Part shown: positions 1-64,000 of the stretch, piece by piece | Numbering within the stretch: the first letter of the stretch is position 1 | Layout: each line of letters opens with the position of its first letter | Source of the DNA: Planctomycetaceae bacterium | Lineage (GTDB): Bacteria > Planctomycetota > Planctomycetia > Pirellulales > Lacipirellulaceae | DNA length: 64,000 bases | NCBI GenBank assembly: GCA_003233055.1 | Contig: QIKP01000017.1 | Coordinates: forward strand, 8,299-72,298 | Reading direction: 5' to 3' | Position numbers and translations under genes: made by a program | Notes under the pieces: model-generated | Told to the model about the DNA's origin: nothing | The model's database searches: none | Seen by the model: only the letters and a program-made list of their open reading frames with translations

Positions 1-1
1 T

Positions 2-844
2 GTTCAAACACAATCCTATGGAAAATCGCAGGTTCGAGTTTCTCGAATAGCCTGCGAGGGTGACCAGCACCGAATTGCCGAACTGACCGTGTGGATCGAG
101 TTGCAGGGCGACTTCGACGCTGCGTATACCGATGCCGACAATTCACTCATCGTGCCAACCGATACGGTCAAAAACACCGTTTACGTACTCGCGAGCCAGC
201 ATGGCATCGATTCGATCGAGGCCTTCTGTTCGATCGTGGCAGAGCATTTCCTGCAGAGCTACGACCATGTCGACCTGGCGGTGGTCCATGGGGAAGAAAC
301 GCTCCGCGATCGCCTTCAGATCGGAGGCCAACCCCATCCCCACGCCTTCGAAGCACGGAGCGAACAAAATACTTGCGATGTCGTAGCGATGCGCGACGGG
401 ATAGCGCTCTCCGCCGGATTCGCGGGACTCGAGGTGCTCAAGACCACGGCGTCTAGTTTTGCCGGCTACCATCAGTGTGAGAACACAACGCTCCAGCCCG
501 TTGGAGATCGCATCTTTGCCACCAGCATCGAGGCAAGCTGGCCCTGCGGCGACGTCGAAGCCGACTGGACCTCGGCCCGCCGCACCATTCGGAATGCGCT
601 GGTTGAAGTTTTTGCGACGACTCTCAGTCCTTCGGTTCAGGCAACGCTCTACCAAATGGGGCGCAAGGGACTCGAAGCCTGCTCGCTCATCGATGAAATC
701 CACATCAGCCTCCCGAATCAGCATCATTTGTTGGCGGACCTTTCGCCATTTGGGTTGGAAAACCCAAACGAAGTCTTCATTCCCGTGAGCGAGCCGTTTG
801 GCAACATTCGTGCGACGATCGCCCGCAAGGAGAGCGCCGAGTGA
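2..844 (+). CDS. pucL: Cofactor-independent urate oxidase (uricase), 5' end truncated by window edge
   Basis: Frame is open from position 2 (VQTQSYGKSQVRVSRI..., the uricase N-terminal YGK motif); also PTDTVKNTVY, VLKTT, DRIFAT, SPSVQATLY, LPNQH and PFGNI motifs. Confidence 0.93.
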   Translation, partial: VQTQSYGKSQVRVSRIACEGDQHRIAELTVWIELQGDFDAAYTDADNSLIVPTDTVKNTVYVLASQHGIDSIEAFCSIVAEHFLQSYDHVDLAVVHGEETLRDRLQIGGQPHPHAFEARSEQNTCDVVAMRDGIALSAGFAGLEVLKTTASSFAGYHQCENTTLQPVGDRIFATSIEASWPCGDVEADWTSARRTIRNALVEVFATTLSPSVQATLYQMGRKGLEACSLIDEIHISLPNQHHLLADLSPFGLENPNEVFIPVSEPFGNIRATIARKESAE

Positions 845-2199
845 GCCCCGTTGGTCCACGATTCGCCCTGGTCAGTTCCCGCGTTGTCACTCCCGAGGGA
901 GTCGGCCCTCAAGCCGTCCTCGTCGCGGGTGATCAGATTGAAGCGGTCGTTCCTCCGCACGAGCTGCCGACCGATATCGATGCAATCGACTACGGCGACT
1001 TGGTCATCATGCCTGGCCTGGTCGATTCCCATGTCCACATCAACGAACCAGGCCGAACCGAATGGGAAGGATTTGAAACGGCAACCCGCGCCGCTGCGAG
1101 TGGCGGGGTGACGACACTCGTCGACATGCCGCTTAACTCCAGTCCGGTCACCACGACCCCTCGATCGCTCCAGAAGAAACAAGAAGCCTCGGCAGGAAAG
1201 ACCTGGGTCGATGTCGGTTTTTGGGGCGGACTCGTTCCGGGTAATCTTGGTGAACTGGAGTCGCTCGTTGGAGCAGGCGTTTGCGGAGTGAAGGCGTTTC
1301 TGTGCGATTCGGGACTGGATGAATTCCCAAGCGTCGACGAGGCGGTCCTCCGCCAAGCGATGCCAATCCTCGCCCGACTCGGCACGACGCTACTGGTTCA
1401 CGCCGAGCTACCCGATTCGCCATCCCCCGGCCTGGAAGTGAAAACGAGCTATCGCGACTACCTAGCGTCGCGGCCCGAGAAGTGGGAAACCGATGCGATC
1501 GAGTTGGTTCTTCGACTCTGCGAAGAATTCCGATGCCGGGTGCATGTTGTCCACCTAGCGAGTGGCGACGGGCTGGCTCTCATCGAATCGGCCAAGCGGC
1601 GTGGTTTACCGGTCACGGTAGAGACCTGCCCTCACTACCTGTATTTCGCAGCCGAGCGGATTCCCGACGCCGACCCCCGATTCAAATGCGCTCCCCCCCT
1701 TCGTGAGCAGCTGCATGGCGACCTGCTCTGGCGCGGCCTTCTGGAGGGAGCGATCGACCTCGTGGCGACCGACCACTCTCCCTGCCAGCCCGAGCGGAAG
1801 CACCTCGACGACGGAAATCTCGAAGCGGCCTGGGGAGGAATCGCAAGCCTGGGCCTCGCGCTCCCGATCGTATGGACGCGCGGCCGGGAAAGAAACCTTG
1901 ACTTCAGCCAGCTCTCAAAATTATTGTCGAGCGCTCCGGCGCGACTTGCGGGCCTTGCCGACCGTAAGGGAACCATTGCGCCAGGGAAAGATGCCGACCT
2001 CGTCGTATGGGATCCCGATGCGTCTTGGACCGTCAACGCCTCCCAGCTCCTGTTCCGCCACAAAATAACACCCTACGATGGCGAGTCACTGGTCGGAAAG
2101 GTGGTGAGGACTTATCTTCGTGGCCATTTGATTTATGATGTCGGCCAATTGATCGGCGAACCAACCGGGAATCTCCTACGTCCCCACAAAATCCTCTAG
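841..2199 (+). CDS. allB: Allantoinase
   Basis: PGLVDSHVHINEPGRTEWEGF, GGVTTLVDMPLN, ETCPHYL, KCAPPLR, ATDHSP amidohydrolase motifs; overlaps uricase stop by 4 nt. Confidence 0.93.
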   Translation: MSPVGPRFALVSSRVVTPEGVGPQAVLVAGDQIEAVVPPHELPTDIDAIDYGDLVIMPGLVDSHVHINEPGRTEWEGFETATRAAASGGVTTLVDMPLNSSPVTTTPRSLQKKQEASAGKTWVDVGFWGGLVPGNLGELESLVGAGVCGVKAFLCDSGLDEFPSVDEAVLRQAMPILARLGTTLLVHAELPDSPSPGLEVKTSYRDYLASRPEKWETDAIELVLRLCEEFRCRVHVVHLASGDGLALIESAKRRGLPVTVETCPHYLYFAAERIPDADPRFKCAPPLREQLHGDLLWRGLLEGAIDLVATDHSPCQPERKHLDDGNLEAAWGGIASLGLALPIVWTRGRERNLDFSQLSKLLSSAPARLAGLADRKGTIAPGKDADLVVWDPDASWTVNASQLLFRHKITPYDGESLVGKVVRTYLRGHLIYDVGQLIGEPTGNLLRPHKIL

Positions 2200-2210
2200 G
2201 CCAGTGCCAA

Positions 2211-2717
2211 GTGTCCTTAGCAAAATATCTCAACTCGCTGGAGGTCGGTCGCTGCGAGGCAGAATTAAGGCAATGCTGCGCGGCGGAGGCATGGGTGCGA
2301 GGAATGCTCGACAGACGGCCTTTTGACAGCAGCCTCTCGGTTCGTAGCGCAGCCGAGACGATCTGGAAATCGCTCTCGGAAGCCGACTGGCGGGAAGCGT
2401 TCGAGGCCCATCCGCGCATTGGCGATCTCACCTCGCTTCAAGACAAATTTGGCGCTACGCGAGACTGGGCCGAGGGAGAACAATCGGGCGCGGCGGCAGC
2501 GGACATCGAGACACTCCAGCGTCTTGCCGATCTGAACCAAAAATACCTGGATCGATTCGGATATCTCTTCATCGTCTGCGCGACCGGCAAGACGGCGGCC
2601 CAGATGCTCGCTCTCCTCAAGGCCCGGCTGCCCAACCGACCAGAGGTCGAGATCAAAATCGCAGCGGCCGAGCAACTCAAAATCACCCTCCTTCGATTAG
2701 CAAAGCTGGTACCATGA
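2211..2717 (+). CDS. uraD: OHCU decarboxylase
   Basis: AHPRIG, EQSGA, LNQKYLDRFGYLFIVCATGK, EQLKIT motifs; operon context. Confidence 0.92.
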   Translation: MSLAKYLNSLEVGRCEAELRQCCAAEAWVRGMLDRRPFDSSLSVRSAAETIWKSLSEADWREAFEAHPRIGDLTSLQDKFGATRDWAEGEQSGAAAADIETLQRLADLNQKYLDRFGYLFIVCATGKTAAQMLALLKARLPNRPEVEIKIAAAEQLKITLLRLAKLVP

Positions 2718-3052
2718 GCCCGATAACCACCCACGTTCTCGATACGTCGCTCGGGCAGCCCGCCGAGGGGATGGTCATCCGGCTGGAGCAAGAGACCTCC
2801 GAAGAATGGAACGCCTTGGCCAGCGGAGTGACCGATTCGGACGGGCGAATTGTCGATTGGCTCCCGACCGGTTCGCTGGAGATCGGCACCTATCGGCTCG
2901 TCTTCGCGACAGGGGATTACTTCTCGCGGCTTGGCATCGAAGCCTTCTATCCCCGAGTGACCGTGGAGTGGACCCTCTCGGACTCCGATTCCCACTACCA
3001 TGTGCCGCTACTCTTAAGTCCTTTCGGATATTCGACTTATCGTGGGAGTTGA
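2714..3052 (+). CDS. uraH: 5-hydroxyisourate hydrolase (transthyretin-like)
   Basis: ITTHVLDT, TDSDGR, HYHVPLLLSPFGYSTYRGS C-terminal signature. Confidence 0.96.
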   Translation: MSPITTHVLDTSLGQPAEGMVIRLEQETSEEWNALASGVTDSDGRIVDWLPTGSLEIGTYRLVFATGDYFSRLGIEAFYPRVTVEWTLSDSDSHYHVPLLLSPFGYSTYRGS

Positions 3053-3077
3053 CGCCCCCTTCTTCCAATGTCCCCCC

Positions 3078-3102
3078 TAGCCGACGAGCTACGCCTCGTC
3101 GG
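3078..3102 (+). repeat. REP-like hairpin, family 1 (TAGCCGACGAGCTACGCCTCGTCGG)
   Basis: 8-bp stem CCGACGAG/CTCGTCGG; same sequence recurs at 27277, 31145, 31181, 36773, 47941. Confidence 0.9.
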
Positions 3103-3258
3103 GGCGAACCGTCCCCTCCCATCCCTTCTATTCCTCATTATCCGATGGCTGCTCGGGGGACGCTTTCTGTGACCTAGCTTTGGAAGGACGTTAGGGCGCG
3201 AAGTCTGCGTTCCTTCCCTCTGCCAACGCTGTCCGTCAATCCCAAGCCGCGCGTATCC

Positions 3259-4659
3259 ATGACCACCGCCGTCGCACCAGAACCTTCTTCCGCGCTGCTT
3301 GAATCTCTTCTGGGGGAGGGGACGTTCTCTCCTCAGGAGCCACAGACGCTCGAAGAAGTCGGGGTAAGCTCCGTTCTGATCGAAGGGTTGGCGATCAAGT
3401 ACCTGCTACAGGTCGGGACCTCCACCGGTCGGGACCTCGCGGACAAGCTCTGCCTTCCTTTTCCGTTGGTGGAAGAGATCCTCGTAGGGTTGCGCACCCG
3501 GCAAGTCGTCGTCCATATGGGGCAGGGGCAGTTCAATGACTACAGCTATCGGCTCACCGACGATGGGGCGGAGAGAGCTCGGGCGGCCATGCAGGCCTGT
3601 GCCTACATTGGCCCGGTGCCCGTACCACTCGAGGAGTACATCGTGTCGGTGGAGGCCCAGACAATTCGTGCCGAAGCGGTACTGCGAAGGGACTTGGCCA
3701 AGGCCTTTGAAGGCATCTCCGTTGAGCCAAAGATGCTCGACATCCTGGGCCCTGCCATCAACAGTGGGGCGGGCCTCTTCCTTTACGGCGCTCCGGGAAA
3801 TGGAAAAACAACCCTCGCCAAGCGGATTACCCGCTGCTTTGGCAACTCCATATGGATTCCTCGCACGCTGATCGAAGATGGGCAATTCGTCAAATTATTT
3901 GACGCCGCCTTTCACGAACCGATCGAGGCGACCCAATCGAGCATCATCAAAAGCGAGACCGTCGACAATCGCTGGATCAAGATTGGCCGGCCGACGGTCG
4001 TCGTGGGTGGCGAGCTGACGATGGACAGCCTCGAAATTCGCCACGACCCGGTTGCGAACGTCAGCGAAGCCTCGCTGCAACTCAAGAGCAACGGGGGCTG
4101 CCTACTCATCGATGACTTCGGTCGTCAACGCGTCGAGCCGACGGAGCTCCTCAATCGATGGATCGTTCCTCTGGAAAATCGTTTCGATTTCCTCTCCCTG
4201 GCGACCGGCCGGAAGATTCAGGTCCCGTTCGACCAACTGATTATTTTCTCCACCAACCTTGAACCGGACGACCTCGCCGACGAGGCATTTCTTCGGCGTA
4301 TTCCTTACAAAGTCGAAGTGGGCGATCCAGGACTTACCGAATTTCGCCAGCTATTCAAGCATTGCTGCGACTCCCTCGGGTGCGGCTATCGCCCCGAAGC
4401 GGTGGACTATCTGGTGGAGAAACACTACCGACCCCTCGGCCGGCCGCTACGGCGATGCCAAGCCCGCGACCTGCTGGCCCAGATTAAAAACTACTGCATC
4501 TACGAAGGGGTTTCCCTTGAATTGCGCCCTGACTACCTCGACCGAGCGGTGAGCGGCTACTTCACCGCTACCGGCAGCGAGAAGGCGAGCAGCGTCACCG
4601 ACCCGTCGGGCCAACCGAGCGACACGGCGGCAACTCCGGAGGCATCGAACCAAACGTGA
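3259..4659 (+). CDS. AAA+ ATPase with N-terminal winged-helix-like region
   Basis: Walker [10 protein letters not shown], Walker B LLIDDFG, FSTN sensor region, AFLRRI; paralogue at 52108-53616. Confidence 0.85.
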   Translation: MTTAVAPEPSSALLESLLGEGTFSPQEPQTLEEVGVSSVLIEGLAIKYLLQVGTSTGRDLADKLCLPFPLVEEILVGLRTRQVVVHMGQGQFNDYSYRLTDDGAERARAAMQACAYIGPVPVPLEEYIVSVEAQTIRAEAVLRRDLAKAFEGISVEPKMLDILGPAINSGAGLFLYGAPGNGKTTLAKRITRCFGNSIWIPRTLIEDGQFVKLFDAAFHEPIEATQSSIIKSETVDNRWIKIGRPTVVVGGELTMDSLEIRHDPVANVSEASLQLKSNGGCLLIDDFGRQRVEPTELLNRWIVPLENRFDFLSLATGRKIQVPFDQLIIFSTNLEPDDLADEAFLRRIPYKVEVGDPGLTEFRQLFKHCCDSLGCGYRPEAVDYLVEKHYRPLGRPLRRCQARDLLAQIKNYCIYEGVSLELRPDYLDRAVSGYFTATGSEKASSVTDPSGQPSDTAATPEASNQT

Positions 4660-7600
4660 GTCCTGACTCCGCTCAACCCGATGTTGCCCTTCCCGGCTAC
4701 CAATTTTTCGACCGCCTCGGTTCAGGTGGGTACGGAGAGGTCTGGCGTGCCGAAGCACCTGGCGGTCTAGCCAAGGCGGTGAAGCTCGTCTTTGGACGTT
4801 ACGATCAGCGGCGTGCTTCGGTCGAGATGCGAGCCATGGAGCGAATGAAATCGCTCCGCCATCCCTTCTTGCTTTCGCTCGAACGGATCGAGATCGTCGA
4901 GAATCGACTTTTTATCGTCACGGAACTTGCGGATGGAAGCCTCCGCGATCGGTTCCGTGAATGCCAAGCGACTGGGTTGCCTGGGATTCCTCGCGACGAG
5001 CTTCTCCACTACCTCAGCAATGCTGCCGATGCGCTCGACTTCCTTTGCGACCAAAGCGAGTTGCAGCATCTGGACGTGAAGCCCGAGAATCTGCTCCTGG
5101 TCGCGGGGCACGTTAAGGTCGCCGACTTCGGATTGGTCAAAGATATTCACTCGACTCAGGCATCCCTGGTGGGCGGGATGACCCCGAGCTACGCAGCCCC
5201 CGAGTTGTTCCAAGGTTGCCCGACCCGACACAGCGATCAGTATAGTTTGGCCATTCTTTTCCAAGAAATGCTCACCGGTACGCTTCCCTTCCAGGGGGCG
5301 ACGGCAGCCGAACTGACGCTCCAACATATCAACGGATCCCCCCAACTCGAATCGCTGTCGGAAGGCGATCGGTTCACCCTTTCCCAGGCGCTCTCCAAGG
5401 AAGCGGACCACCGGTTTCCCAGTTGTCGCGACTTGGTCAAGGCGCTCCGAAGTCGATCGTTGGCCGACTCCTCGGCTGCCGAAGACTCCACCGAGACTCC
5501 GGCAGCCGACGGACCCGCTCACTCGGTGTCTCGGTTTAAAGGAGCGGTCCAGCCGCCGGCAAGCCACTCCGTAACGCAAGTGTTTGACGAGGACCAGGCG
5601 AGTTGGTCGGAGCAATCCAAGCCGGTCTTGTTCGATCTGCCTGAGATGGAGCCTTGTCAGCAAGTATCGCCGCCCGACTTTCATGCGGAGGAGGTGCCTC
5701 TAACCCCTTCGGTAGTGATCGGACTGGGAGGAACCGCCGCCTCGGTCATGAGGGCGCTCCGTGAAAAAGTCGCCAATAGCTTGGGAAACGAGGCCGAACA
5801 ATCGGTCATAGAGATGCTATTGATCGACACCGATGCTTCGACCATTTCGGCCGCTGTTCGAGAGTCCGACGAGGGGCCTCCCCTCGCACCGCAAGAAACC
5901 CTTTGTGCCGCCCTGAGGCGACCTCAAGATTATCGAAACGATTCTTCTCGGCTGCTTCGATGGATTTCCCGGCGTTGGCTCTACAATATCCCAAAATCGC
6001 TACTCACCGGTGGCATCCGACCGCTCGGTCGATTGGCGATGGTCGACCATGCACGTCAAGTCTGCCAGCGGATTCGGCTTGTGTTGCAACAAGCGGTGGA
6101 CCCCGAACGCCTCGCAGAGATCGAAACCTCAACCGGAATCCGATTTCAACGCGACGCCGTGAGAGTTTATTTAGTCGGATCGATCTCCGGTGGCACTGGC
6201 AGTGGCATGATGCTCGACGTGGCGTATCTCGTTCGTGCGAGTCTTGACCGGATGGAATTGGACGAAAAACGCCTCCTTGGTATCGCCGCCCACTCAACGA
6301 GCCGCGATGCGGAGAAAGGGGAGCTCGGCCGGGTCAATGCCTTTGCATGGCTGGCGGAACTCGACTACCTCTCTCAACCGGAAGTAGCCTATCCTGGTGA
6401 CGACAGCGCGGGCCTTCCTCGGCACGACGCTTCGGTTCGCCCCTTCGACGACGCCTACCTCGTCAACATGGGCGAGCGACTCGCACCAGCAATGTTCTCC
6501 AAACAGACGAGCTCGATTGCCGACTACCTGTTTGTCGACATGCTCACACCAGGACAGCAAGTCCTCGACACCTTCCGAAAGATAAAGCCGGACGACGACT
6601 CGGGATCTGGAACTCCCCTTCGGACCTTTGCCTTGCGCCGGACCACGCGGCTCTCTCCGGAGGCCTCTCACGATTGGGCTTCCTTGATTCGGCAACGGCT
6701 ACTGGAAAGCTGGTGTGGGCAATCCTTCAAGTCTCCCTCGGCAGCTGCGCCGACCTCCGACAAAACTCCCGGATCGACTTCAACAGGAAAGATCGTTCGC
6801 GGGGCGGCTCAGTTTGTCGGCCAGCATCCGATCGACGTAGCCGGCCTCGCAGCGCTTGGTCGAACCGGCGTCGAGAAAAAGTTGGGAGGCAACGCCCTCC
6901 GTCGGCTTCGGCAAGCGATCCAGGAGGCGGGTTACTCGCCCGACACACTCACTCGCGAGAAGGGGGTCGAGCTTTTCAACGGCCTTATTCCGTGCGAATC
7001 TCTAAGCAAGCCCCAGCATTGGCGAATCGCCGGCCAGAGAGTGTCGACCGTCGCAGCGGAGGTAAGCGAACGTCTTGCCAACGATTTGACCCGTTGGATC
7101 CTGGAGCGATGCAACCTGCCCCAGGAGCGCCTCCCAAGCGCCGAACGGGCCGTCGAATGGTTTCGAGACCACCTGCAATCCTTATCGGTACCCCTTGAAA
7201 AGATGCGACGTTCGCTAGCGTCGCAAAGCTCAGCGATTCTAGAAACCTCGCCTCCCGAGTCGAAGGACGAAATCGGCAGGCAGATCGTACGGCTGTGGAA
7301 ACTCCGAATCGATCAGGCGGCGATCGGCGTCGCTTGCCAAGTGGTTATCGAATTAGCTCGAACACTGGACTCGGTCAGTGAACGTCTTGGCTCGGCGCGC
7401 AAAGGATTCCAAGCGATACTCGCCGATTCTCCCTCCGCAAAAGAAGTCTCTGAAAAAATAGAGGTTCCCGTAGGGCCATGGATCGCGCGTTGGATCACCG
7501 AACTCGACCAACAACTGACTGGAAATCTTGTGGACGAGGAGGGTCGCTTTGTCCACTTGAGTCACGAACCAGAAGGAAATCAACACTTCGCCGACAGAAT

Positions 7601-8084
7601 TCAGCGCGAAGCGGAGGAGCTGGTGAGCCAATCGCCCACCCTTCACAAGATGGCCGCCCAGAATGCAGGGATGGCGTCCTTAGGAGAAGAGTCCGAGACG
7701 CTCTCGAATGCCTTGCACCCATACTTCGATTCACAAGGAGGGGAATACTGCCACCTGCTCCTGACCCCCGAGTGCAACGATTCTTTGGAAAACAACCCGA
7801 TGGAGTCCCTCGGGGCCGTTCGCATCGCGACTTCCTTGCCCGATGCCTACTGCGTGGCCGAGGCCTGGGGGCTTTCGGTCCTTCATGTTGCGGCCGAACT
7901 TGTCGGCGGCCGGCACGACTACGCCCAGTTGGCGTCGCGCGTCCACTCTCGGCAAGATATTGAGTGGCCCTGTTTGATTGACAATTTGGCACCCGAGGAG
8001 GTACGCGTCGCCGAAAGCGAGGTCCTCAGCACCCAAGTGTTGGCACTCCCGTCCGAATCGATGGTCCGTGTTCCTAACGCATAA
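4656..8084 (+). CDS. Ser/Thr protein kinase fused to a tubulin/FtsZ-like (Tubulin_2-type) domain and helical C-terminus
   Basis: Kinase: GSGGYGEVW, AVK, HLDVKPEN, DFG, YAAPE, DQYSLA. Tubulin-like: VIGLGGTA, LIDTD, GSISGGTGSG, NAFAWLAELD, PFDDAYLV. Confidence 0.88.
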   Translation: MSPDSAQPDVALPGYQFFDRLGSGGYGEVWRAEAPGGLAKAVKLVFGRYDQRRASVEMRAMERMKSLRHPFLLSLERIEIVENRLFIVTELADGSLRDRFRECQATGLPGIPRDELLHYLSNAADALDFLCDQSELQHLDVKPENLLLVAGHVKVADFGLVKDIHSTQASLVGGMTPSYAAPELFQGCPTRHSDQYSLAILFQEMLTGTLPFQGATAAELTLQHINGSPQLESLSEGDRFTLSQALSKEADHRFPSCRDLVKALRSRSLADSSAAEDSTETPAADGPAHSVSRFKGAVQPPASHSVTQVFDEDQASWSEQSKPVLFDLPEMEPCQQVSPPDFHAEEVPLTPSVVIGLGGTAASVMRALREKVANSLGNEAEQSVIEMLLIDTDASTISAAVRESDEGPPLAPQETLCAALRRPQDYRNDSSRLLRWISRRWLYNIPKSLLTGGIRPLGRLAMVDHARQVCQRIRLVLQQAVDPERLAEIETSTGIRFQRDAVRVYLVGSISGGTGSGMMLDVAYLVRASLDRMELDEKRLLGIAAHSTSRDAEKGELGRVNAFAWLAELDYLSQPEVAYPGDDSAGLPRHDASVRPFDDAYLVNMGERLAPAMFSKQTSSIADYLFVDMLTPGQQVLDTFRKIKPDDDSGSGTPLRTFALRRTTRLSPEASHDWASLIRQRLLESWCGQSFKSPSAAAPTSDKTPGSTSTGKIVRGAAQFVGQHPIDVAGLAALGRTGVEKKLGGNALRRLRQAIQEAGYSPDTLTREKGVELFNGLIPCESLSKPQHWRIAGQRVSTVAAEVSERLANDLTRWILERCNLPQERLPSAERAVEWFRDHLQSLSVPLEKMRRSLASQSSAILETSPPESKDEIGRQIVRLWKLRIDQAAIGVACQVVIELARTLDSVSERLGSARKGFQAILADSPSAKEVSEKIEVPVGPWIARWITELDQQLTGNLVDEEGRFVHLSHEPEGNQHFADRIQREAEELVSQSPTLHKMAAQNAGMASLGEESETLSNALHPYFDSQGGEYCHLLLTPECNDSLENNPMESLGAVRIATSLPDAYCVAEAWGLSVLHVAAELVGGRHDYAQLASRVHSRQDIEWPCLIDNLAPEEVRVAESEVLSTQVLALPSESMVRVPNA

Positions 8085-8121
8085 ACCTCCCTTCTTCTCT
8101 TGCAACCCTATTGGCACCACG

Positions 8122-9249
8122 ATGAATTCCTCGCTCTTCTCTGCCCCTTCGATCTGGACCCTCAGTGGACAGATTTCGGACGATGACTCGATGCGTCGAT
8201 TCACGCTCGACCTTTCTCCCTTCACGGTCGGACGGCGTCCCGATCGCTCGTTGACCCTACCGAGCGCGACCGTTTCGGGCAAGCATGCGGAATTTCTTAT
8301 TGAAGGCGAACAGCTTTACGTCCACGATCTTGGTAGCACCAATGGCACGTTCGTCAACGGCGACCGTGTGCGAGATCGCTGCGTGGTGAACCACGGCGAC
8401 CTCGTGCAATTCGCCCAGATCGTTTTCCGCACTAGCCGCGATACGGCGGCCACGCACCACTCCACGGTCGAAAACAACTCGGCCGATCGCGCATTAGCCC
8501 TCATCCAGTTCGACAAACTGATGACCGACCGGGCTGTCTTGCCTCACTTCCAACCGATCATCACGATCGACGACCGGGCGATCATCGGCTACGAAGTTCT
8601 CGGGCGCAGCCGGCTCTTTGGGCTCGCAGATCCCCATACGATGTTCATGGCGGCGGCGGTGCTCAATCTGGAATCGGAGCTAAGCCGTATTTTTCGTGTG
8701 GAAGGCATTCGCGAGGGGAAACCGTTGCCTTCGCAGCAGTTGTTCTTCGTCAATACCCACCCCAACGAAATCGCCGACCTCGAGTTGTTGATCTTCTCCC
8801 TTCGTGAACTACGAGAAATGGTTCCCGACAGGCCCATTATCCTGGAAATCCACGAAGCGACCGCTACCAAGACCACCGAGATGCGCGAGCTTCGCGCCGC
8901 GCTTACGGACCTCGATATGGGCCTCGCGTACGACGACTTTGGTGCGGGACAGGCAAGGCTCGTGGAGCTGGTCGATGTGCCGCCCGACTATCTGAAGTTC
9001 GACATGGCGCTGGTCCAAGGCATCGCCAGTGCCAGTCTTGGTCGTCAGCAAATGGTGAAGCAGCTTGTGCAGATGACGCGCGATCTGGGAATCCAACCGC
9101 TGGCCGAGGGAATCGAAACGGAAGAAGACCATGCCCTCTGCTCGGAAATCGGATTCTCGACCGCTCAAGGATTCCTTTACGGAAAGCCGGCCACGGCCAA
9201 AGCAACCCTCGCATCAGTTCAACAGGTCGCGGAATCGGCGCTGAGCTAG
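8122..9249 (+). CDS. FHA domain + EAL c-di-GMP phosphodiesterase
   Basis: FHA: VGRR...SGKHA...DLGSTNGTFVNG; EAL: FQPI, GYEVLGR, FVN, EIHE, DDFGAG, YLKFD, AEGIET, QGFLY. Start taken at ATG 8122. Confidence 0.9.
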   Translation: MNSSLFSAPSIWTLSGQISDDDSMRRFTLDLSPFTVGRRPDRSLTLPSATVSGKHAEFLIEGEQLYVHDLGSTNGTFVNGDRVRDRCVVNHGDLVQFAQIVFRTSRDTAATHHSTVENNSADRALALIQFDKLMTDRAVLPHFQPIITIDDRAIIGYEVLGRSRLFGLADPHTMFMAAAVLNLESELSRIFRVEGIREGKPLPSQQLFFVNTHPNEIADLELLIFSLRELREMVPDRPIILEIHEATATKTTEMRELRAALTDLDMGLAYDDFGAGQARLVELVDVPPDYLKFDMALVQGIASASLGRQQMVKQLVQMTRDLGIQPLAEGIETEEDHALCSEIGFSTAQGFLYGKPATAKATLASVQQVAESALS

Positions 9250-10710
9250 CTCCCAACTTTCATCTCCGGGCGACTCCACTACCTTCGGCTCGAACGAGCG
9301 AGCAACAATCGCACGCAACTCGGCAAGGTCGGCCAACTCTCCCATGCCCATCGCCTGCACGAGCAAGTTACCAATGGCGGTCGCCTCGATCGGGCCGGTA
9401 ACCACGGGCCTGCCGACCGCCGCAGCGGTCAACTCGCTGAGCAAGTGATTCTGCGTGCCGCCACCGACCACATGCAGCCGATCGATCGACCGGCCGAGTA
9501 GGCGTTCTAGTTCGCGGAGTGTTTCACCATAGCCAAGCGCTAAGCTCTCCAGGCAGCAGCGCACCAATTGGCCCACGCTCTCCGGTTCGGGTTGCCCCGA
9601 TTTTTGGGCAAATCTCCGGAGCTTGCCTGCCATGTCGCCCGGCATTCCAAACTCCGCGTCGTTGGGATCGACGAGCGTGCGAAACGGCTCCGAACGGCGA
9701 GCCTCTTCGACCAGCTCCGCGAAGCCGCAATCGTCCCCCGCAAGCTGCCACTCACGTTGCAACTCTTGCACGAGCCAGAGCCCGGCCAGGTTCTTGAGTA
9801 CCCGCACGGAACGATTCACCCCCCGTTCATTGGAAAAAGAGGCCTCGCGCGCCGCATCGGAGTAGAGCGGCTTCGGAAGCTCCGCCCCCAAGATCGACCA
9901 GGTCCCACTGGAGAGAAACGCCCAAGAATCCGTCCCTGTCGCCGGCACCGATGCGACTGCTGATGCCGTGTCGTGCGATCCCGGCATGATCACCTTCACC
10001 TCGGCGGAGACCTCGGCCTGCTGTGCAATTTCTTTTCGCAACGGCCCCAACAAGGTTCCTGGTTCGACGATTGTGCCGAGCAGGTTGGTCGGCAGGCCCA
10101 GCTCGCCAAGCAACTCCGTATCCCAATCGCCTGATGCCACGTTCAGCATGCTGCTCGTCGAGGCAATGGTCCGATCGGTTGCTCGGACTCCAGAAAGCCA
10201 GTAGTGGAACAGGTCGGGAAGAAACAGTAATTGGTCGGCGGCATCGAAAAGCCGTGGCTCCGCCTCCTGCCTGGCGGCGATCTGGAAAAGTGAATTGAAG
10301 GGCATGAACTGAATGCCAGTCCGCTGGTAAAGACGCTCAAATCCGCCGAGCTTTTCCAAAACTCGCTCGGCGGCTGGTCCGTTTTGCGGATCGCGATAGC
10401 AGTGGGGCAGGGCGAGTAGCTCGCCGCTTTTCCCCACCAGCGCCCAATCGACACCCCAGGTATCGACACCGACGCTCGCAAGGGGCACGTTGTTTTCGTC
10501 GCACCAATGACCGGCAGCCCGGAGTCCTTGGAGCAAGTTCAGCCAGATGCCGGTCAAATTCCAAACCGGGCCTGTCGGCGTCGAGCATGCCTCGTGTCCA
10601 AAGCGGTGGACCTCCTCAAGGCGCAGTCGGCAGGGATTCCCCTCCAAGACGCCAACGATGGCGCGACCGGAACTAGCGCCAAGGTCAAAAGCCAAGTGAG
10701 CAGTCGGCAT
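9214..10710 (-). CDS. rhaB: Rhamnulokinase/L-fuculokinase family FGGY sugar kinase
   Basis: AFDLGASSGRA, VDTWGVDW, HCYRD, SHDTASAV, SSGTWS, VGGGTQN, EATAIGN. Confidence 0.9.
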   Translation of the reverse strand: MPTAHLAFDLGASSGRAIVGVLEGNPCRLRLEEVHRFGHEACSTPTGPVWNLTGIWLNLLQGLRAAGHWCDENNVPLASVGVDTWGVDWALVGKSGELLALPHCYRDPQNGPAAERVLEKLGGFERLYQRTGIQFMPFNSLFQIAARQEAEPRLFDAADQLLFLPDLFHYWLSGVRATDRTIASTSSMLNVASGDWDTELLGELGLPTNLLGTIVEPGTLLGPLRKEIAQQAEVSAEVKVIMPGSHDTASAVASVPATGTDSWAFLSSGTWSILGAELPKPLYSDAAREASFSNERGVNRSVRVLKNLAGLWLVQELQREWQLAGDDCGFAELVEEARRSEPFRTLVDPNDAEFGMPGDMAGKLRRFAQKSGQPEPESVGQLVRCCLESLALGYGETLRELERLLGRSIDRLHVVGGGTQNHLLSELTAAAVGRPVVTGPIEATAIGNLLVQAMGMGELADLAELRAIVARSFEPKVVESPGDESWELAQRRFRDLLN

Positions 10711-10876
10711 GGCGTACGAGACTCCCAGCTAACAAGAAAAGTAGAAAAAGGGTTCCCCCCATGATCCCGCAATCCAACTAGAGGCGTCAAGATGGCTTGT
10801 GTTTAAGGGAGTCCCTTGAAAGCCCCCCCCAACGCATCCCCCGAAGCGAACCAAGGCGGGCGGCCAGCCACTCCCA

Positions 10877-11246
10877 CAGGACGATTGCAAAGTGGCTTTT
10901 TTGAACCGCCAAGAACGCCAAGCAAGAAAGTAACCGTTCACGGTGGGCAGAAGGAACCACGAATCGAACGAATCCGACGAATAACGAGCCGAGGAGGCCC
11001 CTAGCTCCGACCCAGTATCCCCGATCAAGCTTGGTCGGGGATACTGCGGGGCGATTTCTTTCTACCTCCTCCAGTCGGCCCATCGCTTGCGTCGCATTCG
11101 TCGAATTCGTTAGATTCGTGGTTTCCCCTGCCTTGGATTTTGTGAACGGTTACGAAAGAAAGAAGCCGAGTGGATAAACCACTTGTTTTGAATCTTTTTT
11201 CTCTGCTTGGCGTCCTTGGCGGTTTTTTGACTTTGCAATCGTCCTG
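10877..11246. mobile_element. Nested multi-layer palindromic repeat (MITE/REP composite)
   Basis: Five concentric inverted-repeat pairs: 10877-10893/11230-11246, 10904-10924/11204-11224, 10930-10941/11142-11153, 10955-10982/11096-11123, central hairpin 11013-11046. Confidence 0.85.
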
Positions 11247-11264
11247 ACCGCTCCCACGTGGGCG

Positions 11265-11293
11265 TTGATTTTCTGCGCAATGAAAACGACAAT
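11265..11293 (+). promoter_or_regulatory. Putative sigma70 promoter for fucI
   Basis: TTGATT-N17-GACAAT, 85 nt upstream of the start. Confidence 0.45.
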
Positions 11294-11377
11294 GGGGCGA
11301 TCCCGTTCGATTCGCTGGCCGTCTCGAATCCAAGCTCCGGCACTTATGGTACTGAAACCCCAAGGAGAGTTTTTCCC

Positions 11378-13150
11378 ATGTCCGTTACCTCTTCACCGAA
11401 AATTGGAATTCGTCCTACCATTGATGGCCGGCTGGGAGGCGTTCGCGAGTCGCTAGAAGACCAGACAATGGGGCTCGCCCAATCGGTCGCGAAATTTCTC
11501 TCCGAGAATGTCTTCCTCCCCGATGGCTCGCCAGTCGAGTGCGTGATCCACGATACTTGCATCGGCGGCGTGGCAGAAGCAGCGGCAGCGGAAGAGAAGT
11601 TTGCTCGTGAAGGGGTCGAGGTTTCCCTCACCGTCACACCTTGCTGGTGCTATGGGTCCGAGACGATGGACATGCACCCGCATCGCCCCAAGGCGGTTTG
11701 GGGGTTCAATGGCACCGAGCGCCCCGGCGCCGTTTACTTAGCGGCAGTGCTCGCCGGGCACACACAAAAGGGCCTGCCGGCATTTGGTATCTACGGGCGC
11801 GACGTCCAGGATGGCGGCGACAGCACGATCCCTGACGACGTTGCCGACAAGTTGCTCGCCTTCGCCCGCGCGGGGCTGAGCGTCGCACAGCTACGGGGGA
11901 AGTCGTACTTGTCGATCGGCGGCACGTCGATGGGCATTGCCGGGTCGGTGGTCGATTCCTCGTTCTTTGAAAAATATCTCGGAATGCGGGTCGAGGCAAT
12001 CGACATGACCGAGGTGGCCCGACGCATGACGCGAGGGATTTACGATCCGGACGAGTACGCCCTCGCCATGAATTGGGTCAAGGAAAAATGCCCCGAAGGC
12101 TTCGATGCCAACGCCAAGGAGAGCCAGCGAAGCCGCGAACAGCTCGACAGCGAATGGGAAAACAGCATCCGCATGGCGCTGATCACCCGCGACTTAATGG
12201 AAGGCAATCCGCGACTCACGGAAATGGGGCATGGCGAGGAGGGCCTCGGCCACAACGCAATCGCCGCCGGATTCCAAGGGCAGCGGCAATGGACCGACAC
12301 CTACCCGAATGGCGACTTCATGGAGGCCATCCTCAACACGTCATTCGACTGGAATGGCCGCCGCGCCCCTTACATCGTGGCGACCGAGAACGACGCGCTC
12401 AACGCGGTCACCATGCTGTTTGGCCACCTGCTGACCAACACGGCGCAGATCTTCGCCGACCTACGAACCTACTGGAGCCCCGATGCCGTGAAACGAGTCA
12501 CCGGGCACTCCTTGTCGGGCGATGCGGCGGGGGGCTTATTGCATCTGATCAACTCCGGACCGGCGACACTGGATGGCACGGGCCAACAAACCGTCGATGG
12601 TAAGCCCGCAATGAAACCTTGGTGGCAAGTCACCGACGAAGAACAGCAGGCCTGCCTCCAAGCGACGACTTGGCATCCGTCGATCACCGAATATTTCCCT
12701 GGAGGCGGATGGTCAACCCGCTACAAAACACGTGGTGGAATGCCGGCGACCATCGCAAGAATCAATCTGATCGATGGCCTTGGCCCCGCACTGCAACTTG
12801 CCGAAGGCGTGACGGTCGAGCTCCCCGACGACGCCCACGAGAAGCTCGACCAGCGAACCAACCCGACCTGGCCGACAACCTGGTTCGCAGCACGCGAGAC
12901 AGGCGAAGGGGCGTTCCGCGACACCTATACCGTGATGAACAACTGGGGCGCCAACCATTGCGTGATGAGTTGCGGCCACATCGGTGCGGACCTCATCACA
13001 CTCGCCTCGATGCTCCGCATCCCGGTCTACATGCACAACGTGCCCGACGAGCAGATTTTCCGCCCTAGTAGTTGGTCCGCCTTCGGCATGGCCGACCGCG
13101 AGGGGGGGGATTTCCGTGCGTGCAAAACGTACGGCCCGCTTTATTCGTAG
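11378..13150 (+). CDS. fucI: L-fucose isomerase
   Basis: [54 protein letters not shown]; SD AAGGAG before ATG 11378. Confidence 0.96.
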
Positions 13151-13477
13151 AAGAGGCGTCCAGTCCTTCCCCGGCCATCGATTCATCTCGTTTGGGGGAA
13201 ACCGACGGCAACGAGCTCTGCAGACGATGCGTGGCAACCACGAATCCGCGTGGTGCGTTGAGCTATTCGGAAGGCTCTCTTCTCCGGGAAGGTAAGCGTC
13301 TGCGCCGGGCCAATGAGGAGGGAGGGCACCGAAAACCGGCTGTCGCCCGCTTCCAAGAAGCTCTTTATCGAAGCCGCAAGATACTTCTGTAACACGAGTT
13401 ACGTTGTTTTTGGGCAATCTGAACAGGTCAACCAGTTCGTTTCCTGGCGTCTGCATGGAATAAAATGACAGTTTTCT

Positions 13478-13519
13478 TTCATTATATTGATTGCAAATGA
13501 ATGAATAGATGCTTACAAT
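13478..13519 (+). promoter_or_regulatory. Putative sigma70 promoter with overlapping inverted repeat for the BMC operon
   Basis: TTGCAA(13491)-N17-TACAAT(13514); TTCAT-N14-ATGAA (13478-13501) straddles the -35; AT-rich island. Confidence 0.55.
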
Positions 13520-13560
13520 GGCATCTGTACATCCATGATTCTTACCTGGAGGTGGCAAGA

Positions 13561-14352
13561 TTGGCCGCGGATCGCCGAACTCGCCTGCTAGAGATCGTTC
13601 GTCGGCAAGGATTTGCCTCCCTTCCTGACTTGGCGGGGGCGCTTGAAGTGTCGGAGTCGACGATTCGCCGCGACCTGGCCCACCTCGAACAACAAGGCTC
13701 GACCAAGCGGACCCATGGCGGCGCCTTTTATACCGGCCCGTCGCCGCAGATGCCTCACTTTCGGCATCGCCAGGAATCGAATTGGAGCAAGAAAAAGGCG
13801 ATTGCGGCGATGGCCGCTCGCATGATTGACGATGCCGATACCGTGCTACTCGACGGTGGAAGCACCACTTACGAGTTGGCTCGACTCCTATCAGGGCGGC
13901 CACTGCAAGTCGTTACCAATTCGCTGCCTGTGGCAAACCTGTTTAGCTCGGCACCCCATGTCGACTTGATACTCATTGGCGGATACGTCCATACGCAGTC
14001 AGGAGTGATTTACGGCGACTACGCCAACCAGATGCTCGAGTCGCTGCGAGTCCGAAAGGCAGTGATTAGTGCGGCGGGCGTTAATGACACCGGCCTCTAC
14101 AACAGCAACCACATGGTTGCCACCACGCAACGGGCGATGGTCGCCGCCGCCGAGGAGCTGATAGTCGTTGCTGACAGTACGAAGTTTGGTCACCAAAGTT
14201 TGGCCCACATTTGCAACCTGAGCGAAGTCAATCGCATGGTGGTCGATCATGACCTCGATACGACTTGGCAAAAAAACATCGAAGAAGCTGGTGTTCAGCT
14301 CACCCTTGCCGACGATCTGTCCACCGAATCCAAAACTTCCGATACCCAATAA
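13561..14352 (+). CDS. DeoR/GlpR family transcriptional regulator
   Basis: RRTRLLEIV...[14 protein letters not shown]...RTHGGA HTH; [19 protein letters not shown]; GGAGG 8 nt before TTG 13561. Confidence 0.93.
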
Positions 14353-14384
14353 CCCTAGCTCGATACTCGGATAGAATTCACCCC

Positions 14385-15101
14385 ATGAATGCCACCGCAA
14401 CTCTCCATCGCGAAGAGATCGAACGAATCGTCCGGCAGGTCGTGCGTCAGCAGTTTTCTTTTGGCGATGACGCAGCCGTAAGCCGTGACGCTACCGCAGC
14501 ATCCAAGCTCGTTGTTAGCGTTTCGGCTCGGCACGTCCATCTCTCGGACCAGCATGTCGAAGCACTTTTTGGTCCTGGTCACACGCTCACTCCGGCAAAA
14601 GACCTTTACCAAGAGGGTTTTTATGCAGCCGAGGAAACCGTGATGGTTGTCGGCCCGCGCCGGCGAATGCTGCCCAATGTAAGAATTCTTGGCCCGACGC
14701 GATCCTACAGTCAAGTCGAGTTGGCATTTACCGATGGCATCTCGCTCGGCATCGACCTTCCGGTAAGAGCGAGCGGCAACATCGCGGGCACTCCTGGATG
14801 CGTGCTCGTGGGGCCGGCCGGTGTGGTGGAACTTGCCGAGGGAGTGATTCGCGCCGAAAGGCATGTCCACATGAATCAGCAAAATGCCGCGAGTTACGGC
14901 GTGAAGAATGGCGACCGGATGAATCTGCGGATCGAGTCTTCTTGCAGTTTGCTTATGGAAGACCTCCTCGTGCGAGCAGACGAGACGAGCAAGCTAGAGG
15001 TTCACATCGACACCGACGAAGGCAACGCCGCCAACCTTGACCATGCCACAAGCGTGGTCCTCGAAAAACAGGAAGCTTGTGCGTGTCACTCACACGCCTA
15101 G
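14385..15101 (+). CDS. pduL: PduL-type phosphotransacylase with N-terminal encapsulation peptide
   Basis: [39 protein letters not shown]. Confidence 0.93.
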
Positions 15102-15210
15102 GCGTCTTTCACTCGACGAAAGAAAACATGGCTTTCGCGGAGTGAAAGACGACGTTGAGAAGATGGATACCAGGTACCCTTTTTTAGCACTTAACAGCGA
15201 GGCGATAACG

Positions 15211-15507
15211 ATGGCGAAGAAGATCGAAGCGCTCGGCATGATCGAGACCAAGGGGTTCACGACCTTGGTCGAGGCGACCGACGCGATGCTTAAAGCGGCC
15301 AACGTGGAATTTCTTTCTTGGGACAAAGTCGGTGCCGGCCTGGCAGCCGTGTTTGTTACCGGCGACGTGGCGGCTGTCAAAGCGGCCACCGACGCAGGGG
15401 CTACCGCAGCCGGACGGATCGGCGAAGTCACTAGCGTCCAGGTCATTCCCCGACCCCACGAAGATGTCGAAACCATTGTCGGTCTCGTCAAGAAAACCGC
15501 CAAGTAA
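15211..15507 (+). CDS. BMC-H hexamer shell protein
   Basis: ALGMIETKG...[11 protein letters not shown]...GDVAAVKAA...VIPRPH. Confidence 0.95.
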
Positions 15508-15604
15508 GGCAACTGAGTAAGGCAGCCAAGGGACAGCTCCAAAAGCTGCCAACTTCCTCCATCCCCCTGAAGCATCTAGCGAATTTCGCGAAAGGCAAAA
15601 CATC

Positions 15605-15874
15605 ATGCAACAAGCAATTGGACTCATCGAAACAAAAGGTTTGGTGCCGCTCGTCGAGGCGACCGACGCCATGGCCAAGGCTGCCAACGTTACGATTGAA
15701 AAACGAGTCGCCATCGGCGGCGGACTGGTCGCGACCGTGGTTAGCGGCGATGTCGGCAGCGTTCGCGCAGCTGTCGAAGCAGGCTCTGCGGCAGCAAGCC
15801 AAGTGGGCGAGCTGGTCTCCAGCCACATCATCGCCCGTCCTTCCGATGGCGTCGTCGATGCCTACTTCAAGTGA
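15605..15874 (+). CDS. BMC-H hexamer shell protein
   Basis: AIGLIETKG...ATDAMAKAANV...GDVGSVRAA...IIARP. Confidence 0.95.
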   Translation: MQQAIGLIETKGLVPLVEATDAMAKAANVTIEKRVAIGGGLVATVVSGDVGSVRAAVEAGSAAASQVGELVSSHIIARPSDGVVDAYFK

Positions 15875-15928
15875 AGCAATGACCGCTCCGCTAAAATCGA
15901 AAACGCCTACCGCCATGAAGGAATTGGT

Positions 15929-17116
15929 ATGAAGGTGCTGGTCGCCAATTTGGGCTCCACGAGTTTCAAGTACCGCCTGTTCGACATGAACAGCGGCGAC
16001 CAACTCGCGCGCGGCGGCGTAGAACGAATTGGCGACGACCTCAGCCCGGCGTTTGTCGAGATGGGGAATAGGCGTCACGAGCTGACCGTGAAGGCTCCTG
16101 ATCATGCGGCGGCCGTCGAACAATGCTTGATGCAGCTCACCGATCCGGAGTCGGGGTGCCTCAAGTCGGCAGACGAAGTCGCGGCGATTGGCTTCAAGGC
16201 GGTGCATGGCGGCAGGGCAGGAGGGGTCGTTCGCGTCGACCACGAGGTGCTCGAGGCGATGGACGAGATGGGACGTGTCGCCCCGGCACACAACCCGCCC
16301 TACATCCGTGCGATGCGGCAACTGAGGGAAAAGCTGCCGCAGATTCCACTGATTGCGGCGTTCGAGACCGGTTTTCACGAATCGATTCCCGATCGTCTCA
16401 AGCACTATGCGGTACCGACGGAATGGGCGGAGGAATTCGGCGTCCGGCGCTGGGGTTTTCACGGAGCGAGCCATCGCTACGTCGCAGAGCGAACGGCTGA
16501 GCTTCTCGGTCGGGAAGATTTGCGGGTGATCTCCTGCCACCTGGGAGGATCGAGCAGCGTTTGCGCGATTCGTCATGGACAAAGCGTTGCCACCTCCATG
16601 GGCATGAGTCCGCAATCAGGATTACCACAAAACAACCGCGTCGGCGATTTCGATCCGTTCGCCCTGCCGGTTGTGATGGAACGAACTGGCAAGACGCTGG
16701 ACCAAGTATTGGAAATACTGGCTAACCAATGCGGGCTCGAAGGCCTGTCGGGATCGAGCGGTGATTTTCGCGACTTGGCAGCTTCGGCAGACGGAGGAGA
16801 TTCGCGAGCGAAACTCGCACTCGATGTCTACACAAGCAGCGTTCGGCACTACTTGGGTGCCTACTTGGTCGAACTGGGTGGCGCGGATGTGATCGCGTTT
16901 GCGGGTGGTATCGGAGAGAATCGCGGTGCCATGCGACGAGATATTTGCGCCGGACTCAACGAGCTGGGTATCGAGTTGGATGAGGAGAAGAACGCCGGTG
17001 CCAACGGCGAAACGGCGATTCATACAAAGAGTAGCCGAACGCAAATTTGGATTATCCCAACCAACGAAGAATTGATCGTCGCCCGACAAACAATGCAATT
17101 ATTGGAACAACGGTAA
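15929..17116 (+). CDS. ackA: Acetate/short-chain carboxylate kinase
   Basis: VLVANLGSTSFKY, VHGG, APAHNP, RWGFHGASH, CHLGGSSS, GGIGEN, PTNEEL. Confidence 0.94.
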   Translation: MKVLVANLGSTSFKYRLFDMNSGDQLARGGVERIGDDLSPAFVEMGNRRHELTVKAPDHAAAVEQCLMQLTDPESGCLKSADEVAAIGFKAVHGGRAGGVVRVDHEVLEAMDEMGRVAPAHNPPYIRAMRQLREKLPQIPLIAAFETGFHESIPDRLKHYAVPTEWAEEFGVRRWGFHGASHRYVAERTAELLGREDLRVISCHLGGSSSVCAIRHGQSVATSMGMSPQSGLPQNNRVGDFDPFALPVVMERTGKTLDQVLEILANQCGLEGLSGSSGDFRDLAASADGGDSRAKLALDVYTSSVRHYLGAYLVELGGADVIAFAGGIGENRGAMRRDICAGLNELGIELDEEKNAGANGETAIHTKSSRTQIWIIPTNEELIVARQTMQLLEQR

Positions 17117-17132
17117 GCGAAAGGGTTCGAAC

Positions 17133-17444
17133 ATGTTTCTCGCAAAAGTCACTGGATCGGTTGTGTCGACGCAAAAAGTCGAGACGATGCGAGGGCAGAA
17201 GTTACTGATCGTGGAGCCTTTTCGTCTGAATCCGAAGGGGGAGCGAGAACTTGTCAGTGCCGGCAGGACATTCGTCGCGGTCGACACGCTTGGAGCCGGT
17301 GAAGGGCAAATGGTACTCATCACCCAAGGCTCCAGCGCCCGACTCACGCCGGAAACCAAGCATCTGCCAATCGACACCGTCGTCATTGGCATCATTGACC
17401 GCGTTGACGTCGGAGAGACATGCGTCTTTGATCAAAGCCGTTAG
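17133..17444 (+). CDS. BMC-P pentamer (EutN/CcmL family)
   Basis: MFLAKVTGSVVSTQK...VAVDTLGAGEG...V.I.QGSSAR...ID.VVIGIID. Confidence 0.93.
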   Translation: MFLAKVTGSVVSTQKVETMRGQKLLIVEPFRLNPKGERELVSAGRTFVAVDTLGAGEGQMVLITQGSSARLTPETKHLPIDTVVIGIIDRVDVGETCVFDQSR

Positions 17445-17607
17445 CCAGACTAAGGGATAACGGAATCCCCTGAAGATGGGAACGCTCCTTTTCACGAGTC
17501 ACCACAAAAATACCGATCGAGTGAGGGTTGGCGTTCCAACAACCAACGACGCTATGCCACTAGAAGATATTTCCACTCATGCATCTTGTCACCTAGAGAC
17601 GCTTACC

Positions 17608-19047
17608 ATGCAGTTTAGTGAAACTACTATCCGAAACGTCGTCCAACAGGTCTTGGCCGAAGTCGGTAAAATCCCGGACAGCTCGAATCGCAGCAATTCG
17701 TTTGCGGGCCAACATGGCATTTTTACTTGCGTCGACGAAGCGGTCGCGGCAGCCAACGAGGCGTTTGATCAGCTTAGTCGAAGGCCGATCGAGGACCGGA
17801 AGAGGATCATCGATCACATCCGACGCATCTCGATCGACCAATCGGTCGAACTCGGCACCATGGAGATGAAAGAGACGCAGATTGGTCGGCTGGAGCATAA
17901 GATTGCCAAGCTTCGAACGCTTGGCGAAAAGACCCCTGGCGTGGAGTTCCTCAAGTCGGAGGTCTTTAGCGGCGACGATGGCCTCGCGGTAATTGAGCGT
18001 GCACCGTTCGGCGTGATTGGCGCGATTACGCCCGTCACGCACTCGCTGCCGACTATCACTGGCAACGCGGTCAGCATGATCGCGGGTGGCAATACGCTGG
18101 TCGTGAATCCTCATCCGAGCGGCAAACGGGTGGCGGTGGAGGGGGTCAGGCGATTCAACGAAGCGATTGCGGCGGATGTCGGCATCGACAATCTGATCTG
18201 CGTCATCGCCGAGCCAACGCTCGAGACGGCCAATGCGTTGTTCGCCCATCGTGATATCGCCTGCATTTGCGTCACGGGCGGCCCCGCGGTCGCGCGTGCG
18301 GCGCTCAACAGTGGCAAGCGAGCGGTCGTCGCCGGCCCTGGCAATCCTCCGGTGGTCGTCGACGAGACGGCTGACTTCGATCGGGCCGCTCGAGCGATCA
18401 TCCAAGGCGCGTCGTACGACAACAATTTGCTCTGCATCTCCGAAAAAGAAGTCTTTTGTACCGCTGCGGCGTTCGATCCTATGATGAACGCCATGGAAAA
18501 AAATGGGGCCGTACGGCTCTCTTCCATCGAGATCGAGCGCCTCACCGCCGTGGCGATTACTTCGGTGGGCGAAGGGGAACAGAAGCACGACGTCGCCGCC
18601 AAAGAGTTCATTGGCAAAGACGCGGCGGTGCTCGCGCGGGCGGCAGGTCGTGACGTGCCGGCGGATACCGAGTTGCTCTTTGGCGAGACCGCTGAGACCA
18701 ACCCATTCGTCCCGGTCGAACAGATGATGCCGTTCGTTCCGTTCATTCGTTGCAGTGACATCGACGAGGCGATTGCCAAAGCCAAATACTACGAGCATGG
18801 TTTCCGCCACACGGCGATCATCCACACCAACAATGTCCGAAACATGACCAAAATGGGTCGGGCACTCGACACCACGCTGTTCGTCAAGAATGGCCCTTGC
18901 ATGGCGGCGTTAGGCTTAGGAGGCGAAGGGTACCTTTCGTTTTCCATCGCCACGCCGACCGGTGAGGGTGTCACCACGCCGATGACGTTCACGCGCGAGC
19001 GACGATGCTCGCTGATTGACGACCTGCATATTTTGGGTCGGGACTAA
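17608..19047 (+). CDS. CoA-acylating aldehyde dehydrogenase (PduP/EutE-like) with N-terminal encapsulation peptide
   Basis: APFGVIGAITP, VTGGPAV, AGPGNPPVVVDETAD, DNNLLCISEK catalytic Cys, EQMMP, TFTRERRC. Confidence 0.94.
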   Translation: MQFSETTIRNVVQQVLAEVGKIPDSSNRSNSFAGQHGIFTCVDEAVAAANEAFDQLSRRPIEDRKRIIDHIRRISIDQSVELGTMEMKETQIGRLEHKIAKLRTLGEKTPGVEFLKSEVFSGDDGLAVIERAPFGVIGAITPVTHSLPTITGNAVSMIAGGNTLVVNPHPSGKRVAVEGVRRFNEAIAADVGIDNLICVIAEPTLETANALFAHRDIACICVTGGPAVARAALNSGKRAVVAGPGNPPVVVDETADFDRAARAIIQGASYDNNLLCISEKEVFCTAAAFDPMMNAMEKNGAVRLSSIEIERLTAVAITSVGEGEQKHDVAAKEFIGKDAAVLARAAGRDVPADTELLFGETAETNPFVPVEQMMPFVPFIRCSDIDEAIAKAKYYEHGFRHTAIIHTNNVRNMTKMGRALDTTLFVKNGPCMAALGLGGEGYLSFSIATPTGEGVTTPMTFTRERRCSLIDDLHILGRD

Positions 19048-19056
19048 AGTGCCATT

Positions 19057-19314
19057 ATGATCAACGCCAAAGTAGTCGGAATTGCCAACGCAACGCTCAA
19101 GCACTCTTCGCTGGAAGGGCGCAAAATGATCGTCGTGCAGCCGTACGGACTCGATGGCACCACCCCCGATGGCCACCCGCTGATCGCGGTCGATACTTGC
19201 GGCGTGGGGACGGGGGAGAGGGTCGTCCTGACGAGCGACGGTCGGACATCACGAGAACTACTCCAATCCGACACCACACCAGTTCGTTGGACCGTTTTAG
19301 GGATCATGGATTAA
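19057..19314 (+). CDS. BMC-P pentamer (EutN/CcmL family)
   Basis: AKVVG..NAT.KH..L.G, IAVDTCGVGTGERV, VLGIMD. Confidence 0.9.
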   Translation: MINAKVVGIANATLKHSSLEGRKMIVVQPYGLDGTTPDGHPLIAVDTCGVGTGERVVLTSDGRTSRELLQSDTTPVRWTVLGIMD

Positions 19315-19329
19315 AGGAAGCACCAGCGG

Positions 19330-19587
19330 ATGATATTGAGCCAAGAACAACTGGAATGGATCGTCCGAGAGGTCGTTCGGCGACTGCGCGAAACAACCGG
19401 CGAGGGAGACTCGACGGCAGACTCGGGCAACGGGCGGCTGACGATTGCTGAAAAACTAGTCACGATAGAAACCGTGCGAGACAAACTGGGCAGCGTGAAA
19501 TGTGTCGAAGTCCCTGGCCGAGCGATCGTGACCCCGGCCGTGGTCGATTGGCTCAAAGACAAACAAATCGAATTGGTACGCCTCTAG
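19330..19587 (+). CDS. Small BMC-associated hypothetical protein with encapsulation-peptide-like N-terminus
   Basis: SQEQLEWIVREVVRRL amphipathic helix; embedded in operon between BMC-P genes. Confidence 0.75.
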   Translation: MILSQEQLEWIVREVVRRLRETTGEGDSTADSGNGRLTIAEKLVTIETVRDKLGSVKCVEVPGRAIVTPAVVDWLKDKQIELVRL

Positions 19588-19669
19588 CCAGAGGAAGACC
19601 TGCCTCCGGGAATCGCGGACCGCGTGGCGGTCCGGCTCGGGACGACCCCCCCCTTGTAACGTGCCCCTT

Positions 19670-19951
19670 ATGCGAATTGCCAAAATTATCGGAAACGTCG
19701 TCTTGAGCCGTAGCCATCCGAGTTTGTCCGGCGCCTCGTTGCGGCTGGCGGTGCCGATGATGCTGGACGAATTGCAGAACGAAACAGAGCCTTCCGGGGA
19801 ATGCCTCGTCGTCTGGGACGACCATGGAGCGGGCAATGGTTCCATGATCGCCATCAGCGAAAGTGGCGAAGCGGCTCAGCCTTTCCGGCCTGAACTCAAG
19901 CCGGTCGATGCCTACAACTCAGCCATTTTAGATACCCTCCGATTGTCATAA
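19670..19951 (+). CDS. BMC-P pentamer (EutN/CcmL family)
   Basis: MRIAKIIGNVVLSR, VVWDDHGAGNG, SESGEAA, DAYNSAILD. Confidence 0.88.
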   Translation: MRIAKIIGNVVLSRSHPSLSGASLRLAVPMMLDELQNETEPSGECLVVWDDHGAGNGSMIAISESGEAAQPFRPELKPVDAYNSAILDTLRLS

Positions 19952-19970
19952 ATCCTTAAGGAGTCCAGCC

Positions 19971-20849
19971 ATGATGAACGCCCACCGAATGAAACAAGAG
20001 ATTTGTGCCATTGGCGACCGCATCTACAAGAAAGGATTTGCCGCGGCCAACGATGGCAATATCACGTTTCGCCTGAGCGAGAACGAGGTCCTCTGCACGC
20101 CGACGATGCACTCCAAAGGTTTTCTCAAGCCGGAGGACATTTGCACGGTCGATATGCAGGGAAACCAAATCGCCGGCAACAAGCCGCGGTCGAGCGAGGC
20201 GTTGCTCCACATCGAAATCATGAAATCTCGGCCCGACGTGAAGAGCGTCGTCCATTGCCACCCACCCCACGCCACGGCGTTTGCCATCGCCCACGAACCG
20301 ATTCCGCAGTGCGTGCTGCCTGAGGTAGAAGTCTTTCTAGGCGATGTGCCGATCACGAAGTACGAAACGCCTGGGAGCCAGAAATTTGCCGATACGATTT
20401 TGCCGTTTGTGCAAAACACCAACGTCATCGTACTGGCCAACCATGGCACCGTGAGCTACGGCGAGACCGTCGAGCGGGCCTACTGGTGGACCGAGATCCT
20501 CGACGCCTATTGCCGAATGCTGATCCTCGCGAAGCAGATTGGAAACGTTGAATACCTCACCAAGGGGCAAACTCGGGAACTGTTGGATCTCAAGGGTGCC
20601 TGGGGGATGGACGACCCGCGGCTCAAGAAGGAATTCGAGAACTGCGACATCTGCGCCAACGACATCTTCCGCGACAGTTGGGAAGGTGCCGGCATCGAGC
20701 GGCGAGGCTTCCCTGCCCCGCCACCCATGCCAGCAAACGGTGCAGCTCCCGCAGCGCCGGTTTCTGTAGCACCCGAGGGGAACGATCAAGAAGCGATCGT
20801 CCAAGCGATCACCAACCGAGTTTTGGAATCGCTCGCCGCAGGCTCGTAA
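19971..20849 (+). CDS. Class II aldolase (fuculose/rhamnulose-1-phosphate aldolase-like) with C-terminal encapsulation peptide
   Basis: DGNITFR, TPT, PSSE-like RSSEALLH, VHCHPPHAT, LANHG; tail QEAIVQAITNRVLESL. Confidence 0.93.
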   Translation: MMNAHRMKQEICAIGDRIYKKGFAAANDGNITFRLSENEVLCTPTMHSKGFLKPEDICTVDMQGNQIAGNKPRSSEALLHIEIMKSRPDVKSVVHCHPPHATAFAIAHEPIPQCVLPEVEVFLGDVPITKYETPGSQKFADTILPFVQNTNVIVLANHGTVSYGETVERAYWWTEILDAYCRMLILAKQIGNVEYLTKGQTRELLDLKGAWGMDDPRLKKEFENCDICANDIFRDSWEGAGIERRGFPAPPPMPANGAAPAAPVSVAPEGNDQEAIVQAITNRVLESLAAGS

Positions 20850-20936
20850 AACGGAACTCCTGCCGTTCACGACCTCCATGGGATGGAATGAATTCCGTTC
20901 TACTCCGAAAACAGACATCTACTCCGAGAACAGACT

Positions 20937-21875
20937 ATGAAAGTAAGCATCATTGGCGGCGGTGGGTTGGTTGGCAGTTGTGCGGCGTTCGCGTTGCAAA
21001 CCGGCGGCATCGTTCGAGAAATTAGCCTGATCGACCTCAACACCGAACTCGCAGCCGGGCAGGCACTTGACCTCTTGCATGGCGGGCCAAGCGTGGCGGA
21101 CCAAGTCATCCAGTCCGGCGGCTACGAGCATATTCCCTCGAGCGATGTCATCTGCATCACCGCGGGCCTCCGGCGCAAGCCGGACGAAAGTCGGCTCGAC
21201 TTGATCAATCGCAACGTCGATCTGTTTCTCAAGATTCTCGATAGCGTGAAGCAAGCAGGTCCGAAAGAGTCGGCCATTGTGTTTGTCGTCTCGAACCCGG
21301 TCGACGTGCTAACGCACCTTGCAGCGGAACGGCTTGGACTGCCAACGTCCCAAGTGATCGGGCTCGGAACGCAACTCGATACGATTCGTTTCCGCAGTTT
21401 AATCGCGGCAGAACTCGGCGCCGCACCAACGCAAGTGAAGGCGCTCATCCTGGGCGAACATGGCGAGAGCATGGTGCCGATTTGGTCGAGCGCCACGATC
21501 GCTGGACTGCCGATCGAAAAATACCCTGGCTGGAACGCCAACTTAGCGAATCAGCTATTCAAGCGAACCAAAGGGAGTGGTGCCGAGGTCATTCGTGGCA
21601 AGGGGGGTGCAGGCTTTGCTGTTGGCATCGCCATTCAAGATGTCATCGAAGCGATCGCCCTCGATAGTCGCCGCGTGCTGCCTATCTCTAGCGTGCAAGA
21701 AGGCTGCTACGGCATCCGCAACGTGGCGCTTTCGGTGCCAACGGTCGTGGGACGTTGCGGCGTGGTTGATCGCATGGAGGTGGAACTCTGGCCCAAAGAA
21801 ATGCAGGGGATTAAATCGAGCGGCAATGTTCTGCGACAAACGATCGAAACGGTGAAGAAGCGAATCGGCGGGTAA
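20937..21875 (+). CDS. Lactate/malate dehydrogenase family protein
   Basis: IIGGGGLVG, ITAGLRRKPDESRLDL, SNPVD, LDTIRFR, GEHGES. Confidence 0.92.
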   Translation: MKVSIIGGGGLVGSCAAFALQTGGIVREISLIDLNTELAAGQALDLLHGGPSVADQVIQSGGYEHIPSSDVICITAGLRRKPDESRLDLINRNVDLFLKILDSVKQAGPKESAIVFVVSNPVDVLTHLAAERLGLPTSQVIGLGTQLDTIRFRSLIAAELGAAPTQVKALILGEHGESMVPIWSSATIAGLPIEKYPGWNANLANQLFKRTKGSGAEVIRGKGGAGFAVGIAIQDVIEAIALDSRRVLPISSVQEGCYGIRNVALSVPTVVGRCGVVDRMEVELWPKEMQGIKSSGNVLRQTIETVKKRIGG

Positions 21876-21944
21876 CATGGCCTTGCCTCACTGGCCCGAC
21901 GAGCCCTCCCAAGGCGGATCGACGGCGTTTGCTAGCGAGTGATT

Positions 21945-23669
21945 TCATTCGCTCGTGGCGATAATGTCGTTCGATTCGCTCGCCACGAGCGTTCCCCACT
22001 CTACCCTGAATCGCTGCTCGCACTTAGGGCAGACGACCTTCTTGCCAAGGAACTTGGCGGGAATGTCCTTGCCATGCTTGCATTGGTCGCAAGTGATGTG
22101 CAGTCGGCAGGCCTGGTCGTCGATCGGAGTGAAGACATTCTCGGGGATCTCCTCAAACTGGATATCGCCCTCGACGAGCAACTGCAACTGATCGTCCGTG
22201 ATCTCCACGATCCCCGCCAAGCGATTGGCCATGCCTCGGATCGCTTGCTCAAACAGGTTGCGCGCGGCACGACCGTTACCAAAGTGGCGATCGCGGTGGT
22301 CGTAGAGATACGTCATCCCTTGAATAATCTTTAGCCGTGCGGCCGGCGTGAGGTCGTAGTGGTTCTTTCGGCAAAACAGGCCAAAGATGGCGGCAATCTC
22401 GAACGGAGTGTAGTCGATGAATTCGAGCTGCCGACTGAACCGAGAGGAGAGGCCTGGATTCGACTTCAAGAGGTCCTCCATCTCGTCGGGGTAGCCAGCA
22501 AGGATAACAACCAGTCGCCCCCGTTCATCCTCGGCCCGTTTGAGCAGCGCCTGCACGGCCTCGTTACCATACGGGTCTTCGCTGCGCGTGGCGACGAGGC
22601 TGTAGGCTTCGTCGATGAAGAGGATTCCATCGAGCGCTTCGTCGATTTTCTTGTTCGTCTTGGGGCCCGTTTGGCCCGAGTACTCGGCAACCAGGCCGGA
22701 GCGATCGGTTTCGACCAGATGGCCTTTGTCCAGAACGCCCAGCGCGCCGTAGATTTTTCCGACGATCCGCGCGACGGTCGTCTTGCCGGTGCCAGGATTG
22801 CCCGTAAAAACCATGTGGAGACTAATATCGGTTTCGGGAAGCCCTGCGGCGGTTCGCTTTTGCTGGAGCTTGAGAAAGTTGGCCAGCGAGCGGACTTCAT
22901 GCTTGATTTCGCCCAGACCAATCAGCTTGTCCAGTTGGGCCAGCGCTTCCTCGACCGTGATCTTAGGCGGTTCTTTTTTTCCTTCGGCGACGGCTAGATT
23001 TTCCGCTGGCTTCTTGCGGCGGGGATCCAGCCTCGGCCTGTTGCCTCGTGAAGGGGCTGCGACGTAGATGCCATCCTCCGCGTCGTAGCGAATTTCCTCG
23101 ATTGCCTGCGAGCCGACAGCCTCGGCGTCGGTCGGCTCGGCATCCAGTGGTTTCTGCCGAAGGTGGCTGTCGAGTTCGATCTGAATCGACTTGATAATCG
23201 CTGCTTCGGGTGGGTTAAGCGTGCCATCGGCGCGGGCGATAAGGTTGGCGAGTCGGACGACAAGCGTATCGAGGCGGCCAATTTTTTCGCGAAGTGGCGT
23301 GATCCGGCCGAAGGGGCGGACCAAGCTATACCACTTCAGCTTGTTCGACTCGCTTGACGCACGCTTCATCGTCTCGCTGAGTTTCTCACCACTGAGCCAA
23401 TGCCCCCACAGATGGTGACAGAGCACCTCGCCCAAGAATCGCTCTTGCTTACTCCACTCTTTGTCCGCTTCGCAAACCTGGAGATAAATTTTGAGGACCA
23501 GTGCTCGGTGCAGGTCGTCCATCAAGGCGACGAATTGGCCCTCCCCTTTCTCGATCAGATGCGGATAGTCCCGCTCGCAGAGTTCGCCACTCGAAACGTA
23601 GAGCTTCCGGCATTCGCGCAGTGTGCGACTAAAAAGCGATGGCCGAGACGGAATATCAAAACCTGGCAT
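21945..23669 (-). CDS. CbbX/SpoVK-type AAA+ ATPase with TerB-like N-terminus and C-terminal Zn ribbon
   Basis: HMVFTGNPGTGKTTVAR, ETDRSGLV, LFIDEAYSL, NPGLSSRF, GNGRAARN; LIARADGTLNPPE; CDQC...CPKC. Confidence 0.88.
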   Translation of the reverse strand: MPGFDIPSRPSLFSRTLRECRKLYVSSGELCERDYPHLIEKGEGQFVALMDDLHRALVLKIYLQVCEADKEWSKQERFLGEVLCHHLWGHWLSGEKLSETMKRASSESNKLKWYSLVRPFGRITPLREKIGRLDTLVVRLANLIARADGTLNPPEAAIIKSIQIELDSHLRQKPLDAEPTDAEAVGSQAIEEIRYDAEDGIYVAAPSRGNRPRLDPRRKKPAENLAVAEGKKEPPKITVEEALAQLDKLIGLGEIKHEVRSLANFLKLQQKRTAAGLPETDISLHMVFTGNPGTGKTTVARIVGKIYGALGVLDKGHLVETDRSGLVAEYSGQTGPKTNKKIDEALDGILFIDEAYSLVATRSEDPYGNEAVQALLKRAEDERGRLVVILAGYPDEMEDLLKSNPGLSSRFSRQLEFIDYTPFEIAAIFGLFCRKNHYDLTPAARLKIIQGMTYLYDHRDRHFGNGRAARNLFEQAIRGMANRLAGIVEITDDQLQLLVEGDIQFEEIPENVFTPIDDQACRLHITCDQCKHGKDIPAKFLGKKVVCPKCEQRFRVEWGTLVASESNDIIATSE

Positions 23670-23803
23670 CGGTACGTTTCGCGGAGGGACAAGGGAGCAG
23701 CGTCCCTATTATCGCGCAAGAGAGCCGGGCTGCAAGCCGCCGAGCCTCGAAGTGCAGGGCGGGGTAAACCCGTAATGGCATCCGCCGAAGCGACAAAAAT
23801 CTT

Positions 23804-24436
23804 TTATGCCATTCCCATTCGGACGGCCCAGACAGCCGCTTGGGTTCGGTCGGAGACGCCCAGTTTGCGGAGGATGTGCTGGACATGTTCCTTCACCGTT
23901 TCGTAACTAATGCCAAGCGCTTCAGCGATTTCTTTGTTGGTAAGCCCAAAGGCGAGTTGCTTGAGAACTTCCATCTCGCGTTTGGTGAGAGGGACTTCAA
24001 TATCGAGCTCTTGGTTCGGTTCGCCCACTGGTCCGGTCACGCGGCGCCGATCCTCTGGCATCCAAACCGAACCACCTCCGGCCACTTCCTGAATTGCCGC
24101 AAGGAGTTTGTCGCGATCGACATCCTTCGTAAGGTATCCGGCCGCCCCCTGCGCCATCGCTCGCGCGACGAAGGTGGGGGAACGGTAGGCGGTGAACATC
24201 AGCACCGGGAGGTCGGGCCACTGCTCGCGGATTTCTCCAAGGCATCGCAGGCCATCGCACTCCGGCATCCGAACATCGAGCATCAGGACGTTTGGCTGAA
24301 ATTCCTTCACGAGGCGAACAGCCTCCAGCCCGTTTCCTGCTTCGGCGACGACCTCGATTTCCGTTCCGGAGACGAATTGTCGGATGCCGGTCCGAACGAC
24401 CGGGTGATCGTCGACTACCAGTAGCTTGATCGTCAT
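23804..24436 (-). CDS. NarL/LuxR family response regulator
   Basis: LLVVDDHPVV, LDVRMP, GYLTK, LTKREMEVL..LAFGLTNKEIA..L.IS.ETVKEH; no cognate kinase adjacent. Confidence 0.94.
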   Translation of the reverse strand: MTIKLLVVDDHPVVRTGIRQFVSGTEIEVVAEAGNGLEAVRLVKEFQPNVLMLDVRMPECDGLRCLGEIREQWPDLPVLMFTAYRSPTFVARAMAQGAAGYLTKDVDRDKLLAAIQEVAGGGSVWMPEDRRRVTGPVGEPNQELDIEVPLTKREMEVLKQLAFGLTNKEIAEALGISYETVKEHVQHILRKLGVSDRTQAAVWAVRMGMA

Positions 24437-24595
24437 CGCATTCCTCGCTTCCTCCGGCCAAACGGGGAGAGACGCTATCCGAGTCCAACCATCACGGTCT
24501 TTCTCTTTGCAGCGCCGCACTGTTTACACGCGGAGTCAGGAACTAAGATTTGTCAGAAAACTTTCATGGTACGGTGTGTGCTCTGGATGGCTCTC

Positions 24596-24979
24596 TCAAT
24601 ACGATACATCATAGAGAAAACGTGACGATTGCTTCGCCATGAATGTTGGCAGGCTGCGAAACAAGGTGTCACGAATTTTACACGACACCTTGTTCGTTAG
24701 ATTGGTCACTTTTCCAATTTGCCACGATACGTTTACGGTCCTCTTGACTTTGGAAAACCGGATAGCCAACGAGTCAAGGGGAACTCCAGCGTCTCTTACC
24801 TTTTTCGCCAATCCATATCTTTCAAGGAGGATCATGGCATTGGGAGGGAGAAGAATTCCTGCTCCAATTGGAGACATCTTCTTGGCGGCCTCGAAGACTC
24901 TCACATCCAACTGCTGCAATCGCATCGCGATGGCTGTTGAAAGCCCACCAATTCCAGCCCCTATTATGATTCCGCGCAA
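24596..24979 (-). pseudogene. FAD-dependent monooxygenase with large in-frame internal deletion
   Basis: N-terminal IIIGAGIGGLS...FEAA...GAGI joined directly to C-terminal-type VNVSWQIGK...RDTLFRSLP; only 127 aa; GGAGG SD and TTG start; visibly AT-richer than flanks. Confidence 0.8.
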
Positions 24980-24997
24980 AATGGAGTTCCTCCAAAA

Positions 24998-25057
24998 GCC
25001 TGCCGTGAAAGCTCAGCGGCGCGGCTTGCCCGCGTCCGCTGGAGTGTTTTGTTGGGT
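24998..25057 (-). mobile_element. Integron attC recombination site (R' degenerate)
   Basis: Minus strand: ACCCAAC-5nt-ACTCCAGC-GGACGCGGGCAAGCCGCGCC-GCTGAGC-6nt-GGCAGGC; 60 bp, two extrahelical bases at the expected positions. Confidence 0.8.
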
Positions 25058-25206
25058 GTTTTCTTTGACTTTCAATGCAGCCTGCAAATCTTTGATCCGT
25101 TCTCGGTCAATCTTGGGCCATCGCACTCCTTCAGTGTAAGGGAAAATGCGTTTCTCCGCTGTTCTAATCACGGAACGGAGGAATCGTTCGACAAGGCCGA
25201 TTGGAA
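25013..25206 (-). pseudogene. Probable 3' remnant of a gene cassette ORF reading into the attC
   Basis: Open frame ends with TGA inside the attC L' box; no recognisable family. Confidence 0.35.
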
Positions 25207-25239
25207 CCGTGAACGGTTCCGGAAAAAGTAACCACCGCT

Positions 25240-26367
25240 TTACGGCCTCCGGTCGCCTGCTACGGGCGCTTTTGCGGTGGCGAGCCATTCCAGTACCACC
25301 CAGCCGACCTTGGCCAGGGAGTCGCCAGAGCAATTTCGGGGGAGGTCTTGTTCCGTATGCCAGTACGAACCAGGTTGGCCAAAGGGGGTGTCAGGGTACT
25401 CTGCGTCAATGATATCGCACGTCGGAATGCGGGCGATGTCGTGAAGCGCGATGTGGTCGTCCCGAATAAATCCTTCGTTTCGCCCCCGTTTGGTGCGAGG
25501 AACAAACTCCTGGACTCCCAGGCGCTGGGCGGTGGTCCAGAGGTCGATCACCAGTGGCCGGGTGTCGGGCCATGAAACGCTGTATTTTTCTTGCAGGATT
25601 TCAAGGTTCGCATCTCCTACCATGTCGAGCAGCACGCCCCAATGGTAGCGGTGGGAGGGGCGATTCTTTCGGTAGTCGCGGGCAAAGTACTCACTGCCGA
25701 GGAAGTATTTTCCTTTTTCGCCTCCCCACCGATTGTTGCCATAGACCAACTCTTCCGCATCGAACAGCACAAAATCAACGCCCAAGTTCGGTTGTAAACG
25801 CCCCAAGTGGTGCGCGAGTTCCATCAGCACGGCGACCCCGCTTGCCCCGTCGTTGGCACCGATGAAGACCCCTTCACGTCTGCGGCGAGGATTCGGGTCT
25901 TGGTCAGGAAGGGGTCGCGTGTCGTAGTGGGCGCAAAGGAGCAGTCGGTCGGTTTTTTCCGGGTGCCACTCGACGAGCAGGTTGGCACAGGCGACCCGTT
26001 TTCGGGTGATCGGGTGGCGAATGGAGAACTTCTGCCGGGTTACTTTGCCTCCCAGCTTCTCGAAAAACTTCGTGACGAGCGCCTGCTGCCGAGCCATCCC
26101 TCGGCTGCCGCTTGGCCGGGGTCCGAGATTCGCCAACTGCGTGAGGTAGCCGAATGCCCGATCGGCGTCGAGCGGGTTGGTCCTCTCTTGCTGCGCCGCG
26201 ACTTGGCGAATGGGCGACTTACTTGCCTTGTCGCGACTTGCCGGCGCCGCTTCCGGCTGCTGGCCTCCACACCCCAGCAGCAATAACACCAAGACCCAAA
26301 CGGCGGGCGAGCCCGCTTCAGCGGGTGGCCCTCCCCCCTCACGGTACCGGCACCTCTCAGTCAACAT
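25240..26367 (-). CDS. M28 family peptidase / glutaminyl cyclase-like lipoprotein
   Basis: Lipobox LLLGC; HYDTRP, GANDGASG, FDAEE, LLDMVGD, DDH, WHT; start uncertain. Confidence 0.88.
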   Translation of the reverse strand: MLTERCRYREGGGPPAEAGSPAVWVLVLLLLGCGGQQPEAAPASRDKASKSPIRQVAAQQERTNPLDADRAFGYLTQLANLGPRPSGSRGMARQQALVTKFFEKLGGKVTRQKFSIRHPITRKRVACANLLVEWHPEKTDRLLLCAHYDTRPLPDQDPNPRRRREGVFIGANDGASGVAVLMELAHHLGRLQPNLGVDFVLFDAEELVYGNNRWGGEKGKYFLGSEYFARDYRKNRPSHRYHWGVLLDMVGDANLEILQEKYSVSWPDTRPLVIDLWTTAQRLGVQEFVPRTKRGRNEGFIRDDHIALHDIARIPTCDIIDAEYPDTPFGQPGSYWHTEQDLPRNCSGDSLAKVGWVVLEWLATAKAPVAGDRRP

Positions 26368-27241
26368 TGTGAAACTCCGAAATAATCTTCCACGCCTCCT
26401 TGGGCGTTTCGGCAAACGAGATCAAGTCGAGATGTTCGTCAGCAATCACCCCTTCGTCGGCGAGCGTCTGGAAGTTGATGATCGACTCCCAGTATTCCCG
26501 GCCATACAGAATGATCGGAATCGCCTGCATCCGACCGGTCTGCCGCAAGCAGAGGGTGTTGAACAATTCGTCGAGCGTCCCATACCCACCTGGGAAAACC
26601 ACGAGCGCCGCGGCCCGCAAAATGAAGTGAAACTTCCGCATCGCGAAGTAGTGGAACTGAAAACAAAGCTCCGGCGTGATGTAGGGGTTCGGTTCCTGCT
26701 CGTGCGGCAGCTCGATGTTCAGCCCGACGTTCTTCGCTCCGACTTCAAAGGCTCCCCGGTTGGCTGCCTCCATGATCCCTGGCCCCCCCCCGGTGGTCAC
26801 GACAAATTCGCACTTGCCATCCAGTTGGCAGCTACTCGAGGCGATTTTCGCAAACTCCCGGGCGTGGTCGTAGTAAAAGCTCTTGGCGAGTTGCGCTTCG
26901 CTGCGTGCGACGGCCCGTTGCAGTCGTTCGTTGCTGGGCGTCTCGGCAAGTTCTTCCTTGGCGGTGGCGACCCGGGCTTCGGCTTCTTCCTTGGCCACGA
27001 TTTGCGTCCCGCCAAACACGACGACGAGCGACTCGATATTGTGTTTACGAAACCATTGCTCGGTTTTTTGCAGCTCGAGCTGCATCCGCACCGGTCGCTG
27101 CGCCGACCGTTTCAGGAACTCCACGTCGTATTCGGCCAGCAGGTAGCTGGGCGATTTCAAGATCGCCTGCCGATTGAGCTCCACCGCCTCGGCAAGGTTT
27201 TCGTGGTGAGCATTCAGGGTGAATTCGTCAGGTTGGGACAT
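26357..27241 (-). CDS. LOG family (Rossmann-fold nucleotide-processing) protein
   Basis: VVFGGT, TGGGPGIMEAANRGA, FHYFAMRK, FPGGYGTLDEL. Confidence 0.92.
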   Translation of the reverse strand: MSQPDEFTLNAHHENLAEAVELNRQAILKSPSYLLAEYDVEFLKRSAQRPVRMQLELQKTEQWFRKHNIESLVVVFGGTQIVAKEEAEARVATAKEELAETPSNERLQRAVARSEAQLAKSFYYDHAREFAKIASSSCQLDGKCEFVVTTGGGPGIMEAANRGAFEVGAKNVGLNIELPHEQEPNPYITPELCFQFHYFAMRKFHFILRAAALVVFPGGYGTLDELFNTLCLRQTGRMQAIPIILYGREYWESIINFQTLADEGVIADEHLDLISFAETPKEAWKIISEFHNVD

Positions 27242-27276
27242 GGGAAGTAAGGAAGGGTAAGGGGTAAGGGAAAACA

Positions 27277-27299
27277 GCCGACGAGCTACGCCTCGTCGG
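27277..27299 (+). repeat. REP-like hairpin, family 1
   Basis: GCCGACGAGCTACGCCTCGTCGG, identical core to 3080-3102. Confidence 0.9.
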
Positions 27300-27301
27300 A
27301 A

Positions 27302-28690
27302 TCAGCCTATCGTATGGGAATCGCCCAAATCGGGCACCACCACTTTCCAGCCTCGGTCCGACCGGAGTGTCTGAGCCAAGGCCTCCGCACTGTCCGATTC
27401 GCCATGGGTGAGAAAAACCTGCTGGGGATCGTTTTTCAGGTGGCCTAGCCAGCGGAGCAGGCCGCTCCGATCGGCGTGGCCACTCAGCCCCGGGACTTTT
27501 TCGATCGCCGCGTTGACCGGGATATCCCTCCCATGGATTCGCAAGGTTTTGGCTCCTTCTTGCAGGCGTCGCCCTCGCGTGCCGACCGCCATGTAGCCTC
27601 CGAGGATGACCGTATTCCGTTTGTCAGGCAACCGTTGCTTGAGATGGTGCAAGATCCGCCCGGCCGTCATCATGCCGCTGGAGGAGATGATCACCGCCGG
27701 CCCTTCGACGTTTTGGAGCCCCTTCGATTCGTCAACACTTCGGCAAAGGTGCACCGCTGGCCCCCCGAGCACCGGGCGATCGCCGCCAAGTTGGCCTTCC
27801 GACAAATCGTGGTCCTCGGAGTGCTCGCGGTAGATGTCGGTCGCGTTGCACGACATGGGGCTGTCGAGATAGATCGGAATGTCGGGGATTTTTCCTTCCG
27901 ATTTGAGCACCTGCATGAGGTAGATGAGCTGCTGCGCGCGGCCGACTGCAAACGACGCCAGCAGCATCACGCCCCCCCGATCGACCGCCCGGTTGAAGAC
28001 CTCCGCGAGTCCTTCGGACAGGTCGCCCTTGGGATGGTCGCGATTGCCGTAGGTGCTTTCGCAGACCAGCACATCGCACTCGGGCGGAGGCGACGGGTCG
28101 TGATAGAGGGGGCCGTCGTACCGGCCAATATCGCCGGAGAACAAGATTCGGAGTGCCGGCTCGCGATGGCGAATTTCGATTTCGATCATGTTGGAGCCGA
28201 GCAAATGGCCCGCATCATGAAAGCGGGCCCAAATCGGTCCGGCGATCTGCTGCCAGTCGTTGCGAGGGACCTCTCGCAACAGCTTGACCGTAGTGAGCAC
28301 GTCCTTGCTTTCGTAGAGCGGCAGCGCCGGCTTGTGCTTCGAAAACCCCTTCTTGTTAGCGTACTTCGCGTCGTACTCTTGAATCTTTGCCGAGTCGAGC
28401 ATGATCAGCTCCGCCAACTTGGCCGTAGCGGGCGTGCAGAAGATGCGGTGGTGAAATCCCTCTTTGACGACTCGCGGAAGGTAACCGACATGATCGAGAT
28501 GGGCGTGGGTCAGCAGCACGGCATCGAGCGACTTCGCATCGAACGGCGTCGGCTCCCAGTTCTTCTTGCGAAGTTTCTTGAGCCCTTGAAACATGCCGCA
28601 GTCAATGAGGACCCGAGTCCCCTCCGCTTCGAGCAAGTATTTAGAGCCCGTGACGGTGCTCGCCGCGCCGTGAAAAGTGAGTTGAGCCAT
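27302..28690 (-). CDS. MBL-fold beta-CASP ribonuclease (YSH1-like)
   Basis: GAASTVTGSKY, DCGMFQG, THAHLDHVG, AGHLLGS, SGDIG, ESTYG, FAVGR, SGMMTAGRI, SGHAD, THGE. Confidence 0.93.
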   Translation of the reverse strand: MAQLTFHGAASTVTGSKYLLEAEGTRVLIDCGMFQGLKKLRKKNWEPTPFDAKSLDAVLLTHAHLDHVGYLPRVVKEGFHHRIFCTPATAKLAELIMLDSAKIQEYDAKYANKKGFSKHKPALPLYESKDVLTTVKLLREVPRNDWQQIAGPIWARFHDAGHLLGSNMIEIEIRHREPALRILFSGDIGRYDGPLYHDPSPPPECDVLVCESTYGNRDHPKGDLSEGLAEVFNRAVDRGGVMLLASFAVGRAQQLIYLMQVLKSEGKIPDIPIYLDSPMSCNATDIYREHSEDHDLSEGQLGGDRPVLGGPAVHLCRSVDESKGLQNVEGPAVIISSSGMMTAGRILHHLKQRLPDKRNTVILGGYMAVGTRGRRLQEGAKTLRIHGRDIPVNAAIEKVPGLSGHADRSGLLRWLGHLKNDPQQVFLTHGESDSAEALAQTLRSDRGWKVVVPDLGDSHTIG

Positions 28691-28793
28691 TTTGGTGATT
28701 GAAGTGTTAAGGCGGAGGGTCGAGGGCGGAGAAACTGCACCGAGCCAAGCTTCAAGCCTCCTCCGTTCGGTCGGTGGCGTCAAGATAGGCGAG

Positions 28794-29126
28794 TTACAGC
28801 AATCCGCACCCGAGTACCACTACGACGAAGAGAGCCGCCACCGCCGCTTCGACCAGGGGGTACTTGGGCGCAATAGGCTCGTGACAGTCGTAACATTTGC
28901 CTCGCAGCATCAACCAACCGACCACCGGCAGGTTGTGCCACGCGCGGATGGCATGCTTGCACTTGGGGCAATGGGACCCAGGCCAAACGATGCTTTCCCC
29001 CCTCGGCAGCCGGTAGATCACGACGTTCAGGAAACTCCCGATGCACCCACCCAGGAACGCAACGAACGCGAGCACCACCCACCACTGGGCCAAGTTCCAT
29101 TCAAGGGCTTCTGCAAGGGTTGTCAT
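28794..29126 (-). CDS. Stand-alone prepilin peptidase N-terminal (Zn-binding) domain protein
   Basis: [12 protein letters not shown]...SHCPKC...[17 protein letters not shown]...YPLVE, then stop after one TM; no A24 aspartate domain. Confidence 0.85.
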
Positions 29127-29238
29127 CGATAAGCCGTAAAAGTGAGCTGGGATAGCCGCGAAGGTGAGCGAGGCTGCCGGTAACCGTGAGCCGGGCCGTC
29201 CTCGGCCCCGGAAAATAACGGCCCCGAAAAGCAAACCG

Positions 29239-31080
29239 CTAAAACAACCCTGCCAGCGGTCCGCCACGCGCCGCCATCAATTCGATCTTTTGGGTGACCG
29301 CCCGGTCTTCTTCCAGTACCGGGGCGTGGTGCGGCTTCACTCGGGCGTCGAGCACGAGCGCCCCAGAGCAACCCCAATGTTTCTCGTGCGTAAAGGCGTC
29401 GATACCGTCGATATCGGCTGCTGGGTTCGTTCGGGTGAAGGTAACCCAAAGGAAGTTGTTCAGCGATTCGCCGACGAAGGAGGTGTTGTCAACGAGCAGG
29501 ACGATCCGGAATTGGTTGATCGAGGCGGTGCGGGAGTAAGATTCGCAAAAGTGGCGTAGGCTCGACTCGCCTGAAGCCCCTGAAGCGGCATCGCCAGCGG
29601 CTTGGATTGCGAGGATCCCAGGGAGGAGGACGCGGGGATGGGAGAAGCCGGCGGGGAGCCGTAGGTCGGCGGGGAGCTCGGTCGCGAGATCGAATTTTGG
29701 CGGACCGACGGCGGCGATGACCAACTTCGAGCCGGCGTTGAGCCCCGTGCCGGAGTAGTCGAGCGTATCGATCGTCGTCTCGGTCTGGAAGTGCAGGTCA
29801 CGCCTCCAATCGGCCCGGGCCAGCATGTGGGCAAAGAACGCGCGGATATCGTGGAGATCGAGCTGCGGGTCGTCCTGCTCCGAGGCAATCCACAAGTACT
29901 TGGCCAACGACAACTGTCCCTGGCCCAAAATCGCGCTCGCTTGGGTCAGTAGCTCTTGCGGTCGACCCGACTCACGAAAAGGCATGTACCGCTCGCTCCC
30001 AATCGCCAGTAGCAGTGGATGCACGCCTGTCGCGTCGACCGCATGGACCCCCTTCACGCCTGGCAACACCGTCGGAATGATCGGTCCGGTGAGGTCGTGA
30101 ATCAACTGGCCAAAGATCGTATCTTCCTGGGGCGGACGACCAACAACGGTGAAGGGCCAAATGGCATCCTTGCGGTGATAAACCTGCTCGACCTGGACTA
30201 CCGGAAAGGGATGGGCGAGCGAATAATACCCAAGGTGATCCCCAAACGGCCCTTCGGTCTTGAGCATTTCGGGAACAACCGTCCCGCAGATCGCAAAGTC
30301 CGTATCGGCATGAACGGGCAGTCCGCCAGGACGCCGCACCATGCGGATCCGCCCTCCCGCCAGGGCTCCTGCAAAACCGAGTTCGCTCATCCCCTCGGGG
30401 AGCGGCATGACGGCGGCCAGGCTCATCGCGGGGGGGCCCCCCACGAAGACGTTCACCCGAAACGGCACCCCTCGCTCCATCGCGAGCCGTTGGTGAACGC
30501 CGATCGAGCGGTGAATCTGATAATGCAAACCGATCTGCTCGTCCGGCAGGTAGTCGCCTCCCGAAAGCTGGATGCGATACATCCCGAGGTTCGACTTTCC
30601 GAGCCCTGGTTGGCGGATATCTTCGGTATAGACCTGTGGCAGCGTGACAAACGCTCCGCCATCGTTGGGCCAACTTACCAGTTGCGGCAACTGGCCAATC
30701 GTCGTTTGGCCAGCCATCACGGGCCCGGTCCGGACAAGCTTCGGGAGTGTTGCGAGCGCGGAGAACGGAACACTCGCGTACTTCATCGGCGAACGGAGTG
30801 CCCGCATCGGGTCGATCTTGAGTTCGACCAGCTGCTCGACTTTGGCGTAGGTATCGCGAAAGAGAAACCGGGCCCGCTCCATGGTGCCAAACAGATTACT
30901 GACCATCGGAAACGAGCAGCCCGTGACGTTGGCAAAGAGGAGCGCCGGCCCCCCTGCCTCGAAGACCCGGCGATGAATGGCCGCCGCTTCGAGGTGCGCG
31001 TCGATCGGCACTTCGATGCGCACAAGGTGCCCATGGTGCTCGAGATTATCGACGCATTGGCGAAGGGAGGTGTAAGGCAT
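29239..31080 (-). CDS. UbiD family prFMN-dependent decarboxylase
   Basis: [36 protein letters not shown]. Confidence 0.92.
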
Positions 31081-31144
31081 CGGAGTCGTGTCACCCTTTC
31101 AGCCGACGAGTGGAGTTTACCCGCCGAAGGAGGGCCTCGTTCCA

Positions 31145-31202
31145 GCCGACGAGCTACGCCTCGTCGGAACGACATCGGAACGACGAGGCGTAGCTCGTCG
31201 GC
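31145..31202. repeat. Inverted doublet of family 1 REP (REPIN/BIME-like)
   Basis: GCCGACGAGCTACGCCTCGTCGG, 13-nt spacer, CGACGAGGCGTAGCTCGTCGGC. Confidence 0.9.
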
Positions 31203-31232
31203 TATGCCTTTTTTTAAACCAATCGGCCTTTC

Positions 31233-31847
31233 TTAAACCAGTCGACGGAGTCGCATTCCCTCGCGTCCATGGAAGCTCAACAGGAGTGCCCCGGTCGCGC
31301 CGCACTGGGCGAACAATTCTTCGCTGAGCGCCTCCTCGCCCGGCCAGGGGTAGCAGTAGACCACATCGAAGTCGTCTGGGTCGAGGTCCAATTCGTCGTA
31401 GGCGTCGCACCCATCGGTTCGAACCCAATTGAAGTCGCCCAGCATGTCGAAGAGGTCTTCCTGCTCAGGTGGCACAAAGCTACCGGCCACGAACTGGGCA
31501 GCCACCTGGTGGTCTGCTGCGAGTTCGCGCGAGACATCGACCAGCTCGTCTTCGATCTCGATCCCGACAGCGTCAAACCCAAGCTCGGCAGCCAGGCAGG
31601 TCGCCACGCCGACACCGCAACCCCATTCCAGAAATCGCCGGCCAGGGGCAAGCCGCTGAATCTCGATCGCTGTGAGCGCCTGGTAAACCGCCACGAAATC
31701 GCTCGGAACAAACGCGGCGATCGGCTCGTCTCGGCGAGCATGCTGGAACGCATCGATCCGCTCGTCCGCATCGTTCAAAAGGTCTAGCACGCGCTGCGGT
31801 AGGGCGATCGCTGGGGCGTCGAATTCGAGAGTCTTGAGTCGAGACAA
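31233..31847 (-). CDS. Class I SAM-dependent methyltransferase
   Basis: FLEWGCGVGV motif I, VGIEIE, FVAGSF, DVVYCYPWP. Confidence 0.85.
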   Translation of the reverse strand: MSRLKTLEFDAPAIALPQRVLDLLNDADERIDAFQHARRDEPIAAFVPSDFVAVYQALTAIEIQRLAPGRRFLEWGCGVGVATCLAAELGFDAVGIEIEDELVDVSRELAADHQVAAQFVAGSFVPPEQEDLFDMLGDFNWVRTDGCDAYDELDLDPDDFDVVYCYPWPGEEALSEELFAQCGATGALLLSFHGREGMRLRRLV

Positions 31848-32073
31848 CGCGACGATCCCCTGCGAGGTTGCGAACGGGCCCTTGCGAGGTTGCGAATGGG
31901 GCGGGCGAGACGTTATCTTGTAACACCCGGTCAGGTCGACCGCAACAGGTGCCGGCTTGAAAGACCAACGGAGTCTCGTCTTTTACCAACCAGGTAAGGT
32001 CGGGCCCCAACCAGGAAGGTCGAATCCAATTACCGAACCGACGATTCGCTTGGCAATCAGGAATTCCGTATCG

Positions 32074-33234
32074 ATGGCAGCAGAGATCCACATCGGGCTC
32101 ATTGGCTACAAGTTCATGGGCAAAGCCCACTCCCATGCCTACAGGACGGTCGACAAATTTTTCGATCTCACGGCTCCGCCCGTGATGAAGGCGGTATGCG
32201 GGCGCAATGCGGCGGCGGTCGAGCAGTTTGCCCAGCGGTGGGGCTGGCAAAGTCACGAGACCTCCTGGGAGAAGCTGGTCGCCCGCGACGACATCGACCT
32301 GATCGATATCGGAACCCCTGGCCACACCCATGCCGCGATTGCCATCGGCGCCGCAAAGTCGGGCAAGCATGTCTTTTGCGAGAAGCCTCTCGCGATGAAC
32401 TTGACTGAAGCACGAGAAATGCTGGCGGCGGTCCGTGCGGCGGGTGTCCGACATATGGTCAATTTCAACTACCGCCGCGTGCCGGCCGTCTCGCTCGCCA
32501 AGCAAATGATCGAAGCGGACGACATCGGCGAGATCCGGCAGGTTCGGTTCACTTACCTGCAAGACTGGCTCGTCGACCCTGAATTTCCGATGAACTGGCG
32601 ACTGCGCAAGGAGTCGGCCGGGAGCGGTGCTCATGGCGACCTGGGAGCCCACGCGATCGACTTGGCCCGGTTTCTCGTTGGCGACTTGGCCGAAGTCGTT
32701 GGCCAAAAGAAAACCTTCATCACGGAACGCCCTGCCGAAGGGACGTCGGATGGCCTTACCGCGACGGCCGGCAAAGGAATGGAGTCGGTCACCGTCGACG
32801 ACTGCAGCATGTGGCTCGCCAAATTTGCGAATGGTGCGCTCGGCACGTTTGAAGCGACGCGCCTCGCCGCCGGCCGAAGAAACTACAATCGCTTCGAGAT
32901 CAACGGCAGCAAGGGGTCGCTCGTTTGGTGTTTCGAGGAGATGAACTTTCTCGACTTCTACTCCACGGAGGATCCCAGCACCGCGCAAGGATTCCGCCGA
33001 ATCATGGCGACCGAGGGAGACCACCCCTACGCGGGCAACTGGTGGCCGCCAGGGCATGCCCTGGGGTACGAACATGGCTTCGTTCACGCGGTGTACGACT
33101 TGCTCGAAGACATTTCGCACGACCGCAACTGCCAGCCCGACTTCCGCGATGGTGCCCAATGCGTTGCGGTGCTCGAAGCGGTCGACGCCTCGATCGAGTC
33201 GGGAGGCTGGGCAGAGGTAGAGCGGGTAGAGTAA
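32074..33234 (+). CDS. Gfo/Idh/MocA oxidoreductase
   Basis: IGLIGYKFMGKAH, HVFCEKPLA, FNYRRVPA, GAHGDLGAH. Confidence 0.92.
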   Translation: MAAEIHIGLIGYKFMGKAHSHAYRTVDKFFDLTAPPVMKAVCGRNAAAVEQFAQRWGWQSHETSWEKLVARDDIDLIDIGTPGHTHAAIAIGAAKSGKHVFCEKPLAMNLTEAREMLAAVRAAGVRHMVNFNYRRVPAVSLAKQMIEADDIGEIRQVRFTYLQDWLVDPEFPMNWRLRKESAGSGAHGDLGAHAIDLARFLVGDLAEVVGQKKTFITERPAEGTSDGLTATAGKGMESVTVDDCSMWLAKFANGALGTFEATRLAAGRRNYNRFEINGSKGSLVWCFEEMNFLDFYSTEDPSTAQGFRRIMATEGDHPYAGNWWPPGHALGYEHGFVHAVYDLLEDISHDRNCQPDFRDGAQCVAVLEAVDASIESGGWAEVERVE

Positions 33235-33286
33235 AAAGATAGGACGCCCCTCCGACAGACTACGGATAACCAACAACGGACCAACC

Positions 33287-34432
33287 ATGCCCATTCAAGC
33301 AGCAATCATTGGCACCGGCTTCATCGGCCCCGCCCACCTCGAAGCCCTTCGCCGACTTGGTACCGTCGACGTGGTCGCCGTCTCCGAACGCAACCAAGAG
33401 CTTGCCGATCTCAAGGCAAAGGAACTCTCGATCCCCCAAGCGTATGGCGACTACCACGATCTACTTGCCAACCCCGAGATTCAGGTCGTCCACAATTGCA
33501 CGCCCAATCACCTCCATTTCGAGGTGAATAAGGCGATCATGGCGGCTGGAAAGCATGTGGTGAGCGAGAAGCCGCTGGCGATGAACTCCACCGAGTCGCG
33601 TGAACTGGTCCGACTCGCCAAGGAGAGTGGCGTGGTTCATGCGATCGACTTCAACTACCGCTATATGCCGCTCGTCCAGCAAGCCCGCATGATGTGCGAG
33701 AAAGGGGACGTCGGTCGGATACTCGCCGTGCATGGCAGTTACCTGCAAGACTGGCTCCACCAAGAAACCGACTGGAACTGGCGACTCGTCCCGGAAATGA
33801 GTGGCGACTCGCGGGCGATGGCCGACATCGGCAGCCATTGGTGCGACCTGGTGCAGTTCATCACCGGCATGAAAATCGTCCGCGTGATGGCCGACCTTGT
33901 GACGATCCACCCCGTGCGTAAGCGGCCCAAAGTCGAAGTCGAAACCTACGCTGGCAAAGTGCTCAAGCCGGAGGACCTCGAAGAGGTCGAAATCAACACC
34001 GAGGATTACGGCAGCGTCCTCTTGGAGTTCGACACCGGTACGCATGGCGTGATGACGGTGAACCAGTGTGCGGCAGGGCGAAAAAACCGCCTCAGCTTCG
34101 AGATCGACGGCAGCAACTGCGCCCTCGGTTGGAATCAAGAAACGCCGAACGAACTTTGGATCGGACGCCGCGACAAGCCGAACGAAGTGATGATGAAGGA
34201 CGCGAGCCTCATGTACGAAGAGGTCCGCGACTACGCCCATTACCCGGGCGGCCACAACGAGGCGTACCCCGATGGACCGAAAAATTTGTTTCGCAACGTC
34301 TACGGGTTCCTCACCGGAGACCGGCCCGGCGGCGACTTTGCGACGTTTGAGGATGGCCACAACGAAATCGCGATTTGCGACGCCGTGCTGAAGAGCAGTC
34401 GCGAAAGAAGTTGGGTCGACGTGGAGTATTGA
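33287..34432 (+). CDS. Gfo/Idh/MocA oxidoreductase
   Basis: [31 protein letters not shown]. Confidence 0.92.
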
Positions 34433-34565
34433 GTTGGCGGAACGGACGGCTAAAGAGGCGGGCCTCAGGAGAATTGCAACGCCCTTTCTTTTTTCCCGTA
34501 GCCCCGACCAGTCCGCTGTCCGTTGCTCCCCCCAAAAGCCCCACCCACGCACCCCGGCAACCACC

Positions 34566-35477
34566 ATGCTCCGTGAATCCGCAACTCCCGGCGAGCGCTT
34601 CCGAGCGGCTCTCGACGAGGAGAGGCCGCTCCAGTTGGCTGGCACGATCAATGCGTATTCGGCCCTGCTGGCGGAACGCGCTGGATTTCGAGCGATCTAC
34701 CTTTCGGGTGCCGGCGTGGCGAATGCCTCGTTCGGATTCCCCGATCTCGGGGTGACGACGCTGACGGATGTTTGCGAAGAAGTCCGCCGCATTACCGGGG
34801 CGACCCAACTCCCCCTGATGGTCGATGCCGATACCGGTTGGGGAGGGGCGATCATGATCGCCCGTACGATGCGGGACCTTGATCGTGCCGGCGCTGCAGG
34901 CTGCCACTTGGAAGACCAAGTCCTGACGAAACGATGCGGACATCGCCCTGGCAAGCAGCTTGTCTCGACGACCGAAATGTGTGACCGCCTGAAGGGGGCC
35001 GTTGACGGCCGATCGGACGAATCGTTTTTCCTGATGGCTCGTACCGACGCCGCTGCCATCGAGGGACAGGGTGCCGCGATCGAGCGAGCGCAAGCCTATG
35101 TGGCGGCCGGTGCCGACGCGATTTTCGCCGAAGCCTTCACAACGATCGATCAGTACCGCGAGATGACTGCGGCGGTCGAGGTGCCAGTGTTGGCCAACAT
35201 CACGGAGTTTGGCAAAACGCCCCTCTTCACCGTGACCCAACTGGGCGAGGCAGGCGTGCGAATGACACTGTATCCGCTCAGCGCGTTTCGCGCCATGAGC
35301 CAAGCGGCGTTGATGGTCTATGAAACACTCCGGCGCGACGGGACGCAAAAAGGGGTACTCGAGACCATGCAAACACGCGAATCTCTCTACGATGTTCTGG
35401 GGTACCATGCTCTTGAAAAGAAAACCGACCACCGTTCCAGGTCCGAAGAAGGAACCACGAATCCGACGAATGAGTGA
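34566..35477 (+). CDS. prpB: 2-methylisocitrate lyase
   Basis: [25 protein letters not shown] signature, [23 protein letters not shown]. Confidence 0.93.
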
Positions 35478-35541
35478 TGCCATTTTTTCGCTATTCGCGT
35501 CATTCGTGGTTTTTCCTGCCTTGGCTTCCGTGAACGGTTAC
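35429..35541. mobile_element. MITE-like palindromic element overlapping the prpB 3' end
   Basis: Degenerate left end CCACCGTTCCAGG, inner AACCACGAAT/ATTCGTGGTT pair (35453/35502), right end CCGTGAACGGTTAC (35528-35541). Confidence 0.7.
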
Positions 35542-35578
35542 GAAAATCGATAGCGATCCCAAGGAGAAACCCTTCACG

Positions 35579-36727
35579 ATGTCTACCCCGACCCGTCCCT
35601 TGAAGCCGAAAAAATCCGTTGCGCTTTCGGGCGTTCCCGCAGGCAACACGGCCCTCTGCACCGTGGGGCGGAGTGGCAATGACCTGCACTATCGGGGCTA
35701 CGACATCCGCGACCTGGCGGCAAGATGCGACTTCGAGGAGGTGGCCCATTTGCTGGTGCATGGCCATCTTCCTAACCAAGAGGAGCTGGTCGCCTACGAA
35801 GCGAAAATAAGGTCGCTCAGAGGGTTGCCTGAAACGGTCCGAAAGGTGCTGGAAATGTTGCCAGCCACCGCGTATCCCATGGACGTCTTACGGACAGGTG
35901 TCTCGGTGCTCGGTTGTGTGGAACCGGAAGGGGAGACCCACGACGCGGCCGGTGCTCGCGACTTGGTAGACCGGCTGCTCGCCTCGCTCGGCGGAATGCT
36001 GACCTACTGGTACCGGTTTGCTCACAGCGGCCAACGGATCGGTCTCGAATCGGAGGAGACTTCCATCGGCGGAAGCTTCCTCGAAGGGCTTCAGGGCAGG
36101 CCCCCTACAGAGACAGCCATTCGCGCGATGCAGGTCTCCCTCGTTCTCTATGCCGAGCATGAGTTCAACGCCTCGACGTTTACGAGCCGAGTGATTGCAG
36201 GCACGGGATCCGATCTCTATTCCGCCATCACCGGTGCGATTGGCGCGTTGCGAGGTCCCAAGCATGGGGGTGCCAACGAGGTCGCCCTGGAGGTACTTCA
36301 GCGGTACGCCGATCCCGACGATGCCGAGGCCGACATTGTCCGCCGACTTGGAAACAAGGAAGTGATTATCGGTTTCGGCCACCCCGTCTACACGGTCTCG
36401 GACCCGAGGAATGAAATCATCAAGCAAGTTGCGCGTGATCTTTCGGTGGAAGCGGGCGATCGAAAGCTATTCGACATTGCCGAACGGATTGAAACCGTCA
36501 TGATGCGAGAGAAGAAGATGTTTCCCAATCTCGACTGGTTCAGTGCGGTGTCGTATCATCTCCTCGACGTGCCGACCACCCTGTTCACCCCACTGTTTGT
36601 CATCGCCCGCACCGCTGGCTGGGGGGCGCACGTAGTCGAGCAACGCGAGGATGGAAAGATCATCCGCCCGAGTGCCCACTACACCGGGCCCGAGCCCCAG
36701 GCGTTCGTTGCTATGGAAGAGCGTTGA
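35579..36727 (+). CDS. prpC: 2-methylcitrate synthase
   Basis: [55 protein letters not shown]. Confidence 0.93.
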
Positions 36728-36747
36728 ATGGCGGGTCGCTTTTTTTT

Positions 36748-36795
36748 GTAACCGTTCACGGAATCCGAGGGCCCGACGAGGCGTAGCTCGTTGGC
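36748..36795. repeat. Element end GTAACCGTTCACGG plus family 1 REP between convergent prpC and cca
   Basis: GTAACCGTTCACGG at 36748; CCGACGAGGCGTAGCTCGTTGGC at 36773. Confidence 0.8.
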
Positions 36796-36825
36796 CAGGG
36801 GCCCGGTCAACAGAAGGGCCGAAGA

Positions 36826-38052
36826 TTAGCGGCTCAACCGGTCCGCCATGTCGAGCGCCTCCTCGCGCGATTGGAGTCTCCCTTCCAACTGGGCGTCGCG
36901 AATCGTTTCGAGCCACGAGCCAAACTTTGGCCCTGGCGCGAGTCCGTGGCGGATCAAGTCGTCACCGGTGACGAGCGGCGTGGGGTTGAGCTGCTCCGCC
37001 GGGAGCGATAGTTTTTCGCGACAGAGCGTCACGGAGGGATCTTCCCCACCGGCAATCGCGGTCGCCAGTGCTAAGAGTTCCGGCGCACCGTCGTGCGACA
37101 GCACTCGCTGCAAACGAGGCCAACCGACCCCGCACGCGGCCAAAACCACAGGCAATTTTTCTAGGAGCCAGTCGGCGCGGGCAACGTCGCGGTTGGGGAG
37201 CTTCCATCGGCCTCCGATGCCCCCCGCTACCCTTAGGTCAGAATCACCACGAAGCAAGGCGGCCAGCACCAGCGGCAAGGTCGGACGGTTTAGCCGAGCT
37301 GCAACGGCGAGCAAATCGTTCCAGTCGTCTCCAACAACCGAGGTTATCTCCGAAAACACGTGGGTTTCCAAGCCGGTTTGACGCAGGAGTTCCATCGCCT
37401 GGGCCCGATTCGGGTCGCAAAGCATGGCCCGTAATTCGGCACCGATTCGTTCGCCACTCACCTGCGCAATGTCGGCGTTCCGATCACGGACCGCGTTCAT
37501 TGTCGCCCGATCGATTACAAAGTCAAAGCGAGCCGCAAACCGGACTGCCCGAAGCATTCTCAGTTTGTCTTCGCCGATCCGATCGGCCGCATTGCCAATC
37601 GCCCGGACAACGCCTGCTTCGAGGTCCGCGCGGCCTCCGACGTAGTCCATCACTTCCCCGGTAAGGGGGTCGAAGAAGAGACCGTTGATGGTGAAGTCGC
37701 GTCGACTGGCATCGATTTCCGCTGTCGCAAATTCGACACGATCGGGGCGGCGTCCGTCGGTGTAGTCTCCTTCCGTGCGAAAGGTGGCGACCTCGATCGG
37801 CTGGACATCTTTGGAGCCCAACACGGTCACGACCCCAAACGCGACGCCGATCGGAATCGTTCGCTGGTGACCAAACAGGTCTCGAACTTGCTCCGGCGTG
37901 GCACCGGTCGCCACGTCGTAGTCCTTCGGAACCTGTCCCCGTAATTGATCCCGCACGCAGCCCCCGGCCCACAGCGCCTCGAACCCCGCCTTCCGAAGGC
38001 GCGCTACCACATCGTGCGCAAATTGCCGTTGAGGGTCGTGAGGGGTCGGCAT
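36826..38052 (-). CDS. cca: CCA tRNA nucleotidyltransferase
   Basis: AGGCVRD...KDYDVAT, EVATFR, RRDFTING, EDKLRMLRAVRF, SGERI; start overlaps addA stop (TAATG). Confidence 0.93.
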   Translation of the reverse strand: MPTPHDPQRQFAHDVVARLRKAGFEALWAGGCVRDQLRGQVPKDYDVATGATPEQVRDLFGHQRTIPIGVAFGVVTVLGSKDVQPIEVATFRTEGDYTDGRRPDRVEFATAEIDASRRDFTINGLFFDPLTGEVMDYVGGRADLEAGVVRAIGNAADRIGEDKLRMLRAVRFAARFDFVIDRATMNAVRDRNADIAQVSGERIGAELRAMLCDPNRAQAMELLRQTGLETHVFSEITSVVGDDWNDLLAVAARLNRPTLPLVLAALLRGDSDLRVAGGIGGRWKLPNRDVARADWLLEKLPVVLAACGVGWPRLQRVLSHDGAPELLALATAIAGGEDPSVTLCREKLSLPAEQLNPTPLVTGDDLIRHGLAPGPKFGSWLETIRDAQLEGRLQSREEALDMADRLSR

Positions 38053-41000
38053 TAGGTGGTCGCTCCGGCCAGTGCTTGTTCCACGAGTTCGATCGCCTGC
38101 TGACGGGCCGCTCGGTTCCATGGTGTGACCTGTTCCATACCGGGACGGAGGAAGTGGAGGACCAGTTCGTCCGGGCCGGTGCCCCATGTCTGCTCGACCG
38201 CCAACGCATAGACGGCCATTTGCAATGCGTACTTGGCGGCCAACGGAGGGACTTCCTCCGCGTTACAGAGGTTCGTTTTGTAGTCGATCACGCGCCAGAC
38301 GCCATCGGCTCCCTGGTAAAGACAATCGAGGTAGCCCTGCAAGTAGCGGCCGTTGCCCTTCGAGGCCTTGGTCTCCGAGGTATTGACCTTCGAGCCAGGG
38401 GGCCACGCCAAGAGGAATTCTACCTCGTGATGGATCTTCTGGGCAGATCGCATCTCTTCGGCACGGCGAGACTGGAAAAATTTCTCGACCAGTTCCCTGG
38501 CCGCCGTCGCCGCCTCGGCTGCGGCAAGAGGGTGGTGAAGCGGGGCTAGGGTATGGCACCAAGGGTCGATCGTCTCGGGGTGAGCAAAGTCGGCACGTTC
38601 CAGAACCGCGTGGACAAGCGTTCCAAAAGATAACGGGTCCAACGCCGAATTCCTCGCCGCTGAAACCGCCTCGCCCCGCCAGAGGTCGCCGCCGGCGCGG
38701 ACAATCTGGCCCGAAAGCCTGGTCACCGAGAAGCGGCGACGCCAGCTCGGGTCGACCTCCAGCAGTGCGGCCGCCTTCGATTCGGGGGAAACCTTTGTCT
38801 GTATCTCTGCCTGTCCCCCTGCCTGCATTTTTGCCTGTTCCAGCAGCTTCGGTAACGGAGGTCGCTTGGCACCCGAAGAAAAAGGGCGATCGGTCGTCGG
38901 CGAGACAACATTCACATCAATGCTTCGGTTGGCATCGCCCGACCGATCGCTAAGGAGCTTCCCCTCCCTCAGATCAAACGACTCCGCTAGCCGCTTGAGC
39001 CATGGCCCGGACGGCTTCTCCAGATCGTTGACTCCGGAGGAGAGAAGCAGGTAATCGGCCGCACGGGTGCAGGCCACGTAGAGCAAACGATTCGACTCGG
39101 CCGCTTCTTCCAGGTTTTCAAAATGGCCAAACAACCGCAGCCCCGAGGCGTCGGTTTTGTCCGCCTCGGGTTCTTTCACGAGTGGGCCGAGGTCACGGTG
39201 AAAGGCGACCGAGACCGAGTGGCTCGACTTGTCACGATCGACGTCCGGAACGATCACGACCGGAAACTCCAGGCCCTTGGCTTGGTGAATCGTCATGAGC
39301 CGCACCACATTGGCCGTTTCGGGCGTCGTGGCGGCCAGGGCCTCCTTGGGAGCGCTGGTAGTGAACTCGGCAAGCTGCGTCACAAAATCGTCGAGCGAAC
39401 CAACCCCACTAGCCCCCGCCAAACGTGCCTGCTCGACTAGTTTTTCGACGTTCGCCAGTTTGCGCTCCCCCATGAAGTCGGCAAGGAGTGCCGCGTCGAA
39501 GCCGGTCCGCTCGAAAGCCTCGGCAAGTAACTGCGAGAGAGAGACCTGCTCCTTGATCGATCGAAGATAGCGGAGCGTGTTGGCGGCCGCGGTGACTTTT
39601 TCTCTCTCGAGTGCCTCCAATTCCTTCGGCGGGCGCTCCGCAAAGAGCCCCGCCTCGAGGCTGCGCCCTCGCGCCGTGAGCCAAAAAAGGGATTCGTCCG
39701 CGAGCGAAAAAAAAGGACTCCGCAACACGCCGGCGAGGCTCAGTTCATCGCAACTGCTCGCAATCGATCGGAGCAGATGAAGTAGGTCGTAGACTTCTTG
39801 TTGGGTGTAAAACGCATGGCCCCCCACGAGGTAGTAATCGATCTTCTGTTCGCGGAGCGCGGCCTCGTAATACTGGACGTCGCTCAGCACGCGGAAGAGA
39901 AGGGCCACGTCGCCTGGCTGGGCGGGCCGACAGCCCTCCGGGGCTCCTGGGTCGGCAACGATCTTCGCATCGCCATCGAAGAGTTCCCGCAATCGCACGG
40001 CAATCGAGCGCGCCTCGGCCTGCCGGCTTCGCGCCTTCCAGCCTGCCACGTTGCGATTTCCTTCCACGACGGTCCATCGAAACTCGATCGCAGGTTCGGG
40101 AGTGACTTGGGGGCGGCTTGGGGAGAGTGGCTGGTACCCGCCAGTAAAAAGATCGCCAGCGAGCGAATTGACAAAATTCAAGATGGCAGGTTGACTGCGG
40201 AAATTCATCGACAGAGGCAGCCGCCACGACTCGGCCACCTCCGACCGTAAATCAAGAAAGACTTTCGGCTCCGCGCCACGAAAGCGGTAGATCGATTGCT
40301 TGTCATCTCCCACGAAAAAGAGTTTGCCCGCCTCTTGAATTTCGCCAGCGAGCGCCTTGACGATTTCGACTTGCAGGCGATCGGTATCCTGAAACTCGTC
40401 CACCATCAAGAGACGAATTTTCCCTCGTATCTGATCCTGGGTATCGCGGTGGGCCTCGTCCGTCAGCAAGCGATGCGCGGTGGCGATCAGGTCGTCGTAG
40501 TCGAGCGCGCCGAGCGACTCCTTTGCCTGACGATAGGCGTCCGCGGCGAGCTGCGTCAATCTCGCCAAATGGAGCCCCAACTCCGCCGACCGATGGGCGC
40601 TCGCGCTCGTGAAATCGGCGTTCGGCAGGGCCTTGATGGCATCTCGCAGCCGTGTGGCGGTCTCCTTGAAACGCTCGAAGAGCGCATCGTCGCCCCACGT
40701 TTTTTTTGTAAAAGGTTTCCGGTTCGCGCGGGCGAGCGCCTGAATTGCCTCCAAATCGGTCATCGATGCGCTTCCATCGACAAGCGTCCGGAGCAGCGAG
40801 AGAAATTGCTCCTTTTTTCCCGAAGCCTCAGCATTTTCGGGTGCAAACTCACTGACCAGCACTATCAATTCCTCACCGACCGAGCCTAGGTCAGCGCAAG
40901 CGGCAGGCCAGACCTCCTCACGATAGAATCGTTCCCAGGCAGTGATCGCGTCGGCCGGTTCCTTCTCCAACCATCGGGCAAACGCTTCGCCCCGATGCTG

Positions 41001-41573
41001 ATCGATGAGACCAGCGATCCGCTTTTTCAGTCCTTCGATCCCCCAAGTCGAAGCCAGCTCAAACGCCAGGGGATCGCGCACGGCGAGTGTTTGTCGGAGA
41101 GTATCTTCGATCGCTTCGGTGCGGAGGACGAGCGAGGAGGACTGGTCGAGAACGGCAAAGAGGGGGTCGAGTCCTACCTCAAAAGCATGGCTGCGAAGCA
41201 GGGTGCCGCAAAGCGAATGAATCGTACTCACCCGGCACGCATCGAGCGCCCTTTGCAGTTGCCGCCAGTAATTTTGTTCACTGGGCGAGGCTCCATCGAT
41301 CCGGGTCCGTACCACGTTACGAATTCGTGAGCGGAGCTCGCGCGCGGCCGCATCGGTGAAAGTAATCGCCACGAGTTCCGAGAGCCGCTGCTCGGGGTTC
41401 GGTTCGTTTTGTTGTTCGGCGCCGGCATCGTTTGGCGCAAGCTCGGCGAGGAACCGCTCGGTAAGGACGAAGGTCTTTCCGCAGCCCGCCCCGGCGGCGA
41501 GCGCAATCGACACGTTGCGCGCTTCGATCGCGATCTTCTGCTCGGGCGTGTATTGGATCGCGGGCTTAGTCAT
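38052..41573 (-). CDS. addA: AddA-like UvrD helicase/nuclease
   Basis: AGAGCGKT, AITFT.AAA.E, VDEFQDT, VGDDKQSIYRFRGA, NFRS, MTIHQAKGLEF, LLYVACTRA, GYLDC...IDYKT. Confidence 0.9.
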   Translation of the reverse strand: MTKPAIQYTPEQKIAIEARNVSIALAAGAGCGKTFVLTERFLAELAPNDAGAEQQNEPNPEQRLSELVAITFTDAAARELRSRIRNVVRTRIDGASPSEQNYWRQLQRALDACRVSTIHSLCGTLLRSHAFEVGLDPLFAVLDQSSSLVLRTEAIEDTLRQTLAVRDPLAFELASTWGIEGLKKRIAGLIDQHRGEAFARWLEKEPADAITAWERFYREEVWPAACADLGSVGEELIVLVSEFAPENAEASGKKEQFLSLLRTLVDGSASMTDLEAIQALARANRKPFTKKTWGDDALFERFKETATRLRDAIKALPNADFTSASAHRSAELGLHLARLTQLAADAYRQAKESLGALDYDDLIATAHRLLTDEAHRDTQDQIRGKIRLLMVDEFQDTDRLQVEIVKALAGEIQEAGKLFFVGDDKQSIYRFRGAEPKVFLDLRSEVAESWRLPLSMNFRSQPAILNFVNSLAGDLFTGGYQPLSPSRPQVTPEPAIEFRWTVVEGNRNVAGWKARSRQAEARSIAVRLRELFDGDAKIVADPGAPEGCRPAQPGDVALLFRVLSDVQYYEAALREQKIDYYLVGGHAFYTQQEVYDLLHLLRSIASSCDELSLAGVLRSPFFSLADESLFWLTARGRSLEAGLFAERPPKELEALEREKVTAAANTLRYLRSIKEQVSLSQLLAEAFERTGFDAALLADFMGERKLANVEKLVEQARLAGASGVGSLDDFVTQLAEFTTSAPKEALAATTPETANVVRLMTIHQAKGLEFPVVIVPDVDRDKSSHSVSVAFHRDLGPLVKEPEADKTDASGLRLFGHFENLEEAAESNRLLYVACTRAADYLLLSSGVNDLEKPSGPWLKRLAESFDLREGKLLSDRSGDANRSIDVNVVSPTTDRPFSSGAKRPPLPKLLEQAKMQAGGQAEIQTKVSPESKAAALLEVDPSWRRRFSVTRLSGQIVRAGGDLWRGEAVSAARNSALDPLSFGTLVHAVLERADFAHPETIDPWCHTLAPLHHPLAAAEAATAARELVEKFFQSRRAEEMRSAQKIHHEVEFLLAWPPGSKVNTSETKASKGNGRYLQGYLDCLYQGADGVWRVIDYKTNLCNAEEVPPLAAKYALQMAVYALAVEQTWGTGPDELVLHFLRPGMEQVTPWNRAARQQAIELVEQALAGATT

Positions 41574-44500
41574 GCGTCGGCTCCCGTTCTCCAGTCACCG
41601 AAGACCCGGCCGCTGAAGTGGCCTCGCCGGGCCAGGTTTTTCCTAAGCTTCGTATCTGGTGGACGCGGCAGACGTGCTTGAAATCACATCGGGTCGTGCA
41701 TTGATCGTCGACGTTGTGCATGGGGAAATCGCCCTTCCGCACCCCGGCGACCATCGCTCGGAGTCGCTCCTTGAGAGCCGTTTCCAGCGATTCCCAGTCG
41801 GCTGCCGGACGGACTTCTCCGTCGGCCACTTCGTGCAATGCAAGGCTCGATTTGTCGGTAAATCCTTGCGCTCTCACGACCCAGTATCCTGACTGCAGCG
41901 GCAGCGCGATGTCGCTGCTTGTCGAGACGATCTGCGCTGCGGCCATGGCGTAGAGCGCGGGCTGTAGTTTGCGTCCTTCGCGAACCTCCTCGTCACTCAC
42001 GTTAAACCGGCTTGCCGTCTTGTAGTCAATCACTTGCAGCACGATGTTCGGACCGACTTGCCCCACATCGATTCGATCGATCCGCCCCCCCACCAAGAGC
42101 TGCTCTGTTCCCAAATCGACCACGAGTGGCTGGTCGGTCGAGGCGTTGTCTTCGGGTTCGTCGCCCGTTCGCTGGCGCAGGTCGCCGAAACGAATCTCGA
42201 AATACGTCGGCGTCAGCGGGGTGTCCCATTCTCGGCACGTGGCGTCGTACTTGACGTGCTGCTCACGATAGTCCTCTGCCCAGCGGCGAATTTCCACGGC
42301 AAGGAGCTCGTTGAGCACTCCATCGATCCCAAAGCTAGCAAAGCCCTCCAGGACTTCGTCGACCGCCTCGTCAAAGGTTGCACGAAAGGCGGCCGCGTCG
42401 TGTTCGGACGGCGCGCGTGCATCGCTTCCTAGTCGATCGAGCCGGCTATGGAGCTCGACCAGCGCTCGATGCGCGAGAGTCCCCCGACGACGGTAGTCGG
42501 TTTCGAGCGCTAGGTCGCCCAAGGGTTCCAGGTGGAGCACCTTCTCTAAGAAAAACTGGTAAGGGCAATTCGCGTAACCTTCGAGCTGGCTCGTGCTCCA
42601 AAGATGCTCCGGACCGTAGTTTTGCGCAAACCATTTCCGTGCCGCGGGGCTTGGAACGAGGCCTTCGAACGGGCCGAAGCTATCCCCGGTCGCCCGATGG
42701 TGGGACATGGCGACTGCTGCAACCACTGCCTTAGCGGTTCCGCGAGTCGCTTCGTTGGCGAGCATCGAGCCAAGGCGTGCGGGTTTCTTAGCGAGTAGTT
42801 CTGCGACCGCTCCTAGACGCCAGTCCTTGGGCGAACGGGCCAACTCGCCTGGAGGGGGGAGCGACGTGATGTCGGGGGCGGCGTTCATCGCTTCGACGAG
42901 TGGCGAGCCAAACGCCCGGCAAGCTTCCTCCAGCAGCGGACTGGGAGGCATGCGCTGGCCTGCACCATCGAGTGCCGGGTAGCTGAACGTGAGCGATTCC
43001 TCCGCCCGACAGACCAGGTCGTAAAAAAGCTGCATCGCTCGCTGGTAGGGGCGGATCGACAGGGGGGCCTTCTCGGAGCCAGCCGTGGCGGCGGCGAGCC
43101 TGTCGTACTGCTCCTCGGTGTAGAGCCCGCTTGCCGAATCCGCCGAAGAGAAGGACTGCTCGGAGAGCCCGACAATAAATAGGTGGGGCACCGCGACATG
43201 CCGCGCCGCCTCGACCGAAAGAACCCGCACTCGTCCTTCTTCCTCCAGGCTCTTCGGGATCGGCATCCACGCGCACCAGTCGCGTAGCTGCGAGAGCCAT
43301 TCCGCCCGGCTCCAAACGAGCGTGGCCCCCTTGTCCTTAGTCGGACCGCCACGCGGCCCGGCACCTGTTACGGACCGCGTGACGGTCCGTTTAGAAGAGA
43401 CGCGTTCCATCGCCGCCGCTGCTTCGCGGACTTGCTGCCAGGCAGGGCGATCAGGCGGATCGAGGTCGAGCCCGAGCGCCGTCGCGAGTTGCTCGCAGGC
43501 AACGACCCATTGCCCGGGAGTCGCGCTCGCGGGAAGCGCGCCGGTGGCTGCAGCGATCTGTTCGACCATCGGCTTCGCCATAGCTGCCGCCTGTTGTCGC
43601 AAACTGGCTCCCTCTTCCGTGGTCGCGGCGAGACGTGCCAGCGTGTCGAGTAATGCCTTCTCTTTGCGAGCGATTTGGAGGTCACGAACGATCCACTCGA
43701 TCGCCCCTCGTACGGTCGGCCAGCGACTCGCCAACGACGAAGGGCCGTCGAGCGCCGTCAGCAGTCCGTTGCCGACCACCTCCAGCACCCGACGAAAGGG
43801 CCAATCCTCGTCTGCAAGCGAGAGGAGCGACAGGAGTGGACGCATCTCGGGAGCTTCGCCTACCGGTTGGGGCGTTGCCATCGCCATGGGTACACCGAAG
43901 CTCTGAAAGACTTCCCGCAATCGATGTTGCTGCAAATGAAGAGCCGGCGCAGCAACCACGATGTCGCGCGGCGCCACACGACCGCTGGTGAGCAAGGCTT
44001 TGATCCGCCGCGTGACTTGAGTCAACTCATCCTGCGCATTGGTGCCGACCACCACCGATACTCGGTCAGCCGTTGCCAGCGCCTCGTTGCTTAGTAGCGA
44101 ATCGTCGCTTGACGGCGAACCGTGCGGTGCGAAGAGCCCTCGCCGCAGCCGCACCAGCGATGCGGGAGGCGACGACTTCGATCGGTCCCCAACTGGCGAA
44201 AGAACCAGGTCTGGATAGCGATCCTGAAACCACGCGAGCATTCCGCGAGCGGCAACGGCCAGATCGCTCGTTCGCTCTCCAGGCAGTTGTTCTCCCGACA
44301 ATTTGGGGCCCATCGCAACGGGGTCGACCGCCAGCGACACCACGATCTCGTCCGCCCTTGCCACGACGTGCGTGAACATCTCCCGCTCGTACCGCGAGAA
44401 ACTGGCGAAGCCATCGACGACGACCAACTGCCAGCGATCGGAAGAATCGACCTCCCAATCTCTCGCCAACTCGACGGCCAGACGCGGGAGATCGTCACGA

Positions 44501-45048
44501 TCGGCTGCCTCTCGCAGGGATAGTTGCTCTTCGTACCGCGCATAAACCGAGGCCAGTTCTCGGTCGCGCGCGGTGCCTCGCTTGCTAGAAGCGAATTTTT
44601 CAAACTGCCCAGCAGTGATCCCTCGGGCTTTCCATTGGCCGATCATCTGTTCGAGGGCGTCGACCAGCCCACGGCGCTCGGCTACCCGTGAAAGCAGGTC
44701 GAGTTGACGGTGGCGGTCTGCCTCGCGTATCGCTTGGCGAAGAAGCCAGCGTGAGCCGGAGCGGGGAAGCACCACCAGAGCATCGAGGCTTTGGGAGACC
44801 ATCGATTCGAAAAACCGGGAGAAAGTTTGGACTCCTGGTGCGAGGCAGGCTTCGGCCTCCGAGGCGATCAGCCGCTCGCGAATGTTTTCCACCGCCAGCC
44901 GATGGGGAGCAAGCCACAAGAATCGCGGCATTTGTCGCTTGGCGAGGTCTTTTTTCAGCCGCTCGGCGTAGATTTGGACAAGGGCGTCCGTCTTTCCCGA
45001 GCAAGGCGGGCTGGCGAGAACCCGCAGGTTGGTCGTTACGGAGCGAAT
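41566..45048 (-). CDS. addB: AddB-like PD-(D/E)XK nuclease subunit; probable non-AUG start
   Basis: YANCPYQFF, GRIDRID, IDYKT, C..RCDF..VC; frame open upstream of ATG 44931 and encodes LRVLASPPCSGKT; ATT at 45048 lies 6 nt after AGGAGG. Confidence 0.82.
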   Translation of the reverse strand: MRSVTTNLRVLASPPCSGKTDALVQIYAERLKKDLAKRQMPRFLWLAPHRLAVENIRERLIASEAEACLAPGVQTFSRFFESMVSQSLDALVVLPRSGSRWLLRQAIREADRHRQLDLLSRVAERRGLVDALEQMIGQWKARGITAGQFEKFASSKRGTARDRELASVYARYEEQLSLREAADRDDLPRLAVELARDWEVDSSDRWQLVVVDGFASFSRYEREMFTHVVARADEIVVSLAVDPVAMGPKLSGEQLPGERTSDLAVAARGMLAWFQDRYPDLVLSPVGDRSKSSPPASLVRLRRGLFAPHGSPSSDDSLLSNEALATADRVSVVVGTNAQDELTQVTRRIKALLTSGRVAPRDIVVAAPALHLQQHRLREVFQSFGVPMAMATPQPVGEAPEMRPLLSLLSLADEDWPFRRVLEVVGNGLLTALDGPSSLASRWPTVRGAIEWIVRDLQIARKEKALLDTLARLAATTEEGASLRQQAAAMAKPMVEQIAAATGALPASATPGQWVVACEQLATALGLDLDPPDRPAWQQVREAAAAMERVSSKRTVTRSVTGAGPRGGPTKDKGATLVWSRAEWLSQLRDWCAWMPIPKSLEEEGRVRVLSVEAARHVAVPHLFIVGLSEQSFSSADSASGLYTEEQYDRLAAATAGSEKAPLSIRPYQRAMQLFYDLVCRAEESLTFSYPALDGAGQRMPPSPLLEEACRAFGSPLVEAMNAAPDITSLPPPGELARSPKDWRLGAVAELLAKKPARLGSMLANEATRGTAKAVVAAVAMSHHRATGDSFGPFEGLVPSPAARKWFAQNYGPEHLWSTSQLEGYANCPYQFFLEKVLHLEPLGDLALETDYRRRGTLAHRALVELHSRLDRLGSDARAPSEHDAAAFRATFDEAVDEVLEGFASFGIDGVLNELLAVEIRRWAEDYREQHVKYDATCREWDTPLTPTYFEIRFGDLRQRTGDEPEDNASTDQPLVVDLGTEQLLVGGRIDRIDVGQVGPNIVLQVIDYKTASRFNVSDEEVREGRKLQPALYAMAAAQIVSTSSDIALPLQSGYWVVRAQGFTDKSSLALHEVADGEVRPAADWESLETALKERLRAMVAGVRKGDFPMHNVDDQCTTRCDFKHVCRVHQIRSLGKTWPGEATSAAGSSVTGEREPTHD

Positions 45049-45200
45049 CGCCTGCCTCCTGTGAAAACCGCCAGTTGTAAAATAACCAGTCGCAAAACAC
45101 CTCCCAGCCTCCCACGTATTTTCGCCGTAAGTGGTTGCCAGTCAAGCGTCTAGGCAATAACAGCGATTCGCATTACAACGAACAATCGAGATCCTACTGG

Positions 45201-45230
45201 TTGACAACAGGGGCCTTTTTCGGGTACATT
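45201..45230 (+). promoter_or_regulatory. Putative sigma70 promoter for the DUF1559 gene
   Basis: TTGACA-N18-TACATT. Confidence 0.45.
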
Positions 45231-45465
45231 GACAGGGTATTAAACTGCGGTGAGATTCGATGCTGGCGGACAGTAGCTTTTGGAGGCCGTTTTTCTTCTT
45301 TCTATCGAACGGGGAAGGATTCCGACTGGCTGCTGTGGACAACTCGAGTGGGAGAAACCCTTACTCGAGACGGCTGTTGTGGAGGGCCTGGTAATCGGGA
45401 CGGTATCCAGGCTCGTTTTTTTCTTTCTTATTTTTTTCTCTTTTATCTTTCTGAGGAGGCATGTC

Positions 45466-46617
45466 ATGATGGCGCTAAAAATCTCGCGAGATCCGAGACG
45501 TAGGGGTTTTACCCTCGTCGAATTGCTGGTGGTCATTGCGATCATCGGTATCTTGGTAGCCCTGCTGCTGCCGGCAGTGCAGGCGGCCCGTGAAGCGGCC
45601 CGTCGGAATCAGTGCTTGAACAACAACAAGCAACTGCTCCTTGCCATACAAAACCACCACGACACCAAGCTCCAATTGCCACTCGCCTCGACCGCACCGG
45701 CAATAGGGGCGGTCGGTAGCGTGGGTATGGCCGCCGGCAACGTCCTCGCAAGCCAGACGGGCGATGGCTACAGTTGGATAGTCCAGATCCTCCCCTTCAT
45801 GGAAGGAAATGTCATTTTCGACAAACTGGGCGACCCGCAAAACTCCAACAGGCTCCGCAATGCGGCGTTTCCTATTGCTAATATGAGTTGGTCTCAGCAG
45901 CCTGGAACGGGCGTGACCCCCTTTATCCACGAAGTGCAGCTCGATGAGGCTCTTTGCCCCAGCCATCCGGGCGAAGAGACGAGCCAACTGTTAACACCCC
46001 AAACGGCGATTTCCAATTACGTCGCCATGGCGGCAACCCACTACACCAACCCCTCGACCGGCGACCTAGCGACCGGCCCGCCGGCGGCGCCCGCCTGTAA
46101 TACCCAGACCTACTGCGGTAATGGCACGATCGTGTTTCCAGGGCTTGCTGTTGGGAGGATCGCCAGAAAGGGGCTCCGGATGGGGAGTGTCTCGGACGGC
46201 ACCTCCAACACGATCGTGATTACCGAGTCACGCGATACCAATATTACGTCTTGGTACAGTGGCCTCGCAGCCTACACCGTCGCCGCATGGCCTCAAGGCC
46301 CACAACCGGTGGTGCAAGCAAACAACAACCGAGCCAACGTCGGTAGTTGGAGTCTTCCAATCGGTACCCCCTCAGGCCTCAACCAGGGGTCGGTCAATGT
46401 CAGCGAGGCAGGCAATTTGTTCATGGCGGTTGGCACCTTCCCACACGACAACGGGAACGGCACTGACCGCCAGTGGGGGCCTAGCTCCAACCACTCTGGT
46501 GTCGTGATCTGCGGCTCGCTCGATGGCCATGCTTCCGGCATTGCAGACAACATCGACGGAACCGTCTTCATGCACATGGTCACCCGCGCCGGTCGCGAAG
46601 TGATTCAAGAGAACTAG
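45466..46617 (+). CDS. DUF1559 prepilin-type N-terminal cleavage/methylation domain protein
   Basis: [45 protein letters not shown]9-DG ([12 protein letters not shown]); SD GAGGAGG. Confidence 0.95.
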
Positions 46618-46646
46618 GTCGAACCGATCGACAAAACGCTCTACCG

Positions 46647-46679
46647 CCGCCGCAGCGCCCAGCGCTGCGGCGGTTTTTT
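46647..46679 (+). terminator. Rho-independent terminator
   Basis: CCGCCGCAGCGC-CCA-GCGCTGCGGCGG followed by TTTTTT. Confidence 0.9.
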
Positions 46680-46834
46680 GTTGGTAGCTCCATAATTCCC
46701 TCTATGTGGGCGTGGGAAGGTTTCCTCCTCACGCGAAGACGCAAGCGACGCGGCAACTCCCCGCTCTCCGTCCTGTCGGTCTCTCCCCCACTTGCGTGAA
46801 CGCTTCGGTTTTGCAAAGGTGACGGGCAGTACAT

Positions 46835-46918
46835 GCCGCCGTGGCGGAACTGGCAGACGCGCATGGTTCAGGTCCATGTCCACGCAAGTGGGTGGAGGTT
46901 CGAATCCTCTCGGCGGTA
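46835..46918 (+). tRNA. tRNA-Leu (CAG)
   Basis: Acceptor GCCGCCG/CGGCGGT, D-loop GGAACTGGCAGAC, anticodon arm CATGG-TTCAGGT-CCATG, long variable arm, GGTTCGAATCC; CCA not encoded. Confidence 0.96.
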
Positions 46919-46924
46919 CTTAGT

Positions 46925-47036
46925 CTCTCGCTGCTCGACTCGGCTACGCCGAGATCTCGCTAGCGGGGGGGGCTCTCGCTGTTCGGCTCGGCTACGCTGA
47001 GATCTCGCTAGCGGGGGGGGCTCTCGCTGTTCGGCT
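46925..47036 (+). repeat. 48-bp tandem repeat (about 2.3 copies) right after the tRNA
   Basis: Units start at 46925, 46973, 47021; CTCTCGCTG...CTCGGCTACGCCGAG...GCTAGCGGGGGGGG. Confidence 0.9.
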
Positions 47037-47088
47037 GCGCCGACGTAGGCGAGCCGACTCCGTTAGCTCCTGGGTAGACGACGCTGCT

Positions 47089-47895
47089 ATGAGAATCCTT
47101 CGTTTCGTCGATCCCGCCGGCAATACGGGCTATGGTTGCGAGCACTCGGAGGGTGGTGTCACCCGTCTTGATGGCGAGCTCTTTGGCCCCCACCACGACA
47201 CGGGGGAAGCGGTCGAAGTCGCTCAGCGGCTTGCACCGCTCGCGCCATGCGACATCTACTGCATCGGCCTCAACTACGCGAAGCATGCGGAAGAAGGAGG
47301 CAAGCCGATCCCTGAATATCCGGTCGTCTTCATGAAGTCGAGCTCTGCGGTACAGCATCCGGGCGAGCCGATCGTCCTGCCTCGCAAGTTGCGAAGCGAT
47401 CGCGTCGACTACGAATGCGAACTGGCCGTGGTGATCGGCCGGGCCTGCAAGAACGCAACGCGAGACGAAGCGCTCGACTACGTTTTGGGCTACACCTGTG
47501 GGAACGACGTCAGCGCCCGCGACTGGCAAAAAAAAGGGGGCGGCGGGCAGTGGGTGCGAGGTAAGACCTTCGACACGTTTGCCCCACTCGGTCCGGTACT
47601 CGTGACCCAAGATGAAATCCCGAACCCCAACGACCTCCGCATCCGCACGACGCTCAATGGCCAAGTGATGCAAGACTGGAGTACAAGCGACATGATTTTC
47701 GATGTGCCAAGGCTCATCGAATTTTTAAGTGGTAGCACCACTTTACTGCCAGGCACGGTAATCTTTACTGGCACGCCCCATGGCGTTGGCTTCGCGCGCA
47801 AGCCTCCGGTTTATTTGCAGCCTGGCGACAGCGTGACGGTCGAAATCGAGAAGATCGGCCAGTTGACGAACCAGGTCGTGGAAGAAGAAATCTAA
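47089..47895 (+). CDS. Fumarylacetoacetate hydrolase family protein
   Basis: CIGLNYAKH, FMKS, DYECELAVVIG, GNDVSARDWQ, GKTFDTFAPLGP, IFTGTPHGVG. Confidence 0.94.
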   Translation: MRILRFVDPAGNTGYGCEHSEGGVTRLDGELFGPHHDTGEAVEVAQRLAPLAPCDIYCIGLNYAKHAEEGGKPIPEYPVVFMKSSSAVQHPGEPIVLPRKLRSDRVDYECELAVVIGRACKNATRDEALDYVLGYTCGNDVSARDWQKKGGGGQWVRGKTFDTFAPLGPVLVTQDEIPNPNDLRIRTTLNGQVMQDWSTSDMIFDVPRLIEFLSGSTTLLPGTVIFTGTPHGVGFARKPPVYLQPGDSVTVEIEKIGQLTNQVVEEEI

Positions 47896-48036
47896 CCGTT
47901 CACGGCCAGTAGGTTGGGCTTCTAGCCCGACGCTTTTCCCCCGACAAGGCGTAGCTCGTCGGCTAAGGGTTACACGCTTTCCTTTGATGAGCGTCTCGTT
48001 CCGGGGATAACGCTCTTTCGAATCGTAAACGGTTAC
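47892..48036. mobile_element. MITE-like element with REP cargo and flanking direct repeat
   Basis: Ends CTAACCGTTCACGG / CGTAAACGGTTAC; GTAG-type REP 47909-47931; family 1 REP 47941-47962; AAGAAATCTAAC at 47885 and 48037. Confidence 0.78.
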
Positions 48037-48043
48037 AAGAAAT

Positions 48044-48508
48044 CTAACGGCCCTGCGATTCCAGGACTCCCTCTGGCCGGACCACTCTCTTGGAGAGGGG
48101 ACTGGGGAGAGGGTCCGCAATGGCGATCCGCCGAGCCTTCTTGGTACTTCCCAGCTCCATGCTTTTACGGAAGGCCAAAAGCTGTTCGTCTGCTTGTAGG
48201 GCGGTAAGGAATCCTAATTCGACGACGCACTTGTCGATCGGTTTTCGGCGATCGGATTGTAGCATCAAGAGTTCCGCCAAATCGCGCTTCGTCAGCAGGC
48301 CAAGCTCGACCGCGATGTCGCCAAAACGGTCGTGGGGAAGATCCGTTTGCACGCGCAGCACACGAAACACATCCTGCGCGGCCATCCGGCCTTCTTCGAG
48401 CGCAATCAGGCCAATCGGAGGAAGTTCCTTACTCTGATGGGCGAGCGCTGCGACGAGCTGCTCTGCGGTAATCTTACGCTGCTGATGTAGAAACATTCCA
48501 AACTTCAT
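48044..48508 (-). CDS. Small protein with four tandem MshEN-like repeats (candidate c-di-GMP receptor)
   Basis: KFGMFL..RKITAEQL.AAL.HQ; PIGLIALEEGRM...V.RVL.VQ; RFGDIAVELGLLT..DL.ELL.LQ; PIDKCVVELGFLT. Confidence 0.7.
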   Translation of the reverse strand: MKFGMFLHQQRKITAEQLVAALAHQSKELPPIGLIALEEGRMAAQDVFRVLRVQTDLPHDRFGDIAVELGLLTKRDLAELLMLQSDRRKPIDKCVVELGFLTALQADEQLLAFRKSMELGSTKKARRIAIADPLPSPLSKRVVRPEGVLESQGR

Positions 48509-49002
48509 AGCGGCACTGCTCCTCTCTTGGGCCGAGAATCAATCACCCTTTCGAAAGCCCCGCCTCCCCCGGCGGTAGAAAAGAGTAGGTTGCTGGACCG
48601 GACTAGGGGATTCTAAAATGCCTCGGATGGCGGTTAATACTCAGGCGGTTCTCGGGCCCTCCGTCCCGATAGGAGCGCTTGTGCCGATTTCGACGAGGGC
48701 AACTCCCTCTTCTCGGCGACTTGGGATCGGCGGGGCACCTTGGAAATCGAATCTCGCGAGCCGAGCTGCGTAGCCCCAACCCGTATCGACGTCGACCAAA
48801 CCGGCAGGGATTCGCAGTTTCGCGTCATTTAATTCCTAAAAATGGGGCTCTCCACGTTTTAGTTGCTTGATTCATGGCTCGCCGCACGATAGCCTAAGGA
48901 GACTGGGATTTGTGGCCGCTTGCAGCCTTTACTGCTAAAGCGCCCGCGTCGCTACCTTTTGCCTTGCAAAGGGTGCCACGCGCCAAGAGGGACATGCAAT
49001 GA

Positions 49003-49041
49003 AGCCGCGGATGCCAGTGGAAGTTGGGCCGCGGTTTTTTT
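49003..49041 (+). terminator. Terminator-like hairpin in the metB-like leader (possible attenuator)
   Basis: AGCCGCGG...CCGCGGTT followed by a T run (49035-49041), about 70 nt upstream of the start. Confidence 0.6.
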
Positions 49042-49112
49042 CGTGCGCGATGGAAAATCGCCACCACCAGCGACCGGGCCACCAGAGATTATCCCCACAC
49101 GAAGGTCCTGTT

Positions 49113-50372
49113 ATGAGCCCCATTCAAGTCTCCGAAACCAACCCTGGCGATTCGAGGAAGGAGACCAGCCGTGGGGACGGCTCCTCCGCCCCCCCTGGGC
49201 ACCAGATGTCGACCCTGGCCGTTCATGCCGGGGAGTCCCGGCAGAAGCCAGGGGACTCGATTACGGACCCGATCTTCTGCGCGTCGACCTACACGTTCCG
49301 CGATACCCAAGCGATCATCGACTTCATCGAGCAAGAGCAGCCTCGCGAAGAATATGGTCGGTATGGCAACCCGGGCGAACGAGTTGCCGAACGGAAAATT
49401 GCCGCACTTGAAGGGGCCGAGGAGGCCGTTCTTTATTCCAGCGGCATGGCGGCGCTGGTCGGACTCCTGATGACGAAGCTCAGTTCGGGCGACGAGGTGA
49501 TCTTTTTCAATGAGTGTTACCATCGAAGTCGAGAATTCTGCCGGAAGCATCTTTCGCGATTCGGCGTCACCACGATCGACGTGCCGACCGGGGACTACGA
49601 CGCGATGCGTGCCGCCATCGGACCCCAAACGCGAATGCTCATTAGTGAGTCGCCCACGAACCCGCATCAAAGCGTCGTCGATATCCATCGGTTTGCGAAG
49701 CTGGGGCACGACACAGGGGTCGAAACCCTCATCGACGCCACCCTCGCGACTCCCTACAACTTGCGTCCGATCGAGGCGGGCGTCGACTACGTGCTCCACT
49801 CGGCGACCAAATACCTGGGGGGGCATAACGACCTTTTGGCCGGAGTGATTGCCGGGTCGCAAAAAATGCTCGAGCCGGTCCGCTACCTCCGAGGGATCAT
49901 GGGAGCGATCAACGGGCCGCAAAATATTTATTTGCTTCTTCGCGGCCTGAAGACTTTCGAGCTGCGAATGGCTCGCCACAACGAAAACGGCCAGCGAGTT
50001 GCTCAGTTCCTGGAAGCCCATCCCCGCGTGGAGAAGGTTTACTATCCAGGGCTCCCTTCTCACCGCGATCACGATATCGCGGTTCGCACGATGCGAGGCT
50101 ACGGAGGGCTTGTCACGTTCCTCCTGAAGGAGGCCGATTGGCGAGCGACCGCCGATGTCGTGGACGCGGTAACGATTCCCCGTATCGCTCCAAGTCTGGG
50201 GGGCGTCGAGTCGCTCATCGAGCAACCGCTGGTGATGAGTTACTATCAATGCACGCCCCAAGAACGTGCCGAATATGGGATTCCGGACAACATGATTCGT
50301 CTGTCGTGCGGGATCGAGGATTCGAGCGACTTGATCGCCGACTTAACCCAGGCTCTCGATGGCACCTCGTAA
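49113..50372 (+). CDS. metB: Cystathionine gamma-synthase-like PLP transsulfuration enzyme
   Basis: TLAVHAG, YGRYGNP, LEGAE, SSGMAA, ESPTNP, HSATKYLGGH (PLP Lys), SLGGVESL, IRLSCGIED; start uncertain (49113 or 49206). Confidence 0.85.
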   Translation: MSPIQVSETNPGDSRKETSRGDGSSAPPGHQMSTLAVHAGESRQKPGDSITDPIFCASTYTFRDTQAIIDFIEQEQPREEYGRYGNPGERVAERKIAALEGAEEAVLYSSGMAALVGLLMTKLSSGDEVIFFNECYHRSREFCRKHLSRFGVTTIDVPTGDYDAMRAAIGPQTRMLISESPTNPHQSVVDIHRFAKLGHDTGVETLIDATLATPYNLRPIEAGVDYVLHSATKYLGGHNDLLAGVIAGSQKMLEPVRYLRGIMGAINGPQNIYLLLRGLKTFELRMARHNENGQRVAQFLEAHPRVEKVYYPGLPSHRDHDIAVRTMRGYGGLVTFLLKEADWRATADVVDAVTIPRIAPSLGGVESLIEQPLVMSYYQCTPQERAEYGIPDNMIRLSCGIEDSSDLIADLTQALDGTS

Positions 50373-50390
50373 GCAATCCCGAGGAAGCGA

Positions 50391-50924
50391 ATGGTAACGA
50401 ATCCCCCTATCGGCCGATTTTCGTCTTGGAGGAGGTCGATCGGCATGGCGATGGGGGCCATTCTTGCGGGAGTCGGCGTCGGGGTGGTCTCGGCCATGTT
50501 CCAGCAGGCAGGGTTCTCCCTCGTCGGGATCCAGTCGATCGCCGTCGGCACCGCACTTGGAGTCCTGCTCCTCGGCATGACTTCCCTGGCCCATGCGAGC
50601 CGGACTGCTTGGTTCGCCGTGGCGATCGCTTGTTGCTGCGCCATCGCCACGCAACATATTTGGCTCTACAACATGGCGATGGCGTCACGGGCGGACGAGA
50701 TTCGGCGAAAACCAGCGGCGGAACTTTTCAGGCCAGGCTGGTCGGAGGAATCACTGTTCGACTATCTAAGCGCCGAAGCCGAGCCATGGCGGGTAGGGCT
50801 TTGGCTCGTCGACGGATGCTTGCTCACCATCGCTGCGGTGGTTATCGTCAACCGGAGACACAAAATGAATGCTCAGGTTGAGTCGGTCGATGGGAGGAAA
50901 ACGTCATGCAAATCTTCGGCATAG
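50391..50924 (+). CDS. Hypothetical membrane protein
   Basis: About four hydrophobic segments; stop overlaps acpS start. Confidence 0.65.
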   Translation: MVTNPPIGRFSSWRRSIGMAMGAILAGVGVGVVSAMFQQAGFSLVGIQSIAVGTALGVLLLGMTSLAHASRTAWFAVAIACCCAIATQHIWLYNMAMASRADEIRRKPAAELFRPGWSEESLFDYLSAEAEPWRVGLWLVDGCLLTIAAVVIVNRRHKMNAQVESVDGRKTSCKSSA

Positions 50925-51301
50925 GTACGGACATCACGGAATGTTTGCGTATCGCCCGGATGATCGAACGACATGGTGAGCTCTTTATCACGCGAGTCTA
51001 CACCGATGTCGAGATTGCCTATTGCAGCACCCGCAAAGCGGCAACGCAGCACTACGCGGGCCGATGGGCGGCGAAAGAGGCCGTGCTCAAAGCGCTCGGC
51101 ACCGGCTGGCGGCGTGGAATCAGCTGGCGCGATATCGAAGTTCGCAACCTGCCAAGCGGAGCGCCCACTATTTTCCTGAGAGGTGGCGCGAGAGAGGTCT
51201 TCGAGAAATCGGCGATCCAGAAGATGCACATCAGCCTCTCCCATTGCCGAAGCCACGCCACCGCCTACGCCATCGCCGAAAGTGCGATGGCCCCAGATTG
51301 A
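50906..51301 (+). CDS. acpS: Holo-[acyl-carrier-protein] synthase
   Basis: GIGTDI, AGRWAAKEAVLKALGTG, GAP, ISLSH. Confidence 0.95.
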   Translation: MQIFGIGTDITECLRIARMIERHGELFITRVYTDVEIAYCSTRKAATQHYAGRWAAKEAVLKALGTGWRRGISWRDIEVRNLPSGAPTIFLRGGAREVFEKSAIQKMHISLSHCRSHATAYAIAESAMAPD

Positions 51302-51486
51302 CGAATACCGACGAAGGAGGTGGGAGGTTCCAGGGAGAGGGGCTGCCAGGGATGCCTTGCTGGACGATGCCGGGATAGCCTTCCGCTACTCCTGGCTCCC
51401 ACGGCGCGCTCGCTTGAAAACGGTGGCCCAGTCGGTTGTAATCCTTGGACTCGGTCATCTTGCACCCATGGAGGAGTGGCACCCCT

Positions 51487-52071
51487 ATGATTCTCTCCGG
51501 TCAGCAAATCAAGCATCGTCTCGGAAAAGATATTCTTATCGAACCTTTCGACGATCAGCGGATCAACCCCAATAGCTATAACCTGAGTCTCCACAACGAG
51601 TTAATGGTCTATGAAGAGCTGGTGCTCGACATGGGTAAAGCCAATCGGGTAAGGCGGATTGAGGTTCCCGCCGAGGGGCTCACTCTCAGTCCCAACCAGC
51701 TCTACCTGGGACGCACCATCGAGAAGACGACCACTCACAATCTGGTTCCACAGATCGAAGGGCGGTCGTCGGTCGGTCGGCTCGGGCTATTCGTCCACGT
51801 GACGGCCGGCTTCGGCGATGTTGGTTTTTCTGGGTACTGGACGCTGGAGATGTTTGCGGTTCAACCCATTCGCATCTATCCGGGTGTTCCGATCTGCCAA
51901 ATTTTCTACCACGAGATCACTGGCGATATTGTCGAATACTCCAGCAAGTACCAGCATAATCGCGACATTCAGCCGAGCTTGCTCCATGAAGAGCTTTCCC
52001 CCGATGGCGAAGACCCGCAACTCGCGCTGAATTTTGGGATGGAATTACCGAGGCATGGAAGTACCGAGTAA
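51487..52071 (+). CDS. dcd: dCTP deaminase
   Basis: MILS, NPNSYNL, GRSSVGRLGL, DVGFSG..TLE, ICQI, KYQ. Confidence 0.92.
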   Translation: MILSGQQIKHRLGKDILIEPFDDQRINPNSYNLSLHNELMVYEELVLDMGKANRVRRIEVPAEGLTLSPNQLYLGRTIEKTTTHNLVPQIEGRSSVGRLGLFVHVTAGFGDVGFSGYWTLEMFAVQPIRIYPGVPICQIFYHEITGDIVEYSSKYQHNRDIQPSLLHEELSPDGEDPQLALNFGMELPRHGSTE

Positions 52072-52107
52072 CGAGAGCCCTCGGCTGTCGACACCGGACA
52101 CCCGACT

Positions 52108-53616
52108 CTACATGACCGCAAAGTAGTTTTCGACCGCGAAGTCAAGCGTTTCGTTCGACATCACGGCAGGTTGTTTCGTGTACCGACAGTAGTTGCGGAT
52201 TTGCAATAAGAGATCACGCGGTTGGCAGCAGCGCATGGGGCGGTTCACCGCACGGTAGTGGTTTTCCATCAGGTAGTCGAGCGACTTCTCGTCGTAGGCG
52301 ACGCCGATAATGGGTGCCATGATACCAAACAACTTGCGGAAGGCTTCCTCGCTAGGATCGGTCACTTCGATCTTATACGGAATCCGGCGAAGGAAGGCGT
52401 CGTCCACGAGGTCCTTCGGCTCCAAGTTCGTGGAGAAGATAATCAGTTGATCGAAGGGGACCTGGATTTTCTTGCCGCTCGAGAGGTTGAGGAAGTCATA
52501 CCGCTTTTCTAGGGGGATAATCCATCGGTTGAGAAGCTCGTCGGTGGTCATCCTCTGACGACCAAAGTCGTCGATCACGAGCGTGCCGCAGTTGCTCTTG
52601 AGTTGTAGCGGGGCTTCACTGACGTTGGTGTTCGTGTTGAGGGTAACTTCGAGGGACTCCATGGTCAGTTCGCCGCCAACGACGATCGTTGGCCTGCGAA
52701 TCCGGACCCAGCGATTGTCCGCTTTTCGATCATCGAGAAGGCCCTCGAATTCTTCCACCGGTGCGGCTTCGTGCAAGCTCGGGTCGAAAACTCGCATGAT
52801 CTCACCATCCAGGCCGATGGCTCGTGGAATCCAGATGAACTCGCCGAACGCCTTGGTAACCCGCTCGGCAATGCTGGTCTTGCCATTGCCCGGTGCGCCA
52901 AACAGAAAGAGCCCGCGTCCCGAATTAATCGCCGGTCCCAGCCGCAAGAGCATTCGTTGGTCGATGAGCAAGTCCTCAAAAGCCCGAGCGAGATCTTCTT
53001 CAGAAGGCTGCTGGTTCGCGAGTGTTTGCTCGGAGACGCTGTGGAGGTACTGCTGGAGCGTGACGGGAGCGGCACCAAAATAGGTGCAATATTCCGAAAG
53101 TTTTTTGGCTCGCTCTCGCCCTTTGTTCGTCGGTTGGTAGATGTAGTCGTTGATCATCGCCGCGTTGCGAAACGCGATAAGCTGGTTCTGCTTCATCATT
53201 TGCAGTAACGGATCGATGAGTCGGAAAGGCAGCTTGATGGACTCCGACAGATCCCGCCCGCTCGCCTCGCTTCGCGCGCTGAGCGACTTGAGCAGCAAGT
53301 CCTCCACTTCACTTTCCGATAGCCCGGCCGCCGGGATGTCTTCTGGCTCTGCGGGATACCAATCGCCCTGAGCATCTTGGACATCGGCGTTGGAGGCCGC
53401 TTCCGGCGATGGGGGGGCGACACGAACCGCAGGGGAGGGAGCCGCTACGGTTTCTTCTGTAAGGGCGGAAGAGGGGGGGCTGGTCTCCAGCGCAGGCGGC
53501 AGCCCTTCCGCATTGGTGGTGAGTTGGTGGATACGATTGAGCAAAGAGTCGAGACGCTCCTGCCCTGTTTCGGGGGATGCTGACGTCGGGTCCCCCTCGA
53601 TGGTGCCAGTACTCAT
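52108..53616 (-). CDS. AAA+ ATPase with winged-helix-like region, paralogue of 3259-4659
   Basis: [53 protein letters not shown]; Pro/Ala-rich N-terminal extension. Confidence 0.85.
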
Positions 53617-54086
53617 GCGGAGACTCTCAGGAAGGAGTGGTTGTTATCGATCCAAGCAACAAGGGAATGGCAAATCCCTGCTCGGAACATTATTTAGGGA
53701 CCTCATGCGCCGCTGGGCCCTCCTTCTACAGTGAGGGGCCCTTTCCCTGCTCGCCGTTCCATACGACCTCACAGAGCGCCGGGTAGGGAGTTCGACTCGC
53801 AAAACGTAGGTCGAAATTAGCCACATGCAAACGAAGGGAGGGAGGGAGGCGATTGCAACGGTCGTAGGGGATGCCCCGAGTATTCCAAATACGATCTTGC
53901 CAATCGCTCCATCCGAGCGGTTGTCGAGTCAGGACTGGCCTTCGCAGGCTGTTTGGCAGCGTATATTTTAGAAGCCATGCGGAGAAAGGTGCTGCATGGC
54001 ATCGCGACCATCGCTCACGATCCCAACGACCTATCCCACGGCAGCGCGCCTTGACGTTTGCCCTCCTTTCACTTTGGCCAACCTCC

Positions 54087-54992
54087 GTGACCACAGCCGC
54101 TCCCTCATTGCCCAAAGGCCTTAGTAACGGAGCTTTACAGCTTCCGAACGAGGCGCTCGAAGCTCTCTTTCAGCGTCTGAGTGAACTCTCTTCCTTGCCG
54201 TCGATTGCACTTCGTATCATCGAAGCGGCCGTCGACGAAGGAACGGATGCCGAGGACCTTCGCCGCCTGATTGAAAAAGACCCGGCCCTTTCGGCTCGAA
54301 TCATACGGATCGTGAACTCCTCGTTCTACGCAGTGCGGCAGGAGGTGGCCGACCTGAAGAGCGCGATCGCTCTTTTGGGAACGAAGCAGATTCGCAATAT
54401 CGCGATCACGGTATTCGTCTCGCGGCAGTTCCGCCCCGCCTCGAGTAGCGAGACGCTCGATCGGAATCGCCTTTGGAATCACGCGATGGCTGTCGGTGCG
54501 ATCGCACGCCTACTCGCCACGACAACGCGTAAGTGCGATCCGGAAGAAGCCTATTTAGCCGGCCTGCTTCATGACATTGGTCTTTTGATTATCGACCAGC
54601 ATCTAGGTCGCCATGTTCCGAAGATCCAGTCGATCGTCGGCGAGGGCCAGACGCTGCATGATGCGGCCCAACAAGTGCTGACGTTCGATCCTTCGCAATT
54701 GGGCGCTTACGTGGCATGGCGGTCGCATTTCCCGGCTCGGCTCGTTAGTGCGATTGAATTTCAGCGTAAACCAGACGAATACGTTGGCGAGGACCGCCAG
54801 CTTACCGACTTGGTGGCGGTCGCCGACCACGTTGCCACGCAGAGCGGATCGGGGGTCTTGAAAGGTTCCGACGTACCCTCGCCTTCGGAGGAGGTCTTTG
54901 CTCGACTCGACCTGGATAGCAATGCGATGAAGCGGATTTGGGCGCAAGTCGACGAAACCCTGGCAGCGACGCAATCGCTGTCGGCGTGTTGA
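54087..54992 (+). CDS. HDOD domain signalling protein
   Basis: LPSIALRI, DPALSARIIRIVNSSFY, AI.LLG, LWNH, AGLLHDIG; start uncertain. Confidence 0.88.
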   Translation: MTTAAPSLPKGLSNGALQLPNEALEALFQRLSELSSLPSIALRIIEAAVDEGTDAEDLRRLIEKDPALSARIIRIVNSSFYAVRQEVADLKSAIALLGTKQIRNIAITVFVSRQFRPASSSETLDRNRLWNHAMAVGAIARLLATTTRKCDPEEAYLAGLLHDIGLLIIDQHLGRHVPKIQSIVGEGQTLHDAAQQVLTFDPSQLGAYVAWRSHFPARLVSAIEFQRKPDEYVGEDRQLTDLVAVADHVATQSGSGVLKGSDVPSPSEEVFARLDLDSNAMKRIWAQVDETLAATQSLSAC

Positions 54993-55071
54993 GGCAGGCT
55001 GGACGACCCTGCCGTAGAGGGTCAGGAATGGTAAACTGCCTCTAATTCGATCTCCCTCACGAGCGTTTCCC

Positions 55072-55923
55072 ATGCAAGTCATTATTACTGCCGTAGGTCC
55101 CGACAATCGTGGCCTCGCCGATCCGATCGTTCACTCGGTTACCAGCCTTGGTGCCAACATCGGCGAAATTCAGATGTACGATCATGACCAAGAGTCGGTC
55201 TTTTCGATGCTGACACGGGTCGAAATCGACGAGAGCCGACGTGGCGAACTCGACGAGGCGATGAGTGAGGCAGCAAAACGGACCGGCCTCTCGGTGAGGA
55301 CTTGGTCGCCCGATCGGCTTGGTCGTCAGCCACGACTGGCAATCTGTGTGACCTACCGTTCGGAAACTCCCCTGGCAGTCCTGCGAGCGATTCGCGATGG
55401 GCTGATCAAGGCGGAAGCAAGCGTGATGATTGGCAATCGAGAGAAATGCCGGCATCTGGCGGAGCAGTTTAGCGTGCCTTGGGTCAATATCGCCAGCAAA
55501 GAGGGGGTCCCCAATGACGAGCGATTGATCGATGTTTGCGACGAACATCAAGTCGACTACATCGTCCTTGCCCGATACATGCGGGTGCTACCGGCGGCCA
55601 GTTGCTGGAAATATGCCGGTGGGCGGATTATCAATCTGCATCATGGGCTACTCCCCAGCTTCCCTGGCATGAGGCCCTACCAAGAGGCGTATGCGAGCCG
55701 AATGCTCACCTACGGGGCAACCTGCCATTTCATTGTGCCCGAACTCGATGCCGGTAATCAGATCGTCTATCAATCGACGTTCACGGTTCCCCCCGGCATG
55801 GGTTGCGACGAGATCATCCGCCGCGGGCAGGAGGACAACGAACCGCATTGCCTGGTCGAGGGCGTGCGCCGCGTGGTGGATGGCGAAGTGCAGCTCCACT
55901 TCAACCGAGTAGTGAGCCGATAG
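55072..55923 (+). CDS. purU: Formyltetrahydrofolate deformylase
   Basis: N-terminal ACT (GPDNRGL), VLARYMRVL, INLHHGLLPSFPG.RPY, GATCHF, LDAG. Confidence 0.92.
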   Translation: MQVIITAVGPDNRGLADPIVHSVTSLGANIGEIQMYDHDQESVFSMLTRVEIDESRRGELDEAMSEAAKRTGLSVRTWSPDRLGRQPRLAICVTYRSETPLAVLRAIRDGLIKAEASVMIGNREKCRHLAEQFSVPWVNIASKEGVPNDERLIDVCDEHQVDYIVLARYMRVLPAASCWKYAGGRIINLHHGLLPSFPGMRPYQEAYASRMLTYGATCHFIVPELDAGNQIVYQSTFTVPPGMGCDEIIRRGQEDNEPHCLVEGVRRVVDGEVQLHFNRVVSR

Positions 55924-56100
55924 AACAGTGATCACTCGGATGTTCCGCTAAGGCAATCGTTTGACGCTGAAATAGCAGCGCCGTGACCGGAACATGCGTA
56001 TGCGGCTCGCACTAGAGCAGTGATCACTCGGATGTTCCGCTAAGGCAATCGTTTGACGCTGAAATAGCAGCGCCGTGACCGGAACATGCGTGTGCGGCTC
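55921..56100 (+). repeat. 92-bp tandem duplication (2 copies), structured unit
   Basis: Units start at 55921 and 56013, near identical; internal ATGTTCCG/CGGAACAT and CGCTG/CAGCG stems. Confidence 0.92.
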
Positions 56101-56141
56101 CCACGTCGGGAGCCGAAACACTCCGGCGATCGACGCCGATT

Positions 56142-58667
56142 CTACGGCGTCGGAATGCTCCCCGCGTCGACGCCCAGCGTGCCGGACTGGTTCACCGTAC
56201 CGGTGTTATTCGTGTCCACGTTTAGCAGGTCTTGCACCGTAAGGGTGCCCGTATTGTTCGTAAGGTCGAAGGTTCCCGAACCGCCATCGGCCGTATTGCC
56301 ATTGAGGAGAAGCCGCACCGAGGCATTCGCGTTGTTTGTGTCGATCGTAAATTCGCTCGCCGTTCCGTTATTCAAGAGCGTATTGTTTTGGATGGTGGTG
56401 TTGAGCGTGACGGCATTGTTGGCATCGATATCGACTGTCGAATCGGTATTGCTGGTATTCGTAAAAGTATTGCCCGTTATCAGGAAGTCGATGTCATTCG
56501 ACGCCGTTTGGTTGCCAACGAGCCGAAAAGCCGAGCCGCTGGCGACCGTAAACGTGCTGACGGTCACCTCGATATTGGCTTCGTCTGCCGCCGCGTCCAT
56601 CTCCGCCAAGAAACCTTCCGCAAGGGTCGCGGTCGTTTCGGTATCGACGACTTGTACGTCGAACAACCCGGTCCCTCGGCCATCGGCAAAGATTCCTTGC
56701 GTGGCCGCGCCGTTGATGTCGCTTCCCATGATCTGAACATCGTACGCTTGATCGTCGGTGTGGACCAGGTTGAACCCACGCCCGCCAGCATTGTCGATGT
56801 CCATGGTGTCGAAGTTCACGTCGGTCGAGTTGGTCACGCGCACCGCGTCGCTTGTTGCGTTCGCAATCGAAGTGGAGTTGACGTTGACGATGCCCCGAGC
56901 GTTGGAGATATCGACTCCACGCGTGTTCCCGTCGAACGACGACGAGGTGATGTTCGTGGTGCCGCCGGTGTTGGTATTTTGCAGATCGACACCAACACCC
57001 GAGCCACCCATGCTGGTAATATTGGAAACGTTGATCGTTTCGTTGAGGTCGGTGTTGGCGAGCGTCGGATCGACACCCGAGTCGGCATCGATCGAGATGT
57101 CATTGCCACCGATGTTCTCGAAGGCGACTTGGTCGATCGTCACGTTAAAGTCGATCTCCGTCGTGTCGCCATCGCCATCCTCGTCGTCTGCATCGTCTCT
57201 GGCAAACGCGTTGAGGACGATGCCGTCACCGGTGGTGTTGGAGATTTGCAAGTTGCGAAGCGTCGGGTCGGCCGTGGCGGTCGTTCCATCGATGCCGACC
57301 GTTCCTCCCACGAGATTGAGGTTGTTGACAGTGTTGATGCCAGCGAGTGTGACGGAGGTTCCGGCACCCGTTTGTTCGATTCGAGGCCGGGCCAGCGCAC
57401 CGGCTCCCAGGGCGGTTTCGGGGAGATCGACCATTCCCAGCTCCGTGGTAGTTACCTGGTGCGTCACGCCATCCCCTTCGCCCAGCAGTTGTTGGTTGTT
57501 GCGTAGGGTGATCGTCGTATCGTCGAATCGGCTTCCCCCATGCAGAAGAATCGTATCGCCCTCGGCACTCGCTAGGAACACGGGCGAAATATCATTGAAC
57601 GGCCGCTCGAAACTGCCATCGCCTCCCGCTGAGGCGCTGCTATCGACATGGACGATGCTAAACGGATTTCCTTGGCCATCGGTCAAGGCGCGGCCCCCCA
57701 ATGTGCTTGACTGGGCGATCGCTACGTAGTCATTGCGCAGCACCGGCTCGCGAAGTCGATCCGCCACCGTACAGGTCGCGCAATGGTCACTACGAGTACG
57801 GCCAATGAACCAAATGACGCTGAAGACCGCGTTGGTGTCAAACAGGTCGTCATCCGTCACGGCGATCTGGAGCAGGAGATCCGGAAAGACGTAGCCTCGA
57901 ACACCTGCCTTAACACCGGTGGTGTAGTCAAACTCGCCGCCGGCCATTCCATAGGCACCACCGAAAGCCCATGCGTCGCGATTGGCAATCCTGCGTGCCA
58001 ACTCAAATTCACCGACGGTGAGCGCGGTATCACGGGGAGAACTGGTTTCCTGAGCAAGATCCGAGCCGACGAAGATAAGGTCACCGGTGGGCGTGAAATT
58101 AGAGGCTTTTTGTCGATCGCCGAGGGGCAAGTAGCCATTCATGCGGAAATCCCACAAGTCGCCAAGCGCCTCGAAGGAAATACCAAGCTGAGAGAAAAAA
58201 TGATCGTTGATCGTCGAAGAACCATCGGACCAAAGGCTCACTCCGACGACTCGCATCGGGTCGGGGTCGAAGGCCAGGGTGTCGTCCCAGAGCCACCGGT
58301 AGCCGGCACCGACGTTGTAGCCGACGCCATCGACGTCGTTCATCGTCACCTGACCATCCAGGAAGGCTGACGCGTCACCCAAGTCGAACATCCGCATCAT
58401 TCCAAGATCGAAATTGCCTTCGCCTTGGCCATAGCTTTGCGTGCTGTACCTGGCGCGCAGGTGGGCGTTGAGCGACTGGCTAAAGAAGCTCCCTCCCCCC
58501 TGGTACGACTGAGGCGCGCCGCTAGCCACCGGGCCAAACTCGCCAGCAATCACCGGCTCTTGCCCGTTAGTGGTTTGCCCACTGGCGATCAACAGGGTAA
58601 CCCCAACAATCAGATGACAGCAGTTTCGCAGGTAGCCTGCGCGATGCGACGAATCGTTCATCGACAA
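56142..58667 (-). CDS. Secreted protein: N-terminal inverse-autotransporter-like beta-barrel plus right-handed beta-helix
   Basis: Signal peptide; barrel-like GYNVGAGYRW, QLGISFE, FRMNGYLP, GVKAGV; HVDSSASAGGDGSFERPF followed by Asn/Thr/Asp-rich beta-helix repeats. Confidence 0.7.
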   Translation of the reverse strand: MSMNDSSHRAGYLRNCCHLIVGVTLLIASGQTTNGQEPVIAGEFGPVASGAPQSYQGGGSFFSQSLNAHLRARYSTQSYGQGEGNFDLGMMRMFDLGDASAFLDGQVTMNDVDGVGYNVGAGYRWLWDDTLAFDPDPMRVVGVSLWSDGSSTINDHFFSQLGISFEALGDLWDFRMNGYLPLGDRQKASNFTPTGDLIFVGSDLAQETSSPRDTALTVGEFELARRIANRDAWAFGGAYGMAGGEFDYTTGVKAGVRGYVFPDLLLQIAVTDDDLFDTNAVFSVIWFIGRTRSDHCATCTVADRLREPVLRNDYVAIAQSSTLGGRALTDGQGNPFSIVHVDSSASAGGDGSFERPFNDISPVFLASAEGDTILLHGGSRFDDTTITLRNNQQLLGEGDGVTHQVTTTELGMVDLPETALGAGALARPRIEQTGAGTSVTLAGINTVNNLNLVGGTVGIDGTTATADPTLRNLQISNTTGDGIVLNAFARDDADDEDGDGDTTEIDFNVTIDQVAFENIGGNDISIDADSGVDPTLANTDLNETINVSNITSMGGSGVGVDLQNTNTGGTTNITSSSFDGNTRGVDISNARGIVNVNSTSIANATSDAVRVTNSTDVNFDTMDIDNAGGRGFNLVHTDDQAYDVQIMGSDINGAATQGIFADGRGTGLFDVQVVDTETTATLAEGFLAEMDAAADEANIEVTVSTFTVASGSAFRLVGNQTASNDIDFLITGNTFTNTSNTDSTVDIDANNAVTLNTTIQNNTLLNNGTASEFTIDTNNANASVRLLLNGNTADGGSGTFDLTNNTGTLTVQDLLNVDTNNTGTVNQSGTLGVDAGSIPTP

Positions 58668-59090
58668 ACACTCCCAGTAGGTTTAGCACGTAGCTGAAAA
58701 GACGAATTTCCACTGTTGGAAGGCAGACATCCAACCCAACGATTGGCGATGCCTAGTAGCGGAAAAGTGTTGATAAGTTGAGTGACAAGGAGCTTCGGGC
58801 GAGAGGCCCAAGGCGGCGGGGAGGATAGGGAAACGTCGATCGAGTCGCAAGAGCAGAAAGGAAGAAAATAGAAAACCGCGAAGAGACAGCTGCAGGACCG
58901 GGCTTTTTCGTGGCTGGGTCGGATTGAATTTGGGTTGGAGGATTTTGGCGAGAGGAAGTCGATATCCTGGTGAATTGAGGTCATCAGGGGTCTTTGAAAA
59001 AGAAACGACCATGAGCCCGGATGCTCGACCTGGATGCCCGAAACGAGGATTTGGATTGACGGCCCAGGAATTGTCTGACGCAAAGGCAGG

Positions 59091-59291
59091 AAGGAACCAC
59101 GAATCCGACGCAAGCGATGGACAGACTCGTGGTTTTATTTCACCGCCGAGGAAGGGAAGTAGATTGTTTTTTAATTTAATTCCAACCGTTCTCTCGACGT
59201 CTCGGCGGTTCATCGGGCCTTGCCCCCGCCAAGCTTGGTCGGGGCTGCGGGGTTTTTCCTCTGCCGTGATTCGTGAGATTCGTGGTTCCTT
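59091..59291. mobile_element. Nested palindromic element, same family as 10877-11246
   Basis: AAGGAACCACGAATC/GATTCGTGGTTCCTT perfect 15-bp IR enclosing a CCCCGCCAAGCTTGGTCGGGG hairpin. Confidence 0.8.
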
Positions 59292-59358
59292 TTTTCCCGA
59301 GCTAGCAGCCGCTGCCTAAAAACAAGCTCGTTACTGCACACCCCGAAGAGACCGGAGG

Positions 59359-60231
59359 TTACGCGACCGTTGGCAAGCGGAACGCCTGAAAGAATTCCCA
59401 CATTAGATGATTGGCGTCGAGCGATAGCATCGTGCGACCCAAGAAGCAAAGAGGGGGCGCCTGACCGGGCCAGGTATGCCCTCCCCCCGCAATGCAAACC
59501 TCGACGATGCCTTCTTTCCCATCAATCTGGGCGTAAACCGTCCGGCTCGACCGAAGCTGCCGGTCGTTGACGATCTCCCGGTTCCCGACGGAGGTCGTGA
59601 CCGCCGTCGGTGGCAATTTGTTGACCGTCAGCCGACTCCTCTCCGCCCATCGGCACAGGGTCTGGTCGACAGAGGGGAAATCGATTCGTCGCAAAGACCG
59701 TGACCCGGCACCTCCCGCATAAGGAACAAATTCGTCGGCCGTGCCATGGAAATGGAGCACCGGGACCGGACGGGGGAGGGGTGCCGGATCGAACGCCAGG
59801 CATCCGGCAACCGGTGCGATGGCGGCGATACGTTCGGGCATCGCCGCGGCGAGCCGGTAGCAAAACATCCCGCCGTTCGACATGCCGGTCGCGTAAACTC
59901 GCGTGGGATCCAAGCCCAACCGGTGGTGCAATTCTTCTAGCATTGCCTCGATAAACCGTACGTCGTCGACTTGGTGCCTCGCCGCATGGCCACAGCAGGA
60001 GCCGGCGTTCCAGGTGAGGTACTCGGGAGAGGGTCCACTGCCGGCCGGGAAAACGACGGTGAAGCCATGGCGGTCGGCCGCCTCGGTCAGGCCGCAGAAC
60101 CGGGCCATGTCGCGTGGGGTGCTCCCGCCACCGTGGAACGCCAAGACCAACGCCCTCCCCGCAGGCGCAGGCTCCTCCCCCAAGGCGTGCGTCAGGTAGT
60201 AGCGATCGTTAAGTTGGTGTTTTTGGAGCAT
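59359..60231 (-). CDS. LpqC/PHB-depolymerase-like alpha/beta esterase
   Basis: LAFHGGGS, VVFPAG, WNAGSCCG, VDDVRF, TGMSNGG nucleophile elbow, FHGTAD..VPY, GGHTWPG. Confidence 0.9.
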   Translation of the reverse strand: MLQKHQLNDRYYLTHALGEEPAPAGRALVLAFHGGGSTPRDMARFCGLTEAADRHGFTVVFPAGSGPSPEYLTWNAGSCCGHAARHQVDDVRFIEAMLEELHHRLGLDPTRVYATGMSNGGMFCYRLAAAMPERIAAIAPVAGCLAFDPAPLPRPVPVLHFHGTADEFVPYAGGAGSRSLRRIDFPSVDQTLCRWAERSRLTVNKLPPTAVTTSVGNREIVNDRQLRSSRTVYAQIDGKEGIVEVCIAGGGHTWPGQAPPLCFLGRTMLSLDANHLMWEFFQAFRLPTVA

Positions 60232-60315
60232 GGTGGATGCCGCTCGGATCAAGACTTCGGTATCATCGGTCGCTTCGCCCCCTCCGGTCCCTAGCCCCTC
60301 GCCCCTCCTTCCCTG

Positions 60316-62520
60316 ATGCAACTCATCGCCACCACTGCTTTTGGACTTGAAAAACTCGTGGTCCGCGAACTCCAATCGCTCGGCTACGAGCCTCGGGTAC
60401 TTCGACCGGGACGGATCACGTTCGAGGGGGACGCGGCCGCCATCTGCCGGGCCAACCTCTGGCTACGAACGGCGGAACGGGTGGTCGTCTGCCTGGGGAC
60501 ATTCGCTGCGGACGACTTTGGCCTACTGTTCGACGGGACGAAGGCTCTCCCCTGGGAAGAGTGGATTCCACCGACCGGAGCGTTTCCGATCCGGGGACGG
60601 TCGCACAAGTCCCAACTCACGAGCGTCCCTGCTTGCCAGAGAATTGTCAACAAGGCAATCGCCGAGCGGCTGCTGGAGGCCCATCAGGTTGCGTCGCTGC
60701 CCGAGACCGAAGGGACTTATGCCATCGAGGTCGAGCTTTTTGAAAACGAGGCGTCGCTCCTCCTCGACACGTCGGGGGTCGGGCTCCACAAGCGGGGCTA
60801 CCGCAAACTGGTCGCCGAGGGGCAGCTCCGCGAGACGCTCGCCGCCGCGATGGTGACCCTCAGCGTTTGGAACCGCGATCGCCCGATGATCGATCCCTTT
60901 TGCGGCACCGGAACCATCGCCATCGAAGCAGCGCTGATCGGCCGCAACTGCGCTCCAGGGCTCGACCGGGAGTTTGCTAGCGAGGAGTGGGACTGCCTCC
61001 CCTCGGAAATGTGGCATACCGCGAGGGAAGAAGCCCGTGATTTATGGAAACCACCGCTGGAGCAAAAAATCGTTGCGACCGATATCGACCCCAAGGTGCT
61101 CGAGCTGGCCCGTTTCCACGCCAGCCGCGCCGGCGTTGGCCAAGACATCCACTTTCAAGAGCAAGCCTTCGGGAGTCTCTCCAGTTCCCGAGAGTATGGC
61201 TGCATGATCTGCAACCCGCCCTACGGATTGCGTGTCGGTACCGAATCGGAAACCAAGCAGCTCTATCAGGAGTTTCCGATCGTCTTACGGCGGCTGCCGA
61301 CTTGGTCGCACTACGTGCTCACGGCGGAGAAGGAGTTTGAGAAAATCGTCGGCCAGAAGGCGACCCGGCGTCGGAAGCTCTACAATGCACGGATTGAATG
61401 CACCTATTTTCAGTTCCTGGGACCGAAACCTTACCAAAAAAACATCGTGCCCGTGGCAACACCAGCGACGACACCAGTCACCTCAGCAGCAGCCAGCACC
61501 GATCCCGAAGAACCAGCCCCGGTTTTTGGTGGCCTCCACGAAGAATCGGAGCGGCAGGCGAGTGAGTTTGGTAGTCGCCTGGCGAAGCGAGCCCGGCACC
61601 TGCGGCGCTGGCCGACGCGGCGAGGGATTACCTGCTATCGACTGTACGACCGCGACGTGCCCGACGTGCCGCTGGTGGTCGATCGGTACGAAGATGCCCT
61701 GCACATCGCGGAGTACGAGCGCCCCCATGACCGGACTCCCGCCGAGAATGCCGACTGGCTCGACTTGATGGCAAAGACGGCTTCCCAAGTCCTGGAGATC
61801 GACCGCCGGCGCGTCTTCGTCAAGCACCGTCAGCGGCAAAGCGGTGCCTCCCAATACAGCCGGCTGTCGGAAAAACAAGTGAAGATGGTCGCCAAAGAAG
61901 CGGGCCTCCAGTTCCAAATCAACATGACCGACTACCTCGACACGGGGCTGTTTCTCGACCACCGGCTCACACGGCAGCGGGTTCGCGAAGAAGCCGAAGG
62001 CAAACGGTTCCTGAATCTCTTCGGCTACACGGGTGCCTTCACCGTCTACGCCGCCGCGGGTGGAGCCGCCAGCACGACGACGGTCGACCTTTCGCCCACC
62101 TACATGGCCTGGGGCGAGGAAAACCTCCAGCTCAACCACCTCGCAGGGCCCACCCACCAGTTCGTTACCGGCGAAGCGAGGGCCTACCTCGCCTCCTTGC
62201 CTACCAAGCCCCTCTTCGACCTGGCGGTGATCGATCCGCCGACCTTCTCCAACACCAAACGAACAACGTCTTCCAAGCAAGAAATCAGCGACTGGGATAT
62301 CCAGCGGCACTACGCCGAGCTGCTTGAATCGCTGGCGTTACGAATGTCGCCGAGCGGTGTGGTCTATTTCTCGACGAATTTCCGCCGGTTCAAATTCGAC
62401 GAGGCGGCCCTGCCAAGCTATCAGTTCCGGGAAATCTCGAAGCAGACCGTGCCGGAAGATTTTCGGAACCAGCGAATTCATCGCTGCTGGCGGCTCGTAC
62501 GGAACAACCCCGAGCCGTAG
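60316..62520 (+). CDS. rlmKL: Bifunctional 23S rRNA methyltransferase RlmKL
   Basis: THUMP region, LHKRGYR, LRETLAAA, DPFCGTGT, NPPYG, CYRLYDRD, DTGLFLDHR, LNLFGYTG, DPPTFS. Confidence 0.95.
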   Translation: MQLIATTAFGLEKLVVRELQSLGYEPRVLRPGRITFEGDAAAICRANLWLRTAERVVVCLGTFAADDFGLLFDGTKALPWEEWIPPTGAFPIRGRSHKSQLTSVPACQRIVNKAIAERLLEAHQVASLPETEGTYAIEVELFENEASLLLDTSGVGLHKRGYRKLVAEGQLRETLAAAMVTLSVWNRDRPMIDPFCGTGTIAIEAALIGRNCAPGLDREFASEEWDCLPSEMWHTAREEARDLWKPPLEQKIVATDIDPKVLELARFHASRAGVGQDIHFQEQAFGSLSSSREYGCMICNPPYGLRVGTESETKQLYQEFPIVLRRLPTWSHYVLTAEKEFEKIVGQKATRRRKLYNARIECTYFQFLGPKPYQKNIVPVATPATTPVTSAAASTDPEEPAPVFGGLHEESERQASEFGSRLAKRARHLRRWPTRRGITCYRLYDRDVPDVPLVVDRYEDALHIAEYERPHDRTPAENADWLDLMAKTASQVLEIDRRRVFVKHRQRQSGASQYSRLSEKQVKMVAKEAGLQFQINMTDYLDTGLFLDHRLTRQRVREEAEGKRFLNLFGYTGAFTVYAAAGGAASTTTVDLSPTYMAWGEENLQLNHLAGPTHQFVTGEARAYLASLPTKPLFDLAVIDPPTFSNTKRTTSSKQEISDWDIQRHYAELLESLALRMSPSGVVYFSTNFRRFKFDEAALPSYQFREISKQTVPEDFRNQRIHRCWRLVRNNPEP

Positions 62521-62547
62521 GGAAAAAAAGTCGCCACCGTTCACGGA

Positions 62548-62575
62548 TAGCCTCGACCAAGCTTGGTCGAGGCTA
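62548..62575. repeat. REP-like perfect 28-bp palindrome, family 2
   Basis: TAGCCTCGACCAAGCTTGGTCGAGGCTA; GTAG at the 5' end on the minus strand; preceded by element end CCACCGTTCACGG. Confidence 0.88.
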
Positions 62576-62589
62576 CGCTCCGCTTGGTC

Positions 62590-64000
62590 CTACTTCGCCA
62601 CACGAATGGAAAGCTTCGCGGTCGCGTCGCCTAGTTTAACTTCGATCGGTTCCGCGTTCTCCAGCAGCCCAAGCGAGACAGAATTTGCCAAAGTCTCTTT
62701 GGCAATGTAGTCGCCAAACGTATGGATCGCAGCGGCCGGTTCGGCACCGCTCGTTTCGATGCCGATCTCGATCCGATCGGTAAACTCGCAGCCGAGTTCC
62801 TTTCGGCGGTCCTGGATCGCACGAACCAAGTCGCGGGCAAGGCCTTCGCTGACAAGTTCGGGGGTCAGTTCGGTCGCGAGGACGACCACGACCCCTTGGT
62901 CGTTTGCTGCGGCGTACCCTTCCTTCGCAGTGATGCGAACCTCGACTTCTTCTCGCATTAACGCAATCTCTTGACCGTCGATCGAAAGATTGATCTCGCC
63001 ATTGTCACGGATGTTGGCGAGCAGCTCGCTGCCACTCTGTTCGTTGAGCCACTGCTTCACCTTCGGCATCCGTTTCCCAAGCTTCTTGCCCAAGAGTTTG
63101 AAGTTGGGCAGTACTTGGTGGTCGACGTACTTTTCCGGCTCACTCGAGTACTCAACCGCTTGGACGTTCAGCTCGTCCGCAATCACCGACGCATGTTGTT
63201 CGAGCCAAGCTTGGTGCGTGGTGTCGGCGAGGATGACCGTCACCTTGGCGAGCGGCTGGCGAACCTTGAGGCTTTCCTTCTCGCGAGCCCGCCGGCCAAG
63301 CGACGAGATCAATCGCACCGTCGCCATCTGTTCCGAAAGCGCATCGTCGATCAGCGACGCATCCGCCACCGGGTAGTCGCACAGATGAACGCTCTCCTCC
63401 GCATCCTCGAGCAGCCCGGCCAGGTTCTTCCACATCGTCTCGGCAAGGAACGGCACGAACGGGGCGATCATCTTGGTGGTCGTCAGCAAGCATTCGTAGA
63501 GCGTCCAGTAGGCGTCGAGCTTGTCGGTCGAGCGCTTTTCCTTCGCCCAAAACCGGTCGCGGCTCCGGCGGACGTACCAGTTCGATAGCGCGTCGACGAA
63601 CTCGGTCATGGCGCCGCATGCGCCGAAGTTGTCGTACGCATCCATCCGCTCGGTCACTGTCGCGACTGTGCGGTGGAGTTCGCTCAAGATCCAGCGATCG
63701 ACCTCCGCACGGGAACCGACAGCCGGATAGTCTGGCGACTCTCGCAGTGCTGAAGCACTACTCGCCTGCGGCATCCAATCGTCGATGTTGGCGTAGATCA
63801 CCAGGAAGCTGTAACAGTTCCAAAGCCGGAGCAAGAACTCGGGGATCGAGTCCTTGATCGCTTGCTCGCTGTAACGGATCGAGGTCCATGGCGGTTGGTT
63901 GGCGAAGAAGTACCACCGCAAAGCGTCTGCGCCATACCGATCGAAAATCTCCTGCGGCGTGCGGTAGTTCCCCTTGCTCTTGCTCATCTTCAGCCCATCC
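62590..64000 (-). CDS. ileS: Isoleucyl-tRNA synthetase (type 2), 5' part outside the window
   Basis: KMSKS at the window edge (DGLKMSKSKGN), YGADALRWY, WYVRRSRDRFW, ESVHL, KVRQPL, EGLARDLVRAIQDRRK. Confidence 0.93.
   Translation of the reverse strand, partial: DGLKMSKSKGNYRTPQEIFDRYGADALRWYFFANQPPWTSIRYSEQAIKDSIPEFLLRLWNCYSFLVIYANIDDWMPQASSASALRESPDYPAVGSRAEVDRWILSELHRTVATVTERMDAYDNFGACGAMTEFVDALSNWYVRRSRDRFWAKEKRSTDKLDAYWTLYECLLTTTKMIAPFVPFLAETMWKNLAGLLEDAEESVHLCDYPVADASLIDDALSEQMATVRLISSLGRRAREKESLKVRQPLAKVTVILADTTHQAWLEQHASVIADELNVQAVEYSSEPEKYVDHQVLPNFKLLGKKLGKRMPKVKQWLNEQSGSELLANIRDNGEINLSIDGQEIALMREEVEVRITAKEGYAAANDQGVVVVLATELTPELVSEGLARDLVRAIQDRRKELGCEFTDRIEIGIETSGAEPAAAIHTFGDYIAKETLANSVSLGLLENAEPIEVKLGDATAKLSIRVAK

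Follow-up and report, generated by a model that had tools for sequence, protein, structure and literature searches.

A planctomycete fusion of a Hanks-type Ser/Thr kinase to an FtsZl1 (Tubulin_2) domain, encoded between genes for a P-loop ATPase and an FHA-EAL protein

In the window, which is the whole 64,000-nt stretch of planctomycete DNA analysed here, a three-gene module was identified on the forward strand:

3259..4659, + strand: divergent AAA-like P-loop ATPase (466 aa), with Walker A GAPGNGKT and Walker B LLIDD
4656..8084, + strand: kinase-FtsZl1 fusion gene (1142 aa, GTG start)
8122..9249, + strand: FHA-EAL protein (375 aa), 37 nt downstream of the fusion gene (Pfam FHA 3.4e-18, EAL 2.5e-33)

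The GTG start of the fusion gene overlaps the stop codon of the ATPase gene (GTGA), GGAGG lies about 14 nt 5' of it, and homologues align from about residue 10. The public gene call begins at Met61, by which the G-loop and the catalytic Lys of the kinase are lost. No transmembrane segment was found in the fusion protein, and no further Pfam domain beyond Pkinase and Tubulin_2 at E up to 1. The product of ORF 4656-8084 is almost certainly a soluble, cytoplasmic FtsZl1 (Pfam Tubulin_2) protein, belonging to the planctomycete subgroup with an N-terminal Hanks-type Ser/Thr kinase. This fusion has been in print since 2010 (Makarova & Koonin 2010, PMC2875224), its architecture was also described by Santana-Molina et al. 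2023 (PMC9871819) and Odelgard et al. 2024 (PMC11032199), and the present gene is another member of the family. Published experiments on the kinase-FtsZl1 fusion were not found. Residue conservation was read from a family alignment of 30-35 homologues, non-kinase FtsZl1 proteins included, which are only 17-46% identical. Two AF2 models of the fusion protein had pLDDT 80.2 and 84.7, the latter for aa 340-1142. The protein could be divided as follows:

4698..5441, + strand: Hanks-type Ser/Thr kinase domain (aa 15-262, Pfam PF00069 Pkinase)
5472..5705, + strand: linker between the kinase and the tubulin-like domain (aa 273-350)
5712..6554, + strand: Tubulin_2 / FtsZl1 GTPase-like domain (Pfam match aa 353-633, folded to about aa 690)
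6804..7715, + strand: helical stalk (aa 717-1020)
7737..7970, + strand: C-terminal alpha/beta domain (aa 1028-1105)

The kinase domain matched Pfam Pkinase with 107 bits (cut-off 31.7, E 1.4e-30). Its G-loop GSGGYGEVW, K43, E57, HLD140, N145, DFG157-159 and APE (P182-E183) are invariant in the family alignment, so that the kinase looks active as judged from its residues. The Arg of HRD is replaced by Leu (HLD), thus the enzyme belongs to the non-RD kinases. An anti-phage kinase (MADS Mad6, PD-T4-6, BREX PglW) was considered and rejected, with NCBIfam scores of the fusion protein below the curated cut-offs (MADS6 76.8 vs 460 bits, PglW 30.1 vs 990 bits), PADLOC mad6 and PD-T4-6 matches limited to the kinase domain, and system partners absent nearby.

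A kinase followed by a low-complexity linker had been proposed in the first-pass annotation, and this arrangement was recovered: the kinase is followed by a stretch at aa 273-322 which is disordered in the model (pLDDT below 50), while aa 323-350 were modelled with higher confidence. The disordered part contains Thr307 in the motif SVTQVFDEDQ (nt 5568-5597), a Thr with which most of the 30 closest homologues align, and its phosphorylation might create a docking site for FHA. The motif was rejected as a universal docking site: it holds in the closest clade, yet of the 60 linkers whose limits could be set only 17 had the strict form T-x-x-hydrophobic-[DE]. Thr307 is therefore a lead, not a family feature.

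The tubulin-like domain matched PF13809 (Tubulin_2) at aa 353-633 with 138.7 bits (cut-off 27, E 3.6e-40), and with 141.5 bits in the genome scan. The first-pass annotation had placed a divergent Tubulin_2/FtsZ-like member at 5707-6560 (aa 351-635), and a coincidence of the two spans at this E value is far beyond chance. The match ends at position 299 of the 356 of the model, and towards its end the domain has thus diverged further than in most FtsZl1 members. PF00091 was not matched by the fusion protein at E up to 1, and phmmer with aa 340-1142 against PDB sequences gave zero matches even at E 10, so only the Pfam profile and the fold reveal the link to FtsZ.

For the fold, pLDDT was mostly above 90 across the domain. 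When the model of aa 340-1142 was compared with the PDB by Foldseek, the best 50 matches were all CetZ, FtsZ, TubZ or tubulin with probability 1.00, led by CetZ2 (4b45) together with numerous FtsZ entries (E 8.5e-7 at best, TM by target 0.41-0.50, identity 10-18%, alignments spanning about 340 columns). The only viral structural matches were phage FtsZ/tubulins. These comparisons showed that, in the predicted structure, aa 352 to about 690 adopts a tubulin/FtsZ-like fold; the non-tubulin fold that the first-pass annotation had named as evidence against its own reading did not appear. Within the domain the following elements were located:

5721..5744, + strand: T1-like loop GLGGTAAS (aa 356-363)
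5916..5999, + strand: family-specific insertion, probably between S3 and T3, in which RRPQDYR and SRRWLYNIPKS are conserved
6009..6053, + strand: equivalent of T3 loop / helix H3, GGIRPLGRLAMVDHA (compare E. coli FtsZ GANPEVGRNAADE)
6186..6206, + strand: T4 tubulin signature SGGTGSG (aa 511-517), paired by hhalign with FtsZ GGGTGTG
6540..6584, + strand: expected position of T7, a helix, TP (631-632) and a short helix ending in the nearly invariant R641

The nucleotide motifs of the first-pass annotation all lay where it had placed them, in frame of ORF 4656-8084 (+): VVIGLGGTAAS at aa 353-363 (nt 5712-5744), LLIDTD at aa 388-393 (nt 5817-5834) and GSISGGTGSGM at aa 508-518 (nt 6177-6209). Its suspicion that T1 is unusual did not survive. 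The loop begins with the same G-x-G-G (G356-x-G358-G359) as the GVGG of E. coli FtsZ, and G358 is invariant and G356 nearly so, non-kinase members included; being typical of the family, it gives no ground for suspecting altered GTP binding. D391 and D393 of T2 are conserved. In the T3/H3 region R455 and A461 are invariant and G453 and P456-L460 nearly so, while G512, G513 and G517 of T4 are nearly invariant. The insertion, in which Y426, R427, S438-W441, Y443, N444 and P446 are nearly invariant and the Y and P are conserved in non-kinase FtsZl1 as well, appears to lie between S3 and T3 of FtsZ.

The family profile was also aligned with the single E. coli FtsZ sequence by hhalign in local mode, and only H3-S4-T4-H4 could be aligned, T3/H3 through T4/H4 pairing with FtsZ residues 68-123 over 56 columns (E 0.007), which is too weak for residue-by-residue mapping of T5-T7. 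This confinement of the sequence-level HMM similarity to H3-T4-H4, together with the 10-18% identity to FtsZ/tubulin and the unmatched PF00091, would fit a degenerate domain that has lost nucleotide binding and gives the kinase no more than a structural or dimerisation platform. Such a loss is quite unlikely, since T1, T4, the D-T-D of T2 and the P-x-G-R of T3 are kept (nearly) invariant among proteins 17-46% identical, the pattern expected if the nucleotide pocket is under selection.

After S6 the motif N-x-D-x-x-D/E (T7) was not found in the AF2 models and the alignment, and the stretch has no conserved acidic residue; the helix-TP-helix ending in R641 may be equivalent to H7/T7/H8. In the models S6 is followed by helices and a single strand-helix unit (strand aa 655-663, helix aa 668-686), and then by a disordered break. 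With no T7 loop and only these elements after S6, head-to-tail polymerisation coupled to hydrolysis, as in FtsZ, is doubtful (see also Makarova & Koonin 2010, PMC2875224).

About 500 aa of helical sequence had been noted after the tubulin-like domain, and this held for most of the tail, including two very long helices of the stalk (aa 825-863 and aa 870-924), but the tail ends in a small alpha/beta domain with strands at aa 1030-1071. In this C-terminal domain the (near-)invariance of GG1028-9 and R1099-x-D1101-x-x-W1104 extends to non-kinase FtsZl1, a Thermus protein for example. Neither the tail nor the C-terminal domain had a significant structural neighbour among the matches listed.

The fusion of a kinase with Tubulin_2 was found at more than 500 loci, all in records of Planctomycetota, and Pkinase and Tubulin_2 occurred together in 27/28 of the closest homologues longer than 1000 aa. 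In the class Planctomycetia, 27 of 61 genomes carried the fusion, which was present or absent by whole families: it was expanded to three paralogues in one family, and not one sampled genome of two large families, 12 in one and 13 in the other, had it; these families are FtsZ-less too. In fact, PF00091 was matched neither in the host genome nor in any of the 61 class genomes (0/61), and in the control of this search it was detected in 13/14 genomes.

A cytoskeletal or division role must be weighed, in which GTP-dependent filaments or rings would replace part of the missing FtsZ in organising the bud site or division plane, with the kinase, ATPase and FHA-EAL protein as regulators of the filaments. 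The absence of FtsZ from the class, the tubulin/FtsZ fold, the long coiled-coil-like helices and the membrane remodelling proposed for FtsZl1 by Makarova & Koonin 2010 (PMC2875224) are in its favour, and the fusion is the sole Tubulin_2 gene of a streamlined 2.8 Mb genome. Even so the role is improbable, for the protein is missing from more than half of the class genomes and from the two large families, FtsZ-less like the rest of the class, it lacks the T7 loop and any transmembrane segment, the C-terminal subdomain of FtsZ is not visible in the model, and a dcw context is absent. Its presence or absence by whole families means that it cannot be a general FtsZ substitute. A bona fide division FtsZ was ruled out, in agreement with the first-pass annotation, by the lack of PF00091 in protein and genome, of the T7 motif and of a dcw context, and by the occurrence in 27/61 class genomes.

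In addition to the fusion itself, its partners were examined over 81 fusion loci, and only two neighbour families recurred, the ATPase (57) and the FHA-EAL protein (60). The ATPase orthologue, 50-71% identical, usually lies immediately upstream. Matches of the ATPase in Pfam, PDB, PADLOC and PHROG were weak and at the level of Walker A only, among them a weak likeness to IetA, and for its N-terminal ~140 aa no family assignment was found. An ATPase specific to the module was rejected: the family occurs in 20/20 class genomes vs 1/281 other genomes of the phylum, with 1-4 paralogues, and two more copies in the present genome have unrelated neighbours.

The FHA-EAL protein is predicted to be a phosphothreonine reader and a catalytically intact c-di-GMP phosphodiesterase. 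The phosphothreonine-binding residues R/S/H/N of FHA are kept in 43/43 type A and 16/16 type B modules, and the catalytic residues of EAL in at least 41 of the 43 type A loci. The FHA residues are kept even where EAL has decayed, so phosphothreonine reading is the constant function of the partner. Type B modules additionally include a REC-GGDEF-CBS gene, by which the locus is tied to c-di-GMP a second time. On the tree of the fusion protein, loci group by gene-order type, and both the tree and the types follow taxonomy; Gemmataceae-type copies have neither the ATPase nor FHA-EAL adjacent. Strict co-occurrence of FHA-EAL with the fusion was rejected, because some genomes that lack the fusion have FHA-EAL homologues too, there unlinked. 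A reviewer of the 2010 paper (PMC2875224) had pointed out a diguanylate phosphodiesterase gene beside the FtsZl1 gene of Pirellula staleyi; no description of a regular linkage with the ATPase and FHA-EAL was found in the papers of Makarova & Koonin, Santana-Molina or Odelgard.

Tubulin-domain proteins also occur in predicted conflict systems (Kaur et al. 2020), where tubulin-coiled-coil proteins of Firmicutes/Actinobacteria are linked to vWA and GAP1-type GTPases. On this model invaders would trigger the FtsZl1 part, which would multimerise in an NTP-dependent way as a sensor or effector, and the kinase would be its signalling arm. The patchiness at family level, the three paralogues in one family, the resemblance of the kinase to PADLOC mad6 and PD-T4-6 and the weak one of the ATPase to IetA would agree with it. 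A defence function is nevertheless unlikely, as the PADLOC/NCBIfam matches cover generic kinase or Walker A parts far below the cut-offs (as given above for MADS6), no toxin-type effector is linked, and the partner is a second-messenger phosphodiesterase. The taxonomic tree, the stable gene order and a GC content of the module equal to that of its flanks speak against it too, and these flanks are housekeeping genes, namely purine catabolism and a fucose microcompartment/utilisation locus, where no mobile or defence genes and no dcw cluster were found. The tubulin-like part had no match in PHROGs.

For the module as a whole, a tentative reading, held with somewhat less than even confidence, is a hub which joins phosphothreonine signalling to c-di-GMP and has, on one polypeptide with the kinase, a domain that would assemble or switch in a GTP-dependent way. 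The tubulin-like domain would bind GTP and act as the assembly or switch element. Self-association of the fusion would draw the non-RD kinase domains together and lead to Thr phosphorylation, with linker Thr307 among the candidates; the neighbour's FHA domain, which is invariant, would dock on the phosphothreonine and recruit or activate the EAL phosphodiesterase, by which local c-di-GMP would fall, and the translationally coupled ATPase may remodel or reset the assembly. Regulation in cis between the kinase and the GTPase-like domain is plausible because the two are fused and the catalytic residues of the kinase are invariant. The direction could be either way, the kinase controlling the GTPase, as the first-pass annotation had supposed, or GTPase assembly controlling the kinase. 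Taken together, the FtsZl1 identity plus this signalling mechanism is the best explanation we can give, and our confidence in it is evenly balanced.

Several observations weigh against the mechanism: the missing T7 loop, the Thr307 motif in 17/60 linkers, FHA-EAL genes unlinked elsewhere, Gemmataceae-type copies without adjacent partners, and ATPase paralogues unrelated to the module.

A long shot is a GTP-dependent scaffold at the pole or bud neck which assembles independently of T7, recruits FHA-EAL by phosphothreonine and is disassembled by the ATPase, so that c-di-GMP would differ between mother and bud. T7-independent assembly might proceed via the family-specific RRWLYNIP insertion or R641. 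If true, planctomycetes would have a counterpart to the polarity / c-di-GMP circuit of Caulobacter, based on a tubulin fold and working without FtsZ.

Planctomycetia divide and bud without FtsZ, and the kinase fusion is the only tubulin-fold protein kept. The data narrow its role, as it is not a universal FtsZ replacement and is without the T7 catalytic loop. What its partner constantly provides is the reading of phosphothreonine, in most cases coupled with turnover of c-di-GMP; this makes the locus a defined signalling module and not a new discovery.

Compared with published FtsZl1, the order of kinase, FtsZ-like GTPase domain, coiled-coil region and helical C-terminal region is the same, FtsZ_C and Tubulin_C are absent from both, and nothing essential differs. 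With FtsZ, CetZ, TubZ and tubulin the fusion has in common the Rossmann-like GTPase fold (S1-H1 through S6) and the T1-T4 loop motifs. It differs from them by some 30 additional aa ahead of T3, by the lack of T7 NxDxxD and, in the model, of the four-stranded C-terminal subdomain, and by the unmatched PF00091; a 450-aa helical tail and the kinase are added.

In ROCO/LRRK2 proteins a guanine-nucleotide-binding domain and a Ser/Thr kinase also stand in cis, and their kinase output is tied to nucleotide state and self-association. This is an analogy of working only, with no homology claimed, for the GTPase folds are unrelated (Ras-like Roc there, tubulin-like here) and the domain order is different.

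Hanks kinase-FHA pairs are known from mycobacteria (PknA/PknB with FhaA/FipA/GarA) and from the Pseudomonas T6SS (PpkA-Fha1), and PknA phosphorylates FtsZ, a precedent for kinase regulation of a tubulin-fold protein. The likeness is that a kinase makes phosphothreonine which an FHA protein encoded nearby reads, and the FHA domain of the module scores against the NCBIfam FhaB/FipA and OdhI models. The module differs from these pairs in having no T6SS or cell-wall genes near it, and in that its FHA domain is fused to an EAL phosphodiesterase and its kinase to a tubulin-like protein.

A single long open reading frame of 1142 aa was found at 4656-8084 (+) of the window, in which a Ser/Thr kinase was joined to a tubulin-like domain. 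The kinase (PF00069) covered aa 15-262 with E 1.4e-30 in Pfam, and Tubulin_2 (PF13809, the FtsZl1 family) covered aa 353-633 with E 3.6e-40 and 138.7 bits, the cut-off for PF13809 being 27 bits. The first-pass annotation had placed this domain at 5707-6560, which corresponds to aa 351-635, and all the motifs it quoted were in frame; the tubulin-like domain within the kinase ORF is a confirmed observation, far beyond chance.

Genes of the module and motifs of the fusion protein
3259-4659 (+): upstream gene, AAA-like P-loop ATPase
4656-8084 (+): fusion gene, kinase-FtsZl1
8122-9249 (+): downstream gene, FHA and EAL domains (FHA-EAL)
aa 353-363 of the fusion protein, in frame: VVIGLGGTAAS
aa 388-393 of the fusion protein, in frame: LLIDTD
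aa 508-518 of the fusion protein, in frame: GSISGGTGSGM

The fusion gene's GTG start overlapped the stop codon TGA of the gene upstream (GTGA) and was preceded by GGAGG at about 14 nt, and 37 nt separated its stop from the next gene. The gene call in the public protein collection was 1082 aa long and began at Met61 (window 4656-4838), so that the kinase would lose its G-loop (GSGGYGEVW) as well as its catalytic Lys43. Since the homologues could be aligned from about residue 10, the GTG at 4656 is the better start, giving back a complete kinase alignable with all of them. The catalytic residues (G-loop, K43, E57, D140, N145, DFG, APE) were invariant across 30 homologues, while the arginine of HRD was replaced by leucine (HLD), so the kinase is of the non-RD type. 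No transmembrane segment was predicted in the fusion protein.

The whole protein was modelled by AlphaFold2 with 30 homologues as input (mean pLDDT 80.2), and a second model covered aa 340-1142 (pLDDT 84.7, pTM 0.71). From N to C terminus, the predicted parts were a kinase, a linker, an alpha/beta domain, a helical stalk and a small C-terminal alpha/beta domain; two of the helices in the stalk, at aa 825-863 and 870-924, were very long. The first alpha/beta domain extended from aa 352 to about 690 with pLDDT mostly >90, and its strand-helix order was S1-H1-S2-H2-S3-...-S4-H4-S5-H5-S6, as in the tubulin/FtsZ GTPase domain. The first 50 residues of the linker (aa 273-322) were disordered. Its final 30 residues (aa 321-350, window 5616-5705) had pLDDT 72-85 and carried, directly ahead of strand S1, a motif resembling [DE]-L-P-P-x-[DE] that was semi-conserved; by the models, this stretch may be packed onto the GTPase domain instead of being free linker.

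The top 50 Foldseek matches in PDB were CetZ, FtsZ, TubZ and gamma/beta-tubulin only, with CetZ2 4b45 as the first (E 8.5e-7, probability 1.00); the alignments had about 340 columns, 10-18% identity and TM (normalised by target) of 0.41-0.50. Among predicted viral structures, the sole matches were phage FtsZ/tubulins. The objection that the structure might not be a tubulin fold thus fails. A PDB sequence search with the tubulin-like part gave no matches, hhalign against E. coli FtsZ was confined to H3-S4-T4-H4, and the kinship to FtsZ at sequence level is faint.

Among the profiles proposed in the first-pass annotation, Tubulin_2 was matched and Tubulin/FtsZ (PF00091) was matched neither in the fusion protein nor across its own genome (2.78 Mb, 90%-complete), which had one Tubulin_2 gene. 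The first-pass interpretation was mostly right, and it is secure that the protein is a kinase-bearing FtsZl1/Tubulin_2 member and not a division FtsZ. The supposedly altered T1 loop was not borne out: G356-x-G358-G359 begins G-x-G-G like GVGG of E. coli FtsZ, and G356 and G358 were invariant or nearly so, also in family members without a kinase. Because the nucleotide-loop motifs were invariant, the tubulin-like domain is unlikely to be a dead scaffold. A conserved insertion, RRPQxYR ... SRRWLYNIPKS (aa 421-448), lay directly ahead of the T3-like G-x-R-P-L-G-R-L-A and is family-specific.

Past S6, the models gave a helix of 20 residues that was interrupted at a conserved Thr-Pro (aa 631-632); the short helix after this break had R641, nearly invariant in the family alignment, at its end, and one strand, one helix and then disorder followed. 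The helices after S6 could be H7/H8. FtsZ has a T7 loop and a C-terminal subdomain, whereas neither was seen in the fusion protein: no N-x-D-x-x-D/E motif or conserved acidic residue followed S6 in the models and family alignments, and no four-stranded C-terminal subdomain was seen in the models. This agrees with Makarova & Koonin 2010 (PMC2875224), in which FtsZl1 could be aligned only as far as H5 and the S6-T7 region was incompatible.

PF00091 was found in 0/61 sampled genomes of the FtsZ-free planctomycete class (control detection 13/14), and 27 of the 61 had the tubulin-like domain. Presence went by family, with 8/10, 12/12 (mostly three copies) and 5/5 members in three families and 0/12 and 0/13 sampled members in two others; a separate HMM scan of the phylum sample agreed. 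The fusion protein is unlikely to substitute for FtsZ in this class, since the gene was absent from whole FtsZ-less families and neither a T7 loop nor a C-terminal subdomain was apparent in the models.

About 30 full-length kinase-Tubulin_2 proteins were obtained by protein search and >500 loci by a scan with one genome per species, and all 80 retrieved were Planctomycetota records. When every ORF within 6 kb of the fusion gene was clustered in 81 loci, only two recurrent real neighbour families were found. The ATPase (50-71% identical) was near in 57/81, usually immediately upstream on the same strand, and FHA-EAL was near in 60/81, lying upstream in either divergent or co-directional orientation, or else downstream, which is its place in the window; many of the remaining loci were cut by contig ends. 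The ATPase family, which has no Pfam model, was present in 20/20 class genomes vs 1/281 other phylum genomes, with 1-4 paralogues, and unlinked FHA-EAL homologues also existed in genomes without the fusion gene. Two more ATPase paralogues (47-49% identical to the module's) were present in the own genome, one divergent from an HDOD-domain gene and another at a contig edge adjoining uvrC and a phosphoglucomutase-like gene.

Regions of the ATPase paralogues
52108-53616 (-) and 53871-54992 (+) of the window: divergent pair of one paralogue and the HDOD-domain gene
1-1431 of contig C21 of the same genome (locus L084)

Directly upstream of the module, a purine (urate) catabolism cluster was observed at 2-3052 (+), with uricase, allantoinase-like amidohydrolase, OHCU decarboxylase and HIU hydrolase/transthyretin.

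In a second gene order (type B, 16 loci), a REC-GGDEF-CBS gene (Pfam) and an FHA-EAL gene lay directly upstream of the fusion gene.

Type B loci
L007, L010-L014, L017-L021, L024, L028, L036, L050, L051, L068

The phosphothreonine-binding residues of FHA were kept in 43/43 loci of type A, to which the window belongs, and in 16/16 of type B; the EAL catalytic residues were kept in at least 41/43 of type A and decayed in type B, which suggests a c-di-GMP-binding pseudo-enzyme instead of a phosphodiesterase there. Phosphothreonine reading would thus be the constant function of the partner.

When 70 fusion proteins were placed in a maximum likelihood tree, the seven-member clade containing that of the window had full support and included Bythopirellula/Lacipirellulaceae records, and all six members with downstream sequence had FHA-EAL directly after the fusion gene. 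Gene-order types clustered strongly on the tree (14 changes vs 34.3 for shuffled labels, 0/200 shuffles as low), and the clades tracked taxonomy. One protein, from a record titled Phycisphaera sp. RhM (L067), was near-sister to that of Stieleria mannarensis (Pirellulaceae; branch lengths 0.08 and 0.11) with identical gene order, and its contig or bin label was probably misassigned. Gemmataceae-type genomes (L079; G326, G332, G338) had about three copies, two often in tandem, and no ATPase or FHA-EAL gene adjoined them.

Tubulin-coiled-coil proteins of Firmicutes and Actinobacteria have been assigned to predicted conflict systems (Kaur et al. 2020). For the present module, the context lends no support to a defence role, which seems a less likely reading: the flanks were housekeeping genes, GC was uniform, a toxin effector was absent, matches to defence models were below threshold, and the taxonomy-tracking tree is at odds with it.

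Beyond domain presence and conservation, the best-supported reading that we infer is a cytoplasmic signalling hub. The tubulin-fold domain would bind GTP and act as an assembly or switch element in cis with the non-RD kinase, which would make phosphothreonine; the linked FHA-EAL protein would read it and couple the system to c-di-GMP, and the translationally coupled ATPase could remodel or reset the system. Linker Thr307 (SVTQVFDEDQ) is a candidate FHA docking site in the closest clade, a motif of this type being found in only 17/60 linkers that could be delimited.

No experimental study of kinase-FtsZl1 proteins was found in the literature, and the module remains of some interest. The architecture itself is already published, the planctomycete FtsZl1 members with an N-terminal kinase having been described by Makarova & Koonin 2010, and the window's protein is a further member and not a new discovery. 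A reviewer of Makarova & Koonin 2010 pointed to a diguanylate phosphodiesterase adjoining the FtsZl1 gene of Pirellula staleyi, the kinase observation on FtsZl1 was repeated by Santana-Molina et al. 2023 (PMC9871819), and according to Odelgard et al. 2024 (PMC11032199) the domain most commonly combined with a cytoplasmic Ser/Thr kinase in Planctomycetota is the tubulin-like one.

Follow-up and report, generated by a model that had tools for sequence, protein, structure and literature searches.

The window analyzed here is a 64,000-nt stretch of one contig (C11:8299-72298) from an assembly of 2.78 Mb in 79 contigs with 59% G+C. Between a gene for an FGGY-family sugar kinase and the gene for L-fucose isomerase (fucI), which are divergently oriented, the window carries a 370-bp palindrome composed of inverted repeats nested within each other. 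A preliminary description, made from the letters of the window, had reported five such layers, here named L1 (outermost) through L5 (central), at 10877-11246. All 5 layers were found where that description had placed them, and they paired as it had listed. Coordinates of the layers, the units to which we assign them, and the neighboring genes are given in Table 1. The left module of L4 consists of GGAACCACGAAT followed by three ACGAATCNN 9-mers.

Table 1. Features of the 370-bp palindrome and its surroundings, in window positions
Feature	Position	Strand	Remarks
FGGY-family sugar kinase gene	9214-10710	-	Pfam FGGY_N, FGGY_C
Outer MITE target-site duplication	10867-10876 GCCACTCCCA / 11247-11256 ACCGCTCCCA		8/10 match
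L1 pair, outer MITE terminal inverted repeat CAGGACGATTGCAAAGT	10877-10893 / 11230-11246	+/-	17/17 complementary
L2 pair, subterminal CGCCAAG 9-mer repeats, outer MITE body	10904-10924 / 11204-11224	+/-	20/21 complementary
Inner MITE target-site duplication	10922-10929 GCAAGAAA / 11154-11161 GAAAGAAA		7/8 match
Inner MITE (unit B): L3, L4, interior and central hairpin	10930-11153		224 bp; GTAAC...GTTAC ends and 8-bp duplication
L3 pair, inner MITE terminal repeat GTAACCGTTCAC	10930-10941 / 11142-11153	+/-	12/12 complementary
L4 pair, subterminal module of inner MITE	10946-10982 / 11096-11132	+/-	37-nt arms, 86% complementary
L5, central REP-like hairpin	11013-11046		16/17 per arm
Outer MITE interior	11162-11203		Present also in sister copy and in uninterrupted homologue L069
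Small terminator-like hairpin inside outer MITE interior	11167-11185		Consensus scan
L-fucose isomerase gene (fucI)	11378-13150	+	Pfam Fucose_iso_N1, N2, C

The intergenic gap between the kinase gene and fucI is 667 bp, and the element takes up 55% of it (370 of 667 bp), in agreement with the earlier statement that it fills more than half of the rhaB/fucI control region. Native sequence outside the element amounts to approximately 166 bp before the kinase start and approximately 131 bp before the fucI start. A scan for sigma-70-like sites gave a single match, at 10790-10761, which is outside the element. Open reading frames within the palindrome were short and overlapping, and were 98-112 aa only. 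When the 370 nt were folded as single-stranded DNA, the predicted energy was -116.8 kcal/mol, compared to -50.7 ± 4.0 kcal/mol for shuffled sequences (z = -16.5), and none of the 100 shuffles folded equally well. An Rfam scan of 10500-11600 at E <= 1 gave no match.

A BLAST search of 10800-11330 against the whole assembly matched each layer 8-90 times, and the segments between the layers were matched by one sister locus alone. Pattern searches of the assembly located 49 L1 sites at 2 mismatches and 109 at 3, 75 L2 sites at 3 mismatches, 219 L3 sites at 1 mismatch or fewer, 175 L4 sites at 1 mismatch, 90 L5 core sites at 2 mismatches or fewer, and 223 sites at 3 mismatches of a second hairpin family, CCGACGAGCTACGCCTCGTCGG. 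By our estimate for a random 17-mer at 3 or fewer mismatches, approximately 6 L1 ends would be expected by chance, compared to the approximately 100 present. Several of the module families share a design of tandem 8- to 9-bp repeats, the 9-bp repeats being CGCCAAGNN, ACGAATCNN, and GCAGATANN.

When module sites within 250 bp of each other were grouped, the 2.78-Mb assembly contained at least 489 clusters in dozens of architectures, or approximately 1 cluster per 5.7 kb. The nesting order, searched genome-wide, was kept: the order 1>2>3>4 from outside to inside held in 134 of 141 adjacent motif pairs of the same orientation. The complete 1-2-3-4-5-4-3-2-1 array occurred once in the assembly, and one degraded sister copy was located at C21:20855-21199. 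The inner layers had been described as recurring elsewhere in the window in the same order; subsets of them do recur at the 4 loci named, and each locus has a subset only. L4 and L3 were found at 35451-35541, an L3 pair around a different hairpin and without L4 at 47892-48036, an L4 pair around an L5-type hairpin and without L3 at 59093-59289, and a lone L5-type hairpin at 62554. With subsets occurring in so many combinations among the 489 clusters, the layers do not always form one fixed unit, and the invariable joint occurrence that the preliminary description had named as refuting its reading is not what the genome shows.

To recognize target-site duplications, the bases just left and just right of each inverted pair were compared, with shifted flanks as controls. 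The L1 pairs of this genome (n = 14) had a duplication signal at exactly 10 bp, with a mean of 6.9 matching positions out of 10 compared to 2.7 for controls; at least 9 of the 10 positions matched in 36% of the pairs and in 0% of controls. For L3 pairs (n = 71) the signal was at exactly 8 bp (peak k = 8), with at least 6 of 8 positions matching in 16 of the 71 pairs compared to 0.6% of controls. Four of these were perfect 8-bp duplications: CCGGCTTC at C18:48980, CATGCAGC at C38:3613, GTTGCTTG at C51:12425, and CGGCCCTC at C23:1084. Seventy-seven percent of the L3 pairs had no recognizable duplication. L4 pairs gave no duplication at any length tested, and their scores fell below control because the L4 flanks are themselves inverted repeats.

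The distance from L3 to L4 was 23-30 nt in 58 of 68 cases, and L3 and L4 are therefore parts of one composite end. The distance from L2 to L3 varied between 21 and 196 nt, consistent with independent insertion. The duplications and the spacing together indicate three units: A, composed of L1 and L2; B, composed of L3 and L4; and the hairpin. The L1 element has L2 as its subterminal body, and L4 is a subterminal module at a fixed distance within the L3 element, without a duplication of its own. Elements that end in L3 and have good duplications also occur with other interiors, for example at C38:3613 and at window positions 47893-48036, where the duplication (AAGAAATC) is perfect if the left end is taken without its terminal G; L4 thus marks a subfamily of B and is not a separate layer. 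The palindrome is a MITE within a MITE around a REP-like hairpin, made of three units and not of five layers. The 8-bp duplication at 10922-10929 and 11154-11161 is of low complexity (AAGAAA) and could by itself be due to chance, so the weight of the argument is drawn from the family statistics and from collinear uninterrupted homologues.

The outer unit was present in 14 complete copies of 91-573 bp in this genome, including a 91-bp copy with only L1 and L2 at C7:1408-1498. With the search pattern of L1, a gap, and AACCGCCAAG, the L1 and L2 end was identified at 106 further loci, 44 of them metagenome loci and 62 in at least 15 Pirellulales MAGs, which include Bythopirellula, Lacipirellulaceae, and Pirellula. 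Paired external copies numbered 55 distinct elements of 142-326 bp, most of them 142-250 bp. Their flanks were identical at 8 or more of 10 positions in 34 of the 55 elements and at all 10 in 19, compared to 0.4% of controls, and the mean match was 7.0 of 10 compared to 2.6. None of the 55 external elements contained L3 or L4. In the external genomes L2 was always accompanied by L1, and the number of CGCCAAG repeat units differed between copies of the outer unit.

The best gene identity between the contigs of the external loci and this genome was 72-79%, and none of the 106 loci belonged to a near-identical strain; the outer family therefore crosses species. A complete Bythopirellula chromosome contained eight MITEs of approximately 155 bp and no long pair, and in three complete genomes of the same genus the outer family was at background level. 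Another genome has a MITE with GACGATTGCAAAGTC ends and flanks that repeat 10 bp, which evidently belongs to the outer family as well.

Seven MITE-bearing genomes were searched with PF13808, and hits were obtained in two, one of which (G311) had eight. In a related Pirellulales MAG, a 1,237-bp IS (L133:344-1580) has perfect CAGGAGAACTGCAAAGT at both ends and encloses an ISAs1-family transposase, which matched NF033564 in two pieces at 95.7 and 62.3 bits and also matched PF13808 and PF01609. The two pieces overlap at an A7G run, where either a programmed -1 frameshift or a sequencing error in the homopolymer may account for the split. The flanks of this IS had no target duplication. At a second locus, L132, the outer terminal repeat lies approximately 97 bp before an ISAs1 open reading frame. 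The similarity between the MITE end and the end of the IS in L133 extends over approximately 35 bp at one end, and only the MITE has the CGCCAAG repeats.

No ISAs1 transposase was found in the 2.78-Mb, 79-contig assembly of this genome, and PF13808 gave no hit. This absence is unsurprising because the assembly is a short-read MAG with contigs that break inside L1-type repeats; multi-copy IS elements are probably missing from this fragmented assembly. No L1 or L3 pairs with matching flanks were present at distances of 0.7-3.5 kb in this genome. Two candidates were rejected. A PF01609 hit at C3:20782, presumably an IS5-type fragment from our reading of its sequence, has no L1-like repeat (4 or fewer mismatches) within approximately 3 kb. 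A 3.9-kb L1 pair in external locus L037 encloses an FAD oxidoreductase, with an adjoining amidase, and has no transposase. The search for a transposase with matching ends, suggested in the preliminary description, was thus successful for the outer unit in a related MAG (L133), and not in this assembly or for the inner unit.

The hallmarks of ISAs1 are terminal repeats of 14-22 bp starting with CAGGG and a 10-bp direct repeat (PMC11946415). The outer unit likewise has 17-bp terminal repeats beginning with CAGG and a 10-bp duplication, and its terminal repeat bounds the NF033564-bearing IS of the related MAG. It differs in that its repeat starts with CAGGA (CAGGACG or CAGGAGA) instead of CAGGG, so that 4 of the 5 signature bases match, and in that the MITE body carries palindromic CGCCAAG 9-mers that are not in the IS. 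The outer unit is an ISAs1-type MITE that agrees with the family in the features used to define membership apart from one signature base.

Evidence for insertion of the inner unit comes from comparison with outer units that lack it. Deletion of 10930-11161 (B and one copy of the duplication) from the palindrome leaves a 138-bp element that is collinear end to end with uninterrupted outer MITEs of other genomes. The 138-bp remnant matches the element of locus L069 at 84% across 135 nt, a stretch that takes in the interior ...CCGAGTG(G/A)ATAAACC(A/G)CTTGTTT..., and that of locus L040 at 77% over its full length. Of the sequences available, these uninterrupted A elements come nearest to an empty site. 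FucI, by way of which an orthologous site was sought, had no homologue in 12 relatives, six of them of the same genus, and no exact-protein record elsewhere. The combined L3 and L4 end was found 32 times in this genome and 0 times in 300 other genomes of the order. Since A is widespread and the L3 and L4 end occurs in this genome alone among the 301 of the order, A and B have different histories. Successive insertion of small elements into each other, as proposed in the preliminary description, is supported with regard to insertion, by the duplications at two layer boundaries, the separate phyletic ranges of the outer and inner units, and the uninterrupted outer unit elsewhere; the number of units is three rather than five.

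The sister copy at C21:20855-21199 sits in an unrelated locus. It is 87% identical to the palindrome across all layers and across spacers that are otherwise unique, and its flanks differ, with a 10-bp duplication of its own (GGGGTGTTGC / GTGGTATTGC, 8/10). Missing from it are 11 nt of the hairpin and, on the two arms, 4 nt and 9 nt of CGCCAAG-repeat sequence. A copy with all layers and a different duplication indicates that the nest formed first and was then transposed whole by way of its outer ends. B-type modules were present in 11 of the 14 complete A copies of this genome, which include a second composite subfamily of higher copy number with B at a different position. Either nesting happened at least twice, therefore, or the composites spread preferentially. 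The alternative offered in the preliminary description, a modular element with exchangeable cargo, is partly borne out as a later stage, in that the composite moved whole and L3-ended elements have varied interiors.

The joint movement of the layers, the order kept in 134 of 141 motif pairs, and the L3/L4-type modules in 11 of 14 complete L1-ended copies would also fit one modular MITE family, the long ends of which always comprise L1 through L4, so that the palindrome would be a single element in which only the central cargo varies. We consider this very unlikely. An element of that kind should not be found as 55 external L1 and L2 elements without L3 or L4, or as the 91-bp copy at C7:1408-1498; nor do the L3-ended elements with perfect 8-bp duplications outside L1 elements (C18:48980, C38:3613, and C51:12425), the L2-to-L3 spacing of 21 to 196 nt, or the ISAs1 IS that has an L1-type terminal repeat and no L2 through L4 agree with it. 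Independent occurrence and separate duplications have already largely refuted the single-element explanation.

The modules might instead have been assembled without transposition, by recombination, gene conversion, or replication slippage between dispersed repeats, and a variant of this explanation is that they might be kept because they bind nucleoid or topology proteins. BIMEs of enterobacteria are mosaics of palindromic units and defined extra motifs that are bound by IHF, gyrase, or Pol I; here as in BIMEs, a few palindromic and non-palindromic modules form mosaics in intergenic DNA. The many combinations among the 489 or more clusters, the many L3 pairs without duplications, the tandem 8- to 9-bp repeat design common to several module families, and the REP-like central hairpin (GTAG REPs being known in Planctomycetes; PMC3733652) are all consistent with such a mosaic. 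However, BIMEs have no terminal repeats with duplications of fixed length and no DDE-transposase partner, and two of the module sets described here have them. Duplicated flanks of precisely 10 bp (L1) and 8 bp (L3) greatly exceed the controls, an IS with L1-type ends exists, and a second copy of the composite lies elsewhere between different flanks and has its own duplication. Assembly of the palindrome without transposition is for these reasons highly improbable. A palindrome selected for regulation of the kinase and fucI region (whether as a cruciform, as a leader RNA with secondary structure, or as a binding site for a regulator that responds to sugar) would account for the share of the gap that it fills, its very stable predicted fold, and the terminator-like hairpin inside it, but is the least credible explanation and a most remote one, given that all of its conserved parts are genome-wide repeats, that the spacers are unique to this copy and its sister, that the sister lies in an unrelated locus, that Rfam gave no match, that the two strands are equally symmetric, which fits a feature at the DNA level, and that the native sequence outside the element, which holds the sole sigma-70-like site found, could accommodate the promoters.

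The terminal repeats of IS66 start with GTAAGCG and are associated with 8-bp direct repeats (PMC11946415), and ISDge4 has GTAACTGCTCAGCA ends and an 8-bp direct repeat (PMC12898284). The inner unit resembles the ISBst12 group of IS66 in its GTAAC...GTTAC ends and 8-bp duplication, and L3 resembles GTAACTGCTCAGCA; GTAACCGTTCAC shares the GTAA of the IS66 start and not the GCG. It differs in carrying a long subterminal array of ACGAATCNN 9-mers. To our knowledge, an array of this type is not a described feature of IS66. No autonomous partner for the inner unit was found in this genome. Its only IS66-like gene, on contig C78 (PF03050, E = 7e-12), was rejected as a partner, being single-copy and having an end (GTAACACTTCAGCC) only 9/12 identical to L3. 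With the 8-bp direct repeat present and a transposase with matching ends not found, an IS66 origin of the inner unit is possible, at somewhat less than even odds.

The explanation that we favor, to which we assign a probability of approximately 85%, is that three repeat units came to be nested in the palindrome through one insertion after another, and that the resulting composite then moved in one piece. The starting point was an ISAs1-family MITE of approximately 138 bp, with 17-bp CAGGACGATTGCAAAGT ends, subterminal CGCCAAG repeats, and an A-rich center. A 224-bp MITE then inserted into the A-rich center, duplicating the 8 bp G[C/A]AAGAAA; the duplication and the uninterrupted homologues are the reason that we count this step as established. 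This inner unit has GTAACCGTTCAC ends followed at a fixed distance by GGAACCACGAAT and ACGAATCNN 9-mers. Near its middle lies the REP-like palindrome, which may have arrived by an insertion of its own or have been part of the inner MITE from the start. With its outer ends intact, the composite transposed whole on one or more occasions, each time with a 10-bp duplication of the target; one copy came to rest between the divergent FGGY kinase and fucI genes, and another lies at C21:20855-21199.

An ISAs1-family DDE transposase acting in trans probably bound the 17-bp ends and made staggered cuts 10 bp apart, and an IS66/ISBst12-like transposase, which gives an 8-bp duplication, may have mobilized the inner unit. 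The concentric layout would arise because a host element stays mobile only when the insertion falls between its two ends. Within the outer unit, the inner one is displaced from the center by 16-20 bp, and within the inner unit the hairpin is displaced from the center by approximately 12 bp; targeting of hairpin tips as a cause of the concentric arrangement is rejected for now, as the insertion points are off center. Those duplications of B that have high confidence show some enrichment in A/T or in purines, and the A-rich center of A would suit such a preference. The palindrome is a case of ordinary mobile-DNA nesting in a repeat-rich Pirellulales genome and not a new kind of element. It is conceivable, if unlikely, that composites in this lineage have become more numerous than the simple form because transposition or retention was favored by the extra palindromic layers, for example if the ends were presented on an extruded hairpin or if a host protein read the tandem 9-bp repeats. 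If true, out-multiplying composites would represent cooperative MITE-on-MITE evolution.

The central hairpin belongs to a family with the consensus TAGCCCCGACCAAGCTTGGTCGGGGCTA and a palindrome of approximately 28-34 bp. The 90 copies have unrelated flanks, and 58 of them are solitary. Many begin with GTAGCCCC (GTAG), whereas the copy at 11013-11046 reads GTAT. GTAG-tagged REPs have been reported in Planctomycetes by Di Nocera and colleagues (PMC3733652). The L5 family is similar to these in being a short dispersed palindrome of approximately 90 copies, many of which start with GTAG, and the central hairpin resembles a REP to that extent. It differs in the GTAT tag of the copy at this locus, in that the GTAG is inside the stem instead of unpaired, and in that no RAYT gene flanked by L5 hairpins was found. 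REPs and REPINs are high-copy, GTAG-tagged palindromes of 20-40 bp mobilized by RAYT tyrosine transposases. The genome contains four Y1_Tnp genes. Scans of a few hundred to approximately 1,000 bp to each side of these genes gave no perfect stem that reached 9 bp; one imperfect hairpin of the L5 type was located approximately 600 bp from a Y1_Tnp gene on contig C64. Elsewhere in the genome, several B ends are followed by ...CGGCAGAGGAGGCC... and then by a hairpin of the L5 type or of the second family, which indicates that hairpins and B ends are recurrent neighbors.

Cases in which one MITE has inserted into another are familiar from maize and rice, and nested MITEs are well known in plants and fungi. 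Nested MITEs are also mentioned in two published studies (PMC5172404 and PMC3227409). The units described here resemble the nested MITEs of plants and fungi and the bacterial elements Correia/NEMIS, RUP, ERIC, and Nezha in being small, non-coding, intergenic, and multi-copy, with terminal repeats and duplications. They differ from both groups in forming a three-tier, nearly concentric nest that remained mobile as a composite. In the literature searched, we found no description of a three-tier mobile MITE nest in Pirellulales and no report of MITEs in Pirellulales. The locus offers a clean and datable bacterial case in which one MITE nested in another and the composite later moved, and no new mechanism is needed.

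An unnamed repeat that is widespread in Pirellulales (CAGGAG/CNNYTGCAAAGT ends with CGCCAAG repeats) can now be placed in the ISAs1 family and given a duplication length. The module consensus sequences are usable as a repeat mask for annotation of planctomycete MAGs, and the modules of this genome are likely to give rise to spurious short open reading frames. The clusters of repeat modules also break this assembly, in which 24 L1 hits (3 or fewer mismatches) lie within 300 bp of contig ends.

Besides the central REP-like hairpin (L5) of the nested palindrome, the genome carries a second hairpin family, (TAG)CCGACGAGCTACGCCTCGTCGG(CTA), with approximately 223 sites genome-wide; positions in the window are given in the table. 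Inverted doublets were frequent in this family, with approximately 14 nt between members, and 21 clusters had the form '6> 6<', 6 denoting the family. The doublets are REPIN-like in layout. In elements ended by L1 (the 17-bp TIR of the outer ISAs1-type MITE) or L3 (the 12-bp terminal repeat of the inner MITE), a second-family hairpin can stand in place of the L5-type hairpin.

Four Y1-type genes were found in the source genome. One encodes a canonical IS200-type Y1 transposase (150 bits), and the remaining 3 are divergent, Y1_Tnp-like ORFs of 186-199 aa that are possible RAYT candidates. No REP flanks were seen around these 3 ORFs in the few hundred to approximately 1,000 bp scanned per side.

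Coordinates of the features described
Feature	Sequence	Positions
Second hairpin family	window	3078-3103; 27276-27299; 31144-31203; 36772-36801; 47941-47964
Y1-type genes	C42	1428-1901
	C40	23178-23777
	C64	4872-5441
	C3	29546-30106
92-nt tandem duplication	window	55921-56104
92-nt unit at L4 ends	C32; C60; C66	27255; 10349; 625
48-nt tandem duplication	window	46925-47020
L1-type match ~73 nt from contig end (examples)	C1, C4, C28, C31-C33, C55
IS66/ISBst12-like transposase	C78	1503-3098
tRNA-like gene	C78	~1025-1090
ISAs1 copy, L132	L132 (G311:C117)	~1384-2745
ISAs1 copy, L133	L133	344-1580
Probably paralogous stretches	window	3964-4328; 52355-52719

A 92-nt unit (TAGAACAGTGATCACTCGGATGTTCCGCTAAGGCAATCGTT...) is duplicated in tandem in the window, its copies 97% identical. 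The same unit adjoins ends of L4, the subterminal module of the inner MITE, on 3 other contigs, and therefore represents one more dispersed module family. A 48-nt unit with a terminal G8 run is also duplicated in tandem (94% identity). Genome-wide, one layout recurs in several module families that are unrelated to each other: after a short end come 2-4 tandem units of 8-9 bp (CGCCAAGNN, ACGAATCNN, GCAGATANN, GCGCAAAG).

L1-type matches (≤3 mismatches) lay within 300 bp of contig ends in 24 cases, many at an equal offset of approximately 73-90 nt. This clustering indicates that the assembly breaks inside the outer MITE family, and copy numbers are therefore underestimates.

In the related Pirellulales MAG G311, the ISAs1 copy at L132 has an L1-type terminal repeat and ends at profile position 196/314, and what comes next is part of an IS66 transposase, its C-terminal third; either one IS was disrupted by another or the arrangement is an assembly chimera. 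At L133, a 1,237-bp IS, the ISAs1 transposase is encoded in two frames, and their overlap falls on an A7G run (GACCGAAAAAAAGGGG). The arrangement is compatible with programmed -1 frameshifting in the ISAs1 family or with an error in sequencing the homopolymer.

The IS66/ISBst12-like transposase of the source genome is split over two frames, and one end of the element (GTAACACTTCAGCC) adjoins an integrase-like ORF, beside which lies what looks like a tRNA gene. This element may be an IS inserted into an integrated element. Separately, 2 inverted stretches of 164-185 nt in the window share 77% identity; they are probably paralogous coding sequence and do not belong to the repeat system.

Follow-up and report, generated by a model that had tools for sequence, protein, structure and literature searches.

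A low-GC patch at about 24446-25239 of the window, by which we mean the whole 64,000-nucleotide stretch of DNA that was analysed and that lies on contig C11 of the assembly, is very probably an immobile, non-functional relic of an integron segment of at least two cassettes. Read along the minus strand, the relic would consist of the attC of an upstream cassette that has since vanished, followed by a cassette carrying an FAD-monooxygenase gene with its leader, start and stop; this second cassette would have lost about 253 internal codons as well as its own attC. A decayed two-cassette fragment had already been proposed from the letters and open reading frames of this DNA (here called the sequence-only reading). 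The decayed attC and the cassette gene of that proposal stand. A coding remnant upstream of the site and a second attC after the gene do not, and thus the count of two cassettes comes from one attC and one gene.

The attC site and its recognition

For recombination, the bottom strand of an attC folds as a single strand; the integrase recognises it by the bases that bulge out and cleaves the R box between G and TT. How much of this architecture is left in the window? The site is 60 nt long (24998-25057, minus strand), was read base by base and is matched by both covariance models described below. It opens with the R'' box ACCCAAC (25057-25051), a 5-nt spacer AAAAC (25050-25046) and L'', which reads ACT[C]CAGCGG with the bulged C in brackets (25045-25036). 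A second bulged base, an A at 25035, precedes the central stem, whose 5' arm CGCGG (25034-25030) and 3' arm CCGCG (25024-25020) enclose the 5-nt loop GCAAG (25029-25025). On the returning side come L', which is CCGCTGAGC or CCGCTG+AGC (25019-25011), a 6-nt spacer TTTCAC (25010-25005) and the R' box GGCAGGC (25004-24998). All boxes, spacers and L lengths that the sequence-only reading had listed for a 60-bp site at 25057-24998 are therefore present, and the two extrahelical bases that it placed on the recombining strand appear as C and A when the top strand is read, their bottom-strand counterparts being G and T. L'' and L' pair, the 5- and 6-nt spacers are unpaired and the extrahelical bases lie on the '' arm, which is the L-box, spacer and bulge pattern of an attC. 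The conserved AAC...GTT core is found in half: AAC is present in R'' and GTT is absent from R', both triplets being invariant across all 21 reference attCs, and 3 of the 7 positions of R'' and R' pair. R' had been read as GGCAGGC in place of GTTAGGC, which fits a paralogous junction on contig C53 that ends in GTTAGGC at the homologous bases; with GGCAGGC in this position the invariant GTT is lost. Judged from its letters, the site is expected to be inert for recombination, as it has lost both its point of cleavage and the pairing of its R box, and the integrase exists in this genome only in fragments.

Is a site damaged in this way still recognisable as an attC? Rfam has no attC family (over 24300-25400 it gave only a meaningless lncRNA match, below threshold), and clade-specific models were used for detection. 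A hand-written scan for AAC...GTT ends with a folded stem produced false matches in the ordinary genes of relatives, about one in every 1-2 kb, which is why covariance models were used in its place. These were built only from attCs that lie beside intact integrases in relatives, none of them from the studied genome. The DNA upstream of several such integrases holds cassette arrays with repeated attCs, and 21 attCs from these arrays form the reference set, which was modelled at full length (R1) and again after trimming the same 21 to their conserved arms (R2). In the reference alignment 92.5% of the cells are paired, 13 of the 18 pairs have compensatory changes, none of 500 shuffles is as good and no slid register comes close. 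With R2 the window site is top-ranked in the 64 kb (23.8 bits, E 9.5e-4) and is the best match of the 2.78-Mb genome (E 0.04); the alignment covers model positions 7-55, with the spacers, both bulges, the L boxes and the stem, and drops the R box. Genuine attCs of other relatives score 24-56 bits with this model. As a check on noise, two genomes of the same genus show no attC, the best match in G003 reaching 17.5 bits and G005 having none at E <= 5. With R1 the site also comes first in the 64 kb, both strands searched, and its match spans the full model (1-91) and ends exactly at 25057 and 24998, but it scores 14.6 bits with an E of 0.3. The model penalises the short centre and the broken R of the window site, since its own centre has 40 nt and its R box is paired; with such an E value the arms-only model was needed. 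Elsewhere in the assembly, R1 found only an attC at C53:392-481, and R2 only a weak match on C4 besides the window site. A blastn match on C60, considered as a further attC, was dismissed as a chance 20-mer.

Against the relic reading stand the missing GTT, which defines R', and the full-length model, which is not significant by itself (E 0.3). To lose GTT, two bases side by side must also have been substituted, yet the adjoining 110 nt have diverged from their C53 counterpart by only about 6%. The same failure of the R box and the same R1 result would fit a GC-rich hairpin, terminator-like or REP-like, that lies between AAC- and GGC-containing flanks by chance, and the minimum-free-energy fold does pair the central hairpin only, with a modest fold z-score of -2.3. 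Such a hairpin would not be expected to match spacers, both bulges and L boxes as the site does in R2, nor to border on the start of a cassette which, at another locus, is preceded at this very base by an intact attC. Near-identical short attCs with an intact R' exist on a metagenome contig (L096) and in a same-genus genome (G006), and no T-run follows the hairpin. We therefore regard a plain hairpin as extremely unlikely. The G006 site (L113 2030-2089) is a 60-nt attC of the same subtype, CCCTAAC...GTTAGGC with R' intact, placed directly after a 181-aa ORF. The metagenomic one has 66 nt and reads GCCCAAC CCTAC AGT[C]AACCGG[A]CCTGCGCG-AAAAG-CCGCGCAGG CCGGTT ACT TTCAC GTTCGGC, again the short subtype of the window attC with its R' intact.

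The FAD-monooxygenase cassette

Directly after R', on the minus strand, lies an 18-nt cassette leader (24980-24997) with the Shine-Dalgarno sequence GGAGG at 24993-24989, known from its letters and from its identity to C53, and then a gene of 127 codons (24596-24979) that begins with TTG at 24979. The sequence-only reading had seen here a Shine-Dalgarno sequence and a TTG gene starting right after the site, as in a cassette array. Both are present and the DNA is indeed cassette DNA; what needed correction is the nature of the gene, which is more than a start. Pfam and BLASTP identify it as an FAD-dependent monooxygenase with its own stop and an in-frame internal deletion. The Pfam match to FAD_binding_3 covers positions 5-86 of 349 only, and BLASTP against a full-length homologue (L081) gives two blocks, in which residues 1-74 correspond to aa 1-74 and residues 75-127 to aa 328-380 of the homologue. 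On this alignment the gene keeps both its start and its stop and lacks about 253 internal codons, removed in frame; without the substrate-binding core it is a pseudogene. Full-length homologues come from two Gammaproteobacteria bins (L081 and L082, 380-385 aa) and from the metagenome contig L096. No close homologue was found in 301 genomes of the same order, where the best matches have 38-49% identity and reflect a generic Rossmann start, and the GC content of the ORF is 0.477 against 0.593 for the genome; both points speak for DNA of foreign origin, as does the absence of the interval from relatives.

On L096 the full-length gene (2501-3643, 62% identity over aa 1-79) sits between two attCs, the 66-nt site just described before it (2408-2473, R2 31 bits) and a 63-nt site after it (3661-3723), with one more attC and other small genes on the upstream side. 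It is a promoterless ORF with its own attC on the 3' side, the usual definition of a cassette, and the window gene has no such attC: between its stop codon (24596) and the start of the neighbouring regulator gene, neither R1 nor R2 found an attC at E <= 10. A candidate second attC picked by eye after the stop, TGTAAAC AGTGC GGCGCTGCAA, was rejected, as it lacks T15 and A18, both of them invariant in the reference alignment. At the two Gammaproteobacteria loci these models detected no attC, so these loci are no evidence that the gene is a cassette in those bins. Members of this cassette family come from Gammaproteobacteria bins, a metagenome array and an uncultured relative of Pirellula-like bacteria. 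This spread points to a cassette pool common to several phyla, and the family has modest use as a marker.

A second, differently broken copy of the cassette in the same genome shows where its boundary lies. Window positions 25001-24892 are 94% identical over 110 nt to C53:478-587, and within this stretch the leader (24980-24997) is homologous to C53:482-499, also at 94%, where it stands 3' of an intact attC. That attC is 90-95 nt long and, with 32.2 bits and an E of 6.7e-4, is the sole genome-wide significant R1 match; its family is also found in the array of a genome of the same family (G012). The identity between the two copies starts at the AGGC of R', and 5' of this point the two attCs are unrelated. 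Homology of two copies that begins at the R' box, behind unrelated attCs, is what marks a cassette boundary. On C53 only the first 30-40 codons or so of the gene are left, joined to native DNA of high GC with a membrane-protein gene. Before its attC stands the 3' fragment of what we take, by eye, to be an isochorismatase-type gene, and the debris at C53:1-650 (L009) may be the far end of an unassembled array.

Flanks, repeats and the route of arrival

The patch lies between two native genes of the minus strand, a NarL/LuxR-type response regulator (23804-24436; Pfam Response_reg and GerE) and an M28 family peptidase (25240-26415; Pfam Peptidase_M28). A GC profile, suggested earlier as a check, sets it apart: 24446-25239 has a GC content of 0.50, or 50% against 59%, with dips of 0.47-0.52, the flanking genes have 0.59-0.61 and the genome 0.593. 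On the minus strand, a low-GC stretch of 182 nt (25058-25239, GC 0.489), partly made of repeat modules, separates the M28 stop from the attC, and a spacer of 159 nt (24437-24595, GC 0.541), in which the expected attC of the cassette is not recognisable, leads from the FAD stop to the start of the regulator. Comparison of the regulator-M28 interval with relatives had also been recommended, and the 794 nt have no match in 40 of them, apart from one 36-nt stretch. This stretch, in G006 (L008 1501-1536, G006:C1:2928423-2928458), is identical in 32 of 36 nt to window 25033-25068, the 5' half of the attC (ACCCAACAAAACACTCCAGC...), with an E of 1.6e-5 for that genome; it lies in a low-complexity linker (TTQQNTPAD) of an 897-aa ORF and may be due to chance or to an attC-derived insertion. 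Upstream of the regulator, alignment with relatives showed no conservation past the ribosome-binding site, so the native boundary cannot be placed on that side.

What was upstream of the attC? The sequence-only reading had seen an ORF remnant ending inside the site. An ORF (25013-25333, minus strand) does end there, its TGA falling within L', but it shares its DNA with the end of the M28 gene, a dispersed 20-nt motif and a MITE end. Pfam does not match it, and a comparison of its last 69 residues (25016-25222) with 5.8 billion proteins gave no homologue. There is thus no sign that it was coding, and the first cassette is deduced from its attC. The 20-nt motif, GCGATGGCCCAAGATTGAC, has a copy at 25106-25125 on the minus strand and 7 matches in the genome at <= 2 mismatches, the others being C14:86417, C37:77, C54:2124, C65:435, C11:59585 and C20:33518. 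In the copies on C14, C37 and C54 a GGATACCGGACGGG-like tail follows. Within the motif is a TTGAC hexamer. One copy is doubled in tandem, and a tRNA-like 3' end is found about 100 nt away from one of the copies.

How did the segment reach this place? One suggestion had been that the patch, bracketed by element ends, was moved as cargo of a MITE family. The right-hand end is real: a hairpin GGAACCG-TGAA-CGGTTCC at 25203-25220 includes a terminal repeat that belongs to the GTAACCGTTCACGG MITE family and has its body side toward the attC, and CCGTGAACGGTTCC at 25207-25220 is a true copy of the repeat end, which has about 63 genome copies at <= 1 mismatch and exact 14-mer copies on C1, C7, C14 and C19. 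The left-hand end, AACCATCACGG at 24487, does not hold up, as it requires one deletion and one substitution, and matches as loose as this have a genome-wide density of 0.30 per kb, within the 0.12-0.31 per kb that shuffled motifs give, which is the level of chance. No direct repeat or target-site duplication flanks 24484 and 25220 in the letters, so the pair of inverted terminal repeats with a target-site duplication that marks a MITE carrier is lacking, and no other family copy among those listed carries a gene. With the left end at chance level and no target-site duplication, transport between two MITE ends fails as an explanation and is very improbable.

Synteny places the patch at a lineage-specific breakpoint. 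On the far side of the M28 gene, the gene order of the orthologues is kept in three relatives (G001, G002 and G005). Orthologues of the regulator, paired with the same downstream 574-aa gene, occur in four genomes of the genus; upstream of the regulator these four have at least 8 kb of genes in common, none of which is present in this assembly. The assembly is metagenome-derived, with 2.78 Mb in 79 contigs and an estimated completeness of 90%, and genomes of the same genus have 4.6-8.1 Mb, which means that this genome is either strongly reduced or incompletely binned. Could the join of M28 gene and patch then be a mis-assembly at a repeat, with the patch not truly beside the peptidase? The small bin in many contigs, the 63-copy repeat end at the join and the break of synteny at this point would agree with it. 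The repeat end is only 14-18 nt long, below the k-mers of assemblers, and we consider such an error quite unlikely; the identity of the attC and of the gene is in any case unaffected by it.

Two routes remain for a relic that is truly in place. The one we slightly favour, tentatively, is that a multi-cassette circle was inserted by the integrase at a non-att genomic site and that decay followed afterwards. It is also possible, if doubtful, that the chromosome was rearranged or suffered a deletion, for instance when some of the abundant MITEs recombined, and that a piece of a former array was thereby stranded as the patch. The patch coincides exactly with the breakpoint, where the M28 side is ordered as in G001, G002 and G005 and the genes of at least 8 kb upstream of the regulator in the four same-genus genomes are missing; a MITE end abuts it, an integrase fragment on contig C38 runs into MITE modules, and the C53 copy is likewise a truncated cassette fused to native DNA. 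Set against stranding is that, between genomes with 65-75% protein identity, breaks of synteny are common, and that foreign DNA gathers in variable spots anyway, and no relative has an attC or an integron at either flank. A bolder version of off-att insertion would have the patch mark a deletion caused by the integron itself, with insertion, imprecise excision, loss of at least 8 kb and a smaller genome as its steps; excision 'outside the insertion point' has been reported by Loot et al. (bioRxiv 10.1101/2022.09.11.507474), and we hold this sequence of events to be unlikely here.

Integrase remnants and related systems

Is the attC an orphan, as had been supposed? It is so in the sense that no integrase lies in the window or on its contig, but the genome holds two integrase fragments on other contigs, C38 and C47. 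Matches to TIGR02249 occur on C47, C22, C6 and C38 only and thus not on C11. The C38 fragment (22500-23547, L004) encodes aa 1-78, the N-terminal part, has one TAA stop and then gives way to MITE modules, and the C47 fragment (1-420, L001) starts at the contig edge and encodes 138 aa, the C-terminal aa 181-315; the middle of the integrase is missing or unassembled. Upstream of the C38 fragment, at the end of the contig, is a likely attI region with the start of a first cassette, MPQSFTSEVARKLKTYVYRLIDP, which we take by eye to be GIY-YIG-like. Among 301 genomes of the same order, 57 have an integron integrase above the curated cut-off of TIGR02249. Genomes of the genus in which no integrase is detectable hold many dispersed attC clusters and single attCs, such as clusters of 30-56 bits (R2) at C29:396371-400156, C70:18514-23908 and C74:153386-154793 of G002 and at C1:6125702-6151158, 5747003-5749740 and 5900246-5900633 of G006. 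In this genus, attC clusters and single attCs outlast the integrase.

Elements of this kind have already been described, and their relics are common in this order. Single attCs and attC clusters without an integrase are known as SALINs and small CALINs, respectively (Cury 2016, 10.1101/030866; Neron 2022, 10.1101/2022.02.28.482270; Loot, 10.1101/2022.09.11.507474), and isolated cassettes (SALINs) as well as off-att insertion were described by Loot et al. (10.1101/2022.09.11.507474). The window site, an attC with no integrase nearby, belongs among them: it is attC and cassette DNA outside an array, in a clade rich in integrons. It differs in that its attC has no R' GTT and precedes a recognisable gene instead of following it, and in that this gene has lost its interior as well as the attC that belonged to it. 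The window relic is further decayed than the surveyed elements, and IntegronFinder might miss it. Taken alone the relic has little significance. It documents how far an isolated cassette can decay and stay recognisable, with the R' cut site lost, the gene gutted in frame and the second attC gone.

Insertion at secondary or genomic (attG) sites, for which a passage of Loot et al. (10.1101/2022.09.11.507474) cites aadB in pRAY, would account for how cassette DNA came to lie outside att on the chromosome with no integrase in cis. That route leaves a hybrid site at the downstream end of the segment, whereas the window site is internal and no junction was identified. Among sedentary chromosomal integrons, the terminal attC of the G012 array (L035 6469-6577) is a natural parallel: it closes the array at its far end and is a genuine attC, with R' decayed to GTGAGCT rather than GTTAGnn, although it still lies in its array beside an intact integrase. 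The attCs of such integrons in the same order (L035, L073, L074 and L078) measure 87-139 nt, have kept their GTT and vary in their long centre, in contrast to the 60 nt, 5-nt loop and missing GTT of the window site, which finds its short, intact counterparts of 60-66 nt in L096 and G006. They share with it an R'' of the form nnYnAAC, spacers of 5 and 6 nt and a stem of 3 bp, a bulge, 6 bp, a bulged A and a GC stem, and in the L078 attC both L'' CAGCGGAC and L' CCGCTGA are identical to those of the window letter for letter.

Follow-up and report, generated by a model that had tools for sequence, protein, structure and literature searches.

A 144-bp MITE with IS66-type ends, probably mobilized in trans, at the stop codons of two convergent planctomycete genes

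Bacterial MITEs, such as RUP, Correia/NEMIS, MITEAba12 and the IS982-derived MITE of Cardinium, are small, non-coding elements of under ~600 bp whose terminal inverted repeats match those of an insertion sequence. They are bordered by duplications of a fixed length, occur in high copy, reside mostly at gene ends, contain hairpins and are sometimes nested. Among the enzymes that could move such elements, the tyrosine (HUH) transposases of the IS200/IS605 and RAYT groups make no target duplications. The ends of the IS66 family, by comparison, begin with 5′-GTAA, and its direct repeats are of 8–9 bp. Within this family, ISDge4 of the ISBst12 group has been transposed experimentally; it has the ends GTAACTGCTCAGCA, a transposase of 449 aa and a direct repeat of 8 bp, and in the same work IS66-family transposition is called insufficiently characterized (PMC12898284). 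IS66 goes unmentioned in a 2024 review of MITEs (PMC10969869), and we found no description of an IS66-derived MITE in the literature searched. We describe here a segment, at positions 47893–48036 of a planctomycete sequence, that is very probably a MITE moved in trans by an IS66-family transposase into the target AAGAAATC, at the overlapping stop codons of two convergent genes.

The window, the whole stretch of 64,000 nucleotides that was analysed, corresponds to positions 8299–72298 of contig C11 in an assembly of 79 contigs and 2.78 Mb (59% G+C; ~90% complete). Two copies of AAGAAATCTAAC, at 47885–47896 and 48037–48048, were located by the repeat finder. They are 100% identical, have a spacing of 152 bp, and constitute the sole perfect 12-bp direct repeat within 47700–48250. 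Between the two copies lies a segment of 144/145 bp with inverted GTAACCGTTCACGG-type ends, the arms of which, TAACCGTTCACG (47893–47904) and CGTAAACGGTTA (48024–48035), are 92% complementary over 12 nt. Repeated flanks and matching ends at this place had been claimed in an original prediction made from the letters of the window, and we recovered both. The features of the locus are as follows.

47089..47895, + strand: gene for a hydrolase of the fumarylacetoacetate-hydrolase family, 268 aa, left flank (PF01557, E 2.9e-79)
47885..47892, no strand: left copy of the 8-bp target-site duplication, AAGAAATC (register from the 8-bp rule of the family)
47893..48036, no strand: MITE, 144 bp, non-coding, a mosaic of repeat modules
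47893..47905, + strand: left terminal inverted repeat, TAACCGTTCACGG, which is the consensus GTAACCGTTCACGG without its first G
47909..47931, + strand: GTAG-headed hairpin GTAGGTTGGGCTTCTAGCCCGAC, followed by GCTTTTCC; the hairpin is present in the minimum-energy fold
47941..47965, + strand: copy of a high-copy palindrome (CCGACGAGGCGTAGCTCGTCGGCTA; also given as CCGACAAGGCGTAGCTCGTCGGCTA), the 'family 1 REP' of the original prediction
47966..48022, no strand: right-hand interior, whose reverse complement is the sub-terminal module TCGAAAGAGCG..GGAACGAGACGCTCATCA
48023..48036, − strand: right terminal inverted repeat, GTAACCGTTTACGA, with two mismatches to the consensus
48037..48044, no strand: right copy of the 8-bp target-site duplication, AAGAAATC
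48044..48508, − strand: right flanking gene, 154 aa, without Pfam match; conserved convergent neighbour of the hydrolase

At the left junction, the sequence reads ..GAAGAAG, then AAGAAATC and then TAACCGTTCACGG.., and at the right junction it reads ..TCGTAAACGGTTAC, then AAGAAATC and then TAACGGCCC... The stop codon of the hydrolase, TAA (47893–47895), is formed by the first three bases of the insert, and the protein, with the C-terminus ..VVEEEI*, is equal in length to its orthologues in six same-genus genomes. The stop of the 154-aa gene is CTA at 48044–48046, read as TAG. The MITE has no transposase gene, 144 bp being too short for one. As RNA, it folds with −53.2 kcal/mol (z −2.6), and no Rfam match was obtained in 47700–48250. 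A BLAST search with the element revealed no full-length sibling of the 144-bp mosaic elsewhere in the genome. A 125-aa frame at 47743–48120 on the − strand is only a product of the mechanical listing of open reading frames.

We then considered the ends as a family. In the window, GTAACCGTTCACGG was found at eight sites with up to two mismatches, against 0.41 expected, and none of 100 shuffles reached eight. Included in these eight are all the other ends named in the original prediction, at 10930, 11153, 25220, 35541 and 36748. Genome-wide (2.78 Mb), 244 sites were counted at the same threshold, compared with 6–49 for eight permuted patterns. When neighbouring ends within 700 bp were paired, we observed 41 convergent, 6 divergent and 11 tandem pairs, and the 41 paired elements span 75–594 bp. 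The 8-bp outer flanks of these 41 pairs are identical at 8/8 positions in five cases, at 7/8 in three and at 6/8 in seven. Flank identity of at least 7/8 was therefore seen in 19.5% of the pairs, compared with 0.55% in mismatched controls made from the flanks of different elements. Exact flank duplications had a length of 8 bp five times, 4 bp three times and 7 bp once, while none was of 5, 6 or 9–12 bp. A flank-recurrence scan yielded seven perfect 8-bp duplications (GAATAATG, GAAGTTTT, CCGGCTTC, CGGCCCTC, CATGCAGC, GTTGCTTG and CGAACGAT) and none in four offset controls. Two more copies in the window, at 10930–11153 and ~35429–35541, have duplications that match at 7/8 positions.

A target profile was taken over 109 non-redundant flanks. 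G amounts to 50% at position −8, A+T to 62–72% at −7 to −2 (background, 41%) and C to 43% at −1. As the departure from the background composition is confined to the 8 bases adjoining the end, the target is approximately G-(A/T)6-C, a palindromic consensus of the kind expected for a symmetric transposition complex. In a genome of 59% G+C, this preference would account for the occurrence of copies at gene ends. The A- or T-rich flanks noted in the original prediction are hence a genome-wide property of the ends, and the A-rich target preference proposed there is real, though now sharpened to G-(A/T)6-C within the 8 duplicated bases.

A replicate of this family is present in a genome of a related genus (G021), which contains a homogeneous MITE family of 200–410 bp having the same end architecture. 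Its ends read GTAACCGTTCACGG, then an A-rich spacer, and then GAACCACGAAG, for which the window counterpart reads ..GAACCACGAAT. In a sample of 20 copies from G021, the 8-bp duplication was perfect in 13 and matched at 7/8 in four more, and a 9-bp duplication was seen in 0/20. It had been claimed that the family transposes, with genome-wide pairing of the ends and duplications at other copies as the proposed checks. The excess of convergent pairs, together with the fixed 8-bp duplications here (seven perfect cases, none in the controls) and in G021, bears this out.

Following the 8-bp rule of the family, the duplication at the present locus is the 8 bp AAGAAATC, which has a terminal C and an A/T-rich core in agreement with the target profile. 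This assignment refines the 12-bp repeat: its four other bases, TAAC, belong to the terminus of the element in the left copy and to native sequence in the right copy. From the original estimate of 7–12 bp, the repeat itself is retained and the true duplication is narrowed down to 8 bp. The right terminus, ..CGGTTAC, is complete, and the element at 47893–48036 begins with TAACC, without the first G of the consensus. We infer that this terminal G was lost from the left end after the insertion. An alternative register, with a C-variant end and a 7-bp duplication, is a poorer fit to the family rule than the 8-bp register; the C-variant end does occur in the genome, at C4:16021. In either register the left junction fits the rule imperfectly, since one requires that the terminal G was lost and the other that a C-variant end goes with a duplication of an atypical 7 bp. 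On the preferred 8-bp register, the present hydrolase stop TAA (47893–47895) is element sequence. With the G restored, the hydrolase frame continues as VTVHGQ and stops at the TAG of the GTAG hairpin, and therefore loss of the terminal G may have been favoured.

It could be argued that the segment arrived without any transposase, by illegitimate recombination or by gene conversion from another copy of the repeat, via the TAAC microhomology, and that the 12-bp repeat mimics a duplication. A repeat of 12 bp instead of 8, the incomplete left terminus and the mosaic interior without a full-length sibling in the genome would all be compatible with such an origin. However, AAGAAATC together with the intact right terminus fits both the 8-bp rule and the G-W6-C profile, clean 8-bp duplications border no fewer than seven other copies in this genome and 13 of those in G021, and such exact keeping of both stop codons would be unexpected from recombination. 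We therefore consider an arrival of this sort improbable.

Transposition into overlapping stop codons, the reading that we prefer, implies an empty site of a particular form. When 152 bp (one repeat plus the insert) were removed, the window read ..ATCTAACGG.., and the TAA stop of the + strand and the CTA stop of the − strand overlapped as CTAA, just as had been foreseen in the original prediction. In this species, the predicted empty site would read ..GAAGAAATCTAACGGCC.. / ..GAAGAAATCTAACGGCCCTG... We observed the convergent pair of hydrolase and 154-aa gene side by side in 6/6 same-genus genomes, where the identities to the window proteins are 76–80% for the hydrolase and 50–57% for the 154-aa protein. 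Five of these genomes show a 2-nt overlap of the stops (TTAG, CTAG, CTAA, CTAA and TTAA), in which the stop of the − gene starts one base ahead of that of the + gene; in the sixth genome, 25 bases separate the stops.

The empty-site case draws on the layout in relatives whose proteins are just 50–80% identical. A near-identical empty allele was not found in sequencing runs, protein records or metagenome contigs: no sequencing run contained the stretch, the hydrolase protein had no exact record, the exact left-flank pattern was absent from metagenome contigs, and no metagenome relative of the 154-aa protein was obtained. Thus, the empty sites that the original prediction had expected in relatives exist as a layout, seen in 5/6 genomes of the genus, and not as a near-identical allele. 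The 14-mer end is at background in these six genomes (0–3 hits compared with 118 here, at up to one mismatch), and therefore the insertion is specific to this lineage; it would postdate the divergence of the lineage from these six.

The distribution of the 14-mer led to its probable parent. It is patchy among the relatives, being abundant in G021 (134 hits), G033 (41), G020 (27) and G026 (26). Of the 26 sites in G026, all of which were listed, 22 match perfectly, and a contig start is found ~126–141 bases away from eight of them, as is characteristic of an element present in many copies. The elements also coincide with contig breaks in G020 and G026. On G026:C41, perfect 14-mers bound an element of 1121 bp having one ORF that matches PF03050 (DDE_Tnp_IS66; E 3e-29), and fragments of this protein adjoin the 14-mer at further sites of G026 and also in G033. 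Besides its MITEs, G021 has retained an IS66-type copy of 1441 bp, now decayed, that is bounded by these termini.

When species-representative genomes were scanned, 42 loci were obtained; most come from metagenome-assembled genomes of Planctomycetota, and the isolate Maioricimonas sp. JC845 is also represented. At ~20 of these loci, the 14-mer is found at both ends of an element of 1.45–1.6 kb, with the ends GTAACCGTTCAC.., and each such element has one sense ORF of 460–465 aa and lacks the accessory genes tnpA/tnpB that accompany canonical IS66 transposases. This ORF scored 270.9 bits against NF033517 (IS66 family transposase; cut-off 180) and also matched PF03050 (E 6e-32), zf-IS66 and DUF6444. 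Elements of ~1.5 kb with GTAA ends, one ORF and repeats of 8–9 bp fit the description of the ISBst12 group of the IS66 family. Judged from the single-ORF layout and the family HMMs, the parent is probably ISBst12-group-like. Perfect 9-bp duplications were observed in 4/20 full-length loci, with no other length among the 20. The full-length insertion sequences thus give 9-bp duplications, whereas the MITEs give 8-bp ones, and the two are alike over the first 14–16 bp only. In view of this difference in duplication length, the enzyme that moved the MITEs is assigned to the clade and not to one particular member of it.

In this genome, of which the assembly is ~90% complete, no close relative of the cognate transposase was found. 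The sole IS66-like gene of the genome, on contig C78, was rejected as the source; it is ~25% identical to the cognate clade and frameshifted. Contig C78 has no 14-mer even at four mismatches. A search of this genome for an autonomous copy, in the form of an end pair 700–8000 bp apart with a duplication, also gave none. The best long end pair has a 6/8 flank match at 6.4 kb, and this match is probably due to chance. As the assembled genome has no cognate transposase, the copies are orphans, and the copy at this locus is most likely an immobile fossil.

We also analysed the interior of the element, where the original prediction had placed a GTAG REP and a family 1 REP as cargo. Element positions 1–46 (terminal repeat and GTAG hairpin) have ~33 copies by BLAST, positions 47–74 (the CCGACGAGGCGTAGCTCGTCGGCTA palindrome) gave >130 BLAST hits, and the remainder of the element is rare. 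The sub-terminal module TCGAAAGAGCG..GGAACGAGACGCTCATCA is common to one-ended copies on contigs C47, C65 and C48. The best partial sibling, at C3:58686–58758 (73 bp, 92% identity), consists of terminal repeat, hairpin and palindrome in an equal arrangement, which means that at least one copying of this 74-bp block has taken place. Both palindromes of the claim are present. The GTAG hairpin, however, has 49 genomic copies, 18 of which are placed 3–4 nt from a full terminal repeat, while ~20 further ones come after a partial ..GTTCACGG, as read from the listing; it is usually followed by 5–8 T. On account of the fixed 3–4 nt offset and the T-run, we concluded that this hairpin is a terminator-like module integral to one type of end and not a captured REP, and this part of the cargo claim was given up. 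The hairpin of the present copy was not called in the terminator scan because its T-run has only 4 T; other copies bear 7–8 T. The second palindrome belongs to an independent family of 222 copies, which forms 27 inverted doublets and has 10 of its members inside paired elements; the copy at this locus may have ridden along or may have inserted later.

An interior composed of a GTAG-headed hairpin and a member of the 222-copy palindrome family with its inverted doublets could also suggest that the whole insert is a REP/REPIN-type palindrome cluster (BIME-like) spread by a RAYT, the direct repeat being incidental. The genome does have four Y1_Tnp (PF01797) genes, and GTAG-tagged REPs have been reported in Planctomycetes (PMC3733652). 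Yet the 222-copy palindrome flanks 0/4 of these genes within 1.5 kb, and a GTAG hairpin together with an element end was found within this distance for the C64 gene only. A RAYT link of the internal palindromes was rejected as unsupported, since the repeats do not flank the Y1_Tnp genes. The strict 8-bp duplication in the element family also disagrees with a RAYT origin, as do outer ends that match an IS66-family element and a GTAG hairpin at a fixed offset from the terminal repeat. For the outer element this explanation is largely refuted, and we regard it as very unlikely. Finally, the view that the spacer is an ordinary intergenic one, and that its direct repeat and its inverted ends are similar by chance, has the shortness of the motifs and nothing else in its favour; it is refuted by the eight window sites (0.41 expected, 0/100 shuffles), by the genome-wide statistics and by the missing spacer in five of the six relatives.

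For the MITE moved in trans, we propose the following course of events. A single-ORF, ISBst12-group-like DDE transposase of the IS66 family would recognise the GTAACCGTTCACGG termini and mobilize the MITE. Insertion would occur into the 8-bp target AAGAAATC, where the hydrolase and its convergent neighbour shared overlapping stops (CTAA); sites of the preferred type G-(A/T)6-C would cluster at gene ends in a genome of 59% G+C. The 8-bp staggered cut, when repaired, would leave the target duplicated, and both reading frames would survive. Later, the copy would lose its first G, and its right end would come to have two mismatches. This course incorporates the observed terminal repeats, 8-bp rule, target profile, empty-site layout in relatives and link of the termini to an IS66 transposase, and adds mobilization in trans, which we infer.

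It is possible, if somewhat doubtful, that the GTAACCGTTCACGG-ended elements make up a horizontally spreading MITE superfamily of Planctomycetota, driven by single-ORF IS66-family transposases and steered to gene ends by a strict 8-bp G-W6-C target. They would then be the first MITEs attributable to the IS66 family. On the same tentative footing, loss of the G at the present locus would have made the TAA of the element the working stop of the hydrolase, and the GTAG hairpin with its T-run would now serve as a terminator between the formerly overlapping genes.

The locus provides a clean natural example of a MITE placed on overlapping convergent stop codons with neither gene harmed. It ties a large and previously unassigned repeat family of Pirellulales-type genomes, with ~240 ends here and ~130 in another genus, to a specific transposase clade. 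The duplication length and the target consensus of the family are now defined, which aids the annotation of repeat-rich planctomycete metagenome-assembled genomes. A mini-element together with the transposase from the cultured isolate Maioricimonas sp. JC845 offers a testable pairing. No new kind of mechanism is revealed by these results.

When compared with the known systems, the element shares GTAG-headed interior palindromes with the REP/REPIN–RAYT systems, and its second palindrome family likewise forms inverted doublets. Unlike these systems, it is bounded by terminal repeats of the transposase type and by a duplication of 8 bp, and no RAYT gene is flanked by the palindromes. The parent resembles the ISBst12 group (e.g. 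ISDge4 of Deinococcus geothermalis, PMC12898284) in its GTAAC ends, one ORF of ~450–465 aa and length of ~1.5 kb. The direct repeats are of 8 bp in the ISBst12 group and of 9 bp in the planctomycete full-length copies. Past GTAAC, the terminal repeats diverge (GTAACCGTTCACGG here versus GTAACTGCTCAGCA in ISDge4), and the window element differs from the group in having no ORF. With RUP, Correia/NEMIS, MITEAba12 and the Cardinium MITE, it has in common all the properties named at the outset. It differs from them in that its ends match an insertion sequence of the IS66 family, and in the unusually heterogeneous mosaic interiors of the elements here, which have only ~14–45 bp of end sequence in common. 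The assignment of the element as a MITE, with its parent in the IS66 family, is well supported, and it represents an ordinary kind of mobile DNA.

Within the window, another copy of the MITE family was found, in which one end has degenerated:

Window 35429-35541: MITE family copy, degenerate left end ACCACCGTTCCAGG

The two copies of its 8-bp target-site duplication match at 7 of 8 positions (GAAAACCG / GAAAATCG). The copy at window 10930-11153 and that at C21:20905-21115 of the source genome, G000, are alike beyond the element itself, sharing ~20 bp of flank at either end (..ccaagaacgccaag..aaa / gaaagaaagaa.ccgagtgg). Hence the element lies within a larger repeat, and it is this larger repeat that has moved as a unit.

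Next to the studied copy, the last ~25 residues of the 154-aa gene (window 48047-48130) are conserved in none of the relatives, the alignments ending at residues 128-140. This tail crosses a 21-nt imperfect palindrome (48069-48113) found nowhere else in the genome.

The element ends also recur in G000 as part of a tandem module, present at these and other sites:

C44:10647-10708: tandem end-hairpin module
C3:150721-150766: tandem end-hairpin module
C69:213-276: tandem end-hairpin module

The order is a full terminal repeat, 3 nt, the GTAG hairpin, T7-8, a second terminal repeat (GCAACCGTTCACGA) and, after it, GTCGAAAGAG.., both terminal repeats being in the same orientation. Such a module could have arisen by insertion of a hairpin unit next to an end, or by duplication of the end. 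Short repeats are very abundant in this genome (244 element ends, and 222 plus 49 palindromes). Its assembly is 2.78 Mb at an estimated completeness of 90%, and six genomes of the same genus measure 4.6-8.1 Mb; G000 may represent a reduced, repeat-invaded lineage.

Two other genomes rich in the 14-mer, G026 and G020, have many contigs starting ~126 bases inside a 14-mer-ended element, with the terminus at positions ~125-140 pointing inward. Breaks in both assemblies are due in large part to this element.

IS66-family sequences were found in several settings, two of them as follows:

G000 C78:1354-2913: frameshifted IS66-family transposase, two frames (262 aa and 240 aa)
G021:C12:62153-64143: decayed IS66-type copy (L105), 1441 bp

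The C78 gene (L001) has a tyrosine-recombinase-like ORF as its neighbour; the contig measures 3.1 kb, and the gene bears no relation to the MITE termini. Insertion-sequence copies with 60-66% identity to the planctomycete copies occur in metagenome-assembled genomes labelled Methylocella, Hyphomicrobiaceae, Anaerolineaceae, Oligoflexales and Acidobacteriaceae (L045, L050, L051, L055 and L058/L059), reflecting either cross-phylum transfer or binning error. Immediately after the G021 copy come the interior and the right end of a MITE; it looks as though the IS66-type element had replaced or entered the MITE's left end. The full-length elements (L044, L058, L059 and L064) duplicate 9 bp of target, whereas the MITEs of G000 and G021, which have the 14-bp termini in common with them, duplicate 8 bp.

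Follow-up and report, generated by a model that had tools for sequence, protein, structure and literature searches.

Positions 48905–48944 of the window hold a 40-nt leader element that, judging from its sequence and from comparison with related leaders, probably senses SAM to switch expression off and represents a structurally new variant within the SAM-II class. The window is the whole stretch of DNA that we analyzed, 64,000 nt from Planctomycetaceae bacterium GCA_003233055.1 (contig QIKP01000017.1, positions 8,299–72,298, forward strand; GTDB lineage Bacteria; Planctomycetota; Planctomycetia; Pirellulales; Lacipirellulaceae). We consider it highly likely that the element acts in cis as a regulatory RNA built on a SAM-II-type core. 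The whole statement, that 48905–48944 would form a trimmed SAM-II-type aptamer with SAM as its ligand and control over termination, we hold to be likely on comparative sequence grounds.

Genomic context

The element lies upstream of a predicted regulated gene on the forward strand (49113..50372) that encodes a Cys/Met-metabolism PLP enzyme of 419 aa. The start codon of this ORF is most plausibly ATG 49113, and its start context, CGAAGG...ATGAG, recurs within the genus. The best NCBIfam models (E = 5e-106 to 2e-101) placed the enzyme in the cystathionine gamma-synthase / methionine gamma-lyase family, and as these best matches all fell below the curated cut-offs, this is a family-level call and not an assignment of exact activity. 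An orthologue was present in 61/61 related genomes at 66–85% identity.

A −35-like hexamer, TTGATT (48867..48872), and a −10-like hexamer, TAGCCT (48890..48895), stand 5′ of the element on the forward strand with a 17-nt spacer between them. Both were read from the sequence, the −10 also from comparison of leaders. The pattern TTGNNN-N17-TANNNT occurred 5′ of the element in 157/169 related leaders vs 1.3% of shuffles, and 156 of the 157 had a spacer of exactly 17 nt. In the relatives, the −10 was mostly TAGAAT or TACAAT and ended 8–12 nt 5′ of the first G of GGG, so the 5′ end of the RNA would lie only a few nucleotides before the element. From the position of the promoter, we place the start of the window's transcript at about 48901–48904. 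The initial annotation, made from the sequence alone, had proposed this promoter pair together with a hairpin at 48914–48944 (hairpin 1), a terminator at 49003–49041, and a transsulfuration-type gene downstream, and comparison with relatives and the NCBIfam matches bore out all four.

A consensus scanner flagged neither the leader promoter nor the leader terminator in the window; the loop of the terminator is larger than the scanner's limit of 8. Folded as a single sequence, 48895–49045 had an MFE z-score of −0.78, which is not significant. The statistics of the leader on its own are thus weak, and it is comparison with relatives that puts its features far beyond chance.

Comparative genomics of the leader

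The conserved unit consists of hairpin 1 and the nine bases 5′ of it, with the consensus cuGG-GAUUUG-Y-GGCCG-CUUGCAG-CC-(loop)-CUGC-U-AAA-G-W-GCC. We picked the 30 best orthologous loci by protein match alone and then cut out their upstream regions. The window leader matched the upstream region of 30/30 orthologues (nhmmer), and the exact 21-mer GATTTGTGGCCGCTTGCAGCC occurred once in each of these 30 protein-picked loci. The core of hairpin 1 was invariant upstream of all 30. The 21-mer of the leader is conserved far more tightly than the PLP-enzyme protein.

With at most 3 mismatches allowed, the 21-mer was found in 173/201 sampled genomes of the order, including 124/147 of the high-quality ones. 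The mismatches were mostly a single T to C at one position, and a reversed control pattern gave 0–2 matches per genome. Among these order-wide matches, the element adjoined the PLP-enzyme orthologue wherever coordinates allowed the comparison. A hairpin pattern gave at least 120 additional matches in species genomes, and the titles among the matches listed were almost all Pirellulales, Pirellulaceae, Lacipirellulaceae, Thermoguttaceae, or Planctomycetota. Two loci, L070 (titled Anaerolineae) and L179, were dropped as spurious pattern matches, both being without the 5′ tail. They were removed before the promoter, terminator, loop, antiterminator, start-codon, fourth P1 pair, and hairpin 2 counts, and L070 was kept in alignment A1.

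A covariance model of the element, built from 150 copies, found one strong copy in the source genome (63.3 bits). The next best match (19.2 bits, E = 0.22) lay in coding-looking sequence on contig 33 and was judged to be chance and not a second copy; it is ~600 nt upstream of a paralogue, on the opposite strand. No copy of the element accompanied metK or the other SAM-cycle genes of the source genome. The same model found no strong copy in a phylum sample of 150 other genomes, where six weak matches (21–26.5 bits) all lay apart from orthologues. In a class-level sample, matches occurred in 32/35 genomes of the same order vs 4/115 from other orders. Only one of these four was strong, in a genome of 66% completeness and 3% contamination (G393), and is either a real copy or a binning error. 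These counts characterize the element as single-copy, gene-linked, and, within the genomes sampled, limited to one order.

Element structure

All features of the element are on the forward strand. It begins with GG (48905..48906), the 5′ strand of a residual P1 for which we propose CC 48926–48927 as the partner. The two pairs were G:C in 146 and 141 of the 150 alignment rows, with G9:C29 broken in 7/150. A third P1 pair (48904 with 48928) was formed in 91/150 rows (AU 40, CG 20, UA 14, UG 14, GU 2, GC 1) and unpaired in 59/150; the window itself has U.U there. Its covariation score was higher than that of 500/500 shuffles, a comparison in which related sequences may beat column shuffles without any structure. 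A fourth pair showed no enrichment (59/136 observed vs 55.2 expected, with L112, which has a one-base insertion, also left out of this count). An alternative register, G10:C29, was rejected, as it was not enriched over permuted loops.

The GG is followed by GAUUUGU (48907..48913), which would be the equivalent of the SAM-II/V major-groove strand, here called the third strand, and also the 5′ half of an antiterminator. Within GAUUUG, T12 and T13 were invariant and A11, T14, and G15 were conserved in at least 90% of the 150 rows. Hairpin 1 (48914–48944) then folds as GGC-CG-CUU-GCAG / CUGC-UA-AAG-C-GCC. Its base is P2a, a 3-bp helix of GGC (48914..48916) and GCC (48942..48944, the 3′ end of the aptamer) that was paired in 149–150 of 150 rows. 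One relative (G055) has G.U at the middle P2a pair. The upper helix, P2b, is made of a descending strand, CUUGCAG (48919..48925), that was invariant in the 30 protein-picked loci, and an ascending strand, CUGC-U-AAA-G-C (48932..48941), in which GCUAAAG equals the RF00521 consensus. All 6/6 P2b pairs were standard in 150/150 rows. P2a and P2b never vary in the 150 rows and so provide no covariation support for these helices, and for loci L062 onward, which were fetched by pattern, this invariance is partly built in.

The strands of P2b are joined by CC, the 3′ strand of the residual P1, and a variable loop, UUUA in the window, that would be the L3 equivalent (together 48926..48931). Across 169 leaders, the loop after GCAG and before CUGC measured 4–11 nt, counted from CC, and had no conserved sequence. 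Two relatives carried larger inserts at this point, one of 34 nt that makes its own stem (G057) and one of 58 nt (G055). This range of lengths and the inserts fit an RNA hairpin or an L3 and do not fit a fixed DNA operator.

Similarity to the SAM-II/SAM-V core

The RF00521 consensus CGUGGuGAUUUGacCGGCCGGCUUGCAgCCACGUUAAAcAAgUCGCUAAAgAGGCC, which we took from the cmscan output for a weak match elsewhere, reads in pieces as CGUGGu-GAUUUG-ac-CGGCCG-G-CUUGCA-gCCACG-UUAAAcAAgU-C-GCUAAAg-A-GGCC. The element and this consensus have GG, GAUUUG, GGCCG, CUUGCA, GCC, GCUAAAG, and GCC in the same order, and ~32/40 aptamer positions equal the SAM-II consensus in a comparison made by eye and not by an alignment program.

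According to PMC6061858, SAM-II and SAM-V share one core. It has a strand coming from P1 that passes along the major groove of P2, a set of U:A.U triples around the sulfonium, and a bulged U as the pairing partner of the SAM adenine. In the same core, the last A of an AAA run holds the aminoacyl end of SAM, and linker and 3′ tail make a short P2a. The element has identical counterparts of all of these as described there: U48909–48911, U48920–48921 with A48937–48938, U48936, A48939, and GGC 48914–48916/GCC 48942–48944. On this residue-by-residue mapping, which we infer from the sequence, U48936 would be the bulged U, the counterpart of SAM-V U47, and A48937–48939 the AAA run. A triple helix in the element is suggested by analogy with the two known classes.

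We searched the window and the source genome for known SAM families. At gathering thresholds, the sole Rfam match in the window was a tRNA away from the leader, with no SAM family, and at E ≤ 10 no SAM family matched over 48500–49250 or 48896–48952. Matches to the L31 leader, BcKCsr2, and Cardiovirus CRE were all far below cut-offs and were set aside as chance. The best RF00521 match in the source genome reached 17.9 bits, compared with a gathering threshold of 36 bits, and lay at a site other than the element; RF00521 was above cut-off in 0/101 genomes of the order. RF00162, RF01826, and RF01726 had no match in the source genome, and the RF00162 search was positive in 3 control genomes. RF01057 also had no match in the source genome, a result of little weight since the same search was positive in no control genome. 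The lack of a score is explained by the loss of most of P1 and of the A-rich L3, because the covariance models rest on P1 and on the order P1-L3-P2.

SAM is proposed as the ligand by analogy with SAM-II and SAM-V. A SAM-II-type fold that binds something else, such as SAH, methionine, homocysteine, or an unrelated cation, would make the element a specificity variant, and its architecture does depart from every modelled SAM-II/V family. Such changes have precedent, since PMC10853860 describes SAM-I aptamer variants that bind spermidine and no longer accept SAM, and likeness of fold therefore does not fix the ligand. The control of a single gene per genome, with metK and the other SAM-cycle genes left without a copy, would also suit a different ligand. 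However, the bulged U, the partners of the U:A.U triples, and the AAA run are identical to the SAM contacts of SAM-V described in PMC6061858, the element has at the place of SAM-V A18 a C, which is also the SAM-II consensus base, and a Cys/Met PLP-enzyme gene is a classic context for SAM control. We consider a ligand other than SAM unlikely.

Expression platforms

An intrinsic terminator occupies 49003..49041 on the forward strand. Its stem pairs AGCCGCGG (49003–49010) with CCGCGGUU (49029–49036) around a loop of 18 nt and leads into seven T (49035–49041). A scan of our own, which was crude and made some false calls, found a terminator-like hairpin with a T run in 118/169 leaders. The 5′ arm had GCCGC at its base in nearly all lineages (98 of the 118 leaders with a called terminator), and the upper stem covaried.

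The segment GCCGCGGAUGCC (49004..49015, forward strand) in the 5′ arm of the terminator is complementary to 48905–48916 and would form an antiterminator with it. In general terms, GCCGC and the purines that follow are complementary to UUGYGGC, where the third strand runs out and P2a begins. The complementarity extended over at least 7 contiguous pairs in 65/98 leaders and was only 5 bp in one family group, whose terminator arm is GCCGCC.... When each leader was folded only as far as the terminator loop, the MFE of this nascent transcript paired the 5′ strand with the terminator 5′ arm in 74/98 leaders, including that of the window, vs 46/490 controls in which the first 12 nt were shuffled. The full-length MFE formed the terminator in 85/98.

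Six loci had no terminator and had an AUG 0–3 nt after ...AAAGAGCC. Five of these six genomes were searched and held that one copy only, and the gene was 65–68% identical to that of the window (four scorable of five re-fetched). Such use of one aptamer with two types of expression platform is typical of riboswitches.

We propose the following model, in which regulation as an OFF switch is the simplest reading of sequence and thermodynamic folding. Transcription would begin a few bases 5′ of GGG. In the ligand state, P2a (GGC/GCC) would close and the 5′ end would be held to the loop by the 2–3 bp P1 (GG:CC). A 5′ strand docked in this way would be unavailable to the 5′ arm of the terminator (GCCGC...), the terminator at 49003–49041 could form, and transcription would end ahead of the Cys/Met PLP-enzyme gene (OFF). 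When no ligand is bound, the 5′ strand would be free to pair with the terminator 5′ arm as an antiterminator, allowing read-through into the gene. The start codon adjoins the aptamer in some lineages, and there the aptamer may hide the ribosome-binding region instead.

The leader could also be the target of a protein, either as a protein-dependent leader or as a DNA operator, with its SAM-II likeness a coincidence. The invariant stretch holds the palindrome GCGGCCGC in most lineages, the element is within ~10–50 nt of the promoter, and helices that are invariant and not covarying are unusual for RNA and typical of a protein-recognized sequence. A fixed operator, however, would be intolerant of the variable loop and of the 34-nt and 58-nt inserts between its halves, and coincidence would have to account for the in-order match to the SAM-II consensus (~32/40 by eye), for a terminator whose complementarity to the 5′ strand is conserved, and for the existence of a translational version abutting AUG. 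We judge a protein-dependent leader or operator to be quite unlikely, and we favor a riboswitch with a SAM-II-type aptamer.

Downstream hairpin

Hairpin 2 (48945..48982, forward strand; CGCGU..ACGCG) is a variable spacer hairpin whose structure is kept and whose sequence is not. A hairpin began no more than 4 nt from the end of the aptamer in 96/113 leaders, with a span of 12–129 nt, and the 5′ arm was CACGCG in 5, AUCGCC in 15, and AUCGCG in 9 of the 113. In the window, hairpin 2 has a GC-UA-CC/GG-U-GC internal loop that resembles the P3 loop of SAM-I/IV aptamers. This SAM-I-like loop was window-specific, and relatives had other hairpin sequences in its place. A variant SAM-I/IV aptamer built on this loop is highly improbable, given the variation of hairpin 2 in sequence and length, the lack of any SAM-I, SAM-IV, or SAM-I/IV match at E ≤ 10, and the absence of RF00162 from a source genome searched alongside three positive controls.

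The initial annotation had placed hairpin 2 here and seen in its internal loop a possible SAM-I/IV-like sensor; the hairpin is real, the loop is not conserved, and the conserved sensor candidate is hairpin 1 with the 9 nt before it. Its statement that the leader is no standard SAM-I agrees with the searches. The wider suggestion of a variant leader RNA stands in that the element is cis-acting with its own promoter and terminator, and gives way in that the likeness is to SAM-II/SAM-V and not to SAM-I/IV. Taking the comparisons together, the leader is very probably SAM-related. Between hairpin 2 and the terminator, other families have a conserved block, CAACUUGA, that has no role in our model and for which we looked for a pairing partner and found none.

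Implications

The element would give Pirellulales a SAM riboswitch, where none of five tested classes was found in the source genome. It indicates that a widespread relative of a well-studied class can escape covariance models once one helix is trimmed, and as a naturally occurring test case it may show how far binding depends on the complete SAM-II pseudoknot. With 40 nt that are the same in >100 species and two platforms, it is an easy target for in-line probing, structure determination, and regulator engineering. To our knowledge, few genetic control parts are known in Planctomycetota.

A further-reaching reading of the alignment, which we put forward tentatively and hold to be possible though doubtful, is that these 40 nt are the smallest natural SAM aptamer and have a new SAM-II topology, a hairpin with its 5′ tail as the triplex strand and a dispensable P1. 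If so, docking of the first dozen nucleotides would decide termination ~100 nt later, and the same 5′ tail would also serve as the antiterminator. P1, the pseudoknot helix by which SAM-II/V are defined, would then be accessory, with the triplex hairpin as the functional and perhaps ancestral unit.

Comparison with known riboswitches

We found no published account of the element or of a planctomycete SAM riboswitch in the open-access literature searched. The core string GGCCGCUUGCAG did not occur in the supplementary alignments of Weinberg 2010 (PMC2864571) that were examined, one of them only in part, and the Rhodopirellula-1 motif of the same work, considered as a candidate, has an alignment unrelated in sequence to the element. 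The long-loops variant of SAM-II (RF01726) is an accepted expansion of the class that ordinary searches had earlier missed, listed as 'Bacteroidetes, marine' in PMC2864571. It differs from the element in having longer loops where the element has a shortened P1 and L3, and it gave no match.

The element presumably shares its ligand, and shares the kind of gene it would regulate, with SAM-I, SAM-IV, and SAM-I/IV (RF00162, RF00634, RF01725), whose four-way junction fold is unrelated and whose models do not match it. In the cases reported by McCown et al. 2017, 'novel' riboswitches proposed near homocysteine genes proved to be canonical SAM-II (PMC5473149). In contrast with those cases, the canonical SAM-II model was run on the element and did not match.

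The element would share the triple-helix core logic of SAM-V (RF01826, metY of Pelagibacter, PDB 6FZ0), whose short P2a is able to hide a ribosome-binding site according to PMC6061858, as the predicted translational Pirellulales copies may do. The hairpin inserts of G055 and G057, at the L3 position, also recall the P3 hairpin of SAM-V. The element differs in lacking the 4-bp P1 and fixed P3 of SAM-V and in the C at the A18-equivalent position.

SAM-II (RF00521, 'SAM_alpha', metA motif) is the closest counterpart. Most SAM-II riboswitches are transcriptional (PMC6061858), and like them the element stands upstream of a methionine-pathway gene with an expression platform that is mostly transcriptional with a terminator. 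Both have the third strand GAUUUG 5′ of P2, a P2b of CUUGC with GC-U-AAA and a single bulged U, a trailing g-A/W-G(G)CC, and a GC-rich P2a that joins linker and 3′ tail, which is 3 bp in the element and GGCC/GGCC in SAM-II. The P1 of SAM-II closes an H-type pseudoknot with 6 bp, whereas that of the element has 2–3 bp, and in place of the 10-nt A-rich L3 that lies along P1 in SAM-II (UUAAAcAAgU) the element has a loop remainder of ~1–8 nt without fixed sequence. The P2b of the element is longer by two pairs (A-U and G-C), the element begins within a few nucleotides of the predicted 5′ end of the transcript, and its third strand would itself serve as the antiterminator strand. The usual hosts of SAM-II are Proteobacteria or Bacteroidetes, whereas the element occurs in Planctomycetota (Pirellulales). 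We file the element as a new structural variant of SAM-II and not as a member of RF00521.

Predicted translational version

At six loci from relatives (L086, L121, L124, L139, L155 and L181), an AUG lay 0–3 nt 3' of the SAM-II-like aptamer element and the terminator was absent. Lineages with this AUG-adjoining arrangement include, by title, Novipirellula and Rubripirellula, and each of the five genomes searched from such lineages contained a single copy of the element. From their sequence organization, we classify these loci as a predicted translational version of the same putative switch.

Conserved sequence within and downstream of the element

An 8-base palindrome, GCGGCCGC, was present in the element of most lineages (relatives with C at the equivalent of window position 48913), where it stretches from the end of the third strand across P2a and corresponds to window positions 48912–48919. 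The window's own sequence at this site is GUGGCCGC. The palindrome could allow the RNA to dimerize, or it could be recognized at the DNA level. Directly 3' of hairpin 2 and ahead of the terminator, families other than that of the window (L033–L060 and others) kept a block, (C/U)CA(A/G)CUUGA(A/C)C, and in families bearing it the base of hairpin 2 is AUCGC/GCGAU. The window had no clear counterpart of this block, the region to compare being 48983–49002. Neither a pairing partner nor a role for the block was found when sought.

Remnant, missing and outlying copies

The element was often missing in families f14 and f19 (3/15 and 7/14 genomes, respectively). Genome G094 contained a remnant, GGGAUUUGCGGCCG-A-GCCACCG (L226 604–633, minus strand), which kept the third strand and P2a and had lost the whole P2b hairpin; this may be a decayed copy of the element. 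A full-scoring copy (64.6 bits) was found at G393:C7:58705–58755 (L227 206–256), in a genome (66% complete, 3% contamination) assigned to a different order within the class. This copy may be genuine, may have arrived by transfer or may reflect faulty binning.

Genomic context

The start of the divergent upstream gene (48044–48508, minus strand) lies ~360 nt from the promoter of the putative riboswitch (48867–48895). Its 154-aa product carries an N-terminal c-di-GMP-binding motif of the MshE type (NF053729, E = 6.8e-15). A tRNA gene was located at 46835–46918 on the plus strand (Rfam RF00005, 48.8 bits). The window's genome comprised 2.78 Mb in 79 contigs at an estimated completeness of 90%, compared with 4.6–8.1 Mb for the six same-genus genomes. 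Either this genome has undergone strong reduction or its completeness has been estimated too high.

Loop inserts and SAM-V

The element loop was enlarged by inserts of 58 nt in G055 (L223) and 34 nt in G057 (L224). The 3' strand of P2a in G055 is GUC, giving a G·U pair. The G057 insert formed a near-perfect stem, and this stem-forming insert is reminiscent of the P3 hairpin of SAM-V.
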